A stretch of 42,868 nt of DNA from Candidatus Heimdallarchaeota archaeon (GCA_016839945.1 JAEOTE010000039.1:1-42868); one strand, 5' to 3'; positions 1 to 42,868 are shown, counted from the first letter of the stretch. Numbers and translations are program-made. Notes: generated by a model from the sequence alone, not told the origin.

Positions 1-2
1 CT

Positions 3-3049
<3,047 letters not shown>

Positions 3050-3075
3050 TCTAAGATTATATTTGAAGTAGAAAT

Positions 3076-3101
3076 GAGGGAACTATGATTTCCTCTTTTT
3101 T
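3076..3101 (+). terminator. Putative hairpin plus T-tract terminator after rpoA2
   Basis: GAGGGAA (3076-3082), 6-nt loop, TTTCCTC (3089-3095), then TTTTTT. A TATA-like TTTATATA follows at about 3104. Confidence 0.45.
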
Positions 3102-3213
3102 GATTTATATAAAAGTAAGTGAACAGAAAGTTTTTATTAAAAGCAAAAGAGGAAAGACTGATTGATGCTTAAATAGGAGTAACACAAAGATTCCTGAAAA
3201 TAAGTGATTAAAT

Positions 3214-3657
3214 ATGACAGGATCCAAAAGTCCAAAAGGTGAATTCGCTGCCCGAAAACTTCGAAATAAAAGGAAGCATTTTCGATGGAAGGACATTCAC
3301 TACAAAAGAAGAATGTTAAGACTCGATAAAAAAACAGATCCTTTAGAAGGTGCTCCAGCAGCTAGAGGAATTGTGGTAGAAAAATATGGAGTAGAAAGTA
3401 AGCAACCTAATTCTGCAATGCGTAAGTGTGTCAGAGTCAGACTAACAAAGAATGGAAAGCAAGTAGGAGCTTTTGTTCCACACGATGGAGGACTTTTATA
3501 TATAGATGAACACGACGAGGTTGTTGTTTGTAGTATTGGGGGAGCTCAAAAAGGAGCAATGGGAGACATTCCTGGTGTTAAATGGCAAGTAACACATGTT
3601 AATGGAGTTGCTCTTAATCAGATTGTCATAGGTCGAAAAGCTAAACCTCAAAGATAG
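3214..3657 (+). CDS. rps12: 30S ribosomal protein S12 (uS12/S23e)
   Basis: [13 protein letters not shown] and GDIPGVKW motifs of archaeal/eukaryotic uS12. Confidence 0.97.
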
Positions 3658-3736
3658 TTAGTTTTTCACTATTTCAATTACTCTTTTTAGTAAATGTTTT
3701 AAACAATTAAAACAAGACTATTCAAGGAGATTAAAA

Positions 3737-4150
3737 ATGTCAGAACAAGATATCAACCCCATAAAAGCAGGTCAGCTCAAAGAAGGGCACTATATTTTAC
3801 AAAATAATGATGTTTTTTTGGTTCGAGGAATAGAAAAATCAAAATCAGGAAAACATGGACATACTAAATGTCGAATTAAAATTGAAAATATTTTCACTGG
3901 TGGAAAAACAGAGATTTCTATACCTGGAGATGTGAAACTTCAATCCCCAATTATTGATAAGAGAAATGCTCAGGTTATTTCTATTGGCTCAGACAGTGTT
4001 CAACTAATGGATCTTGAAACCTATGAAACCTTTGAAGCAGCTCTTCCTACTGAAGAGGAATTAAAGAGCAAGATTCAAGAAAACGCTGAGATTGAATATT
4101 GGATTGCCATTGGAAAAAGGAAAATTATGCGTGTTAAAGGATCAGCTTAA
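3737..4150 (+). CDS. eif5a: Translation factor aIF5A/eIF5A
   Basis: Hypusination loop KSGKHGHTK, VQLMDLETYETFE; GGAG Shine-Dalgarno-like sequence upstream. Confidence 0.96.
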   Translation: MSEQDINPIKAGQLKEGHYILQNNDVFLVRGIEKSKSGKHGHTKCRIKIENIFTGGKTEISIPGDVKLQSPIIDKRNAQVISIGSDSVQLMDLETYETFEAALPTEEELKSKIQENAEIEYWIAIGKRKIMRVKGSA

Positions 4151-4252
4151 GCTGCTAATTCTCTATTTTTAATTTTCTTTTATTAAGCATGACGTCAAAT
4201 ATTACTTATTATCTAAAAACAAAATAGCATTAATGTTACTATCATATTGCTA

Positions 4253-4329
4253 GGGCCGGTAGATCAGCCTGGTAGATCGCTTCGTTCGCAATGAAGTAGC
4301 CCCGGGTTCAAGTCCCGGTCGGTCCACCA
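4253..4329 (+). tRNA. tRNA-Ala(CGC), CCA encoded, no intron
   Basis: Acceptor GGGCCGG/TCGGTCC with the G3:U70 Ala identity pair; anticodon arm CTTCG-TTCGCAA-TGAAG; T arm CCGGG-TTCAAGT-CCCGG; ends ACCA. Confidence 0.95.
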
Positions 4330-4479
4330 CTCTATTTTTTTTCTATTTTTTAAAAAATATTTTTTGTGTTATGCGTGAAAAAGCCGTTATTCGCTTTTTT
4401 GTCGTGATTTTAGTTTCTAGCAGAAAGATTAAATAGTTATAATATTAAATAAACAATAAGATAGTTAAGAGGATTCGCA

Positions 4480-5856
4480 ATGAAGAAGGTTCTAAACTAT
4501 GTACGTACGATTCGAGACCCCATCTATGATGAAATAAGAATGACAGAATTGGAAAATAAAATTATTGATACCCCAATATTCCAAAGGCTTAGATGGATAA
4601 GTCAGCTATCTGGTGTTCGACAAGTATATCCTTCAGCAATACATTCGAGATTTACTCACAGTGTTGGTGTCATGCACTTATCTGGTAGATATGCTGAAGA
4701 AGTTTTCAGAAAAGATGATGATGTTGTTGACAAAGTTCAGCTAGCGCGTTTAGCTGGATTGTTACATGATATTGGTCACGGACCATTTAGTCATACTTAT
4801 GATGATGTTGTGTTTAAGCGAGTCTATCCAGATGCACCTCATGGGCATGATGTTCATCGAGATAAAATGGTAAACTCCGAATATTTACGTCCTCTAATAG
4901 AAGAATTCACGGATCCAAAGAAATTGGAAGACATTTGGGAAGGAAAGGAATATATCTTGCACCCTCTTATTCAAGGTGCATTGGGTGCTGATAGATTAGA
5001 TTTCATGTTAAGAGATTCTTTTTTCGCAGGAACACTACATTTTGGGATTATTGCAGTGAACAGAATCATCAATAACACTACAGTAAGGAAGCATTTGAAA
5101 AAAGATGCTGTTCATTATAACTGGAAATGTCTAGATGATATCTATTCCTCCCTAATAGGTAGATTCTTTGAGTATAAAAATGTCTATTTTCACAAAACAG
5201 CTCGAGCTGCAGATATTACAATTCATGAAATGCTCAAAGAAGTTTGTGATCCTCTAAATCTAATCGAGAGAACCAATGATCTCTCAAAATACACCTATCT
5301 TAATGAATATACACTAATAGGTGAGATTTTCTCAAGTAAATCAGAAGAACTTGCGAGAGCTAGGGAGTTAGTTAAAGATCTTTTTGACAGACGATTGTAT
5401 AAATCTGTATGGGAACGAATAATTGATGAATCTACTGCAGAAAATCTTGGCATAACAGTAGGAGATTTATGTAAATTAACAGCACAAGAATCTTTCATTA
5501 AGAAAATAAATCAACATTGTGATGAGAATGATATCACTTTAGAAAATGAGTTAAAAATAGATTCAACATATAAATTATCAACAATTAATGAACAGGAGTT
5601 CCAGGCATCCAATATTTATATTTATGACCCCTATAACCGAATTCGACCTGGTACTAAGTCTTTTACTTTAAATGAAGCTCTTAATACAACAGCTTACATT
5701 ACCACTTTTTCAGGACCTAAAGCATACAGGTCTTTATTCACTCTTGTAAGAGTTTATGCACATCCTAATGAAGCTTCATTAATATCAGATATATGGAATA
5801 AAATTAGACCAAAAGTTGAAGACAAAGAACGAGATGTTTCAGTTACGTCATATTAA
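4480..5856 (+). CDS. HD-domain phosphohydrolase, SAMHD1/YwfO-like dNTP triphosphohydrolase family
   Basis: IRDPIY, FQRLRWISQL, YPSAIHSRFTHSVGV, LLHDIGHGPFSH, DRLDFMLRD, VYFHK. Confidence 0.9.
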   Translation: MKKVLNYVRTIRDPIYDEIRMTELENKIIDTPIFQRLRWISQLSGVRQVYPSAIHSRFTHSVGVMHLSGRYAEEVFRKDDDVVDKVQLARLAGLLHDIGHGPFSHTYDDVVFKRVYPDAPHGHDVHRDKMVNSEYLRPLIEEFTDPKKLEDIWEGKEYILHPLIQGALGADRLDFMLRDSFFAGTLHFGIIAVNRIINNTTVRKHLKKDAVHYNWKCLDDIYSSLIGRFFEYKNVYFHKTARAADITIHEMLKEVCDPLNLIERTNDLSKYTYLNEYTLIGEIFSSKSEELARARELVKDLFDRRLYKSVWERIIDESTAENLGITVGDLCKLTAQESFIKKINQHCDENDITLENELKIDSTYKLSTINEQEFQASNIYIYDPYNRIRPGTKSFTLNEALNTTAYITTFSGPKAYRSLFTLVRVYAHPNEASLISDIWNKIRPKVEDKERDVSVTSY

Positions 5857-5867
5857 CCCCATAATAG

Positions 5868-6272
5868 TTAAATTACAGCTTGTAAGTATATTCTGTTTGC
5901 TTCCTGCAAAACTTGCATACCATTTTCATATTCAGCTAACAATTTGTTCAAATTGATTTCAGCTTTTTCTAAATCTGATTTTGATAATCCAATTAAATTA
6001 GCTTTTACTGAATATAATCCATCATTTGTAAACGAAACAGCTTTAGCCTTACACAATTTTTGTAAGTAACTTGATATTGTCTCTGAAATAACAGAATAAC
6101 CATTGAAGTACCAGTCTATTACCCCAAGCTCTTCATCCTTTGATAGTAAGAGAAAAAGGCTACTATGGATGATTTCCTCGTTTTTTGGTAGAAACTTCCT
6201 GACGACCCCAGCAATGTATGAGTTAATTTTTACTTCTTTTTCCCCCATAGCTAACAAGACATTATACATCAC
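5868..6272 (-). CDS. Hypothetical protein, possibly YwgA/Panacea-like winged helix
   Basis: 134-aa ORF that fills the gap. The segment WYFNGYSVISETISSYLQKLC resembles the F..YGPYSEEL...LEEL pattern; function is inferred. Confidence 0.55.
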   Translation of the reverse strand: MMYNVLLAMGEKEVKINSYIAGVVRKFLPKNEEIIHSSLFLLLSKDEELGVIDWYFNGYSVISETISSYLQKLCKAKAVSFTNDGLYSVKANLIGLSKSDLEKAEINLNKLLAEYENGMQVLQEANRIYLQAVI

Positions 6273-6376
6273 TCAAAAGCTTCTGTAATACGGAAGCTTT
6301 GCTTTGAATTTTTCAAATGAAAAATGAAATAAATTTATAGAAACTTTAATTGTCATTCTGGGCATGTTAAAACGCA

Positions 6377-7801
6377 TCATGCAAGGATTGTATTGTATAT
6401 TTTAGATTTAAGTACCTCTTCGAGTAAAATATCTTGCAGCGTCAGATGAAGAATGTTGTATTCATTTAACACTTTCTTGGAATTCTCTTCTACAACATCA
6501 GCTACAACTATACATATGAACTGATTTCTTAAACCCGCTATAGAACTAAGAGCATCAACAATCTCATTAGCTTGTGATTGTGTTAAAGCATCTTGAAATA
6601 ACTTAATGAAGATGTATGAAGACCCTTTTCTTAGCACTAAATCAAAAGAATCTTCAAATATTACAGTTTCTTTAAATTCAAGATTTTTGAATATTTTACT
6701 CATTCGAACTTTTAGATACTCTGAATCAAAAACAGCGTTCATGGTTCTAGGAACTGGTACAGACATATCGTCTATATTACTTGGAACAACTTCTTTGTTT
6801 CTTATTTCTGTTTCTAATTGTTCTTTGGGGAGGTTATTTGCGCTAATAACCGATTTAGTTTTTAAGGTTTTAGCAGAAGGAAAAGGCTTATACAATGAAA
6901 CCGTGTTTATCTGTTTGACTGTTTGATATTGATTTGGAATTGGTTCCAGTTTCTCTTTTTTCTGGGGAATTAAGTTGGGATCTTCTTTTTTTTCTTTCTT
7001 AAAAACTAATAGTTGATTAATATCAATAATATCAAAAAAGCACCCTTTATGTTTAATCCATGGAACACCAAACCTGAAATTTATCTGATTTCTATTTAGT
7101 TCATGTTTTGATACAACTTTAAGTTTGCAATTTAATTTTGTTGAACTTGAATTTATATAACGTAAGAAATTCTGCTTACTTTTTCTTAAATCATCTGATT
7201 TTTCACTTTCTGCTATGAAAACTAGTCCCCACAAAGGAGTATATCCTTTGTTCTTTTCATAACTTGGTGTGTGTGAAATAATAATAGAAAAGATATTGGC
7301 TTGTACTAAATCTCGTAGAAAGGAAGTAAAATTTCTTTGAAACATATAGTTTTCTGAATTTACTTCTGTGAGAATGCAAGCAAACATGTTAGTTTCTTTA
7401 TTATCCTTGAACTTTAATTTCAAAATATTATCATTTTCCTTCTCAATTTTCTTGATATTGGGTGTAAAGAATTTATCTGGATTTTCTATTTGTTTGAGTC
7501 CATATGTTTCTTCAAGATGTTGTAATGTTTTCTTATTAGATCCTTCGTTCTTATCGTTTGAATAAGTTTGATAAATTATTAGCGTTTGTTTATTTTTTTC
7601 AATTTTAACTGAGAAGGGAATATTTTTTGAACTTAATTCATTAACTAAAACAGATTTTTTCTTGAAACCTTTTGATGGAATATCAAATATATGAATTAAA
7701 AATTTATCATTATTGTTGAAATATTCAATTGCACCATTTTTCTTTTCTTTGAAATTATTGTAGTTATTCATATGAAAATCCATCATCTGTTCATGATTCA
7801 T
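6377..7801 (-). CDS. Hypothetical protein with C-terminal degenerate Mrr-like PD-(D/E)XK fold
   Basis: 474-aa ORF. The C-terminus FDLVLRKGSSYIFIKLF..CIVVAD..SKKVLNEYNILHLTLQDI follows the Mrr catalytic-domain layout. Confidence 0.6.
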   Translation of the reverse strand: MNHEQMMDFHMNNYNNFKEKKNGAIEYFNNNDKFLIHIFDIPSKGFKKKSVLVNELSSKNIPFSVKIEKNKQTLIIYQTYSNDKNEGSNKKTLQHLEETYGLKQIENPDKFFTPNIKKIEKENDNILKLKFKDNKETNMFACILTEVNSENYMFQRNFTSFLRDLVQANIFSIIISHTPSYEKNKGYTPLWGLVFIAESEKSDDLRKSKQNFLRYINSSSTKLNCKLKVVSKHELNRNQINFRFGVPWIKHKGCFFDIIDINQLLVFKKEKKEDPNLIPQKKEKLEPIPNQYQTVKQINTVSLYKPFPSAKTLKTKSVISANNLPKEQLETEIRNKEVVPSNIDDMSVPVPRTMNAVFDSEYLKVRMSKIFKNLEFKETVIFEDSFDLVLRKGSSYIFIKLFQDALTQSQANEIVDALSSIAGLRNQFICIVVADVVEENSKKVLNEYNILHLTLQDILLEEVLKSKIYNTILA

Positions 7802-7921
7802 TCTAATTAACGCAGTTTAAAGCTTCAATGGAATAACTAGATGAAATTATTTAAACACAGAGAATTCCATTCTTATTGTTTTTAATGTTTTTAATGTTTA
7901 AAAGAGAGAATTACCTTAGTT

Positions 7922-9343
7922 TTACGTATCTTCTAAAACACCAAAAAGAGCAGCTATAAGTGAGATTGTATCACCTAAACCTACAAGCATTCTAGGAGAT
8001 TCCACTATAATTGTAGGAATGGCAATTAAATCAAAGTTGGATGTTTTTAACATTCCAGTTGTAGATAATGTGTGTGTTTTAGAAAATACTTCTTCGAAAT
8101 GCTTGGTTAATATTTGAATCTCTCTCTTTCCTGATTCAGATGGACCAATTGCTTCTTCTGGTAAATCATCTAAAGAAAATAAATCTCCCTTTTCCGCTCT
8201 AACTGCAGCAAAAAGTGAAGCTAAAAGAAGAGAATTCTTCCTTTGAATCATTTTTTCATTATTAAGGTTTTTAGATAAAAAAAGATAATATCCTAGGTTA
8301 TGTAGTATGAAGTGTTTATCTTGGAAAACTTCTAACACCTTGAGAAGTCCTTCAAATATATTAATGGAATTCAGATTATCTTTTATCGTGGTATAAATTG
8401 ATGGATGTTGTACTTCTAACAATAATAATAATTCTTGTTCATTCATTCCAATAGAATCAACCAAAGGAAATATTTCCTTTATTATTGTGTTTCTTAACTT
8501 CTTGTTTTTTGTAACTGTAAGCTCTAAATGAATGTTTAATGATGGGTTTAACTCTTTCCAAGTTCTTAAAAGAGTTATTACTGGTTTAAGCATTTTTGAA
8601 TAAGTTAGAGATGGAATTTTTGGTTTAATAAGGTGAAATCCAGAAATAACCGTCAGAGAATAGTTTTGTATTGAAGAATTACTATATTCAATAAATTTTT
8701 TACTAAGCTTCAACTCTGAATTTATTTCATCAAAAGAAGCGATAAATCTGTTTGGTCTCTTACAGTGAATTTTCTTGTTCCCTACTTGATAAATACCTTC
8801 CTTAAACTCAAAAACATAATGAGAGATTGGTTCTATTTTACTTCTATCATATTCTTTTTTTCTATGGTCTGTTGTGTTTTCATTTTCTTCTAGAATCTTG
8901 ATGGATGAATCTAGTAATCTTGTTACTTCATTAGAATAAAAAGGAAGATTTAGAAGAATATTGTTAACTCCAATTTTTGGTAAGAAATTAGCCATTATTC
9001 CTGCTTGTCCCCCAATTTGAGTTTTATGTACACGAAAATGATCTTCAATCCACACACAGATTTCTTCAGAAAATATCAGTGATTCATCTGCTTTACCTGT
9101 CTTAATTGCATTAATTAATGAGCACATCAAATCTTCAATGGAATTAATTTCAGAGGGAGAGGATTTAGTTAAAAAGAGATTAGGGAACTCAAAATTTAAT
9201 AGTATTTCTTCTAATATTTCAGGCGTTATTTCTATTATCTTATCTAAATTTACATTGAATCCTAGTATCACACCTTTTATACGTGAAAGAGAAGTTTGAA
9301 AATGTGTTTTTGCTTCTGTATATTGTTGTTTCCAGTAATTCAT
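7922..9343 (-). CDS. ADP-dependent glucokinase/phosphofructokinase family sugar kinase (glucokinase-type signature)
   Basis: GFNVNLD, IGGQAGIMAN, NRFIASFD, DSIGMNEQEL and catalytic VGLGDTIS. ATG at 9343 preferred over TTG at 9388. Confidence 0.9.
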   Translation of the reverse strand: MNYWKQQYTEAKTHFQTSLSRIKGVILGFNVNLDKIIEITPEILEEILLNFEFPNLFLTKSSPSEINSIEDLMCSLINAIKTGKADESLIFSEEICVWIEDHFRVHKTQIGGQAGIMANFLPKIGVNNILLNLPFYSNEVTRLLDSSIKILEENENTTDHRKKEYDRSKIEPISHYVFEFKEGIYQVGNKKIHCKRPNRFIASFDEINSELKLSKKFIEYSNSSIQNYSLTVISGFHLIKPKIPSLTYSKMLKPVITLLRTWKELNPSLNIHLELTVTKNKKLRNTIIKEIFPLVDSIGMNEQELLLLLEVQHPSIYTTIKDNLNSINIFEGLLKVLEVFQDKHFILHNLGYYLFLSKNLNNEKMIQRKNSLLLASLFAAVRAEKGDLFSLDDLPEEAIGPSESGKREIQILTKHFEEVFSKTHTLSTTGMLKTSNFDLIAIPTIIVESPRMLVGLGDTISLIAALFGVLEDT

Positions 9344-9515
9344 TATCAAACTGAAGTAGACGATATTCTTATATAGACTTTTTTCCAAAAAAAAAAATGA
9401 GAGTGATAAATTGGACTGGAAATAACTTTTTCTGGTTTTTGTCCAAAACTATATAAGATAGGAAACAGTCCAAATATGTGTTCTCTGACATTTACTGATT
9501 TTTATTCAATGAAAG

Positions 9516-10646
9516 GTGATGCAATTGAACAATAATGAAATACAAGATATCGAAAAAAGAACAGACTATACCAAAATACTTGATGAGTTTGGCATATCGC
9601 AAATTGATAAAGAACTCCCCCGAATTGGAACAGAACATCATTTCTTTAGAAGAGGTATAGTTTTTGCTCATAGAGATTTTGATAAAATTCTTAACAGAAT
9701 TGAACAAAACAAAGATTTCGCAATTATCAGTGGTCGAGGACCTTCAAGCGATTTGCATTTTGGTCACCTCATATTATTTGAGTTAATCCGTTATCTACAA
9801 GAAAAATATCAGTGTAAATTCTTTATGCCTTTATCAGACGATGAGAAATATGTTTTCCGTAAAATTGATTCTCTTGAAGGATCCTATGCTTTGTCCTTAG
9901 AAAATGCAATAGATATAATGGCACTTGGATTTGAACCAGAAAACGTTCATGTTTATATTTCAAGTATAACTCCAAGAATCCAGTATTTAGCTTTAACATT
10001 TTCAACTAGCCAAACATACAATGCAATAAAAGCAGCTCTTGGCTTCAATGGAGAAGAAAATGCAGGTACTGTTTTTTATACTTGCATTCAAGCAGCACAC
10101 ATTCTTCACCCTACAACTGATTACAACATGCCGGTTGTTGTTCCTATAGGCCTTGATCAGGACGTATATATGAGGTTAACAAGAGATATTGCGAGAAAGC
10201 GAAAAATAACATCACCTGCTTCTCTTTATATCAAGTATCTTAAAGGGTTAACAGGTGGTCCAATGTCTTCTTCAGCTCCTGAAACTTGTATTTATCTTCG
10301 AGACAACTCGAAAGTAATAAAGAAGAAAATAATGAATGCGTTTACTGGAGGTAGAGCAACTATAAAAGAACAAAGAGAATTAGGTGCGAATCCTGATATT
10401 TGCACTGTTTATGATTGGTTTAAGAAATTCTTTATTAAAGATGATAAAGAATTAGAGGAGATTCTTAATGGTTGTAGAAATGGCGATTTAATATGTGGAC
10501 TAGATTGTAAGCCCAAATTATTAGAAATGGTGCAGAATTATCTAGAAGAACATAAAAAGAGAAGAAATGAAGTGATAAAGAATCTTAGTAAATACTTTGA
10601 TCACGAAATAGATTTATCAATACTAGAAGAGGCTGATTCTACTTGA
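9516..10646 (+). CDS. trpS: Tryptophan--tRNA ligase (archaeal/eukaryotic type)
   Basis: FFRRGIVFAHRDFD, GRGPS..LHFGH (HIGH), DDEKY, GLDQD, AFTGGR; the KMSKS equivalent reads PMSSS. Confidence 0.92.
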   Translation: MMQLNNNEIQDIEKRTDYTKILDEFGISQIDKELPRIGTEHHFFRRGIVFAHRDFDKILNRIEQNKDFAIISGRGPSSDLHFGHLILFELIRYLQEKYQCKFFMPLSDDEKYVFRKIDSLEGSYALSLENAIDIMALGFEPENVHVYISSITPRIQYLALTFSTSQTYNAIKAALGFNGEENAGTVFYTCIQAAHILHPTTDYNMPVVVPIGLDQDVYMRLTRDIARKRKITSPASLYIKYLKGLTGGPMSSSAPETCIYLRDNSKVIKKKIMNAFTGGRATIKEQRELGANPDICTVYDWFKKFFIKDDKELEEILNGCRNGDLICGLDCKPKLLEMVQNYLEEHKKRRNEVIKNLSKYFDHEIDLSILEEADST

Positions 10647-11755
10647 GTAAATTGAGGTATTCAGGAAATCCTTTTAGAAGGATAAAATATATCCCTCCTA
10701 CTAAAGAGATTCTTGAAAATGCTTTCCAGAAAGCAAAAAAACCTAGAAGTAGAAAAAAGAGGAAACGACTATCTAGAGAAGAAAAAATAGCTATTGATGA
10801 AGGCGATAAGATATCTACAATTGCACAAGAGATAATTGATAAATTTTCCAATATTGTTAACCAATTTCCTTGGATTTATGATATTCATCCATTTTACATT
10901 GAAATTTGTGATTTAATTGGAAGTGTAGACAAAATTAAAAGAATCCTAGGCAGAGTGGATGGAATTGCCAACCAAATAAGAGAGATTGAGAGAGAACAAA
11001 TTGCAAAGCTTCATCAAACAGATCACCCTCTAGATATGGCTCAAATTAGAAGAGAAGCTTCAGGTAGATTCTCCTCATTAGTTAGAAAAGCAGGTGGAGA
11101 CATTAAATATCTAATAAGAACTGTAAAGAAGTTGAAAACCATTCCAGATTTTGACATATATTCCCCAACAATCGTTGTTGCTGGAGCCCCTAATGTTGGT
11201 AAATCATCTCTTGTTAAAGAAATATCATCTGGTTCTCCTGAAGTTGGTGAGTATCCTTTTACTACCAAGGAAATTATTTTTGGTCATAGAGATTTTAGAT
11301 TTATTAAGGTTCAAATTGTTGATACACCTGGATTATTAGACAGACCATTCAAAGAAAGAAATTTAATAGAAAGACAAAGCATAGCCTCAATCAAATATAT
11401 TGCAGATTTGATAGTTTTTATGTTTGATATGTCTAGTGACACAACAATTACGCTTGATGAACAAATTCATTTATTAGAGGACATACGAAAAGAATTTCTT
11501 AATGCACCCACCATAAAGGTTCTAAACAAGATAGATATCCTGAGCGAAAAAGATAGAGTAAACGCACAAAAATTGTTTGAAGAACATTTTCAGATATCTC
11601 TCAAAGACAAGAAAGGGTTGGAACAACTGATTATTGAATTAGAGAAAAACATTAATCAGATTATAAAAGAAGAGGAGAAATTTAGAGAATTTTTCAATTT
11701 GACAATTGCAGATGAGTTTATATCAAAAGAAGAAGAGATAAATTATGATATTTAG
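10643..11755 (+). CDS. NOG1-family GTPase (ribosome biogenesis)
   Basis: IHPFY, GAPNVGKSS, YPFTTK, DTPGLLDRP..RNLIE, NKID; overlaps the trpS stop by 4 nt. Confidence 0.93.
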   Translation: MSKLRYSGNPFRRIKYIPPTKEILENAFQKAKKPRSRKKRKRLSREEKIAIDEGDKISTIAQEIIDKFSNIVNQFPWIYDIHPFYIEICDLIGSVDKIKRILGRVDGIANQIREIEREQIAKLHQTDHPLDMAQIRREASGRFSSLVRKAGGDIKYLIRTVKKLKTIPDFDIYSPTIVVAGAPNVGKSSLVKEISSGSPEVGEYPFTTKEIIFGHRDFRFIKVQIVDTPGLLDRPFKERNLIERQSIASIKYIADLIVFMFDMSSDTTITLDEQIHLLEDIRKEFLNAPTIKVLNKIDILSEKDRVNAQKLFEEHFQISLKDKKGLEQLIIELEKNINQIIKEEEKFREFFNLTIADEFISKEEEINYDI

Positions 11756-11780
11756 TTAAAAAAGAATGCTTTTTGTAGTT

Positions 11781-12524
11781 CTAAACAAACATTCCTTTAT
11801 CAGCATCATCTTTATCCTTGTGTCTTGTTTTACTTGCTTGTATCAAAGATTCAATGTCTTTCTCTATGCGTTCTGCTTCTTCCAAGAGCTCTTGAATATT
11901 AACATTTAATCCCAGAATTTGGTTTATTTTTTCTATAGCTACACTAGCTGCAATTGGATCTGGTCTTGATCTTTCAGCATAAGGTAATAATGATACTGCA
12001 GGAAAATCATTTAATTCATAGAACATCAGCATGTAAGCTAATGGTCCAGTAACGTATAAACCTTCATCTAGAATAGGAATATCAAAATCAGGATTTTGAT
12101 CAATAAATGCTTTTGTATAGATTGATTTCATTTTATTTTCATCTTTCAGTCTTCTATCTAATCCACCAACTAATACAGCTTTTTCGAATTTTTCTTCGAT
12201 TGACCAATCAACAATATTTTTTGTAAACAATAAATGTTCCGACTTTATTGGTTCAAAAATAGGTATAATAACTACAATTTTATCCTTCTTATATATTTCA
12301 AAAGGGAATGTTATTTTTTCATTTTTTATAGTAATGAATTGTGGAATATTTTCAGTTATAATAAAACCAATTTTTTCAAATTTTAGACTATCTACTATAT
12401 GACTCATGGAAATAAAGCCACATTCACCGATTCCATGCCAACCGTTTAATAGTGTGCATCCTTCAAAATTTTGAGGTTCATTAAATATGAATTCGACATC
12501 CCCATAGGTTTTTTTTATTTTCAT
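11781..12524 (-). CDS. PAC2-family proteasome assembly chaperone
   Basis: GWHGIGECGFI, LVGG, GPLAYML, RPDPIAA, C-terminal HbX-like GMFV. Confidence 0.85.
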   Translation of the reverse strand: MKIKKTYGDVEFIFNEPQNFEGCTLLNGWHGIGECGFISMSHIVDSLKFEKIGFIITENIPQFITIKNEKITFPFEIYKKDKIVVIIPIFEPIKSEHLLFTKNIVDWSIEEKFEKAVLVGGLDRRLKDENKMKSIYTKAFIDQNPDFDIPILDEGLYVTGPLAYMLMFYELNDFPAVSLLPYAERSRPDPIAASVAIEKINQILGLNVNIQELLEEAERIEKDIESLIQASKTRHKDKDDADKGMFV

Positions 12525-12599
12525 TTTAATCTCCTTAAGTCACTTTTTGATTCAAGGTTTTTAATGACTAGGTTTTTAGGAAAAAACAAATATGGCAAG

Positions 12600-13334
12600 T
12601 TATTTCTTGCCTTTTCTCCTTCCACTTCTTCTTGCTGCGATTAAACCAACTTTTCTACCTGGTTGAGCGTGTCTTGAAACAGTTGTAGAACGAGGGGGAC
12701 CTTGATGAGCTCCACCACCATGTGGATGTGAAACTGGGTTCATTGCAACACCTCTTACCTTTGGATAATAGTGTCCCTTTGCTTTCTTAAGATGATGTTT
12801 GTTACCTGCTTTCACAAAAGGTTTCTCTGTTCTTCCTCCTCCTGCAACAATCCCTATAGTAGCTCTACACCTTTGTGGAATTTCTTTCATTTCACCACTA
12901 GGCAACTGTAAAGTTACTTTGCCTTTGTCACGTCCCAATATTGTTGCATATCCTCCACTTGATCTGATAAGACGACCGCCATCTCCAGGAGTTAGTTCGA
13001 TATTAAAGACAGGAGAACCATCAGGTATAGACTGTAAAGGCATTGTGTTTCCTAAATCTATCTGTGCTGCAGCCCCATACTCAATAGTTTGACCTACTCT
13101 CAACCCTTCAGAAGGTAGGAGTATCTTCTTTAAGCCATCTTCAAAAAGTACAACAGCTACAGGAGCACCTCTTCCTGGATCATGTACAATGTCCCTAATT
13201 TGTGCTGTAATTTTCTTGGTATACTCTATTTTTGCTAATTTTCTGTATTTAACACTACCTTTCTTTTTGTGAGATGCAGCTCGAAATTGTGATGTTCCTC
13301 GTCCTCTTCTTTGAACTAGTATTTTTTTACCCAT
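12600..13334 (-). CDS. rpl2: 50S ribosomal protein L2 (uL2)
   Basis: MGKKILVQRRGRG, HDPGRGAP, VRGVAMNPVSHPHGGG; AGGTGA Shine-Dalgarno before ATG 13334. Confidence 0.98.
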   Translation of the reverse strand: MGKKILVQRRGRGTSQFRAASHKKKGSVKYRKLAKIEYTKKITAQIRDIVHDPGRGAPVAVVLFEDGLKKILLPSEGLRVGQTIEYGAAAQIDLGNTMPLQSIPDGSPVFNIELTPGDGGRLIRSSGGYATILGRDKGKVTLQLPSGEMKEIPQRCRATIGIVAGGGRTEKPFVKAGNKHHLKKAKGHYYPKVRGVAMNPVSHPHGGGAHQGPPRSTTVSRHAQPGRKVGLIAARRSGRRKGKK

Positions 13335-13348
13335 TTCAATCACCTGTT

Positions 13349-13609
13349 TTAGAATAGCCCCATCCTTGATGCTATATCAGTAGCATCATCAAATTCACTT
13401 AATTTGACATAGGCCTTCTTTTTTCCTTTAGGAGTAATGAGAGTGTTTATTTTTTCCACTTTAACTCCATATAATCTTTCAATAACTTCTTTTATTTGAT
13501 GTTTTGTTGCTTTTATATCAACTTCTATGACCAACTTATTTTCTCTTTCGATTAACTCGAAATCTTTTTCAGAGATTAGTGGTTTTTTCATAATGCGATA
13601 AGGATCCAT
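13349..13609 (-). CDS. rpl23: 50S ribosomal protein L23 (uL23)
   Basis: PLISEK, ENKL, INTLITPKGKKKAYVKL; GGTGA Shine-Dalgarno before ATG 13609. Confidence 0.97.
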   Translation of the reverse strand: MDPYRIMKKPLISEKDFELIERENKLVIEVDIKATKHQIKEVIERLYGVKVEKINTLITPKGKKKAYVKLSEFDDATDIASRMGLF

Positions 13610-13616
13610 TTTGTTT

Positions 13617-14411
13617 TCACCCAAACCTTTCCTTTAGAAGATCCATAGCATCCTTGGTCCATACGGTTAATCGGCCTGGATGTGTTCCTGGAGCTAGCAA
13701 CTCTGTAGTAAGTTCATTAACTGTTACTACTTTTGTCCCTAGTATGTTTCTGCCTGCTTTAACTAATGCACAGTTTTCATTCCCTACAACAAATAAAGGT
13801 CCTACAGGTACTTTGTATTTTCGTCCTCTTCCTTTTCCTTTTCCAGCTCTTATTTTTTTACCTAATGAAACTCGCATCAAGTCTAAGGACAAACCAAGTT
13901 TATCAATCAATATCATTACGTCTTTAGTTTTTTCGATTTCCTCAGCTTTTGATTCAATTACAATTGGAAAATCAATTTTATCTTCAAATCTGTGCCCTCG
14001 TTGTTCTGCATGATTTTTATGCGCAGTATATGCTATTGCAGATTTTAGAGCTAAAAGATGTTCTTTTTTATTTATTTTTTCGATAATTCTTTTCTCAGCT
14101 CGTGGAGGATGTGCTTTGTGACCACCTCTTGCTTGAGGTATAAAAGCTGTTCTTTGAGCACTGTGTGTTCTTGAACCTTTTATTCTTGGAACTCTTGCAA
14201 CTCCTCTACCTGGACCCCAATTATCAACAGAAACCATTCGACCAGCTAAGGGACTAACACCTTTAGGTTGTCTTTTCCAGCTCTGTTCTGCTAGTACAGC
14301 CCGCTTAACAACATCAGGTCGTAATGGGGTTTTGAAAACATTTGGAAGATCTACTTCTTCACCAGTCTTTTTTCCTTGGATAGAATATAATGAAATACTC
14401 ACATGTATCAC
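13617..14411 (-). CDS. rpl4: 50S ribosomal protein L4 (uL4); true start may be GTG at 14402
   Basis: LPNVFKTPLRPD, WGPGRGVARVPR, KIRAGKGKGRGR, LAPGTHPGRLTVWT. Confidence 0.97.
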   Translation of the reverse strand: MIHVSISLYSIQGKKTGEEVDLPNVFKTPLRPDVVKRAVLAEQSWKRQPKGVSPLAGRMVSVDNWGPGRGVARVPRIKGSRTHSAQRTAFIPQARGGHKAHPPRAEKRIIEKINKKEHLLALKSAIAYTAHKNHAEQRGHRFEDKIDFPIVIESKAEEIEKTKDVMILIDKLGLSLDLMRVSLGKKIRAGKGKGRGRKYKVPVGPLFVVGNENCALVKAGRNILGTKVVTVNELTTELLAPGTHPGRLTVWTKDAMDLLKERFG

Positions 14412-14418
14412 CTTTTTT

Positions 14419-15420
14419 TTATCCTTGTTGACTCTCCGTTGAAATATAGAGAATCTGCGGTTCTTTCACCAGTTGGGTTTGTTTTCTAACAGGTGTTCTG
14501 AGTAAAACAGTTCTTTTCTTAGATCCAGGAACTGAACCTTTGAGTAAAATATAATTGTTTTTTACAATCCCATATTTTACAAATCCACCTTTTGGCACTA
14601 TTTGTGTGCCGTCTGACCCAATTTGCATAATTCGTTTATTATAATCTGTTCTCATATTAAAGCCCATTTGACCATATCTTGGTATTGTCCACATTGTTCT
14701 AGCGGGGTGCCAAGGACCTATAGATCCTACACCTCTTTTAGTTCCCTTTGATTTGTGTTGAAGGATTTTTATTCCATGCCTTTTCACAGGTCCTTGAAAT
14801 CCTTTTCCTTTTGTTACACCAATTGTGTCTACTATTTCGCCGGCTTTAAACACATCACGAATAAGTACCTCTTTTCCTAGGAGTGAAAGCCCATACTGAT
14901 AACCTTCTGTTATGTTTGAACACCCGATCTTTATCTCAGCTATTTGAGGAGTTTTCATCCCCATTCCAGTCAAATAGGGTTGAGTATGAACCACTGCACG
15001 AAGTTCTATGATTTCATCAATTTTACTTTCAAAGTTTTTGTTACTTTTATCGAAATCATACTTCTTTGGAGGTTTAACTCTTCTGCTTAGTTCTTCCTTT
15101 GTTTCTAGTGTTCGAAGATCTGCTGCAACTTGTAGTCCATATGGTGTCTTCTTATAACCACGTAAACCAAAAACTACCATGGGAGGAGTTTCTATACAAG
15201 TAACAGCTGCTGTCACTTCTCTATTCACTAAATGACTTCTTGGTCGATCCTCAATATAAACACAATGTGTCATTCCTGCTTTGATTCCAAGAAAGCCCAA
15301 TAGTGTGGGAGCACCCTCGTATTCTTGCCAAGCACGAGGTGCAGGTACAATTCTTCTTGCTCTTACCCTTCGATATCCTAAAGATGATCGATGGGGAGCA
15401 CTTACCCTTCGATGCCCCAT
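14419..15420 (-). CDS. rpl3: 50S ribosomal protein L3 (uL3)
   Basis: KAGMTH, IETPP, GVTKGKGFQGPVKR, GSIGPWHP, GQMG. Confidence 0.98.
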   Translation of the reverse strand: MGHRRVSAPHRSSLGYRRVRARRIVPAPRAWQEYEGAPTLLGFLGIKAGMTHCVYIEDRPRSHLVNREVTAAVTCIETPPMVVFGLRGYKKTPYGLQVAADLRTLETKEELSRRVKPPKKYDFDKSNKNFESKIDEIIELRAVVHTQPYLTGMGMKTPQIAEIKIGCSNITEGYQYGLSLLGKEVLIRDVFKAGEIVDTIGVTKGKGFQGPVKRHGIKILQHKSKGTKRGVGSIGPWHPARTMWTIPRYGQMGFNMRTDYNKRIMQIGSDGTQIVPKGGFVKYGIVKNNYILLKGSVPGSKKRTVLLRTPVRKQTQLVKEPQILYISTESQQG

Positions 15421-15532
15421 AATTCATCACTTCTTTAATTTTACAACTCTTTGAGTTTGTACTCCGACTTATCTAACCTCATATAAATATGTCGTTAAGA
15501 AAGAAATTGTTTACTCCAAGAGAATAAGTGTT

Positions 15533-16570
15533 TTACGCGTTTTTAGCGGTAATATGATAATAATCTTTTTGCTTATTTATCTCAATAATTGAATTTGTTA
15601 ATTTCTGTATTAGACTAATATTAGTTTTCGTGTGGTTTGTTATTTGACTTGTTGTTATTTCCGATTTTCCATTAACTATTGCCATTGGCACTATAAGCTG
15701 ATCTGTAGCATATTTATCTACTACAGCTAAACTATCTTTACTCTCTTTCCACATATTGCTACAAAGCCCTCCCACTTTTTCAGCTGACAAATGCTTCTCA
15801 CCTGGTACAAAGCAACCCTTTAGAGCACCAGTAGAATATCTATTTATTACAGTTAAACCAGTACCAGGGCACAAACTTTTCACATATTTAACATTTGACA
15901 TTATATCTACATTAATATCAATATTATTTACAAAAGATTGAAATTGTCTTTCAGCAACTTTCCTTTTTTGAAGATAATCAGAAGCTATTGAAAAAACTCT
16001 AACTTCTTCCAATTCTCCCCTTTCTGTTAAATCTAGAGGTGAGAGAGTTTCATGAGAGCCATACACAATTTCACAATTTGCACCTCCCTTTGGATAAAAT
16101 CCATATTGTTTAATCTCAATCATTAAATCCTTTCTCATTTGCTGCAATAACTTATGAGTAACATATTCAGTATATTCGATAGAAGGAGCCCATTTCCCAT
16201 GTGTAGCACCACCTTCCACTTTTAGCATAAGTTTTTTGTTTTCTAAAAGAGAATAATATAACACAGCTTGCATTACTAAAGAAACACTTCCTGCAGTGCT
16301 AATACGCACTTTTGCTTCTTGTTGTTTTTTTCTGTTTTTACTAGTTTCTAAAAAACTACTGCCAATTTGTAAACCTTTAACTGAAATTCCAGATAATTGA
16401 CTAATAGCGTTTATTGCTTCAATATGTTGAGCTCTTAAACCTGGATTAGATCTTTTAGCACGAATGTTTACTAATTCAAGTTCTATGTTTTTTGCAGCAG
16501 CAAGAGCTACAGCTATTCGTACAATAGATCCACCCCCCTCTCCTATAGAGCAATCTAATTTAAATTTCAT
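15533..16570 (-). CDS. rtcA: RNA 3'-terminal phosphate cyclase
   Basis: GEGGGSIVR, NIRAKRSNPGLRAQH, GFYPKGG, AEKVG, catalytic HTKTN. Confidence 0.92.
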   Translation of the reverse strand: MKFKLDCSIGEGGGSIVRIAVALAAAKNIELELVNIRAKRSNPGLRAQHIEAINAISQLSGISVKGLQIGSSFLETSKNRKKQQEAKVRISTAGSVSLVMQAVLYYSLLENKKLMLKVEGGATHGKWAPSIEYTEYVTHKLLQQMRKDLMIEIKQYGFYPKGGANCEIVYGSHETLSPLDLTERGELEEVRVFSIASDYLQKRKVAERQFQSFVNNIDINVDIMSNVKYVKSLCPGTGLTVINRYSTGALKGCFVPGEKHLSAEKVGGLCSNMWKESKDSLAVVDKYATDQLIVPMAIVNGKSEITTSQITNHTKTNISLIQKLTNSIIEINKQKDYYHITAKNA

Positions 16571-16593
16571 AATCAAATAAAATATAAACGAAG

Positions 16594-16998
16594 TTACCGA
16601 TAAGATTTTTGGAATCTAGATCTGGCACTTTTTCCACCGAAATGTTTAGATTCAGTTCTTCTAGGATCACCAGAAACAATAGTTTTGTCATAAGCAACAA
16701 ATTTCTCTTTTAAACTTAAATCCTCAAGATATTCTATTAAACCCCTAGCTATAGCTGTTCGGACAGCTTCGGCTTGACCCATGAATCCTCCTCCATGCAC
16801 CTTTACTTTAATATCAAGAGAATCTCGTATACTTTCGCCAGACAAGATAAAAATTTCATTAATTTTTACTTTACTCAATTCATTTGGTAGTACTTCTAGA
16901 GGAACACCATTTATCCTTATTCTACCTTTTCCTTCTTTTATTGTTGCACGAGCAATTGCAGTTTTTCTTTTTCCTGAAGATACAATAACCTTTGCCAT
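16594..16998 (-). CDS. rps9: 30S ribosomal protein S9 (uS9)
   Basis: GKRKTAIARA, GGGFMGQAEA, DPRRTESK..QKSYR. Confidence 0.98.
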   Translation of the reverse strand: MAKVIVSSGKRKTAIARATIKEGKGRIRINGVPLEVLPNELSKVKINEIFILSGESIRDSLDIKVKVHGGGFMGQAEAVRTAIARGLIEYLEDLSLKEKFVAYDKTIVSGDPRRTESKHFGGKSARSRFQKSYR

Positions 16999-17010
16999 TT
17001 ATTTCACCTA

Positions 17011-17478
17011 TTATTCTTGCCACCCAAATTCTCTACAGAGTTCACCTATTGTGATTCTCTTACAATCTAATTTACTTGAATCAGCATATCTAGGCTTAAC
17101 AAGTTCAGCCTTAGATAACTCATCTGGAACACCTATGAATGTTAATAATCTATGATACGCAGCCTTACCGCTGCTTTTCTTCCAAGGAAGCATGCCTCTA
17201 ACTGTTCTTCTAACTAACCTATCGGGTCTTTTTGGATGGAATGGTCCTCTTCTAGGATTTGTGTGAGTGTGCTTCTTTTGCATGTCTCTATATTCTCTTA
17301 GAATTGAATGCTTCTTACCTGAAATCACTGCCTTTTCACAATTTACTATGTTTACAGCGTATCCTTCTTTCAGATATTTTGCAACTTCTGTGCATAAACG
17401 TCCAAGAATAGCATTTGTTGCATCAATGTTTATTTTGGATTGAGTAATTTGTACTTCTTTTTTAGCTTCTTTTGACAT
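17011..17478 (-). CDS. rpl13: 50S ribosomal protein L13 (uL13)
   Basis: IDATNAILGRL, NPRRGPFHPKRPD, RTVRGMLP. Confidence 0.97.
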   Translation of the reverse strand: MSKEAKKEVQITQSKINIDATNAILGRLCTEVAKYLKEGYAVNIVNCEKAVISGKKHSILREYRDMQKKHTHTNPRRGPFHPKRPDRLVRRTVRGMLPWKKSSGKAAYHRLLTFIGVPDELSKAELVKPRYADSSKLDCKRITIGELCREFGWQE

Positions 17479-17491
17479 TTCATAAATCCCC

Positions 17492-17857
17492 TTAAGTAAT
17501 TATCTTGATTTTTTTTACCTCAAAATTTGAATCTATCAATTCTTCTATAGTAATATGCTTACTTTTAGCAGTTTGAATTTTCTCTTTTGCGGTCTCTGAG
17601 AATTTTAAAGCTGCAATGGTAACACTATGATTCAGACTACCTGAACTCAAAACAGAACCAGGAACAACCACAATATCGTTCTGTTTTGAATATCTATTGA
17701 TTTTACTTAAATTCGCTCTTACTCGCTGTCTTCTAGGTTTTTCAAGTTTTTGTGCAACCGTTTTCCACAAAGAAGTTTTTGTTTCAGCAGATTTTTTCTT
17801 AAGCATATTAATTAAGTTTAATAAATTTGGATCTGTAGTCCCAGTTCTCTTTGGCAT
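17492..17857 (-). CDS. rpl18e: 50S ribosomal protein L18e (eL18)
   Basis: NLSKINRY, VVPGSVLSSG, AALKFSETAKEKI; conserved position after rpoD. Confidence 0.96.
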   Translation of the reverse strand: MPKRTGTTDPNLLNLINMLKKKSAETKTSLWKTVAQKLEKPRRQRVRANLSKINRYSKQNDIVVVPGSVLSSGSLNHSVTIAALKFSETAKEKIQTAKSKHITIEELIDSNFEVKKIKIIT

Positions 17858-17871
17858 CTTTGTTCACTCTA

Positions 17872-18702
17872 TTAATCCTTTTCTTTTTCTGATAGTGTTG
17901 TTTCTAATGTCTTTTTGAATTCGTCGATTTTGGTGAGAAGTATGTTTCCTGCTTTAGTTAGTATTGTAGGAGGTTCCATGCCGCCTGTTGTTTCAAAAGA
18001 GAAGATTACTTTTGAAGGATCTTTTTGTATAGAAATAGCTCCAGGTTCGCATTGATCTATGCAGAAGTTGCAGAGAGTACAACTTAGTGGATTGGCAACT
18101 TGAACAGAATCACCTACTTTTTGGAATACTCCAGTGTAACATGTGTCAACACAAACAAGACAGTTTGTACATTTCTCCTTGTTGATTTTTGGATTTGGAA
18201 ATTCTTGATATCCCATAGCTGCTACAGGTTGCCACTTTGAATGTTCTTTTCCTACTCCCAATTGTGCCATGCATTCAAGTTCTAAAGCTTGATTTGGCCC
18301 AAGTTTAACTATTGGAATCGTTGATTTTATAGGTTCTACACCTTCAGTTGAAGAGAGTAAATCACCGCTATATACAACTGCGGATGTTTGTCCATCTGTA
18401 GCTTTTGATAATGTTAATGTAACAGTGCACAAGTTGCACCCTATACCACCGCAATCACATTCACCTCTGAAATTTAATTCAAGTGCATCAATATCATATT
18501 TTAGAGGAATTAAACCTAATCGATGAGCAATAAATTCATCAAAAAGAGGGGAAGTATTCCTTAAAACATAAACATCCTCAATTATAAGAGAAGGCACATC
18601 AGCTAATGAGATTCGTCTAATAGCGTTAGCAAAAGCTAACGTTATGTCTGAAAGTATAAGCTTGATAGAATTCGGAAACAATTCAATTAACTCTATATCC
18701 AT
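17872..18702 (-). CDS. rpoD: DNA-directed RNA polymerase subunit D (Rpo3) with ferredoxin-like domain
   Basis: FANAIRR, DEFIAHRLGLIPL, PIVKLGPNQ, GKEHSKWQP; Cys clusters CDCGGIGCNLC, CTNCLVCVDTC and CTLCNFCIDQC. Confidence 0.97.
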   Translation of the reverse strand: MDIELIELFPNSIKLILSDITLAFANAIRRISLADVPSLIIEDVYVLRNTSPLFDEFIAHRLGLIPLKYDIDALELNFRGECDCGGIGCNLCTVTLTLSKATDGQTSAVVYSGDLLSSTEGVEPIKSTIPIVKLGPNQALELECMAQLGVGKEHSKWQPVAAMGYQEFPNPKINKEKCTNCLVCVDTCYTGVFQKVGDSVQVANPLSCTLCNFCIDQCEPGAISIQKDPSKVIFSFETTGGMEPPTILTKAGNILLTKIDEFKKTLETTLSEKEKD

Positions 18703-18915
18703 TGTGGCACCCGGCTAAGGTTTATACTATATCGCACCCATTTATGATAATAAAAAAGGTTTTCCATCTTCAAGTTTTTTAATTTTTTAACAAGAAACTA
18801 AGAAGACGAAGGAGTCTACTAATAACAAATTTCCTATTAGTTAAAAAAAGAAAAACTGTCTTTCAATGTTTTAAGTTGACTTTAAATAATTTAATAGATA
18901 CAAATATCGAGAATT

Positions 18916-19095
18916 ATGTTTATGTTGTTAAAACTTCTTAAAAATATAAAATTTGATAGAAAGAGAGGATCCCCCATATTGGAGGAAATTCTACTTATTG
19001 GCATTGCAGTTTTTATCTTCGCTATAATTTTTGGAATGATATTTGGCTTCATTGATTGGACTCAAGTGTCTATAGAGGACATATTCGGTAGATAA
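18916..19095 (+). CDS. Small Flp-like type IV prepilin with class III signal peptide (59 aa, absent from the ORF track)
   Basis: Manual translation: MFMLLKLLKNIKFDRKRG|SPILEEILLIGIAVFIFAIIFGMIFGFIDWTQVSIEDIFGR. Basic leader ending in RG, Glu at +5, then a hydrophobic helix. Confidence 0.72.
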   Translation: MFMLLKLLKNIKFDRKRGSPILEEILLIGIAVFIFAIIFGMIFGFIDWTQVSIEDIFGR

Positions 19096-19187
19096 TGAAC
19101 AAATCACTAAAAAAAAGAAGATTCCATAATTTGTGCTTTTCACAGAAAACAAAACTTGAAAGATATTATAATGATTTGTAGGAAAAG

Positions 19188-19272
19188 TGGTGCGGAGAGG
19201 GAGATTCGAACTCCCGGACCACTAAGGACTGGATCCTCATTCCAGCGCCTTTGACCACTCGGCAATCTCCGC
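19188..19272 (-). tRNA. tRNA-Leu(GAG), CCA encoded, no intron
   Basis: Reverse complement: GCGGAGA..GCCGAGTGGTCAAAGGC-G-CTGGA-ATGAGGA-TCCAG, long variable arm, GGGAG-TTCGAAT-CTCCC-TCTCCGC-ACCA. Confidence 0.93.
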
Positions 19273-19379
19273 TATGTGTGTATAAGACCCCTAATATAGA
19301 TTTTTAACTTTATCGGCATATGTTTCTTATTTTATGTTTCAATGTAATGAGGTTCTTACACTTACAAATTTTTTTTCCG

Positions 19380-19462
19380 AATTTGATTGTCCTAAAATTA
19401 ATTATATCATGATTAAATTTGATTGTAAATGAGTTAATTGAATCAAATAAGACAATCACTTT
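19380..19462. repeat. AATTTGATTGT repeat set upstream of cdc6 (two exact direct copies, two degenerate inverted copies)
   Basis: Exact copies at 19380-19390 and 19416-19426; inverted copies at 19439-19449 (8/11) and 19452-19462 (9/11). Confidence 0.55.
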
Positions 19463-19525
19463 CAGAGACGTCTGTCTAGTAAGTATAAATATGAAATTCC
19501 CTTGCAAGTATTAGAGACGAGAATA

Positions 19526-20740
19526 ATGAGTAAATCTGACGAGGAATTCTTTAATTCACTTATTAAAAAACCCACAGTATTCAAAAATATAAGCTGTTTA
19601 TCAGTCACCTATATACCTCCTTACCTTCCCCACAGAGAAGAAGAGCTGAGAACACTAGCTAAATATTTCAAGACCATTTTTCAAGACCAAGATGAACCTT
19701 TGAGAAAGATTTGTGTAACTGGTCCAACTGGTTCTGGTAAGACAACTTTGGTTAAAAGATTTGGCCAATTATTAACTAACATAGATAAACAAAAGAATTT
19801 TCTTTTCGTCTACATCAATTGTAGAATTTACAAAAGTCCATATTTGATAGTGAGTACGCTTGCTAGAAAATTGAACAAAGCTATACCCCCTAGAGGGTAT
19901 TCTTTTGAAGAATTACAGTCATTACTAATTCGTTTACTTGATTTTTATTCGGTAAAAGTTCTATTAGTTTTAGATGAGATAGATTACTTAGTTTCAAGAG
20001 TTGGAACTGATTTTCTTTATGTGTTGCTTCGTATAAGTGAAATGACTTCAAAGCAATGGGTTTCTTATATTTTCATTGCAAGGAATTTGAACTTTATGCA
20101 TAGACTTGATGCAAGCACACAGAGTAGTTTTCAATCTAACCATGTTTCATTAGACAAGTATAATGAAACTGACCTAAGAGACATAATCAAATCTCGAGCA
20201 GAAATAGCCTTTTATGATGGAGCTATAACTTCTGATACAATTGAGCTTATAGCAGATATTGCAAGTAAATCTGGTGACGCTAGATATGCAATAGAACTTC
20301 TTTGGGGAGCTGGTCAATGTGCTGATGATGAAGATTCTCCTATTGTTTATCCAGATCATACGAGGAAAGCAAAAGCTTTAATTCATCCTGAAATCCGAAG
20401 AGAAATAATTCTAACTTTGTCTCTACACCAAAAATTAATCTTGCTTTCAATTATAAGAAAATTAAAACACACAAAAAATGCGTATATATCAACAAATGAT
20501 GCCATTATCTCATACAAGTTAGTTTGTGAAGAATATAATGAAGAACCAAGAAAACACACACAAATTTGGTCTTATCTGAAGGATTTATCTAAACAAGATG
20601 TAATAAGTACAAAAATATCTGGAGAGGGTATGAGAGGGAAAACTACACTGATAAGCATACCAGATATATCTGTAGAAACAATAGAAATGTTCTTGATGAA
20701 AACTATTGACGAACAAAAGAAAGCAATTGAGCATGTATAA
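19526..20740 (+). CDS. cdc6: ORC1/Cdc6 replication initiator
   Basis: YIPPYLPHREEE, Walker A GPTGSGKT, YINC, Walker B LVLDEID, sensor-2 GDARYA, C-terminal winged helix with GMRGKT. ATG at 19526 preferred. Confidence 0.96.
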   Translation: MSKSDEEFFNSLIKKPTVFKNISCLSVTYIPPYLPHREEELRTLAKYFKTIFQDQDEPLRKICVTGPTGSGKTTLVKRFGQLLTNIDKQKNFLFVYINCRIYKSPYLIVSTLARKLNKAIPPRGYSFEELQSLLIRLLDFYSVKVLLVLDEIDYLVSRVGTDFLYVLLRISEMTSKQWVSYIFIARNLNFMHRLDASTQSSFQSNHVSLDKYNETDLRDIIKSRAEIAFYDGAITSDTIELIADIASKSGDARYAIELLWGAGQCADDEDSPIVYPDHTRKAKALIHPEIRREIILTLSLHQKLILLSIIRKLKHTKNAYISTNDAIISYKLVCEEYNEEPRKHTQIWSYLKDLSKQDVISTKISGEGMRGKTTLISIPDISVETIEMFLMKTIDEQKKAIEHV

Positions 20741-20768
20741 AGCAAAAAACCAAAGGGAAATGTGGGAT

Positions 20769-21071
20769 ATGAATATAACTAAAAGCAATATCGATAACAA
20801 GAGTGGATTAGCAGTAGAAGATGTTTTATCATCTAAAGGTAGAGTTAGAATCCTGAAATTATTGGCAGAATTAGGTGAGTTGAATATTTCAGCAATTTCT
20901 AGAGCGATTAATTTAAATCACACAGCTGTAAAAGAACATTTGAGATTTCTAGCTCAGGTAGGCTTAATAAAAGAAAAAAGGTTTGGTAGAATACTTATCT
21001 ATCAATTTATGGAAGAAAACATTTTAGCTCATTCTTTGAAACAATTATTTAAGATTTGGGAAAATAATTAA
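20769..21071 (+). CDS. ArsR-like winged-helix DNA-binding protein (start uncertain, 20733-20769)
   Basis: SSKGRVRILKLL, ELNISAISRAINLNHTAVKEHLRFL, KRFGRILIY. Confidence 0.85.
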   Translation: MNITKSNIDNKSGLAVEDVLSSKGRVRILKLLAELGELNISAISRAINLNHTAVKEHLRFLAQVGLIKEKRFGRILIYQFMEENILAHSLKQLFKIWENN

Positions 21072-21074
21072 GAA

Positions 21075-21152
21075 TGGTGCCTCGACCGGGATTTGAACCC
21101 GGGTCTGCGGAGTGAGAGTCCGCAATGATTGGCCGAGCTACACCATCGAGGC
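21075..21152 (-). tRNA. tRNA-Glu(CTC), CCA encoded, no intron
   Basis: Reverse complement: GCCTCGA..GCGGA-CTCTCAC-TCCGC-AGAC-CCGGG-TTCAAAT-CCCGG-TCGAGGC-ACCA. Confidence 0.94.
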
Positions 21153-21308
21153 TGTAAGTGAATGAAAAAGATTGAACTTTTTAATCTTTCTTTTACGATA
21201 AATACAATCTTAAGATATTTTAAGCTCAATTTGTTAAGATAATTTTGATTTTTCATTGTTTTTACATTAGGTTTTTAACTTCTATCGAAAAAGGGTTTTC
21301 TGAAGAAA

Positions 21309-22142
21309 ATGAGATATTTAGTTAAAGTGTTCTATGATGGTTCTAATTATTTTGGATATCAAAGACAACCAGAGCATCTAACAATTGAGGGAGCAATAAT
21401 AAAGGCATTAGAAAAAACAGGTTATATAGAAAACACAGAACAAAGTAATTTCAGAAGTGCAAGTAGAACTGATAAACTAGTAAATGCTATAGGAAATACT
21501 TTTGCCTTTAACACCGATAAAAAAATCATATTGGAACAATTAAATTCTGAATTTTCAAGAAATCAATCTATTCTAGGTTGGGCTTATTCAGAAGTAGAAG
21601 AAGGTTTCACACCTAAATATAGCAATTGGAAGAAATACTGGTATATCGTGCCATTAGATTTTGTTGTTAATGCTAAGAAACATTCGATTGATAAAATTAA
21701 GGAATTGGGTTCTTGTTTCACAGGAGAGCACGATTTCAGATTATTCTGTAAAACTGATCATAGAAAAACAATTAGAGAAATTCAAGAATTTAACTTAATT
21801 AATTTCAATTCTGTTTTGATTCTTGAATTTAAGGCTCAATCATTCTTATGGGAGCAAGTGAGAAGAATAGTCTCTTATATCCTTAACTATGAAGTTCTTC
21901 CAAAGAAAATGCAAAATATCAAACTTTTACTTTCACCTCCAGAAGATATGAAAAATTTGAATTTAGAATCAGCAAATCCTAGCAATTTAATTCTAGTAGA
22001 ACATAAATATGAAGATTTAAACTGGATCATAAACGAAAAAGTAACTAAAACAATTCAAAGAAAGCTTAGTGATAACATAATGAAATTGAAAGATGTTTTA
22101 TCAGTAAACTCTGCAATAAAGCACTTCTTTCAGATACAATAA
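21309..22142 (+). CDS. truA: tRNA pseudouridine(38-40) synthase
   Basis: YDGSNYFGYQRQP, ASRTD (catalytic Asp), GEHDF, SFLWEQVRRIV. Confidence 0.93.
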   Translation: MRYLVKVFYDGSNYFGYQRQPEHLTIEGAIIKALEKTGYIENTEQSNFRSASRTDKLVNAIGNTFAFNTDKKIILEQLNSEFSRNQSILGWAYSEVEEGFTPKYSNWKKYWYIVPLDFVVNAKKHSIDKIKELGSCFTGEHDFRLFCKTDHRKTIREIQEFNLINFNSVLILEFKAQSFLWEQVRRIVSYILNYEVLPKKMQNIKLLLSPPEDMKNLNLESANPSNLILVEHKYEDLNWIINEKVTKTIQRKLSDNIMKLKDVLSVNSAIKHFFQIQ

Positions 22143-22162
22143 TAATTCTGCTTTTCAAGATC

Positions 22163-23137
22163 CTATTTATTGTTTTGCCCTTCTTCAACTAATTTAGCAA
22201 GTAACGAGCTAAGCTGTATATTACTGGATGCTCCTTCAGAAATCCTAAAGTCCACTTCAGCTAAGAATTCCGTTATTTTTAATTTTTGAGAATCAAGTAA
22301 TTCTAAAGAAGGAATTTCTCTGTATATTTGATGTGTCACATCAGTTCCTGAAAGACCAAATTCTAATATAAGAAGCTGTAAAACTTCCCTCGCTTTGTAG
22401 AAGTCTCCTTCTAGAGCATACTTCAACATTTGTTGTATTCTCTCAGGATCAGCATGACCAATAGTTTGTAGAACTGTCATCTTTTCTATTGATTTGCCTG
22501 AAGCAGCTGTGGATTGAAGAATATTTATGGCTTTTCTTAAATCTCCTTCAGAAATATAAAGAACAGTATCAATTCCTTCATTATCATAGGCTACTTGTTC
22601 TTTATCGCAGATGTTCTTAAGGAAAGATTTCATGCTTTCATTATCTAATGGTTTAAATCTAAAAATAGCACATCTAGATTGGATCGGTTCAATGATTTTA
22701 CTAGAATAATTACATATCAGAGCAAAGCGGCTAGTTGTTACATATCGTTCCATAGTTCTTCTTAGAGCATGTTGAGCAGCTGCTGTTAAACTATCAGCTT
22801 CATCAAGACACACAATTTTAAAAGGAACACCACCATAGGAAACGGTTCTTGCGAATTCTTTTACTTTGGTTCGCACTGCATCTATTCCTCTATCGTCTGA
22901 TGCATTTAACTCCAGAAGATTGCGTGTGACATTGCTTTGACCAAACAAATCATATGCTAATGCAAGAAGTGCTGTTGTTTTACCAGTTCCTGGTGGTCCA
23001 GCAAATAAAAGGTGTGGAAGATTTTTCCTTTCTATAAAACCTTTAAGTCTTAATTTTATGTCTTTATGTCCCTTAAGTTCTTTTAGAGTTTTTGGTCTAT
23101 ATTTTTCAGTCCACATGATATCAAACTTATCGCTCAT
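22163..23137 (-). CDS. rfcS: Replication factor C small subunit (no intein)
   Basis: WTEKYRP, GPPGTGKT, ELNASDDRG, LDEAD, ALRRTME, IEPIQSRC. Confidence 0.97.
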   Translation of the reverse strand: MSDKFDIMWTEKYRPKTLKELKGHKDIKLRLKGFIERKNLPHLLFAGPPGTGKTTALLALAYDLFGQSNVTRNLLELNASDDRGIDAVRTKVKEFARTVSYGGVPFKIVCLDEADSLTAAAQHALRRTMERYVTTSRFALICNYSSKIIEPIQSRCAIFRFKPLDNESMKSFLKNICDKEQVAYDNEGIDTVLYISEGDLRKAINILQSTAASGKSIEKMTVLQTIGHADPERIQQMLKYALEGDFYKAREVLQLLILEFGLSGTDVTHQIYREIPSLELLDSQKLKITEFLAEVDFRISEGASSNIQLSSLLAKLVEEGQNNK

Positions 23138-23286
23138 TTTCTCACATCACCAAGTATGTGTTTTTTCTATTTAAAGATATTACTTTTTACTACTTTAATA
23201 AAAAATCTAATTCGTCTTTGTTTTTCTAAAAAAAGTGGTGTTGAAATACTAATGAGTTGTATAACATATGAATAAGCTGATTGAAG

Positions 23287-24675
23287 ATGGAAATCTGCAG
23301 TAATGTAGTAGAAGAAAGAAAATTGGATGAACATGTGGTTAGTGAATACGAGATAAGAGGTTATAGAATTTGCATATTTATTGAGAATGGAACCTTATAT
23401 TATTCAGCGAAACCCAAGTATGATTTCAATCAAGATCCCTTACTTTTTACAGAATTATCTGCTTTAGTTTACAAAAACAAAGAAAGGTTAGGAAAAGATA
23501 TTCTAAAATTCGATGAATTAGTAGATACACTAAAATCAATTTGTATGTGGAAAATTCTGGAAATTGAAAATTTACCAGTAAATCCAGATATCTTTGCAGA
23601 GCTTTTTATCTATAAATTAATCAATTTTGATAGAGTAATTTGTTTCTTTTTAGATGATAATCTAAACGAAATATATATGGATCAAAAAGATACACCAATC
23701 TATATCGATCATCAATCTTTTGGAAGATGTAATACTAGTATTGTTCTAGAAGACGAAGAAATAAAAAGCCTTCTAACAAGATTGAAATTAGAACATCCAA
23801 TATCAGTAACAACAAAAAGACCTTCTCTCAAAATTGAGTTCAAAACAAAATTCTTTCATTTGAGAATTTCTATGGATTTTCCACCACTATCTCCAAATGG
23901 CCCAACATTTAACATTAGAAAACTTAAAACAAACCATTTAACCTTATTAGATTTAGTAGAACTAGAAACTTTAACAACTCTGTTGGCATCTTATTTTGTT
24001 GAAGCTGTTGAAAAGAGAAGAAACATAACAGTTATTGGAGAACCAAGTGCAGGAAAAACAACGTTAGCAAATGCCATAGATCTATATACGCCAAAACATT
24101 GGAGAAAAATAGCTATTGAGGATGCAATTGAATCAATAAATCAGTCTTCAATGGGATATAAACAACTATCAATTCAAGTGGATTCTTTTGAATCTAGTAA
24201 ATCAACTTACACAAAAACTTCAGAGATATTGAAATTATTACATAGATCTCCTGATTGGATTTACTTAGGAGAAATTCAATCACGGGAACATACTCAAGCT
24301 ATGTTTGAAGCTTTAAATGCAGGTTTAAAGGGGATACAAACAGCTCATGCTGATACTATTGAGAAAATTCTTAGAAGATGGGAGAATCTTCATAACATTG
24401 ATTTCTCAGATTTCTTGTCTCTTGATGTAATAATCATCATTCAAAGAGAGATAACTAAAAATTCATTCATACGAAAAATTTCGGAAGTTTATGAAGTAGA
24501 TAAACTAAAACAAAGTAACGAGAAATACGGGTTTTTAACAAAGATTTATGATAATCAAATGAATGAACAACGACTTATTGAAACTTTGAAAAACAAATCA
24601 TTTCTACGGGATTCAATAGATTCTATTCTGCAACGTCAAGATATTTTCAAGAGAGAATTAGAAATAATGGAGTGA
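23287..24675 (+). CDS. Type II/IV secretion / Tad-pilus assembly ATPase (VirB11/TadA/ArlI family)
   Basis: FNIRK, Walker A GEPSAGKT, Asp box IEDAIE, Walker B SPDWIYLGEI, His box QTAHA. Confidence 0.88.
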   Translation: MEICSNVVEERKLDEHVVSEYEIRGYRICIFIENGTLYYSAKPKYDFNQDPLLFTELSALVYKNKERLGKDILKFDELVDTLKSICMWKILEIENLPVNPDIFAELFIYKLINFDRVICFFLDDNLNEIYMDQKDTPIYIDHQSFGRCNTSIVLEDEEIKSLLTRLKLEHPISVTTKRPSLKIEFKTKFFHLRISMDFPPLSPNGPTFNIRKLKTNHLTLLDLVELETLTTLLASYFVEAVEKRRNITVIGEPSAGKTTLANAIDLYTPKHWRKIAIEDAIESINQSSMGYKQLSIQVDSFESSKSTYTKTSEILKLLHRSPDWIYLGEIQSREHTQAMFEALNAGLKGIQTAHADTIEKILRRWENLHNIDFSDFLSLDVIIIIQREITKNSFIRKISEVYEVDKLKQSNEKYGFLTKIYDNQMNEQRLIETLKNKSFLRDSIDSILQRQDIFKRELEIME

Positions 24676-24742
24676 TTTAAGCTGAATTGGTGCAATTATA
24701 GTTATTTTTTAAGTTTAATAAGAATGTCTAGAAAACAGTTGG

Positions 24743-25567
24743 GTGGTGCTTAAATTGGCAACAAAGAATTATGGTAATAAAGACTCAAGAATACTTAATT
24801 TAAGCTTATTTCCAAAGGAAATCTTATACAAGATTGTCTTGGGTAAAGTAAAGAAGTATTCCGAATACTTCATAGTTGACAAAGATCTACTAAAAATAAG
24901 ACTTATTGGGAATGCAACAATAGTAGGCTTTGGTATATTATTCTGCATTTTTTATCTATTAACAAAGCAAAGTATTGTATTATCTGTCGTAATTAGCCTT
25001 ATTACTTGTATTGCTTTTTTCTTTGTTTCCGGTGAGTATGTACGTTCCAGCATTCTTGCTAGACAGAAGAAATTTGATGAAGCAGCGTTCCTTGTGCTTA
25101 ATTCTCTTTCAATTAATATGATCGCAACTGGTTCCTTTCCTAAGTCAATTGAACTGCTAAATACAGTTGGATCTCACTCCCATTATTATAAGAGATATTT
25201 TGAAAAGATTATCTATGAATTAAATACAGGTGACAATGAAGACAAAGTAATTCATAACTCTAGTAAGATTTTTCTTAATAAAAAACACCAATATTCTTTT
25301 CATAATATAAGAAATGAAGAAATGTTTATAGATTCAGATCCAGATTTTCTATTAAGAGTAAAGCGAGAAATAAAACTTATTGAGGACAATGTCGTGATTT
25401 TCATTGCAGTCTCATGTTTATTTCCATTAGTCCTTAGTCTTGTACTTGCATTAATTCTACCACAAAATTCCATTTCATTGATTATTTTTCCATTAATGTA
25501 CGCATTGTTTGGTACATTCACACTTAGATTTATACAAAATAAAAGTATAGGTGATTTTACTGAATAA
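24743..25567 (+). CDS. Membrane protein, probable TadB/TadC (T2SS-F-like) platform
   Basis: Two TM pairs flank a soluble helical region (LSINMIATGSFPKSIELL); directly after the pilus ATPase. Confidence 0.6.
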   Translation: MVLKLATKNYGNKDSRILNLSLFPKEILYKIVLGKVKKYSEYFIVDKDLLKIRLIGNATIVGFGILFCIFYLLTKQSIVLSVVISLITCIAFFFVSGEYVRSSILARQKKFDEAAFLVLNSLSINMIATGSFPKSIELLNTVGSHSHYYKRYFEKIIYELNTGDNEDKVIHNSSKIFLNKKHQYSFHNIRNEEMFIDSDPDFLLRVKREIKLIEDNVVIFIAVSCLFPLVLSLVLALILPQNSISLIIFPLMYALFGTFTLRFIQNKSIGDFTE

Positions 25568-26189
25568 ATTGAATTGCCCTGATTACAGATTTTTGCAGGA
25601 AATGGCAATGAGATTAGAAGATGGAGAGAATCTTGAAAGATCACTTTTTTCAATTGATTCTGTTCCTGAGGAAAATCTAGTAAAACTACAACTTGGTGGG
25701 GATTTTATTGATGTTATTTCAAATATTGAATTTGATTATCCTACACTTATTAATCTGTTCTTATCCATAAAAAATTCAAATACTACAGAAGTTTTGGAGA
25801 AAATTAAAATAACTGCAGATTTAATCAAAATGAGAGAAGAGGCACTAAAAGAGAAGGAAAACACTCTAAATGTGCATGGAAGGAGGTTGAAAATTATACG
25901 ATATGTAACTTTAATAACTATAGCAATTATAGCAGGATTTTCACCACTTTTTTCAAATTTGTTCTCTTTCTTTAATACTGGAGAAATATCACGTTCTTTG
26001 CCCTTTTGGTCTATTCTTTCGATTTCTTTTTTAATTATCAATATTTTAAATAATTATTTTCTTCTAAAAATGTCAAAGGAGAAAAAAATGTTAGTAAGGT
26101 TAATTTTTGTAGTATTTATTCATATAATAACAGTGGTATTTGTTAGAATGTTTATATCGAATTTTACTATTCTTGACTATTATAGTTAG
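25551..26189 (+). CDS. Membrane protein, probable second TadB/TadC-like platform subunit
   Basis: FLQEMAMRLEDGENLERSL (T2SS-F L...L..G..L..AL pattern) followed by 3 TM segments; overlaps the previous gene. Confidence 0.62.
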   Translation: MILLNKLNCPDYRFLQEMAMRLEDGENLERSLFSIDSVPEENLVKLQLGGDFIDVISNIEFDYPTLINLFLSIKNSNTTEVLEKIKITADLIKMREEALKEKENTLNVHGRRLKIIRYVTLITIAIIAGFSPLFSNLFSFFNTGEISRSLPFWSILSISFLIINILNNYFLLKMSKEKKMLVRLIFVVFIHIITVVFVRMFISNFTILDYYS

Positions 26190-26217
26190 TAAAAATGATA
26201 TCTAGCAAGTTCTAGTA

Positions 26218-27258
26218 TTAATCAAAACTTGAGGATAGTCTTTTACTAATTTCAGAAATTATATCATCATAATCAAATGAGAACATAAATTCTGCATGAT
26301 CACGAATTGTGAATTCAGCAACATTAGTAGATTGAGCCACTAACTTCTGTGTTAGAGCTGATGAGCTGTTTATCTTTTTAGCTAATAGCTTATCAGCTAC
26401 ATAAGCTGAAGCTGCAGAGAAGGGGTAAGGTCTTTTTCCTCCTCGATTAATATTAGGAATCCTTTCCAATATTTTAAGACACAGCAATTGGAGGATTTTT
26501 TCATAAACAAACACATCAATGTTATATTTCTTCTCTATACGCTCTTTTATAGGAGGAGAACGACATATTAGAGAACAAATTCTAAAAACATAATCTTCGC
26601 TTCTTCGGATTCCAACAGTGGGAGATTTAATGTTTAAGTCTTGCATTAAGCTAAGTAAATTCTTCCCCAAAACCCGATGACCTAGTGACCTATAAGTTGT
26701 AACAATTTCTTTCAGTGTAAGAGGACAATTATGAGCTGATTCGCGCACACTAAGAAGGAGAGCCATTGCTGATAGAAGTACATGATTAGTTATTTTCTTT
26801 TTATGTTCGTTTTTATATTTCTGATAAAGAAAGAGAGTTCTATCTCGTATTTTTGAAGGAACTTGAAGACGTGCAAAAACCTCATTTAAGATTTTAAGAG
26901 TTCGATAATCTGTCTCTTTTCCTTTAATTGCTCCAGGTATATGATAATAATTCTTGAATTTTCTGAATTTTAGCTGTACATTTTCATTTAAAAGAGAACC
27001 ATTGACATCTCTAAACATGTATTCTTCAACTGACCCGATAGATGATCCTAAAGAACTTACAACAGCCAATCTATTATTTATTGAAGTATATTGCTGATTT
27101 TTTCGAGTATTATCTTTTGGTGTAGATCCTAATTGAAAAGCTGATGCTTCAAGCACTACACCGTGGACAAGGCCACATTTTTGACATACATTTATACCAT
27201 TTTCTTCTATTATCTTTGAACCACATTCATCACACAAGAAACTTTCCATTTTACTCAA
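26218..27258 (-). CDS. tfb: Divergent transcription factor IIB (TFB) paralog
   Basis: Zn ribbon CDECG..VCQKCGLV, two cyclin repeats (LTLKEI; GKRPYPFSAASAY; LTQKLVAQSTNVAEFTIR). Start TTG 27258 or ATG 27249. Confidence 0.82.
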   Translation of the reverse strand: MSKMESFLCDECGSKIIEENGINVCQKCGLVHGVVLEASAFQLGSTPKDNTRKNQQYTSINNRLAVVSSLGSSIGSVEEYMFRDVNGSLLNENVQLKFRKFKNYYHIPGAIKGKETDYRTLKILNEVFARLQVPSKIRDRTLFLYQKYKNEHKKKITNHVLLSAMALLLSVRESAHNCPLTLKEIVTTYRSLGHRVLGKNLLSLMQDLNIKSPTVGIRRSEDYVFRICSLICRSPPIKERIEKKYNIDVFVYEKILQLLCLKILERIPNINRGGKRPYPFSAASAYVADKLLAKKINSSSALTQKLVAQSTNVAEFTIRDHAEFMFSFDYDDIISEISKRLSSSFD

Positions 27259-27548
27259 AAAAACAGCTTTAATATAACTATTGAGAATTTTTAAGATTCA
27301 AACGAAGGTTAATTATCTACTATGTATAATCTAGAATACTCCCCATCTACTATATTGAACACAAAAGGAAAGAAGAGACAGTAGAATGAAAGTATTCATA
27401 AATTCGCTTAAACAATAGAATTTCTTTATTTCTTATGCTTATGCAATCTTTATTCAGAATTTAAGAATAAATTATATCAGTCAAAATAATACCGAAAAAT
27501 AAAATGTATTTAGAAAATTGTGCTGTTTTTAAAAGATTTTTTAGATAA

Positions 27549-30422
27549 ATGTATGATATGAAGCTGAAGCAAATATTCTATTTTACGCTGTTTATTAGTG
27601 TGTTATTAGTGGTAAACATTTCTGTATATAATCAACTTGATAACTTAAATCACCCCTATAATGACAATTACTACTATAATCTAAACTCTAAAAATCAAGA
27701 AATTGGCTCATCAACAGAAGTAATAGGAAAGCCTGAAAGTTTTAAGAATAGACTACTAACATGGGAGGAAAATGAACAAAATCTAAATGAGACATTGAGT
27801 GATTTTGACCCAAATTTCAATGTTACTGGAGAATACATAGGTGACGAGGTAGAGGGTGGAATTGATGAAGGATTAAATATTACTGTTCCAAATCAAGGTC
27901 TTTATAACATTAATGGAAACATTTCACAACTTGAATCTCAGTATATACAAAATTCAGGAGCTGAATTGGACCAAGATTTTTATTCAAACAATGCTGTTCA
28001 AGCTGGACTTAGTCTTGAAAGAATTAAAGATAATAGAAGCATTGAGGGGGAATATGTATGGAAGTTTTATTCTAATAACACAGAAACTATGACTTATTCT
28101 CTATATCAAGAGAATATAGACTTATACAGAAATGATACAACTATAACTTATGATTATTTACTTGAATCAAACTCTAGCATTCAAAATGTATTGAATTCAT
28201 CCTTTATTGTTGATTTTGTTTTCGATACTTGTAGAATAATGATAATTCATTGGCATTATACTAATATTGATCCTCCATTAATAGGTGAGAATACAACAAT
28301 ACCATTTATTGTCTTTCGTTTATTACGAAACAGTAGTTGGGATGATCAATGGAATTCTAATTCTCTTTCATTATCCGAATTATTCAATCCAGATGACCCT
28401 TATATTCCGAACACACTAAAATCAGTAGGGTTTTACGTAGTATCACCAGAAGTTTCAGAATGCTCTTTTTTGATTGACAATTTGAAAATAAGAACTTCAT
28501 TACTAACAACAGATGTTAATTTAACAATTAATGACTTTCAAGTTAATTCAACAGGATTGGGGGAAGGAAGTATATCAATCCTAACAGCTATAACCGAAGA
28601 ACAGGTTCAAACAGGATATGAAGTAACATGGAATTTTAATTCTAGTTTTACAATAGATGCACATTACAACCTTTTCATTTCTGGAATAGCGAATATTTCC
28701 TTTGAGAAGAGTATTACAATATTTGAAGAAGATATTATTTTTAATGTATCAATTAGTAGTTTAAACTCGCAAATAAGCAAGGTGAACATATCTCATCCAG
28801 ATTTTTGGAGTTTGTTAGAAGAAATTCAAGGATGGAGTGTAATTTCAAATATCAGTATTGAGGAGGGGTATAATTTACTATCTTTGCTAAAAATAGGACA
28901 AGATAGCTATATCTATTGTAAATTTAAAATCCCAAATTTGATTGAAGATGTTTATTATGAATCTTTGAATGTTTTTGAGTCTGTTAATGCAACATTTGTC
29001 CTAAGATCGTCAATGCCGGACATTTTTGTTAATGCTTTTTGGTTTGCTGAGGATTGTGGAAGTGCGGAATTTGAGTTATTAAATAATAACTTGAGTTTTG
29101 TTTTTCCCCCTTGGATAAACAATGGTAGTGTAAACTTAGTCTTTATTATAACAAAAAACAACAATATAGGATATTCTAATGTAGAAGTTTTAATTTCAAG
29201 ATTACCTTCAGAATTAAATGTTATTGATCTACTTTCTATACCATTATACTCATTCAAGAAGATTAATCTAGAGTACAAAAGCCTAATTCCTGAATTCGAT
29301 ATACAAGAAGCCGGAATTTACGCATTATTAGATGATGAATCAATTCTTGTTAATGAGGAAGGAGATAATTTTCAACTTTGTATCTCTGCTTTCTATTTAG
29401 AAGAAGGGGATTACACGATTCAAGTTTATGCAAATTCAACATCGCATGCATCTCTGTTTAAGGAAATAACTCTTAACATATACGCTAGCTCCATTATAAT
29501 TGATTTTAACTATCAAAAACTAGAAAACTATCAGCAGTATCAGCTTAATTTTAACATTTCATCTGACGCTTATCCGATAAGCTATGCACCACTTATAGTT
29601 GAATTAAATAACAAAACAATTTCAGGTGTAACCAACAGCGAAGGTGCTTTTTCATGTGAAGTGACATTGCCTATTGATACATTTTCAACAACCGTTATAT
29701 GTTCTCTAACGAAAACGTACAACATTATAGTATCAAAATCATTTGAGATAATATTTTCAAGCTTATATACAGAGATATTCAGAAGTGATGAGGACGTAAT
29801 AATCTCTAGTAATATTACAATCACATATTCTTTGCATTATTCAACTTCTTATGACAAATGGTTTTCAACCATAGAAGAGGAGATGCTACCCATTATTGAT
29901 GCATATATAGAAGCTGAAAGTTTACGAATACCCGTTAGTTGGAATTCTGATTATATTTATTGGCAAATACAAGCAAATAACGAAACGAATAACCATAAAC
30001 TAGTTATTGTAACCACAGGACCAGAATATCAGGCTTTATTAGAAAAAAATGATAACACAATTAACGTTCATTTCACAATCAGTTCAACTGAAAAAGAGCA
30101 TTCTAGCCTCTCTCTAATATATTATTTCAACATAAGCATAACAAGTGCAAAATATCAATGGTTGTTGTTTACAAGTGGGAGTAATGATGTGACAGATGTT
30201 TACGACATGGAAATAAATGATCTTTATATTTACATTGGAAGTATAAACATCACAAAAGGAAGTTACTTGATTCTAGAGTTAATAGGCACAAAAACATCAA
30301 ACTCTAATCAAATAACAAACATTGTTGTTCCTCTTGTTTCAAGTTCTGGCATTTTATTGGGGGTTGTTACAGCCATAATGAGAGTATACAACAAGAAAAA
30401 AGGTTTAATTCTAGAGATATAG
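27549..30422 (+). CDS. Large membrane-anchored cell-surface glycoprotein (beta-rich, probably Ig-like domains)
   Basis: N-terminal signal/TM, C-terminal TM followed by KKKG, acidic and Asn/Ser/Ile-rich, about 30 N-x-S/T sequons by eye. Confidence 0.75.
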   Translation: MYDMKLKQIFYFTLFISVLLVVNISVYNQLDNLNHPYNDNYYYNLNSKNQEIGSSTEVIGKPESFKNRLLTWEENEQNLNETLSDFDPNFNVTGEYIGDEVEGGIDEGLNITVPNQGLYNINGNISQLESQYIQNSGAELDQDFYSNNAVQAGLSLERIKDNRSIEGEYVWKFYSNNTETMTYSLYQENIDLYRNDTTITYDYLLESNSSIQNVLNSSFIVDFVFDTCRIMIIHWHYTNIDPPLIGENTTIPFIVFRLLRNSSWDDQWNSNSLSLSELFNPDDPYIPNTLKSVGFYVVSPEVSECSFLIDNLKIRTSLLTTDVNLTINDFQVNSTGLGEGSISILTAITEEQVQTGYEVTWNFNSSFTIDAHYNLFISGIANISFEKSITIFEEDIIFNVSISSLNSQISKVNISHPDFWSLLEEIQGWSVISNISIEEGYNLLSLLKIGQDSYIYCKFKIPNLIEDVYYESLNVFESVNATFVLRSSMPDIFVNAFWFAEDCGSAEFELLNNNLSFVFPPWINNGSVNLVFIITKNNNIGYSNVEVLISRLPSELNVIDLLSIPLYSFKKINLEYKSLIPEFDIQEAGIYALLDDESILVNEEGDNFQLCISAFYLEEGDYTIQVYANSTSHASLFKEITLNIYASSIIIDFNYQKLENYQQYQLNFNISSDAYPISYAPLIVELNNKTISGVTNSEGAFSCEVTLPIDTFSTTVICSLTKTYNIIVSKSFEIIFSSLYTEIFRSDEDVIISSNITITYSLHYSTSYDKWFSTIEEEMLPIIDAYIEAESLRIPVSWNSDYIYWQIQANNETNNHKLVIVTTGPEYQALLEKNDNTINVHFTISSTEKEHSSLSLIYYFNISITSAKYQWLLFTSGSNDVTDVYDMEINDLYIYIGSINITKGSYLILELIGTKTSNSNQITNIVVPLVSSSGILLGVVTAIMRVYNKKKGLILEI

Positions 30423-30423
30423 A

Positions 30424-30534
30424 TTAATCTTCTTCTTCTTCCTTTCCTATGCTGAAAGCATGATAAAAGAGTGCGAATATTATAGCTAGAATTACTAGAA
30501 TAATTGAAATTGTAAATATAACTGTGTAATCCAT
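30424..30534 (-). CDS. 36-aa single-TM peptide, OST4-like
   Basis: MDYTVIFTISIILVILAIIFALFYHAFSIGKEEEED from ATG 30534. The TM ends in YHA as in Ost4; a TATA-like AT tract lies upstream. Confidence 0.55.
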   Translation of the reverse strand: MDYTVIFTISIILVILAIIFALFYHAFSIGKEEEED

Positions 30535-30612
30535 AGCAATCAGTTGAGGAATTTTATATTTATTAATAAGCTTTTCGACTAATTGGTAAATTGAAGAGAA
30601 AAGTAACATAAA

Positions 30613-32787
30613 TTATTCAGAGTACATGTTATTTAGAAGATTATTTGTAGCTTCTTTAAACCTAACCTCTTCTATAGATCTTGCAACTATCTCTAAACTA
30701 TCAAGAAACGGATTCTTATTTACTTTACCACTAATCACAAGCTCTGAATTTACGAAATTCTTGTTTTTCAACAAGAAGGTGTAAGGAGCTTTTTCGGATT
30801 CTTGTTCGTTTACCATTTTTAACGCTGAATTGGCATCCATCCCTAAAATTTTTTCAGCTAAATCCCCCGCACAAAAAACATTAATGTTACCAGTTCCATC
30901 ATTTACTACAAAAGTAAACAATATTCTATTAAGTGGGGAATCAATATCATCATGCCTTTCACATGTGTATTTACCTTCTTTTTCATCCAATTTCTTCTTG
31001 CATTCAGGACATAAAGCATATACAAATTGTTTCTCAATTAATTTTATCACCGTTGCTTGAATTGTCACATAATCGTCTTCTTTGATATCCTCAATGTCTT
31101 GAATTTTTTGTTGTTTGGAATCAATTTTAGAAACAGATAACCCAGAAACAAAATCATTCGGAGAGATTTCACCATAAAGGGATTTTTTGATTATTGTATC
31201 TCTTGTTACTTGCAAGCCTACACCATAGCCTGTATCTTCTTTAACTTTAGCGTAATAGATTTCTACTTGATCTCCCACATTAAAATCAGAAATCTTTTCC
31301 ACATTCTCTCTCCAGCATGTAAAGCGCACCTCTGCAGTACTATCCTCAATCTTAAAATTTCTAAGATTTACGATTTCAGTTTCTTTTGTTTCAATTTCTT
31401 GTATTGGACTTTTGTCACTCACAATACCTCTCACATGAACAAATTCTTGGTTTTCAGAAATACTATCAAGATTATTAAAACCGACTATGTGTTGTTGATA
31501 TATGTCAGATTCTACATCTTCGATATTTATTTGCGCATCTTTCCCACAATGAAATTCAGTTCTTGAATATTTTACTCCTCTGATTTCTATTTCTCTAATT
31601 CTGACAATACCATTTACAATTGTAGCAAGTTTGTCAACATCATTTTCAGTTATCAATTGGGTTTTATCATCCCAAATAACCACTCTGATGATATCAGTGT
31701 CATCCGATAATGTTAAATTTCTTACTTTTCCAGTTGTTTTATTATCTCTAGAAAACTCATGCAGAGGAGTTACATTAATTATTATCCCTTTTATTGATGT
31801 ATAATTATTATTTAGTGTTTCATTAATATCTTTGATTTTTGTTAATTGACTTTCTAACACTTCATTTGTGATGATTAAACCTTTTTTTACAACAATATCT
31901 TTTATAGCTGATGACTTTTTTATTTTACTAAATCCACCGAAATGGAGTTCTACAGATCCTTTGAAACTTTTGGAATTCAAATCAGTAATTTCAACAATAT
32001 CCCCAAGCTTAAAATCATCTAGCAGAATTGTCTTTTCATTCCAAAAATTTACATAAATTTCTCCTGTTTCGTCACCAACTGTAATGGCAAGTTTTTGTCC
32101 TGTAGTAGAGTCTGAACGTGCAAAATCCCGTTTATCATCAATTTGAGTAATTTTTCCTACTGTGGTTATATTTGTCTGATTATCTTTTATTTCATTTATT
32201 TTCATTATGGTTGTTTGAAGAAGCGGTAAGTCTTCATCTTTAACACCAGAAGGCCTGATTTGTATTTGGCTGTTTCGACCCAGATGTACCTCAATAGATT
32301 CTCCATCCCTACTCTTCTTTGTGTATCCGTTAAAAATTCGAATTAAATCACCACTTTTACAGTTTCCATCCTGTAATTCTTTGGCTTTTTCATCCCAGAA
32401 AACCACCCTTATACTTCCTGTTTTATCGTAAACAGTAGCTGACTGTAAAACACCTGTTGTACCGTCATTCCTTTGAAAACTATGTTGATCTGCAATTTTA
32501 GAAATTCTACCAAGGATGTTAATATTTGATGTTGGTATATTATCTTCTGTTGATTTTGATAAATCTAATTGACTAATCGGAGTTATAGATTGTACTCTTA
32601 CAGTTGGTTCGGATGACAAATCTACATTATTTTCTCTAGCTACAATATGAGCTGCTCCCAGTTCTGTCACAAAATCCCCCAATTCATCCATTTTGTCATT
32701 TATCAGTTGATGAATTTCATCCTTTCCAAAACCTGTTTCTGATGCTATTAGTTCTACAATCTCTTTTAATGAACGTTGGTTAGACAT
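30613..32787 (-). CDS. rpa: Replication protein A large subunit (multiple OB folds plus Zn finger)
   Basis: Repeated D(K/E/D)TG.I.V.FW OB motifs; last OB carries CPECKK..CERH followed by VNDGTGNI. Confidence 0.9.
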   Translation of the reverse strand: MSNQRSLKEIVELIASETGFGKDEIHQLINDKMDELGDFVTELGAAHIVARENNVDLSSEPTVRVQSITPISQLDLSKSTEDNIPTSNINILGRISKIADQHSFQRNDGTTGVLQSATVYDKTGSIRVVFWDEKAKELQDGNCKSGDLIRIFNGYTKKSRDGESIEVHLGRNSQIQIRPSGVKDEDLPLLQTTIMKINEIKDNQTNITTVGKITQIDDKRDFARSDSTTGQKLAITVGDETGEIYVNFWNEKTILLDDFKLGDIVEITDLNSKSFKGSVELHFGGFSKIKKSSAIKDIVVKKGLIITNEVLESQLTKIKDINETLNNNYTSIKGIIINVTPLHEFSRDNKTTGKVRNLTLSDDTDIIRVVIWDDKTQLITENDVDKLATIVNGIVRIREIEIRGVKYSRTEFHCGKDAQINIEDVESDIYQQHIVGFNNLDSISENQEFVHVRGIVSDKSPIQEIETKETEIVNLRNFKIEDSTAEVRFTCWRENVEKISDFNVGDQVEIYYAKVKEDTGYGVGLQVTRDTIIKKSLYGEISPNDFVSGLSVSKIDSKQQKIQDIEDIKEDDYVTIQATVIKLIEKQFVYALCPECKKKLDEKEGKYTCERHDDIDSPLNRILFTFVVNDGTGNINVFCAGDLAEKILGMDANSALKMVNEQESEKAPYTFLLKNKNFVNSELVISGKVNKNPFLDSLEIVARSIEEVRFKEATNNLLNNMYSE

Positions 32788-32803
32788 TGATATACAACTC
32801 TTC

Positions 32804-34090
32804 TTACTTCGTATAAACTTTATGTTTCGAATGCATTATTGAAGTATCTAAATGCTTTGATAAGTCAATTGATTTTTTATTAATAATTTGAAAGAGTTCA
32901 GCTTTATTATTTACTAAAGTGTATAAGAAGTGAAAATCTGAAACGAAGATTGAAACAAAAGAAAACCACAGAGTATTATCATTATTATCTAAAACTCTGT
33001 AGGTCTTTATGTAAGGTACTTTATTATAAAGATCCAATAGCTCTTTATTTGTTATCAGTAGTAAATTCATTAATTCATCACTATCAACAATAATTTTAGG
33101 TTGAATTATTCCCATGTCCTTCAATTTGGACTTAACACGAAATAGAGTTCTAATTGATATCTCATAATCTTGTGAAATCTGTTTTATTTCTGGTCTTCTA
33201 TAATCCAGTTCACAGTTTCTCATTAATTTCAAAATATAATTTTTATTAGCAGAAGTTATAGGAAAACATTGTTTATTGTCCTCTTCTTCATTTATTGGTT
33301 TATCAGAGAATTTCTGAATTGAGTGTTTTTTCCAATCTTTGATAGAAACACCCATATTTAGTACATTTCTATTCAAAAATGATTGTTTCTCTTGAACATA
33401 ATAGATTGATGAATTAGAGATTTTTTGAAGCAAAACACCATATAATATCTTGAATCTTGGAAATAGATGGAATTCATCAATGAACAAGGAATTTTCTTTT
33501 AAATTTTTGTTAAAGTTAAAGGAGAAGAACTCATATGAATCAGCAGAATAATAAGAAGCTACACAGCCCAGGAATATACCCCGTGAACGCAAATTCTGGA
33601 TAGTAGTACTGACGGTTTTTTCAGAAACGTTTAATTTCTTAGCTATTTCTTTGTATAACGAATATGGATTTTCATCTGCTTTTTCAATTATTCTCTGCTC
33701 TAAATAACTAAGATTTAGCTTTGTACTTCTTTTTACTAAACATCTTTCAAAATACTTCAAGATTCGATTATAATTCATGTCTCGGGAATAAATAAAATCA
33801 TGAAACCTTCTTATTTGAACCCAGAAATCTTTATGATCGACAAATTTCCAGAATTCATTTATACTAATTTCTTTATTATTAAAAAAATATTTAATAAAAG
33901 TATTTGTAAAATTGGTTTTGAGGCTAGAAGTAAATTTGGGGAAACTATCGCGAAAAAGATTCTTTACTCTAGTTTCTGGAAAATCGTTAATTTTTAATCT
34001 AAAATTACAAGGTTCTATTCCTCCGCTTAAGAGAAGATTGATTAATTGTGTTTCAACCATCTGCGTGCTAAGTTCACAAAAGTTCATCAC
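32804..34090 (-). CDS. Hypothetical protein with two Lrp/AsnC-like HTH motifs
   Basis: LYKEIAKKLNVSEKTVSTTIQNLRSRG and IKQISQDYEISIRTLFRVKSKLKDMG. Confidence 0.62.
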   Translation of the reverse strand: MMNFCELSTQMVETQLINLLLSGGIEPCNFRLKINDFPETRVKNLFRDSFPKFTSSLKTNFTNTFIKYFFNNKEISINEFWKFVDHKDFWVQIRRFHDFIYSRDMNYNRILKYFERCLVKRSTKLNLSYLEQRIIEKADENPYSLYKEIAKKLNVSEKTVSTTIQNLRSRGIFLGCVASYYSADSYEFFSFNFNKNLKENSLFIDEFHLFPRFKILYGVLLQKISNSSIYYVQEKQSFLNRNVLNMGVSIKDWKKHSIQKFSDKPINEEEDNKQCFPITSANKNYILKLMRNCELDYRRPEIKQISQDYEISIRTLFRVKSKLKDMGIIQPKIIVDSDELMNLLLITNKELLDLYNKVPYIKTYRVLDNNDNTLWFSFVSIFVSDFHFLYTLVNNKAELFQIINKKSIDLSKHLDTSIMHSKHKVYTK

Positions 34091-34227
34091 AATTCATAAT
34101 TTGAATTTAATATTTATACACCACTTTTTGCAAGTGGGCGTCAGTTTTAAACATGTATTATAAGATAAATTAGGAATCAATCAAATATAATAGAAAGAAT
34201 CTATAAAGAATATCATGTTTTATTGCT

Positions 34228-35322
34228 TTATTTTATCTTAATTGAAGTTTTTCTTGTTTGTTTGTATTTATAAATTATAAATGCTGAACTGAAGACAACT
34301 ATTGAAAGACTTGCAATAATCAAGGCATAATAACTAAAAACCCAAACAGGAGGTGGTGCTCTTGCAGGATGTGGAGTATATTTTAAAAGCCATAAAATTA
34401 TATTTTTCCATAAATCTAAATTATCAGTTTGATTTATCCATTTTTGATTGTCACTTATTTCCAAATCGCTAAACATTATTGTTGAACCTGAAAGAATCAT
34501 TCTTGATGAACCAACTCCCTTTGCAAGAAGCCAAGTGAGAAAACCGTTGATTGAATCACGAAAGATGTCGTATTCTTCATTTACTGAATATGATGTAATA
34601 GCTGTTCTTCCTATTGAATATTGGAGATTTTCGTTTCCCAGACTAATAGAAGAAGTGTAAAGTGTAGTTGTATTAATTTGAATTTCTTGTTCAGATATAG
34701 CGAGTACAATTGGATTAATCCTTTCTGTTGGTTCTGTAATTGAGTGTGTAGCATTATAAAAGTCTAGACAAACATAACTTTCATTGCCGTATGTGTTTGA
34801 AAAATCATCTATTACTAAATCAGAATTAGAAAGGTCAGATCCTGTACGAAGACGTGCGGAAGACAGTGTATTTTCTCTAGCTGCAAGAAGATCATTAATA
34901 GAAACTGGATGTCCAGTGATATTTTCGTCTTGTGCTAAAGGATTTCCCAGGAGGAATAGAGAACCACCAAGTTCTACGTAATCTAGAACTGCTTCCAATT
35001 CAGTATAAATCAATTTATCTTTAGTTTCAGAACCAGGATTTGTAAATATTAGTAAATCAACGCCTTGAAGATTAGTTGAATTAAACCTTGAATCATTGTT
35101 GAAAATTAAATCGATTCTAATTTCATCTTCCAAAATATCGGGTAATAAATTATTTAACGCTGACAAAGCGGTATACATCAATGTTCTGTTGAAATATTGA
35201 CCGTGGTATTCATCGAATAGTATAACATATTCATGTTCTGCGTCACCTATTGCCTGATAAAAGTTGGAACTAGCTACAGAGCCAAAGATTAGTAGTAATA
35301 TTACTAGTGAGTATTTCTTCAT
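34228..35322 (-). CDS. Type I membrane protein with GIFT (GldG/IFT52/OST48-N-like) domain, WBP1/OST48-like
   Basis: Signal peptide, ILFDEYHGQ, DLLIFTNP, YVELGGSLFLLG, RMILSGSTIMFSD, NLDLWKNIILWL, C-terminal TM and basic tail. Confidence 0.7.
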   Translation of the reverse strand: MKKYSLVILLLIFGSVASSNFYQAIGDAEHEYVILFDEYHGQYFNRTLMYTALSALNNLLPDILEDEIRIDLIFNNDSRFNSTNLQGVDLLIFTNPGSETKDKLIYTELEAVLDYVELGGSLFLLGNPLAQDENITGHPVSINDLLAARENTLSSARLRTGSDLSNSDLVIDDFSNTYGNESYVCLDFYNATHSITEPTERINPIVLAISEQEIQINTTTLYTSSISLGNENLQYSIGRTAITSYSVNEEYDIFRDSINGFLTWLLAKGVGSSRMILSGSTIMFSDLEISDNQKWINQTDNLDLWKNIILWLLKYTPHPARAPPPVWVFSYYALIIASLSIVVFSSAFIIYKYKQTRKTSIKIK

Positions 35323-35457
35323 AATATCCCGTACAAAGCGATTTGTTAGGGAATAAAAGATAGTATATTTAGATTTTTCGCCCTTTGTGGATTTTTAGTA
35401 ACTATCTGAATAAATCACAAATCTTAAAAATTTTAGTTTCTCGATTGTAATAAAATG

Positions 35458-35533
35458 GCCTCGATAGCTCAGTTGGTAGAGCGTTGCCTTGGTAAGGCAA
35501 AGGTCAGGGGTTCAATCCCCCTTCGAGGCTCCA
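35458..35533 (+). tRNA. tRNA-Thr(GGT), CCA encoded, no intron
   Basis: GCCTCGA-TA-GCTC-AGTTGGTA-GAGC-G-TTGCC-TTGGTAA-GGCAA-AGGTC, T arm with TTCAATC loop, TCGAGGC-T-CCA. Confidence 0.95.
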
Positions 35534-35599
35534 TGTTTTAATCAAAATATTAAATAGCAAAACTCATAAATTTAGCTTTTTAGATTACACTGAAGGCTA

Positions 35600-36385
35600 A
35601 TGACAAGTCTAAAAACCAAATCAGATGAAGAAATCATAAAGAAAATAACACTCTTTATTCGAAAAAAAAAGATAGACTCTGGTTGTAAAGGAGCAGTAGT
35701 TTGCCTTAGTGGTGGATTAGATTCAGCGGTTGTTGCATATTTAGCTATACAAGCAATAGGAAAAGAAAATGTTACATTAGTTCATCTTCCAGAGAAAGAC
35801 TTAGATCCAATTCATACAGAAGATGCTAAACTTATTGCGAATGAGCTAAATACACAACTTAAGGAGATTAATATTTCTTCAATATTAAACGAAACACTTG
35901 AAATATTGCCAGAGTTAGAGAAAAACAAATTAGCAAAAGGAAATTTAAAAGCAAGAATCCGAGCGGTTATTGCTTATTCTATAGCAAATCTTGATAATAG
36001 ATTAGTAATAGGAACTTCAAATAAATCAGAGTTATCAATAGGGTACGGAACTAAATATGGAGATTTGGCTTCAGACATGTTGCCTATAGGGGATATATAT
36101 AAAACACATTTGTATGGGATTGCAAAAAAATTAGGTGTAAATAAAAAGATAATAGAAAAAATTCCAACAGCGGGATTGTGGCCAAATCAAACAGATGAAG
36201 AGGAAATAGGTGTTTCTTATAAAAAACTAGATAGATTCTTAATCGGGCTGGAGATTCAAGAAGACGAAGAAAGTCTTGCTAAGGAATTAAAGCTAAATAA
36301 AAACCAAGTTTTTAGAATAAAGGAACTTCTACGCAAAAATAAACATAAATTAGAGTTTCCAGAAATATATAGAATCCAAACATGA
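35600..36385 (+). CDS. nadE: NH3-dependent NAD+ synthetase
   Basis: LSGGLDS, GNLKARIR, GTSNKSE..GYGTKYGD, PTAGLWPNQTDEEEIG. Confidence 0.95.
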   Translation: MTSLKTKSDEEIIKKITLFIRKKKIDSGCKGAVVCLSGGLDSAVVAYLAIQAIGKENVTLVHLPEKDLDPIHTEDAKLIANELNTQLKEINISSILNETLEILPELEKNKLAKGNLKARIRAVIAYSIANLDNRLVIGTSNKSELSIGYGTKYGDLASDMLPIGDIYKTHLYGIAKKLGVNKKIIEKIPTAGLWPNQTDEEEIGVSYKKLDRFLIGLEIQEDEESLAKELKLNKNQVFRIKELLRKNKHKLEFPEIYRIQT

Positions 36386-36449
36386 TTATCTTATACACGA
36401 TTTGTGTGGGGTATATAATAGAAACTAGACAATTATAATTAGAAGAATA

Positions 36450-36674
36450 ATGTCATTTGATGTAACCGATAACTTCTTTCATCAATTAATTGAAATTATT
36501 CATATTGTGTTCTTCTATATCGTAAAAATCACACTCTTTATTGGAATATTGTTTACAACGGAAAGGATTGGGAAAGGCATGATAGCTAAAAAAGGAAGGA
36601 ATAATTATTCCGGAATTGGAAAAGGTTTGCTAATTATTCTATTTTCCTTAATTTTTTATTTTATTTTTTCTTAA
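36450..36674 (+). CDS. Small 2-TM membrane protein (74 aa)
   Basis: Two hydrophobic segments around a basic loop; ATG start; fills the intergenic gap. Confidence 0.6.
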   Translation: MSFDVTDNFFHQLIEIIHIVFFYIVKITLFIGILFTTERIGKGMIAKKGRNNYSGIGKGLLIILFSLIFYFIFS

Positions 36675-36788
36675 GTTTTTCAGTAAAATGATTAGAAATG
36701 ATGAAACTAGTAAGTTTCTAATAATCCTTAACATTAAAATATCATTATTGTTGAATTAATATTAATAAGACTCAACCGAATAGGTGAA

Positions 36789-37427
36789 TTGCTTGTGTTA
36801 AGTAGTTTGTTAGAAAATTCAAAAATACCCCTGGGTGTCACTCATGTTGCAGGCGCTCCTAATTCGGGAAAAACCACATTGCTTTATCAGTTATGTCGAA
36901 ATCTGAGTAAAGAAAAAAAGGTCCTTATTTTTGATTGTGAAATGAGTTTCAGTGCTCAAAGATTACAAGAGGTTATTAAAAAAAGAGATATTCTTAAGAA
37001 AGTCATAGTAATACGAATAACGGACAAAAAACAACAGCTCTTGAATATAATGAAAACCCACAACTTTCTTATGAATAACTCATTTCATTTCATAGGAATT
37101 AATGGATTTACTAATCATTTTAGATTTACTGAAAAAGCTACAAATGAAATATCGATTCATCGAAGATTAGGAATACAGATGGCCTATCTAATGAAAATTA
37201 GCAAAGAGCTTAAACAACCTATTGTTCTCACTAACCAAGTTAGTGTTTTTAAGAAAAATGATAAACAAATACTTAAATCAGTGGCAGGTCAGATAATAAA
37301 TCACTATTCAAAAACAAATATTGTTTTACAGCACATAAATAAAAAACTCTGGAAAGCAAGAAATGAAGACGTAGAGGTTTATTACACTCTTTCTTCAGGA
37401 GGAATCGAAGTAGTATCACAAAAATGA
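36789..37427 (+). CDS. RadA/Rad51 paralog (RadB/aRadC-like, core domain only)
   Basis: Walker A GAPNSGKT, IFDCEMSFSAQRL, degenerate Walker B IGING, IVLTNQV; no N-terminal HhH domain. Confidence 0.8.
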   Translation: MLVLSSLLENSKIPLGVTHVAGAPNSGKTTLLYQLCRNLSKEKKVLIFDCEMSFSAQRLQEVIKKRDILKKVIVIRITDKKQQLLNIMKTHNFLMNNSFHFIGINGFTNHFRFTEKATNEISIHRRLGIQMAYLMKISKELKQPIVLTNQVSVFKKNDKQILKSVAGQIINHYSKTNIVLQHINKKLWKARNEDVEVYYTLSSGGIEVVSQK

Positions 37428-37432
37428 GTGGG

Positions 37433-37861
37433 TTATCCACCTTTTGCGTTATATAACAGAAGAATAGCAACAAACCATACTACTACTAGTAAAGTTGCAA
37501 TAATTTCAACTTTTTGAGCAGTGTTCACATCAAAGGCATATTTAGTTGCATGGTCAAAAAGATACAAACTAACAGCAGCAAAAGCAAACACAAAACCTGC
37601 AACTATGCCTTCAATAAGATATTGATAATGTAGGTTTGGGGCAATGAAAAGAGGACTGTTACCTGATTGGCCTAAGCTGACAAGAGTATCCTTGTTAACT
37701 ATATCGTATGCACCACCACTAAATATGTAGAATATTATACCATATATTACGATGTAAAAAACACTACGTGGAATCCTTGTTGGAATTCTAACAGAAATTT
37801 GTTGTAAACTGAAATTTGGTCTCCTAATACCAGGTAAAATCCAAGGTAGTTTCCTAGCCAT
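37433..37861 (-). CDS. Oligosaccharyltransferase subunit OSTC/DC2 (OST3/OST6 family TM domain)-like protein
   Basis: 3 TM, FSGGAYDIV and QYLIEGIVAG match the DC2/OST3 G..YD and QY..EG motifs; 142 aa. Confidence 0.8.
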   Translation of the reverse strand: MARKLPWILPGIRRPNFSLQQISVRIPTRIPRSVFYIVIYGIIFYIFSGGAYDIVNKDTLVSLGQSGNSPLFIAPNLHYQYLIEGIVAGFVFAFAAVSLYLFDHATKYAFDVNTAQKVEIIATLLVVVWFVAILLLYNAKGG

Positions 37862-37967
37862 TTTTATCTATCGTTCGAATATAATAGACTATTTTAAAGA
37901 TTTCGTTTAAATAATAAAGTAAATTCTGTTTTCTTTTTAGACGGCTTTAATTTAGCTTCTAATCATT

Positions 37968-38729
37968 TTATCTTTTGAAAACAATTTTGTTCTCCAAAGG
38001 ATAGACAACATATTTCCCTGGATTCTTCTCAACCATGCTAACAAGAAAGCTTTCAGTGGTTTTAATTGAAACCCCTAGATCTTTGGAGATACTATCAAAA
38101 TTTATTTCATCCAACTCTTCTGACTTTTCTTCAACATATTCAGTCAACATTATCTCAAAATTTTCTCTGCTTAAAAATAATTGTTGATCTTTTACTACTC
38201 CACCCAAAATTGCATCATCAACCATTTGATGTATCAAAGAAAGCAGCAAATCGAGTTCTATTTTTAACTTCCTACTTATTTCTTGAATTTCATATTCTTC
38301 TTTGTTTTGAAGAGTGGACAGAATATAATTCTGAAGATATTTTAGTGAGTAATACGCTTCTTCACTCATTACTCCTCTTTCTAAGTGCTGTAGGAATAAA
38401 TCCAGGATTTTGTCTTTAATCTTCCAATGTTTCTTAAGAGGATCTAAATTAACAAGACCAGTGTTTTTAAGTCTGTTTTTAAGGTCGCCTAAAGCTTCAT
38501 CTTCCATTGAAAAGAAATAAAGATTTTTTTTGGTTAAGACTATACCACTTATTTTTCTAGAAGAAAGCAATTTATTAGTAACTTTGTATCTTTGTTCTGG
38601 AGATAATTTTGATTGTATTCTCATCAAATTCAAGAAATTTTTGTTTTCTAGTTCTTCTATCAAATGGTTTTCAAATACTTTTTCTTTTGAAGTAAACAAC
38701 ACAGAGATTCTTCTTAAGAGAGAACTCAT
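37968..38729 (-). CDS. Tandem winged-helix/PCI-like protein (UFL1/DDRGK1-like)
   Basis: Repeated wHTH units: RLKNTGLVNLDPL, IQEISRKLKI..IHQMVDDAILGGVV, INFDSISKDLGVS. Confidence 0.55.
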   Translation of the reverse strand: MSSLLRRISVLFTSKEKVFENHLIEELENKNFLNLMRIQSKLSPEQRYKVTNKLLSSRKISGIVLTKKNLYFFSMEDEALGDLKNRLKNTGLVNLDPLKKHWKIKDKILDLFLQHLERGVMSEEAYYSLKYLQNYILSTLQNKEEYEIQEISRKLKIELDLLLSLIHQMVDDAILGGVVKDQQLFLSRENFEIMLTEYVEEKSEELDEINFDSISKDLGVSIKTTESFLVSMVEKNPGKYVVYPLENKIVFKR

Positions 38730-38896
38730 AGTACTCGTATGTTCTTACAATGTATAGTTTATAAAAGATTGCTCTTCTTGTTTCTTTAATAGAGATTTGT
38801 TAAATAATAAAGGTGAAATTGAAAAGTTTTGAAACTTCTTTTAAGCAAATAATTGTGGTGTTTATTTAGCTTGCTTCTGTAAAAATATAGATAATC

Positions 38897-39823
38897 ATGA
38901 ATAACTCCGAAAGGATATCATCAGGCATAGAAGGCTTGGATGTACTTCTACAAGGCGGAATGATAAAAAATTCTATAAATTCAATTGTAGGTAGCAGTGG
39001 AACAGGAAAAACAACATTTGCTCTTGCATATGTTTACCAAGGTTTGTTAGAAGGAGATCACATATTATACTTATCTTTTGAAGAACCGCCCTCTAAGTTG
39101 ATGCTAGAAGCAGAATCTCTAGGTATAAAAATCAAAGAAATAGCAAAGAATCATGACGACTTAATCCATTTAGTTGAAAGTGAGAAAATAGTTGAATTCA
39201 TGACTAATATTCTACCAGCTTTAGCTCAGAAGCTTAAACATAAAAACCTCAAACACACTAGAATAATACTAGATCCTCTAACACCAATTTTATGGGAATT
39301 CCCTTCAGAAAAAGATCAGAGAAAAGTATTAACAAAGATATATCATCATTTGAGTTCTTTAGGTACTGTTTTACAAACTGTTGAAGAGCCAAATGCTTTT
39401 GGGCAAACAGATATTGGTTCAATCGAAACTAGAGTGCCAATATACCTTTCTGATTCTGTTGTGCATATTCAAAATCTTGGACTTGGTGGGAAGTATAACA
39501 GAACATGCAAAATTGTCAAATCTAGAAGAACAGCTCACCATGAAGGAATCTATCCTTTAAGTTTCTCCTATGGTCCAGGTATTGTTATAGATACAAGTAC
39601 AATTAAAGATAACATCAAGAATCTCCCCTCACAGGATTTTAGATATATTGAACTTATGCAAAAAGTAAAAGCAATGTCAAAAGATAAAGATCCCAAAAAG
39701 CGCATTATTGCACAAATAGCTAATAACCTACTAGGAGATAGACAAAAGAACGAAACTAAAGACAATTTAGAATTAGTAAATGCATTAACAGACCCTCAAA
39801 TTCTTCAAGAGGTTAGAAAATGA
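38897..39823 (+). CDS. Single-domain KaiC-like (RAD55-family) ATPase
   Basis: RISSGIEGLDVLLQGG, Walker A GSSGTGKT, YLSFEE, RIILD, YLSDSVV, KIVKSRRTAH. Confidence 0.9.
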   Translation: MNNSERISSGIEGLDVLLQGGMIKNSINSIVGSSGTGKTTFALAYVYQGLLEGDHILYLSFEEPPSKLMLEAESLGIKIKEIAKNHDDLIHLVESEKIVEFMTNILPALAQKLKHKNLKHTRIILDPLTPILWEFPSEKDQRKVLTKIYHHLSSLGTVLQTVEEPNAFGQTDIGSIETRVPIYLSDSVVHIQNLGLGGKYNRTCKIVKSRRTAHHEGIYPLSFSYGPGIVIDTSTIKDNIKNLPSQDFRYIELMQKVKAMSKDKDPKKRIIAQIANNLLGDRQKNETKDNLELVNALTDPQILQEVRK

Positions 39824-40179
39824 ATTTTAACTATGGAATTTCATCAGAATTAAAAGATTTAAACTATCTAGACGATGTAGAAGGTTCAGTTCTTTTTAGA
39901 ATAGATGGCAATGTAATAGATTCAGTTTTTAATGATAATCAATCACAAGATTTATTGCGAACAATACAATGGAGCAAAAGCAACGTAGAGAAAGTATCCA
40001 TGGAAATGAAGAATAATAACCTTCAGAAAGTTACTTATGAATTAAATGACTTTTACATCCTTTTCTTTGTGGTTAATAGAGTTACAGTGTTAACAACGTT
40101 TGCTAATCAAAATGCAAATCTCAGTCTTTTATCTATTGAAGCAAAAAGAAAATCGCAAAATATTTCTCAGTTTTTGTGA
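39820..40179 (+). CDS. Roadblock/LC7 (MglB/LAMTOR-like) domain protein
   Basis: VEGSVLFRIDGNVI, LQKVTYEL, VLTTFANQNANLSLLSIEAKR; ATGA overlap with the KaiC-like gene. Confidence 0.82.
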   Translation: MNFNYGISSELKDLNYLDDVEGSVLFRIDGNVIDSVFNDNQSQDLLRTIQWSKSNVEKVSMEMKNNNLQKVTYELNDFYILFFVVNRVTVLTTFANQNANLSLLSIEAKRKSQNISQFL

Positions 40180-40189
40180 GGTTTTACTA

Positions 40190-41533
40190 ATGCAAATATC
40201 TACTGGAACAACTAGTCATAGATCAATAAACCAAGCCACTAAAAATGTAATTAAAGACGTTATAGAAGACATTAATGGGACACCAGATTTTGTGCTAGTT
40301 GCTTTTACATCAAATTATAGACAAAGTGATGAATACAAACAAGCTTTATCTAAAATCTGCGAAGAAAGTGGAACTACAAATGTAATGGGGGGTACTTTTC
40401 CTGGAGTCGCAACTTCAAATGAATTACCAACGACACAGGGATGTTCTTTAATGGCTATTAAATCTAGTGAGATCTCTTTTGAAAAACCTTTTAGCTACTC
40501 AAATGTTCGAATAAATCCAAAAAAAGGTTCGGAAATAATATTTGATGCATACCAGAAACAGAAAAACAAATCAAAAATAGGTTTCTTCCTCACACCTGGT
40601 CCGCTCTATCAAGATGATGCTTTTGAGCAAATGAAAATCCTAGATACAATTTTCGCTAAAAAATTCAAAGGAATGTTTAATTTCATTGGAAAAATAATTG
40701 ACAAGAGTATGGGGAAAGGCGGATATGGAGGAACACTCTTTGCTGAGAAGATATTACATATGCTTCTTAATCAAGGAGTAGAGAACATATTAGGAGGAGC
40801 GACAATAGATTTAGATATGAAAGCATGTTATCAATTTAGTGGAGAAGAGATTTTTAGAAACGCACTAGTTGGAACTGTTTTCTCTTCAGACAAATATGAA
40901 TTTGGTCATGGGTGGACATTTGATAGATCACAAAAAAGCAAGAAATTTGATATTTCGGGGTTTTTAAAAAGCAGTGGGTATATCCAGTATATTAACGAAA
41001 GGTCAGCAAATAGAGAATTTCGTGACATTATAGGCATTTCAGAAGAATTATATGAAGAAGCTTTTGGAAATTTTGCATATGCGTCATTGTTATACTTATC
41101 AGCTCTTAAAAAGCCGAATAAGGAATATGTTCCCTTCGTATCAGTATGTCATCCAATTTTAGATGGTGTTGTAACAACAATCCCTGAAAGATATTTGAAT
41201 GAAAACAAAATAATAGCTGATTTCTTCACACAATCAGGTACCGGAATTCAAAAGTCTGCATATGATTGTGCAACAAATATATCGAAAAATCTTGAAAATC
41301 TTAAATTTGGTATTTTCATAAATTGCAGTAATAGACTCCTTATTGCAGGAGATAAAATAGATAAAGAAAATATGAAAATTAAAGAAGCTTTAGGAGACGA
41401 GGTTCCCTTTATCACACTTTATTCTGGAGGAGAATTTTCTCTTATTGGAAATAATCCAGTTTATTCTTCAGTTTCTGTTCACGGAATTGTAGCTGGTGAG
41501 AATAAAGTTCCTATAAAAAATGTGGTGTTTTAA
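40190..41533 (+). CDS. Stand-alone FIST-N/FIST-C sensory protein
   Basis: PDFVLVAF, VMGGT..G, ILGGA, HGW, INERSA, IFINCSNR, PFITLYSGGEF; GAGG Shine-Dalgarno before ATG 40190. Confidence 0.82.
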   Translation: MQISTGTTSHRSINQATKNVIKDVIEDINGTPDFVLVAFTSNYRQSDEYKQALSKICEESGTTNVMGGTFPGVATSNELPTTQGCSLMAIKSSEISFEKPFSYSNVRINPKKGSEIIFDAYQKQKNKSKIGFFLTPGPLYQDDAFEQMKILDTIFAKKFKGMFNFIGKIIDKSMGKGGYGGTLFAEKILHMLLNQGVENILGGATIDLDMKACYQFSGEEIFRNALVGTVFSSDKYEFGHGWTFDRSQKSKKFDISGFLKSSGYIQYINERSANREFRDIIGISEELYEEAFGNFAYASLLYLSALKKPNKEYVPFVSVCHPILDGVVTTIPERYLNENKIIADFFTQSGTGIQKSAYDCATNISKNLENLKFGIFINCSNRLLIAGDKIDKENMKIKEALGDEVPFITLYSGGEFSLIGNNPVYSSVSVHGIVAGENKVPIKNVVF

Positions 41534-41557
41534 ATCTTTTTTTGGATATGAGTATTG

Positions 41558-42154
41558 ATGAGTTCTTCAATTCCCTATAGCACAAAACAAGACAACATTC
41601 TCAAAATAGCTGTCCTTGGCTTAGGTTCTGTTGGTAAAACTACGATTTCAAAAAGTTTCTCTGGCGAAATGTCTAATCCCGATGATATATCAATGACTAA
41701 AGGCGTAGATATAACAGTGAAACGCATAGTTCACTGCGATAGAACAGTAACACTTCAAATTTGGGATTTTGCAGGTCAAAAACAATTTAGATTCATGATA
41801 GATGTTTTCTTAAGAGGAGTAAAGGGCATAATTTATGTTTACGATGTGACAGATATTGAGACATTAATCTATCTTAATGAATTTGTAGATCTAACTAGAA
41901 ATTACTTAAACAACCATTATTATCAAAAAATACCAGAGATACTGGTTGGTAATAAGCTAGATTTAGAAAAAATTGAAGTTGCAATAGAGGATGTACATGA
42001 GTTCATGAAAACATATGAAATAAAGAAACATTTTCTTGTTAGTGGTTTGTATTCGCATAATGTTTCAGAACCATTTGAATACATGGTTGACCAAATTGTA
42101 AATAAGGAGAAAAATCTGACAGAGGAGCTGGTTTCTAAATACTCAAGCATTTGA
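41558..42154 (+). CDS. Ras-superfamily small GTPase (Rab/Roc-like)
   Basis: G1 GLGSVGKT, G2 TKGVD, G3 LQIWDFAGQKQFR, YVYDVT, G4 LVGNKLD, G5 VSG. Confidence 0.92.
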   Translation: MSSSIPYSTKQDNILKIAVLGLGSVGKTTISKSFSGEMSNPDDISMTKGVDITVKRIVHCDRTVTLQIWDFAGQKQFRFMIDVFLRGVKGIIYVYDVTDIETLIYLNEFVDLTRNYLNNHYYQKIPEILVGNKLDLEKIEVAIEDVHEFMKTYEIKKHFLVSGLYSHNVSEPFEYMVDQIVNKEKNLTEELVSKYSSI

Positions 42155-42176
42155 TGTGGTTTTTTAAGTGATATAA

Positions 42177-42500
42177 ATGATTGAAAATAAATTTATTAGA
42201 AAAACATTCAATTGCGAACATTGCGGAAGAATGTTGGAGTGTAAAATAGATAGGAAACAACTTGAGGATTTAAAAGATAGCCAACTGTTTAATTTTGTTT
42301 TAATGCATGCAGATGATCACACATTGATTGTATCAATAGATGGAAGAGGAAATATAAGAAGATCTAGAATCGCATCTCTCAGCTCAAACGTAAAACAAAA
42401 AGCAGAATTTGAAGAATTCTCTGACTACACAATAATTGAAGAATGCAATAATCTCGTAGATGCATTCAATGTTTATCTAAAGAGTTCAGATACTGCTTAG
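42177..42500 (+). CDS. Small putative Zn-binding protein (CxxC..HxxxH)
   Basis: CEHCG..VLMHADDHTLIVSIDGRGNIR; 22 nt after the GTPase stop. Confidence 0.7.
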   Translation: MIENKFIRKTFNCEHCGRMLECKIDRKQLEDLKDSQLFNFVLMHADDHTLIVSIDGRGNIRRSRIASLSSNVKQKAEFEEFSDYTIIEECNNLVDAFNVYLKSSDTA

Positions 42501-42576
42501 GAAATCATTTAATGGTTTTTTTTGAGAATTCAATTCTTGTATAAATAAAAAATTAAAAAATAAAAATGTAAGAGTA

Positions 42577-42867
42577 TTACCCAAATAATGCACTAAGACC
42601 TAAGTCTGTGTCTTCTTCAGGTTCTTCCTCTTTTTCTTCTTTTTCTTCTGCTGGTGCAGCTTTTTCACTTGCTGATGTTGGTGCTGCTACAGGTGCAGCA
42701 GCAGTCATTACTGCTGATTTTAAAGCATCTCCAATATCAACTTCCTTTAAAGCTGCAACTAGAGCTTTTATGCGAGAATCATCTGCAGTTGCTCCAGCAG
42801 CAGTCAAAATTCCTTTTATTTTAGTTTGTGTTATGTTTTCACCTAATTCATGTAATATTAATGCTGC
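42577..42867 (-). CDS. rpl12: 50S ribosomal stalk protein P1 (L12P), 5'-truncated by the window edge
   Basis: Frame is open to the edge: AALILHELGENITQTKIKGILTAAG..KALVAAL..EEEPEEDTDLGLSALFG. Confidence 0.96.
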   Translation of the reverse strand, partial: AALILHELGENITQTKIKGILTAAGATADDSRIKALVAALKEVDIGDALKSAVMTAAAPVAAPTSASEKAAPAEEKEEKEEEPEEDTDLGLSALFG

Positions 42868-42868
42868 A

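Follow-up and report, generated by a model that had tools for sequence, protein, structure and literature searches.

Zaremba-Niedzwiedzka and colleagues are said to have reported Asgard homologs of oligosaccharyltransferase (OST) subunits in 2017, and such homologs bear on the origin of co-translational N-glycosylation at the ER translocon. Homologs of every OST subunit have since been described from Asgard archaea, including OST3/6-type proteins, ribophorin I and STT3, as well as a divergent WBP1 in Heimdallarchaeia (Eme et al., 2023; PMC10307638), and the idea of a multi-subunit Asgard OST has already been published (PMC10307638, PMC11417166). The eukaryotic proteins with which the locus is compared here are human OSTC/DC2 of the STT3A-type OST (PDB 6S7O chain H, 8B6L), Wbp1/OST48 (DDOST; PDB 6EZN, 7OCI, 6S7O chain G), Ost4 (36-37 aa), IFT52 (PDB 5FMS, 5FMR) and the UFL1-DDRGK1 scaffold of the UFM1 E3 ligase (PDB 8B9X, 8OHD).

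We analyzed a window of 42,868 nucleotides from a Candidatus Heimdallarchaeota archaeon of the family Heimdallarchaeaceae, that is, the whole stretch of DNA under study. Every gene named in an initial annotation of this DNA is present at the position it had given (Table 1). The best explanation of the locus as a whole, which we regard as probable, is that it encodes relatives of two OST subunits, that these belong to a predicted multi-subunit OST, and that the genes lie together as part of an old synteny block and not as an operon. Most of this is known already, and the locus extends the published inventory of Asgard OST subunits only slightly; gene neighbourhoods, however, are not described in that work (PMC10307638).

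Table 1. Features of the OST-related region and its flanks (positions counted from the first nucleotide of the window).
Feature	Position	Strand	Remarks
Surface protein, 957 aa	27549-30422	+	Sequon-rich; convergent with the micro-gene
ORF of 61 aa	30424-30609	-	Conserved reading of 36 aa, 30424-30534 (micro-gene)
RPA	30613-32787	-	Pfam Rep_fac-A_C, tRNA_anti-codon, REPA_OB_2
HTH protein, 428 aa			Between RPA and GIFT gene
GIFT protein (OST48-like), 364 aa	34228-35322	-	
tRNA-Thr	35458-35533		
nadE, NH3-dependent NAD synthetase	35600-36385	+	Pfam NAD_synthase, 250 bits; interleaved
ORF of 74 aa	36450-36674	+	
Rad51/RadB-like paralog	36789-37427	+	Pfam Rad51, E 1.1e-10; interleaved
OSTC-like protein, 142 aa	37433-37861	-	
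UFL1/DDRGK1-like winged-helix protein, 253 aa	37968-38729	-	

The OSTC-like gene is a genuine relative of a eukaryotic OST accessory subunit, as had been proposed. Its product matches the Pfam model PF04756 (OST3_OST6) with 35.9 bits (cut-off 27), the match covering positions 181-284 of the 294-position profile, which is its membrane part, and a genome-wide search with the same model recovers the locus with 34.5 bits. When the PDB is searched with the sequence (phmmer) or with the family profile (A4), the only chain found is human OSTC (6s7o_H, E 0.001); at E-values up to 10 neither query matches an Ost3, Ost6, TUSC3 or MagT1 chain among the PDB sequences. With human OSTC/DC2 the archaeal protein shares membership of Pfam OST3_OST6, a near end-to-end alignment (142 versus 149 aa), the lack of a thioredoxin domain and three transmembrane (TM) helices, which hydropathy places at residues 30-48, 79-105 and 114-142. 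OST3/6, TUSC3 and MagT1, in contrast, carry a lumenal thioredoxin domain. The similarity to human OSTC is nevertheless low (E about 1e-3), and the archaeal protein has an N-terminus of its own, which is basic, Pro-rich and invariant. Members of the family occur in 77 of the 83 genomes of the class Heimdallarchaeia, always as short stand-alone frames of 140-190 aa, and in 157 of the 201 genomes of the phylum. The remaining PF04756 matches in the genome are weak, being confined to the thioredoxin part or, in one case, reaching 9 bits; the sole OST3/6-family membrane protein found there has the DC2 architecture. This sharpens the published picture, in that the OST3/6 family was found in these archaea solely as a protein built like DC2/OSTC and not like OST3/6. 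Since there is no ER here, the protein would act at the cell membrane. OSTC/DC2 binds STT3(A) and makes the link to the Sec61 channel, contacts that for the archaeal protein are hypothetical.

The second relative had been annotated as WBP1/OST48-like. Fold and topology agree with this assignment, but the score against the Pfam model OST48_N is 17.3 bits, well under the cut-off of 36. The protein consists of a signal peptide, one extracytoplasmic GIFT domain (OST48_N/IFT52/GldG superfamily) with 8 sequons in the chain, and a C-terminal TM segment; the two hydrophobic segments (residues 6-25 and 324-353) are followed by a basic tail of 11 residues, and this type I topology with a short basic tail is shared with Wbp1/OST48. 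The gene is present as a single copy in 78 of the 83 genomes of the class, and the family extends to 149 of the 201 genomes of the phylum, well beyond the Heimdallarchaeia to which the divergent WBP1 had been assigned (PMC10307638). OST48_N is matched weakly by 22 of 27 family members, the best of which reaches an E-value of only 2.3e-6, and these members also match IFT52_GIFT and ABC_transp_aux. A profile of the family (A3) finds IFT52 first in the PDB (E 1.6e-13), followed by Wbp1 (4.5e-8) and OST48 (5.9e-7). With an AF2 model, whose pLDDT is only 64, Foldseek ranks yeast Wbp1 first (7oci_G, 1.4e-7) and IFT52 next to it (4e-7), and VIA gives Z scores of 16.9 for IFT52, 16.1 for Wbp1 and 16.0 for OST48. 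In the latter two superpositions, which involve the N-terminal lumenal, GIFT-like alpha/beta domain, 225 residues each are aligned with an rmsd of 3.7 Å (Wbp1) and 4.0 Å (OST48), and residues 29-320 of the model lie on chain residues 25-305 (up to 344 in 6s7t_G). A counterpart of OST48's second (middle) lumenal domain is missing, as the TM segment comes directly after the aligned region, and the archaeal protein is shorter (364 versus 430-456 aa). Judged by sequence profiles and by the model, with fold scores that tie, the GIFT protein appears to be no nearer OST48 than it is to IFT52 or to prokaryotic GIFT families. It most likely belongs to the family published as Asgard 'WBP1', which would then be a single-domain GIFT protein, equidistant from OST48 and IFT52 and widespread in Asgard archaea.

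An alternative would be that it is a generic extracytoplasmic protein of the GIFT/DUF4350/GldG type, for example glycan-binding or transporter-accessory, and no OST subunit, and that it owes its proximity to OSTC solely to a common old synteny block that carries both. The low OST48_N score, the missing middle domain, the wide distribution of the family and the lead of IFT52 among PDB sequence matches all fit such a protein. Moreover, many family members match IFT52_GIFT and the Pfam models of the GldG/ABC_transp_aux, DUF4350 and ThuA families, which have the same fold, about as well as OST48_N, and ABC_transp_aux and DUF4350 are the nearest named Atlas clusters. We nevertheless consider this reading rather unlikely. 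Wbp1/OST48 lead the Foldseek list, and the topology is that of OST48, whereas IFT52 is cytosolic and has neither signal peptide nor TM segment. GldG carries TM helices at each terminus and acts together with a neighbouring ABC transporter, but no such transporter adjoins the GIFT gene in the window. Finally, the gene is single-copy and near-universal in Heimdallarchaeia, and in genome G003 it lies directly downstream of the UFL1-like gene, the place that OSTC holds elsewhere.

The window contains no STT3 gene, as the initial annotation had stated. A genome-wide profile search finds STT3 on another contig (C36, 171.7 bits), and ribophorin I on a third (C62), where a 721-aa protein covers positions 5-435 of 437 of the Pfam profile, that is, its full length. 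A multi-subunit OST is therefore plausible: STT3, ribophorin I, an OSTC-type protein and an OST48-like GIFT protein are all encoded, although for OST4 and OST5, which had been counted in, homology could not be demonstrated. With Pfam models, OST4 and OST5 were not found in the genome, which is 88% complete, and the same is true, at E-values up to 1, for DAD1/Ost2 and ribophorin II/Swp1; the ribophorin II model, however, matched none of 14 control genomes, so that, at this completeness, both of the latter may still be encoded. In this respect our results with Pfam models differ from the published inventory (PMC10307638), since DAD1, Swp1, Ost4 and Ost5 are not recovered here. The four proteins that are encoded would most likely assemble into a putative OST in the cytoplasmic membrane.

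The genes of the cluster lie close together, yet they do not form an OST operon. They are found on both strands and are interleaved with genes for RPA, a tRNA, nadE and RadB, and Cdc6 and RFC genes also lie inside the window, in what is a region of informational genes. RPA, which consists of four OB folds and a C-terminal Zn domain, is a replication gene that stands outside the OST. L016 keeps the whole block, while in Heimdallarchaeum it is rearranged. Within the class, OSTC and GIFT genes are linked in family f1 only. In a distant Asgard family (f11), however, 26 genomes carry both on one contig, 17-27 kb apart, with RPA, PolD DP2, RadB, XPD and TopA between them, and the GIFT protein found there is a homolog (hhalign 99.4%). 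This recurrence of OSTC and GIFT among RPA, PolD and RadB indicates that part of the gene set travels as an old block of replication-gene synteny. Thus, the proximity of OST genes seen here should not be taken as an operon. Within the Heimdallarchaeaceae, on the other hand, the UFL1-like, OSTC, GIFT and micro-genes are re-paired as direct neighbours in ways that vary by genus, which could reflect a selected functional neighbourhood and not passive synteny.

Two testable leads come from the locus. One is the conserved membrane micro-protein of 36 aa, the other the UFL1/DDRGK1-like protein that recurs beside OST-related genes. The former had been annotated as OST4-like. It is a genuine conserved membrane micro-protein with a single TM segment (MD[FY]..TM..FALFYHAF..GKEEE). 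The gene was recovered in all 30 other Heimdallarchaeaceae genomes searched, with identical start and length and a conserved stop, and its diversity over the three codon positions (0.28/0.12/0.46) is a coding-type substitution pattern; weaker relatives occur in two further families of the class. It resembles eukaryotic Ost4, the human sequence of which is confirmed in PMC5988510, in size and in its one TM helix; in both, the start is followed by an acidic residue, and a YH motif stands in register at about residue 25. The C-terminus is acidic in the micro-protein and basic or polar in Ost4. All profile tests fail to connect the two. The Pfam model Ost4 (PF10215) matches neither the peptide nor 14 relatives nor any of six genomes at E-values up to 10, and PDB searches return no OST4 chain among their matches. 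Direct comparison with human OST4 yields P 0.01 and a probability of 4% in hhalign, and 0.8 bit in HMMER, a score equalled or exceeded by 2103 of 5000 segment-shuffled decoys (42%). The resemblance is thus at the level of shuffled decoys, and an Ost4-like role is something the micro-protein could have.

We give about even chances to the reading that this small membrane peptide has no relation to OST4, shares a transcript with RPA and resembles OST4 by chance. Besides the negative profile tests, this would agree with its position in genus g1, where the gene lies on the same strand as RPA and 78 nt downstream of it, with the finding that in Heimdallarchaeum it still abuts RPA, though there in convergent orientation, and with the Atlas, which yields unnamed clusters only, below 0.9. 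Set against this are the OST4 length class and the register of the YH motif, the fact that its relatives in other families do not adjoin RPA, and its position in other genomes: it lies beside OSTC in G003, and in G005 and G006 it is co-oriented with the UFL1-like gene and downstream of it.

The other small ORF, of 74 aa, had been put forward as a possible OST5-like gene, for which Pfam, genome and PDB searches give no support. It encodes a fast-evolving two-TM hairpin with relatives in two genera only, at 29-40% identity. The Pfam model Ost5 (OST5/TMEM258, PF05251) matches neither the protein nor 11 relatives, the locus is not matched in a genome-wide Ost5 search, and a profile of the protein finds weak matches to cytochrome oxidase subunit 2 and no OST5/TMEM258 chain in the PDB. 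On these results we rejected it as OST5.

The second lead is the gene that precedes the OSTC-like gene by 106 nt in the same orientation. Across genera, this UFL1-like gene adjoins a different OST-related gene. Its product is a soluble protein of four tandem winged-helix (WH) domains, an array shared with the UFL1-DDRGK1 scaffold. A profile (A7) finds the DDRGK1-UFL1 chimera 8b9x first in the PDB (E 1e-6), with DDRGK1 and UFL1 next. The top Foldseek matches of its AF2 model (pLDDT 90) are 8b9x (1e-8) and 60S-bound UFL1 (8ohd and 8qfc, 1e-7), and the Heimdallarchaeum ortholog matches the Pfam model E3_UFM1_ligase with 34.7 bits (cut-off 23.2). In contrast to UFL1-DDRGK1, the archaeal protein lacks a TM anchor and has only four WH domains, and searches of the genome gave neither Ufm1 nor UFC1. 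An origin of UFL1/DDRGK1 in Asgard archaea has already been published, and a UFM1-independent role was proposed in the same work (PMC10183829).

These neighbourhoods raise the possibility, improbable in our judgment, that the UFL1-like protein, OSTC, the GIFT protein and the 36-aa protein form a ribosome-translocon-OST module in which the micro-protein is the archaeal Ost4. What lies directly downstream of the UFL1-like gene is OSTC in genera g1 and g2, the GIFT gene in G003 and the micro-gene in G005 and G006; in G003, moreover, OSTC directly adjoins the micro-gene. The matches of the WH protein that rank best by sequence and by fold, 60S-bound UFL1 among them, the OST4-like length and YH motif of the micro-protein, and a genome lacking UFM1 and UFC1, as the proposed UFM1-independent role would have it (PMC10183829), also suit such a module. 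The re-pairings, however, all fall within one family, in a block where the genes are already close, and an accidental pattern has a chance of roughly 5-10%, a figure that is our estimate and was not computed. Moreover, the UFL1-like gene is most constantly accompanied by a KaiC-roadblock-FIST-GTPase operon, other families with the gene show no linkage, and the micro-protein scores like shuffled decoys against human OST4 and is missed by Pfam Ost4. Because the UFL1-like gene directly adjoins OSTC, GIFT or the micro-gene, depending on the genus, a more specific version may be framed, in which a UFM1-independent, cytosolic WH protein of the UFL1/DDRGK1 type tethers ribosomes to a translocon-OST comprising OSTC, the GIFT protein and an Ost4-like micro-protein in Heimdallarchaeaceae. 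We hold this to be decidedly improbable; if true, WH-OST tethering would be the original function out of which UFMylation at the ER arose later.

Returning to the putative OST inferred from the encoded subunits, it would glycosylate secreted proteins, and the neighbouring 957-aa surface protein is a likely candidate substrate. It has a signal peptide, is anchored by a TM segment at the C-terminus (TM segments 4-22 and 922-947), and contains 29 N-x-S/T sequons, compared with 16.5 expected from its composition. An ortholog of 964 aa is found at the same place in L016.

The interval 30424-37861 comprises nine features, among which the initial annotation saw a loose cluster of accessory subunits of the oligosaccharyltransferase (OST). 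The genes are present, and for two of the four proposed subunits a real relationship is confirmed, but their grouping is best explained by old synteny.

Features of the interval 30424-37861 and of its surroundings in the window
Feature	Coordinates	Strand	Basis
957-aa protein	27549-30422	+
61-aa ORF, read as 36 aa (micro-gene)	30424-30609 (conserved reading 30424-30534)	-
RPA	30613-32787	-	Pfam
428-aa HTH protein	32804-34090	-
364-aa membrane protein (GIFT)	34228-35322	-
tRNA-Thr	35458-35533	+
nadE	35600-36385	+	Pfam
74-aa ORF	36450-36674	+
Rad51/RadB-like paralog	36789-37427	+	Pfam
142-aa membrane protein (OSTC-like)	37433-37861	-
UFL1-like winged-helix gene	37968-38729	-
Cdc6/Orc1	19502-20740	+
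RFC small subunit	22163-23137	-

The claimed OSTC/DC2-like gene is confirmed. Its 142-aa product scores 35.9 bits on the Pfam OST3_OST6 profile (cut-off 27), over the membrane part of the profile, and has three TM helices according to hydropathy. Human OSTC chains are its only relatives in the PDB, whether searched with the single sequence or with an 18-sequence profile, and the alignment pairs residues 26-135 of the archaeal protein with 27-130 of the 149-aa chain. No Ost3, Ost6, TUSC3 or MagT1 chain was among the PDB matches with E-values up to 10. The gene was found in 77 of the 83 genomes of the class Heimdallarchaeia and in 157 of 201 sampled from the phylum Asgardarchaeota. Throughout these genomes its frame is always about 140-200 aa long, so the protein stands alone and lacks a thioredoxin domain. 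No other PF04756 match in the window's genome convincingly covers the membrane part, and the OST3/6-family member of the proposed OST has the DC2 architecture.

The gene claimed to be WBP1/OST48-like does encode a GIFT-domain type I membrane protein, but its score on Pfam OST48_N (17.3 bits) is under the cut-off of 36. Its relatives match OST48_N, IFT52_GIFT, ABC_transp_aux, DUF4350 and ThuA about equally. A Heimdall-only profile of the family retrieved no PDB entries other than IFT52, and a 91-sequence profile retrieved IFT52 (1.6e-13), Wbp1 (4.5e-8) and OST48 (5.9e-7). When the AF2 model (pLDDT 64, pTM 0.65) was used in Foldseek, yeast Wbp1 came first (1.4e-7), closely followed by IFT52 (4e-7) and human OST48, and the VIA-align Z-scores are a tie (IFT52 16.9, Wbp1 16.1, OST48 16.0). 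With its signal peptide, C-terminal anchor and short basic tail, the protein has the topology of OST48, unlike IFT52, which is cytosolic. Residues 29-320, which make up its entire extracytoplasmic part, match the OST48 N-terminal domain; as the TM helix comes next (324-353), the middle domain of OST48 is missing. In 78 of the 83 genomes of the class the gene occurs as a single copy, and homologs were found in 149 of the 201 genomes sampled from the phylum, a member from a distant family being a clear homolog (hhalign 99.4%). Most likely, it belongs to the Asgard WBP1-type family of Eme et al. (PMC10307638), a closer relationship to OST48 than to IFT52 not being demonstrable. An Atlas feature search with the protein led to archaeal ABC_transp_aux and DUF4350 clusters, and about 8 kb separate the GIFT gene of Heimdallarchaeum endolithica from an ABC-2 transporter. 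A role as GldG-like accessory of an ABC transporter was considered unlikely, because no transporter adjoins the gene in the window.

An OST operon can be rejected, since both strands are used and RPA, tRNA-Thr, nadE and RadB are interspersed among the genes. Within the class, linkage of OSTC and GIFT is seen in the Heimdallarchaeaceae only. There, the distance between the two genes is about 2-3 kb in one genus (g1), 3 kb and 1.4 kb in two further genomes (G002 and G004), 7 kb in Heimdallarchaeum (G005/G006) and 40 kb in G001. In the other six families they occupy separate contigs or are separated by more than 100 kb. Gene order is kept over the whole block in the genome of L016, where the GIFT protein shares 50% identity with that of the window. 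In the distant Asgard family f11, OSTC and GIFT are on one contig, 17-27 kb apart, in 26 genomes. One f11 genome (L105/L106, G106:C28:175500-198000) has a gap of about 20 kb, which contains RPA, PolD DP2, a RadB-like paralog, XPD, TopA, an Lhr helicase and PAC4. Thus, RPA, RadB, OSTC and GIFT of the window's gene set recur in the f11 block, whose intervening genes are of the same replication/repair kinds as those interleaved in the window. PolD DP2, in addition, adjoins the GIFT gene in Heimdallarchaeum. The simplest reading is that OSTC and GIFT are embedded in an old synteny block rich in informational genes. The presence of Cdc6/Orc1 and the RFC small subunit about 10 kb from the OST-related interval fits a replication-gene-rich region, which is possibly near a replication origin.

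The window is contig C5 of a 3.0-Mb genome, and public records assign the close relatives of its proteins to Heimdallarchaeaceae or Heimdallarchaeota. Elsewhere in this genome we found STT3 on contig C36 (757 aa, 172 bits) and, on C62, ribophorin I (721 aa), which covers the whole Pfam profile and has about 160 further C-terminal residues. Their presence makes the multi-subunit OST proposed in the initial annotation plausible; OST4 and OST5 are unsupported, however, and neither DAD1 nor ribophorin II turned up in this genome, which is 88% complete, a result that does not prove their absence. The idea of a multi-subunit Asgard OST has already been published in outline. For a Lokiarchaeon, translocon coupling has been argued and partly tested, ribosomes being bound by the OST1 cytosolic domain (PMC11417166).

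The putative OST4 is a real, conserved gene. All 30 other family members searched, from five genera, share the start and stop of its 36-aa reading, and its nucleotide diversity at the three codon positions (0.28, 0.12 and 0.46) is that of a coding sequence evolving under purifying selection. Two further families of the class have weaker relatives, 34-38 aa long, which retain an L-x-YH motif and the acidic tail; five f11 genomes yielded no relatives. Homology to OST4, in contrast, is unproven. Pfam Ost4 did not match the micro-peptide, its relatives, the window's genome or five other Heimdallarchaeia genomes, and OST4 chains were absent from the PDB matches of two micro-protein profiles. Human OST4, whose query sequence was confirmed in PMC5988510, aligns in hhalign over 13 columns in the same register (P 0.01), with a probability of only 4%. 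On the micro-protein family profile it scores 0.8 bit in HMMER, a value reached by 42% of decoys in which the N-terminal, TM and C-terminal segments were each shuffled internally. Finally, an Atlas feature search with the micro-protein returned unnamed clusters only, below 0.9. As all these tests fail, the resemblance comes down to length, a single TM helix and the YH motif. The 74-aa ORF has no support either: Pfam Ost5, the solved OST5/TMEM258 chains in the PDB and a genome search all gave no match for the claimed OST5. This two-TM protein is restricted to two genera (29-40% identity) and evolves far faster than its neighbours.

Two modest leads emerge, the 36-aa micro-protein and the UFL1-like gene. 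The latter lies directly upstream of OSTC, co-oriented and separated by a 106-nt gap, and encodes a soluble 253-aa protein with four tandem winged-helix domains (AF2 model, pLDDT 90). In sequence it is most similar to the DDRGK1-UFL1 chimera 8B9X, DDRGK1 and UFL1, in fold to 8B9X and to 60S-bound UFL1, and the Heimdallarchaeum ortholog passes Pfam E3_UFM1_ligase. UFM1 and UFC1 were not found in the window's genome, in agreement with Picchianti et al. 2023 (PMC10183829), who traced both UFL1 and DDRGK1 back to the Asgard archaea, suggesting a UFM1-independent role. Across the five genera of the family the gene adjoins a KaiC-roadblock-FIST-GTPase operon. On its other side it has OSTC as neighbour in two genera (g1, g2), the GIFT gene in G003 and the micro-gene in G005/G006; in G003, OSTC directly adjoins the micro-gene. 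Such re-pairing hints at a functional connection, a lead that we regard as improbable: it is confined to one family, in a block where the genes were already close, and no such linkage was seen for the winged-helix gene in another family. A 251-aa gene of the f11 block, considered as a UFL1-like candidate, is not a homolog. A small contig in a bin of family f7 (G077:C96:2322-3646) carries a Heimdallarchaeaceae-type UFL1-like gene adjoining an OSTC gene with an in-frame TGA; the same bin also has its own divergent copies, and the contig probably represents mis-binning or contamination.

Some neighbouring genes deserve mention. The 428-aa protein, whose gene is kept between GIFT and RPA in L016, has a single short HTH motif at residues ~130-172 and is otherwise without recognisable domain. 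The nadE product is a 261-aa ammonia-dependent form in the window and a 561-aa fusion with a CN-hydrolase (glutaminase) domain in H. endolithica (L017, 7366-9051), where it has a LAGLIDADG gene and PolD DP2 with an intein in its vicinity. The 957-aa protein begins with a signal peptide, is anchored by a C-terminal TM segment, matches no Pfam domain and has a 964-aa ortholog at the matching place in L016; it carries 29 N-x-S/T sequons, compared to 16.5 expected, and is likely a heavily N-glycosylated surface protein.

Follow-up and report, generated by a model that had tools for sequence, protein, structure and literature searches.

Related Regulatory Systems

Ras-superfamily GTPases encoded together with a roadblock/LC7-fold protein are known from Myxococcus xanthus and Thermus thermophilus, where the mglB gene is adjacent to that of MglA, a GTPase whose G3 motif is TxxGQ, with Thr in place of Asp. 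A roadblock-fold platform for small GTPases also serves eukaryotic amino-acid sensing (Rag/Ragulator), in which the Rag GTPases are defined by a C-terminal roadblock domain after the G domain and form a heterodimer of two Rag paralogues. Actinobacterial conservons are cassettes of a membrane histidine-kinase-like sensor (CvnA), a roadblock protein (CvnB), a small DUF742 protein of unknown role (CvnC) and a small GTPase (CvnD). In Asgard genomes, small GTPases number in the dozens, and roadblock and longin proteins are likewise numerous.

In the Mgl system, MglA is under the control of dimers of the roadblock protein MglB (PMC11016934). For Asgard archaea, a conserved operon encoding a LAMTOR1-like roadblock protein, a Rab-like GTPase and a DENN protein has been put forward as a module that regulates GTPase activity (Liu et al., bioRxiv 10.1101/2020.10.19.343400). 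The same work places Asgard ESP genes mostly outside conserved neighbourhoods, and small GTPase, roadblock and longin genes are generally not found in operons (PMC10933270; bioRxiv 10.1101/2020.10.19.343400), so that individual GTPases cannot be matched with their regulators.

The window analysed here, a 42,868-nt stretch of a Candidatus Heimdallarchaeota genome (GCA_016839945.1, JAEOTE010000039.1:1-42868), contains an operon encoding a KaiC-like ATPase, a roadblock protein, a FIST domain protein, a Rab-like GTPase and a small zinc-type protein (g1 to g5). An earlier note on this DNA had assigned these five identities and was aware of no description of the combination. All five hold, that of g2 as a roadblock protein through profile and fold only and that of g5 as a zinc protein only through an invariant CxxC...HxxxH pattern, and no description of the combination was found in the searchable literature, a scope that leaves out the key KaiC-hub paper.

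Like the operon of Liu et al., the cassette pairs a Rab-like GTPase with a member of the roadblock superfamily; however, that operon includes a DENN protein and lacks KaiC and FIST, neither word occurring in the paper. The conservons are similar in combining a sensor, a roadblock protein, a small protein and a small GTPase, and CvnB5 (3leq) is among the weak profile matches of g2 (E 2). They differ in having membrane-bound CvnA where this operon has a soluble FIST protein, whereas the KaiC-like ATPase is additional here and the host is an archaeon. The operon was rejected as a conservon, with only the roadblock protein and GTPase in common and no HATPase or DUF742 match in the five proteins.

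Gene Organization

The features of the region are as follows, with coordinates counted from the first nucleotide of the window:

37968-38729, minus strand: upstream neighbour gene, opposite in strand to the operon
38853-38893, plus strand: conserved promoter-like block, AATTGTGGTGTTTATTTAGCTT, BRE/TATA-like, 5′ of g1
38897-39823, plus strand: g1, single-domain KaiC-like RecA-superfamily ATPase, 308 aa (PF06745)
39820-40179, plus strand: g2, roadblock/LC7/MglB-fold protein, 119 aa (profile against PDB sequences, AF2 model, Foldseek)
40190-41533, plus strand: g3, stand-alone FIST N + FIST C protein, 447 aa (PF08495, PF10442)
41558-42154, plus strand: g4, Rab-like small GTPase, 198 aa, G domain only (Ras family)
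42177-42500, plus strand: g5, beta-rich protein of a very small Asgard-only family, 107 aa (alignment of relatives)
from 42577, minus strand: downstream neighbour, aP1 ribosomal stalk gene, opposite in strand to the operon

The ORF coordinates agree exactly with the earlier description of five co-oriented genes bounded by opposite-strand genes: g1 and g2 overlap by 4 nt (ATGA) and the remaining junctions are gaps of 10, 24 and 22 nt, all too short to hold internal promoters. Both g3 and g4 begin with ATG. The five proteins are predicted to be soluble, as had been claimed, with no TM-like segment and a maximum 19-residue Kyte-Doolittle mean below 1.5 in each, and a domain search of all five likewise bore out the reported absence of a histidine kinase, receiver or cyclase.

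As the first gene, g1 is preceded by the single conserved BRE/TATA-like block of the operon, in which TTTATTTA sits about 32 nt ahead of the g1 ATG and AATATAGAT immediately precedes the start codon. Conservation of the block was assessed by aligning the g1 upstream regions of 10 genomes. The 13-mer GTTTATTTAGCTT recurs exactly in 17 loci of the genus, each time at an unchanged offset, and has one zero-mismatch copy in the window, the chance expectation being 0.04 matches at ≤3 mismatches. From this conservation, we infer that the block is the putative promoter of the operon.

The KaiC-like ATPase, Roadblock and FIST Proteins

On the strength of its domain score and conserved motifs, g1 is a KaiC family ATPase. 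It matches PF06745 (E 1.8e-33, 116 bits, cut-off 26.6) and the NCBIfam model KaiC_arch_3 (E 1.4e-29), and its orthologues keep the Walker A motif GSSGTGKTT, the SFEE catalytic glutamates and the Walker B motif RIILDPLT; about 75 aa at the C terminus form a further conserved tail. Circadian KaiC is a duplicated (CI + CII) protein of about 500 aa that is partnered by KaiB (and KaiA). With 308 aa and one KaiC domain only, g1 was rejected as a bona fide circadian KaiC; it scores 109.8 bits against the NCBIfam circadian model, below the cut-off of 408, and neither of the two small proteins of the operon, g2 and g5, matched a Pfam family. A role as signalling hubs has been proposed for archaeal KaiC-like ATPases (Makarova, Galperin and Koonin 2017, cited by PMC5847659 and PMC4858521), and to the extent that these citing papers convey the proposal, g1 is similar in being a single-domain KaiC-family ATPase whose gene lies with those of candidate partners for input and output; the citing papers make no mention of a link to Asgard GTPases. 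A KaiC-like ATPase is expected to work through a further protein, in many cases not identified, whose gene is its neighbour (Makarova et al. 2016, PMC4858521).

Assignment of g2 to the roadblock/LC7/MglB superfamily is based on fold and profile, as searches against local Pfam and NCBIfam, the PF03259 model included, gave no match. A g2 profile searched against PDB sequences recovered 7f8m (8.3e-14), 9jue (1.1e-9) and MglB (5e-3). The superfamily fold is alpha-beta-beta-alpha-beta-beta-beta(-alpha) in about 100–120 residues, and the AF2 model of g2 (pLDDT 92.5) has the topology a-b-b-a-b-b-b-a, with elements H3-15, E20-27, E32-37, H43-65, E70-74, E78-84, E89-96 and H101-118. The best Foldseek matches of this model are Asgard roadblocks, MglB, MglC and LAMTOR, with a probability of 1.00 that includes 9jue and 7f8m, and it superimposes on MglB with a TM of about 0.8. 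PF27410 ("AF0774") is carried by g2 orthologues and PF03259 by some of them; the nearest named Atlas cluster is Roadblock/LAMTOR2, commonest in Methanobacteriota, with PF27410 in 11% of its members. A word-based homology search with the roadblock profile reached no roadblocks beyond those of Asgard archaea and a few from bacteria.

By its domain content, g3 belongs to the FIST domain proteins, with FIST_N (PF08495; 32.3 bits, cut-off 23.2, E 1.2e-7) followed by FIST_C (PF10442; 25.1 bits, slightly below the cut-off of 28.5, E 2e-5). Both domains are present in the precomputed families of its orthologues, and a C-terminal motif, C-x-N-R...GD...GGE, is kept across its Asgard homologues. It is the sole FIST gene of its genome, and an Asgard FIST profile found no match at E ≤ 1e-5 in 301 sampled Thermoproteota genomes. 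The sensory role of FIST domains in general is largely a prediction; those of the haem/NO-sensing NosP type bind haem and are coupled either to a histidine kinase or to an enzyme of c-di-GMP metabolism. On linkage, g3 was rejected as a NosP-type protein, the operon having no kinase, receiver or GGDEF/EAL domain.

The Rab-like GTPase and Its Zinc-Type Neighbour

The closest solved relatives of g4, which matches the Ras family with an E of 3.1e-29, are Ypt1, Rab1 and Sec4 (among the best 60 of 198 PDB matches), and the Thor-Rab structure 7ezb matches at 6e-19. Invariant in its family are G1 (GxGxVGKTT), T47, G3 with the catalytic Gln (DFAGQ) and NKxD. In Rab proteins, a G domain nearest Rab is followed by a prenylation motif with a C-terminal Cys, a residue absent from g4 and every orthologue aligned. 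Judged by its residues, g4 is thus Rab-like and would lack Rab-style membrane anchoring.

Two other classes of roadblock-associated GTPase were considered and rejected. An MglA-type identity disagrees with the invariant DFAGQ, and MglA does not appear among the best 60 of 198 PDB matches; the MglA/MglB precedent applies by analogy only, since the G3 motifs differ. Unlike the Mgl system, moreover, the operon has a FIST gene separating the roadblock and GTPase genes, encodes a KaiC-like ATPase, a FIST protein and g5 that have no Mgl counterpart, and lacks a polarity or motility context. A Rag/Gtr identity fares no better, as the 198 aa of g4 comprise a G domain alone with no C-terminal roadblock domain, the Gtr1_RagA match (7e-9) is secondary and far weaker than that to Ras (3e-29), and the operon contains a single GTPase, no heterodimeric pair and no membrane anchor. 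The view of the earlier note that the cassette would be a Rag/Ragulator analogue is not upheld for these reasons, the likeness lying in the general design of a roadblock platform and in the match of g2 to LAMTOR subunits.

Within its own 3 Mb genome, g4 is one of 32 GTPase-like ORFs, and just one other adjacency of GTPase and roadblock-like genes was found. In a quick tree, the operon GTPases form clades of their own outside 35 other paralogues; those of the window's family and of a sister family fall in a polytomy, with non-reciprocal best matches.

Zinc ribbons are built from two beta-hairpin knuckles that supply four Zn ligands. In the alignment of g5 relatives, C13, C16, H44 and H48 are invariant, and the AF2 model (pLDDT 72) places the cysteines at the b1-b2 turn and the histidines at the b3-b4 turn, suggesting a possible C2H2 zinc-ribbon-like site. 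Local Pfam and NCBIfam gave no family assignment, the Pfam zinc-ribbon matches being weak (E 0.02–0.05); a wide structural comparison reached Z ≤ 3.3 (LysW 2.5–3.0), Foldseek against the PDB returned nothing at E ≤ 0.001, and the only shape neighbours in the Atlas are Asgard hypotheticals and a weak Zn_ribbon_21 (TM 0.44/0.61). The family comprises only 12 representative clusters at E ≤ 1e-3 among 1.84 billion. Its members adjoin the operon GTPase in L099, L100 and L102, three of three loci with enough flanking DNA, while a weak relative in a Loki-type genome adjoins RNase III and not a GTPase, which limits the link between g5 and the GTPase to the close family.

Conservation across Asgard Archaea

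Of 30 genomes in the window's own family, 27 have a FIST orthologue, and every locus of that family with sufficient DNA carries g1 to g5 in identical order. A distant lineage of 49% GC (L099/L100) also has all five genes, with protein identities of 48, 32, 29, 44 and 38%, respectively, and the 4-nt overlap of the KaiC and roadblock genes recurs in L100. Flanking genes differ among loci, with EF1A in some and ribosomal P1/L10/L1 in others; EF1A as a bait for further genomes yielded only Asgard, Thermoproteota and Nitrososphaerota. The earlier proposal hinged in part on the genes being conserved together, which they are. As judged from gene order, the arrangement exceeds a chance neighbourhood, because it is kept in about 30 loci of the family and in a lineage at 29–48% identity, and adjacencies of GTPase and roadblock-like genes are rare in the genome. 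The five genes make up one transcription-unit-like cassette in this Heimdallarchaeaceae (Asgard) archaeon, and the cassette has been preserved whole across large evolutionary distances.

Elsewhere, the partners vary. The sister family has GTPase-KaiC-roadblock-FIST-MFS transporter in 17 loci, genome G397 has KaiC-roadblock-FIST-MFS-LarA with no GTPase, and another Asgard family has roadblock-roadblock-gelsolin-FIST-LuxE-LuxC. Other lineages thus keep KaiC-roadblock-FIST or roadblock-FIST with other partners, making roadblock and FIST the deepest pairing. A small GTPase is joined to the trio in three lineages at two different positions. From these arrangements, KaiC-roadblock-FIST seems to have gained the GTPase and zinc protein as an added module, and the linkage of the roadblock gene with KaiC and FIST is both tighter and more widespread than that with the GTPase. 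KaiC or FIST may consequently be the partner of the roadblock protein, instead of or besides any role as a GAP. The MFS transporter stands in sister lineages at the place of the GTPase and zinc protein, a hint that the process under control is the uptake of solutes or the homeostasis of metabolites; the sister-family transporter, used as a query, was not found in the window's own genome (88% complete).

Proposed Function

We favour a two-layer cytoplasmic signalling module, a KaiC-roadblock-FIST core with a GTPase and zinc protein output, and give it about an even chance of being right. The older core would receive its input from the FIST protein, which likely binds a small molecule, with the KaiC-like ATPase, catalytically competent to judge from its motifs, as a nucleotide-driven switch or scaffold and the roadblock protein, probably a dimer, as an adaptor reading the state of both. 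A dedicated Rab-like GTPase and its own small zinc-type partner would have been added as an output switch. The roadblock dimer would most likely be a platform that alters the nucleotide state of the GTPase, as GAP and/or GEF, by analogy with MglB for MglA, so that a metabolite signal would be converted into GTP- or GDP-bound GTPase, with solute uptake or metabolite homeostasis as the process that the module may control. As in the earlier note, we infer FIST as input and the roadblock protein as a GAP on the GTPase; the trio without GTPase in G397 means that the data do not require a GAP/GEF role.

That trio also suggests a different division of labour, which we regard as unlikely but a serious contender. 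The roadblock protein would be a KaiB-like reader of the KaiC-like ATPase and not a GTPase regulator, the trio would be the functional unit controlling metabolism or transport, and the GTPase and g5 would be lineage-specific accessories, feeding into or controlled by the trio with no direct contact between roadblock and GTPase. The overlapping KaiC and roadblock genes in the window and L100, the depth of the roadblock-FIST pair, present also with gelsolin, LuxE and LuxC, the MFS transporter 3′ of FIST in two lineages and the neighbour-encoded partner expected of KaiC-like ATPases are all consistent with it. However, attachment of a small GTPase in three lineages at two positions would be surprising unless it works with the trio, and roadblock proteins are the classical small-GTPase platform.

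A more specific form of GTPase control, advanced here only tentatively and improbable as a whole, is an Asgard-specific ligand-gated switch in which the roadblock dimer would integrate FIST metabolite binding with the nucleotide or phosphorylation state of KaiC as cognate GAP/GEF of the Rab-like GTPase, the zinc-type protein being an effector or GDI-like partner.

It is quite doubtful that FIST instead serves a small-molecule pathway as its enzyme or as a component that binds substrate, linked in other lineages to MFS transport, to LarA, or to acyl activation by LuxE/LuxC, with the ATPase, roadblock protein and GTPase as its assembly or maturation factors. Such a role would suit stand-alone FIST N+C proteins with no output domain, the MFS, LarA-like, LuxE and LuxC neighbours of Asgard FIST genes elsewhere, and the capacity of RecA-like ATPases and small GTPases to act as maturation factors; against it, FIST domains have no known catalytic function, enzyme and transporter are both absent from the window operon, and Ras-like, roadblock and KaiC families are typically regulatory. 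That the genes are neighbours by descent only, sharing no function, is scarcely credible: one family supplies most loci and relatives inherit gene order, but the order survives at 29–48% identity although both flanks change, the same four families are re-linked in another order in the sister family, and the junctions overlap or are ≤24 nt.

The cassette is an exception among Asgard GTPase genes in naming one roadblock protein, an ATPase, a candidate sensor and a tiny protein as likely partners of one Rab-like GTPase, in archaea that stand close to the ancestor of eukaryotes, and its five small, soluble proteins make expression and pairwise testing feasible. If the two-layer wiring is true, it would show regulation of a eukaryote-type GTPase switch that predates eukaryotes and would join the archaeal KaiC-hub idea with GTPase signalling. 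Should the ligand-gated switch be true, the cassette would be the first complete small-GTPase pathway, from input to output, in the closest archaeal kin of eukaryotes, and it would stand as a functional precursor to nutrient signalling on a roadblock platform.

Genomic setting and operon organization

The cassette is located in a window of approximately 31% GC on contig C5 of a 3.0-Mb assembly that is 88% complete, and the close relatives of the window's proteins carry the labels Candidatus Heimdallarchaeaceae or Heimdallarchaeota. OST3/6-like and UFL1/DDRGK-like genes and an archaeal P1 stalk gene are also found in the window. The cassette comprises the following open reading frames (ORFs):

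38897-39823, + strand, ORF g1, KaiC-like ATPase
39820-40179, + strand, ORF g2, roadblock protein
40190-41533, + strand, ORF g3, FIST protein; ATG start at 40190 backed by orthologue alignment
41558-42154, + strand, ORF g4, Rab-like GTPase; ATG start at 41558 backed by orthologue alignment
42177-42500, + strand, ORF g5, small putative zinc-type protein

The g1/g2 junction is a 4-nt ATGA overlap, followed by gaps of 10, 24 and 22 nt, and minus-strand genes bound the cassette on either side. No TM-like segment was detected in any of the five proteins, and domain searches of all five found no kinase, receiver or cyclase domain. The ORF, TM and domain checks thus agree with the layout of five soluble, kinase-free products read from the sequence in the earlier note. 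Upstream of g1, two blocks hardly vary within the genus, one BRE/TATA-like and 22 nt long, the other 9 nt long and immediately ahead of the ATG; they fit one promoter and a near-leaderless transcript with a proposed start near 38891, a function predicted from sequence. The UFL1/DDRGK-like winged-helix gene (37968-38729, minus strand) is the immediate upstream neighbour of KaiC in the window and in three loci of relatives (L001, from Ca. Heimdallarchaeum endolithica, L003 and L005), divergent from it in three of the four and co-oriented in L003; it could act as a linked regulator or simply be a neighbour whose position is conserved.

Predicted proteins of the cassette

The g1 product is a single-domain KaiC-family ATPase (PF06745, 1.8e-33) in which the Walker A (GSSGTGKTT), catalytic SFEE and Walker B (RIILDPLT) motifs are intact and conserved. 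Its C-terminal tail of approximately 75 residues is also conserved, and is absent from the sister-family KaiC, the sister family being another family within the window's class. Identification of g1 as a circadian KaiC was rejected, given its one domain and a score far under the equivalog cut-off.

No match to g2 was found in local Pfam or NCBIfam. A profile of its orthologues matches solved Asgard roadblock proteins (7f8m, 8e-14; 9jue, 1e-9) and also MglB (5e-3), while PF27410 "AF0774" is present on the orthologues and PF03259 on some of them. The confident AF2 model of g2 (pLDDT 92.5) has canonical roadblock topology, and Foldseek searches with it returned Asgard roadblocks, MglB, MglC and LAMTOR subunits at a probability of 1.00.

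The g3 product is a stand-alone FIST_N and FIST_C protein encoded by the sole FIST gene in the genome. The 198-aa G domain of g4 is closest to Ypt1, Rab1, Sec4 and the solved Thor-Rab; its family retains G1, the switch-I Thr, DFAGQ and NKxD without variation, and a C-terminal cysteine is absent from g4 in the orthologue alignment. The g5 family is very small, with 12 representative clusters at E<=1e-3 among 1.84 billion. Residues C13, C16, H44 and H48 are invariant in the g5 alignment, and a moderate model (pLDDT 72) places them at two hairpin turns in zinc-ribbon fashion; fold searches with g5 gave no convincing match. A weak g5 relative (E 1.4e-6) is located at L130:4153-4518 in a Loki-type genome (G160), between an RNase III-like gene before it and a Ham1-like gene after it, with no GTPase neighbour.

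Conservation of the cassette

A search of 400 Asgard genomes identified a g3 orthologue (>=47% identity) in 27 of the 30 own-family (Heimdallarchaeaceae) genomes, the other three being 72-82% complete. At every own-family locus with enough DNA, including those of closed Ca. Heimdallarchaeum genomes, g1 to g5 occur in the same order, while the downstream flank varies, with EF1A at some loci and ribosomal P1/L10/L1 at others. A distant copy (L099/L100) in an assembly of 49% GC likewise has all five genes in unchanged order, with identities to g1 to g5 of 48, 32, 29, 44 and 38%, so that the set named in the earlier note is kept together both across the family and at 29-48% identity. A g5 relative again directly follows the GTPase at L102.

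One copy of the cassette (L018, G086:C96:3570-6848) lies in a genome that is placed in another family of this class. Because its FIST identity of 63% is as high as within the window's own genus despite this assignment, a mis-binned contig or recent transfer is suggested.

Arrangements in other Asgard lineages

HMMs built from the fetched loci were scanned over these loci, and the results were then checked by Pfam. A FIST homologue is found in 22/22 sister-family genomes, and 17 sister-family loci encode a Ras-family GTPase, KaiC, roadblock, FIST and an MFS transporter. In G397, a genome of another family, the array (L036:2853-9740) consists of KaiC, roadblock, FIST, MFS and LarA-like genes with no GTPase, and on its upstream side a weakly matching longin-like gene of 161 aa (Fuz_longin_1, 1.4e-4) is transcribed divergently. 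In approximately 20 loci of further Asgard families, FIST belongs to a different conserved operon (L040:2995-9393; L041-L044, L066-L077), with genes ordered as a Robl_LC7-like protein (~135 aa), a longer roadblock-domain protein, a gelsolin-repeat protein, FIST, a LuxE-like acyl-protein synthetase and a LuxC-like reductase. The longer roadblock protein (~325 aa) has an N-terminal roadblock-like domain, a Pro/Glu-rich linker and a helical C-domain. The Asgard FIST profile had no match in 301 sampled Thermoproteota genomes.

Across these arrangements, roadblock and FIST are the deepest pair, with KaiC as a further member in Heimdall-type lineages. Three lineages have the GTPase attached as well, at one or the other of two positions, and g5 is found solely in lineages with the GTPase after FIST. 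Multidomain proteins with a small-GTPase-like region occur beside two Loki-type roadblock-FIST operons: an 871-aa protein that starts with a roadblock-like sequence pattern is divergent from the operon (L040:1-2615, minus strand), and a 514-aa protein is co-oriented with it (L074:8573-10117, minus strand).

In a tree with 35 other paralogues, the operon GTPases of the own and sister families each form a well-supported clade outside these paralogues; the tree places the two clades in a polytomy, and best hits between the two families are not reciprocal. The own genome contains 32 GTPase-like and approximately 8 roadblock-like ORFs, and outside the cassette a GTPase adjoins a roadblock-like ORF at one site only. 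This site is on contig C151 (33183-34106, minus strand), and both HMM matches are weak.

Proposed function and relation to known systems

The ATPase and GTPase of this conserved, tightly packed cassette keep their catalytic motifs. We propose that KaiC, roadblock and FIST would form a sensing core, onto which the Rab-like GTPase and g5 would have been added as an output switch, with a roadblock dimer as the platform that would, in analogy to MglB (PMC11016934), act on the GTPase. The main rival pairs the roadblock protein with KaiC and links the GTPase only indirectly, which matches the expectation that genes adjoining KaiC-like ATPases encode their partner (Makarova et al. 2016, PMC4858521). 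The comparative data cannot discriminate between the GTPase-platform and KaiC-partner roles. The MFS, LarA and LuxE/LuxC neighbours in other lineages point to a connection with the transport or metabolism of small molecules.

The cassette belongs with known kinds of systems, namely roadblock-GTPase modules and KaiC-like hubs. Like MglA/MglB, conservons and Rag/Ragulator, it brings roadblock and small GTPase together, but membership tests placed it in none of the three; the analogy to Rag/Ragulator proposed in the earlier note is weak. Liu et al. (bioRxiv 10.1101/2020.10.19.343400) describe a conserved Asgard operon in which the gene for a LAMTOR1-like roadblock is combined with those for a Rab-like GTPase and a DENN protein, and report most such Asgard genes to lie outside conserved neighbourhoods; that operon differs from the cassette, and KaiC and FIST are both absent from their text. 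For MK-D1, Tran et al. 2024 (PMC10933270) state that operons shared by GTPase and roadblock genes are generally lacking. The searchable literature yielded no paper with both "FIST domain" and "KaiC" and none on the cassette, although a 2017 KaiC-hub paper may mention the core. The cassette is thus real and conserved, with no published description found in the searchable literature and with a mechanism that is a proposal, and its value is that it offers a defined GTPase-regulator set, amenable to experiment, from the archaeal group nearest to eukaryotes.
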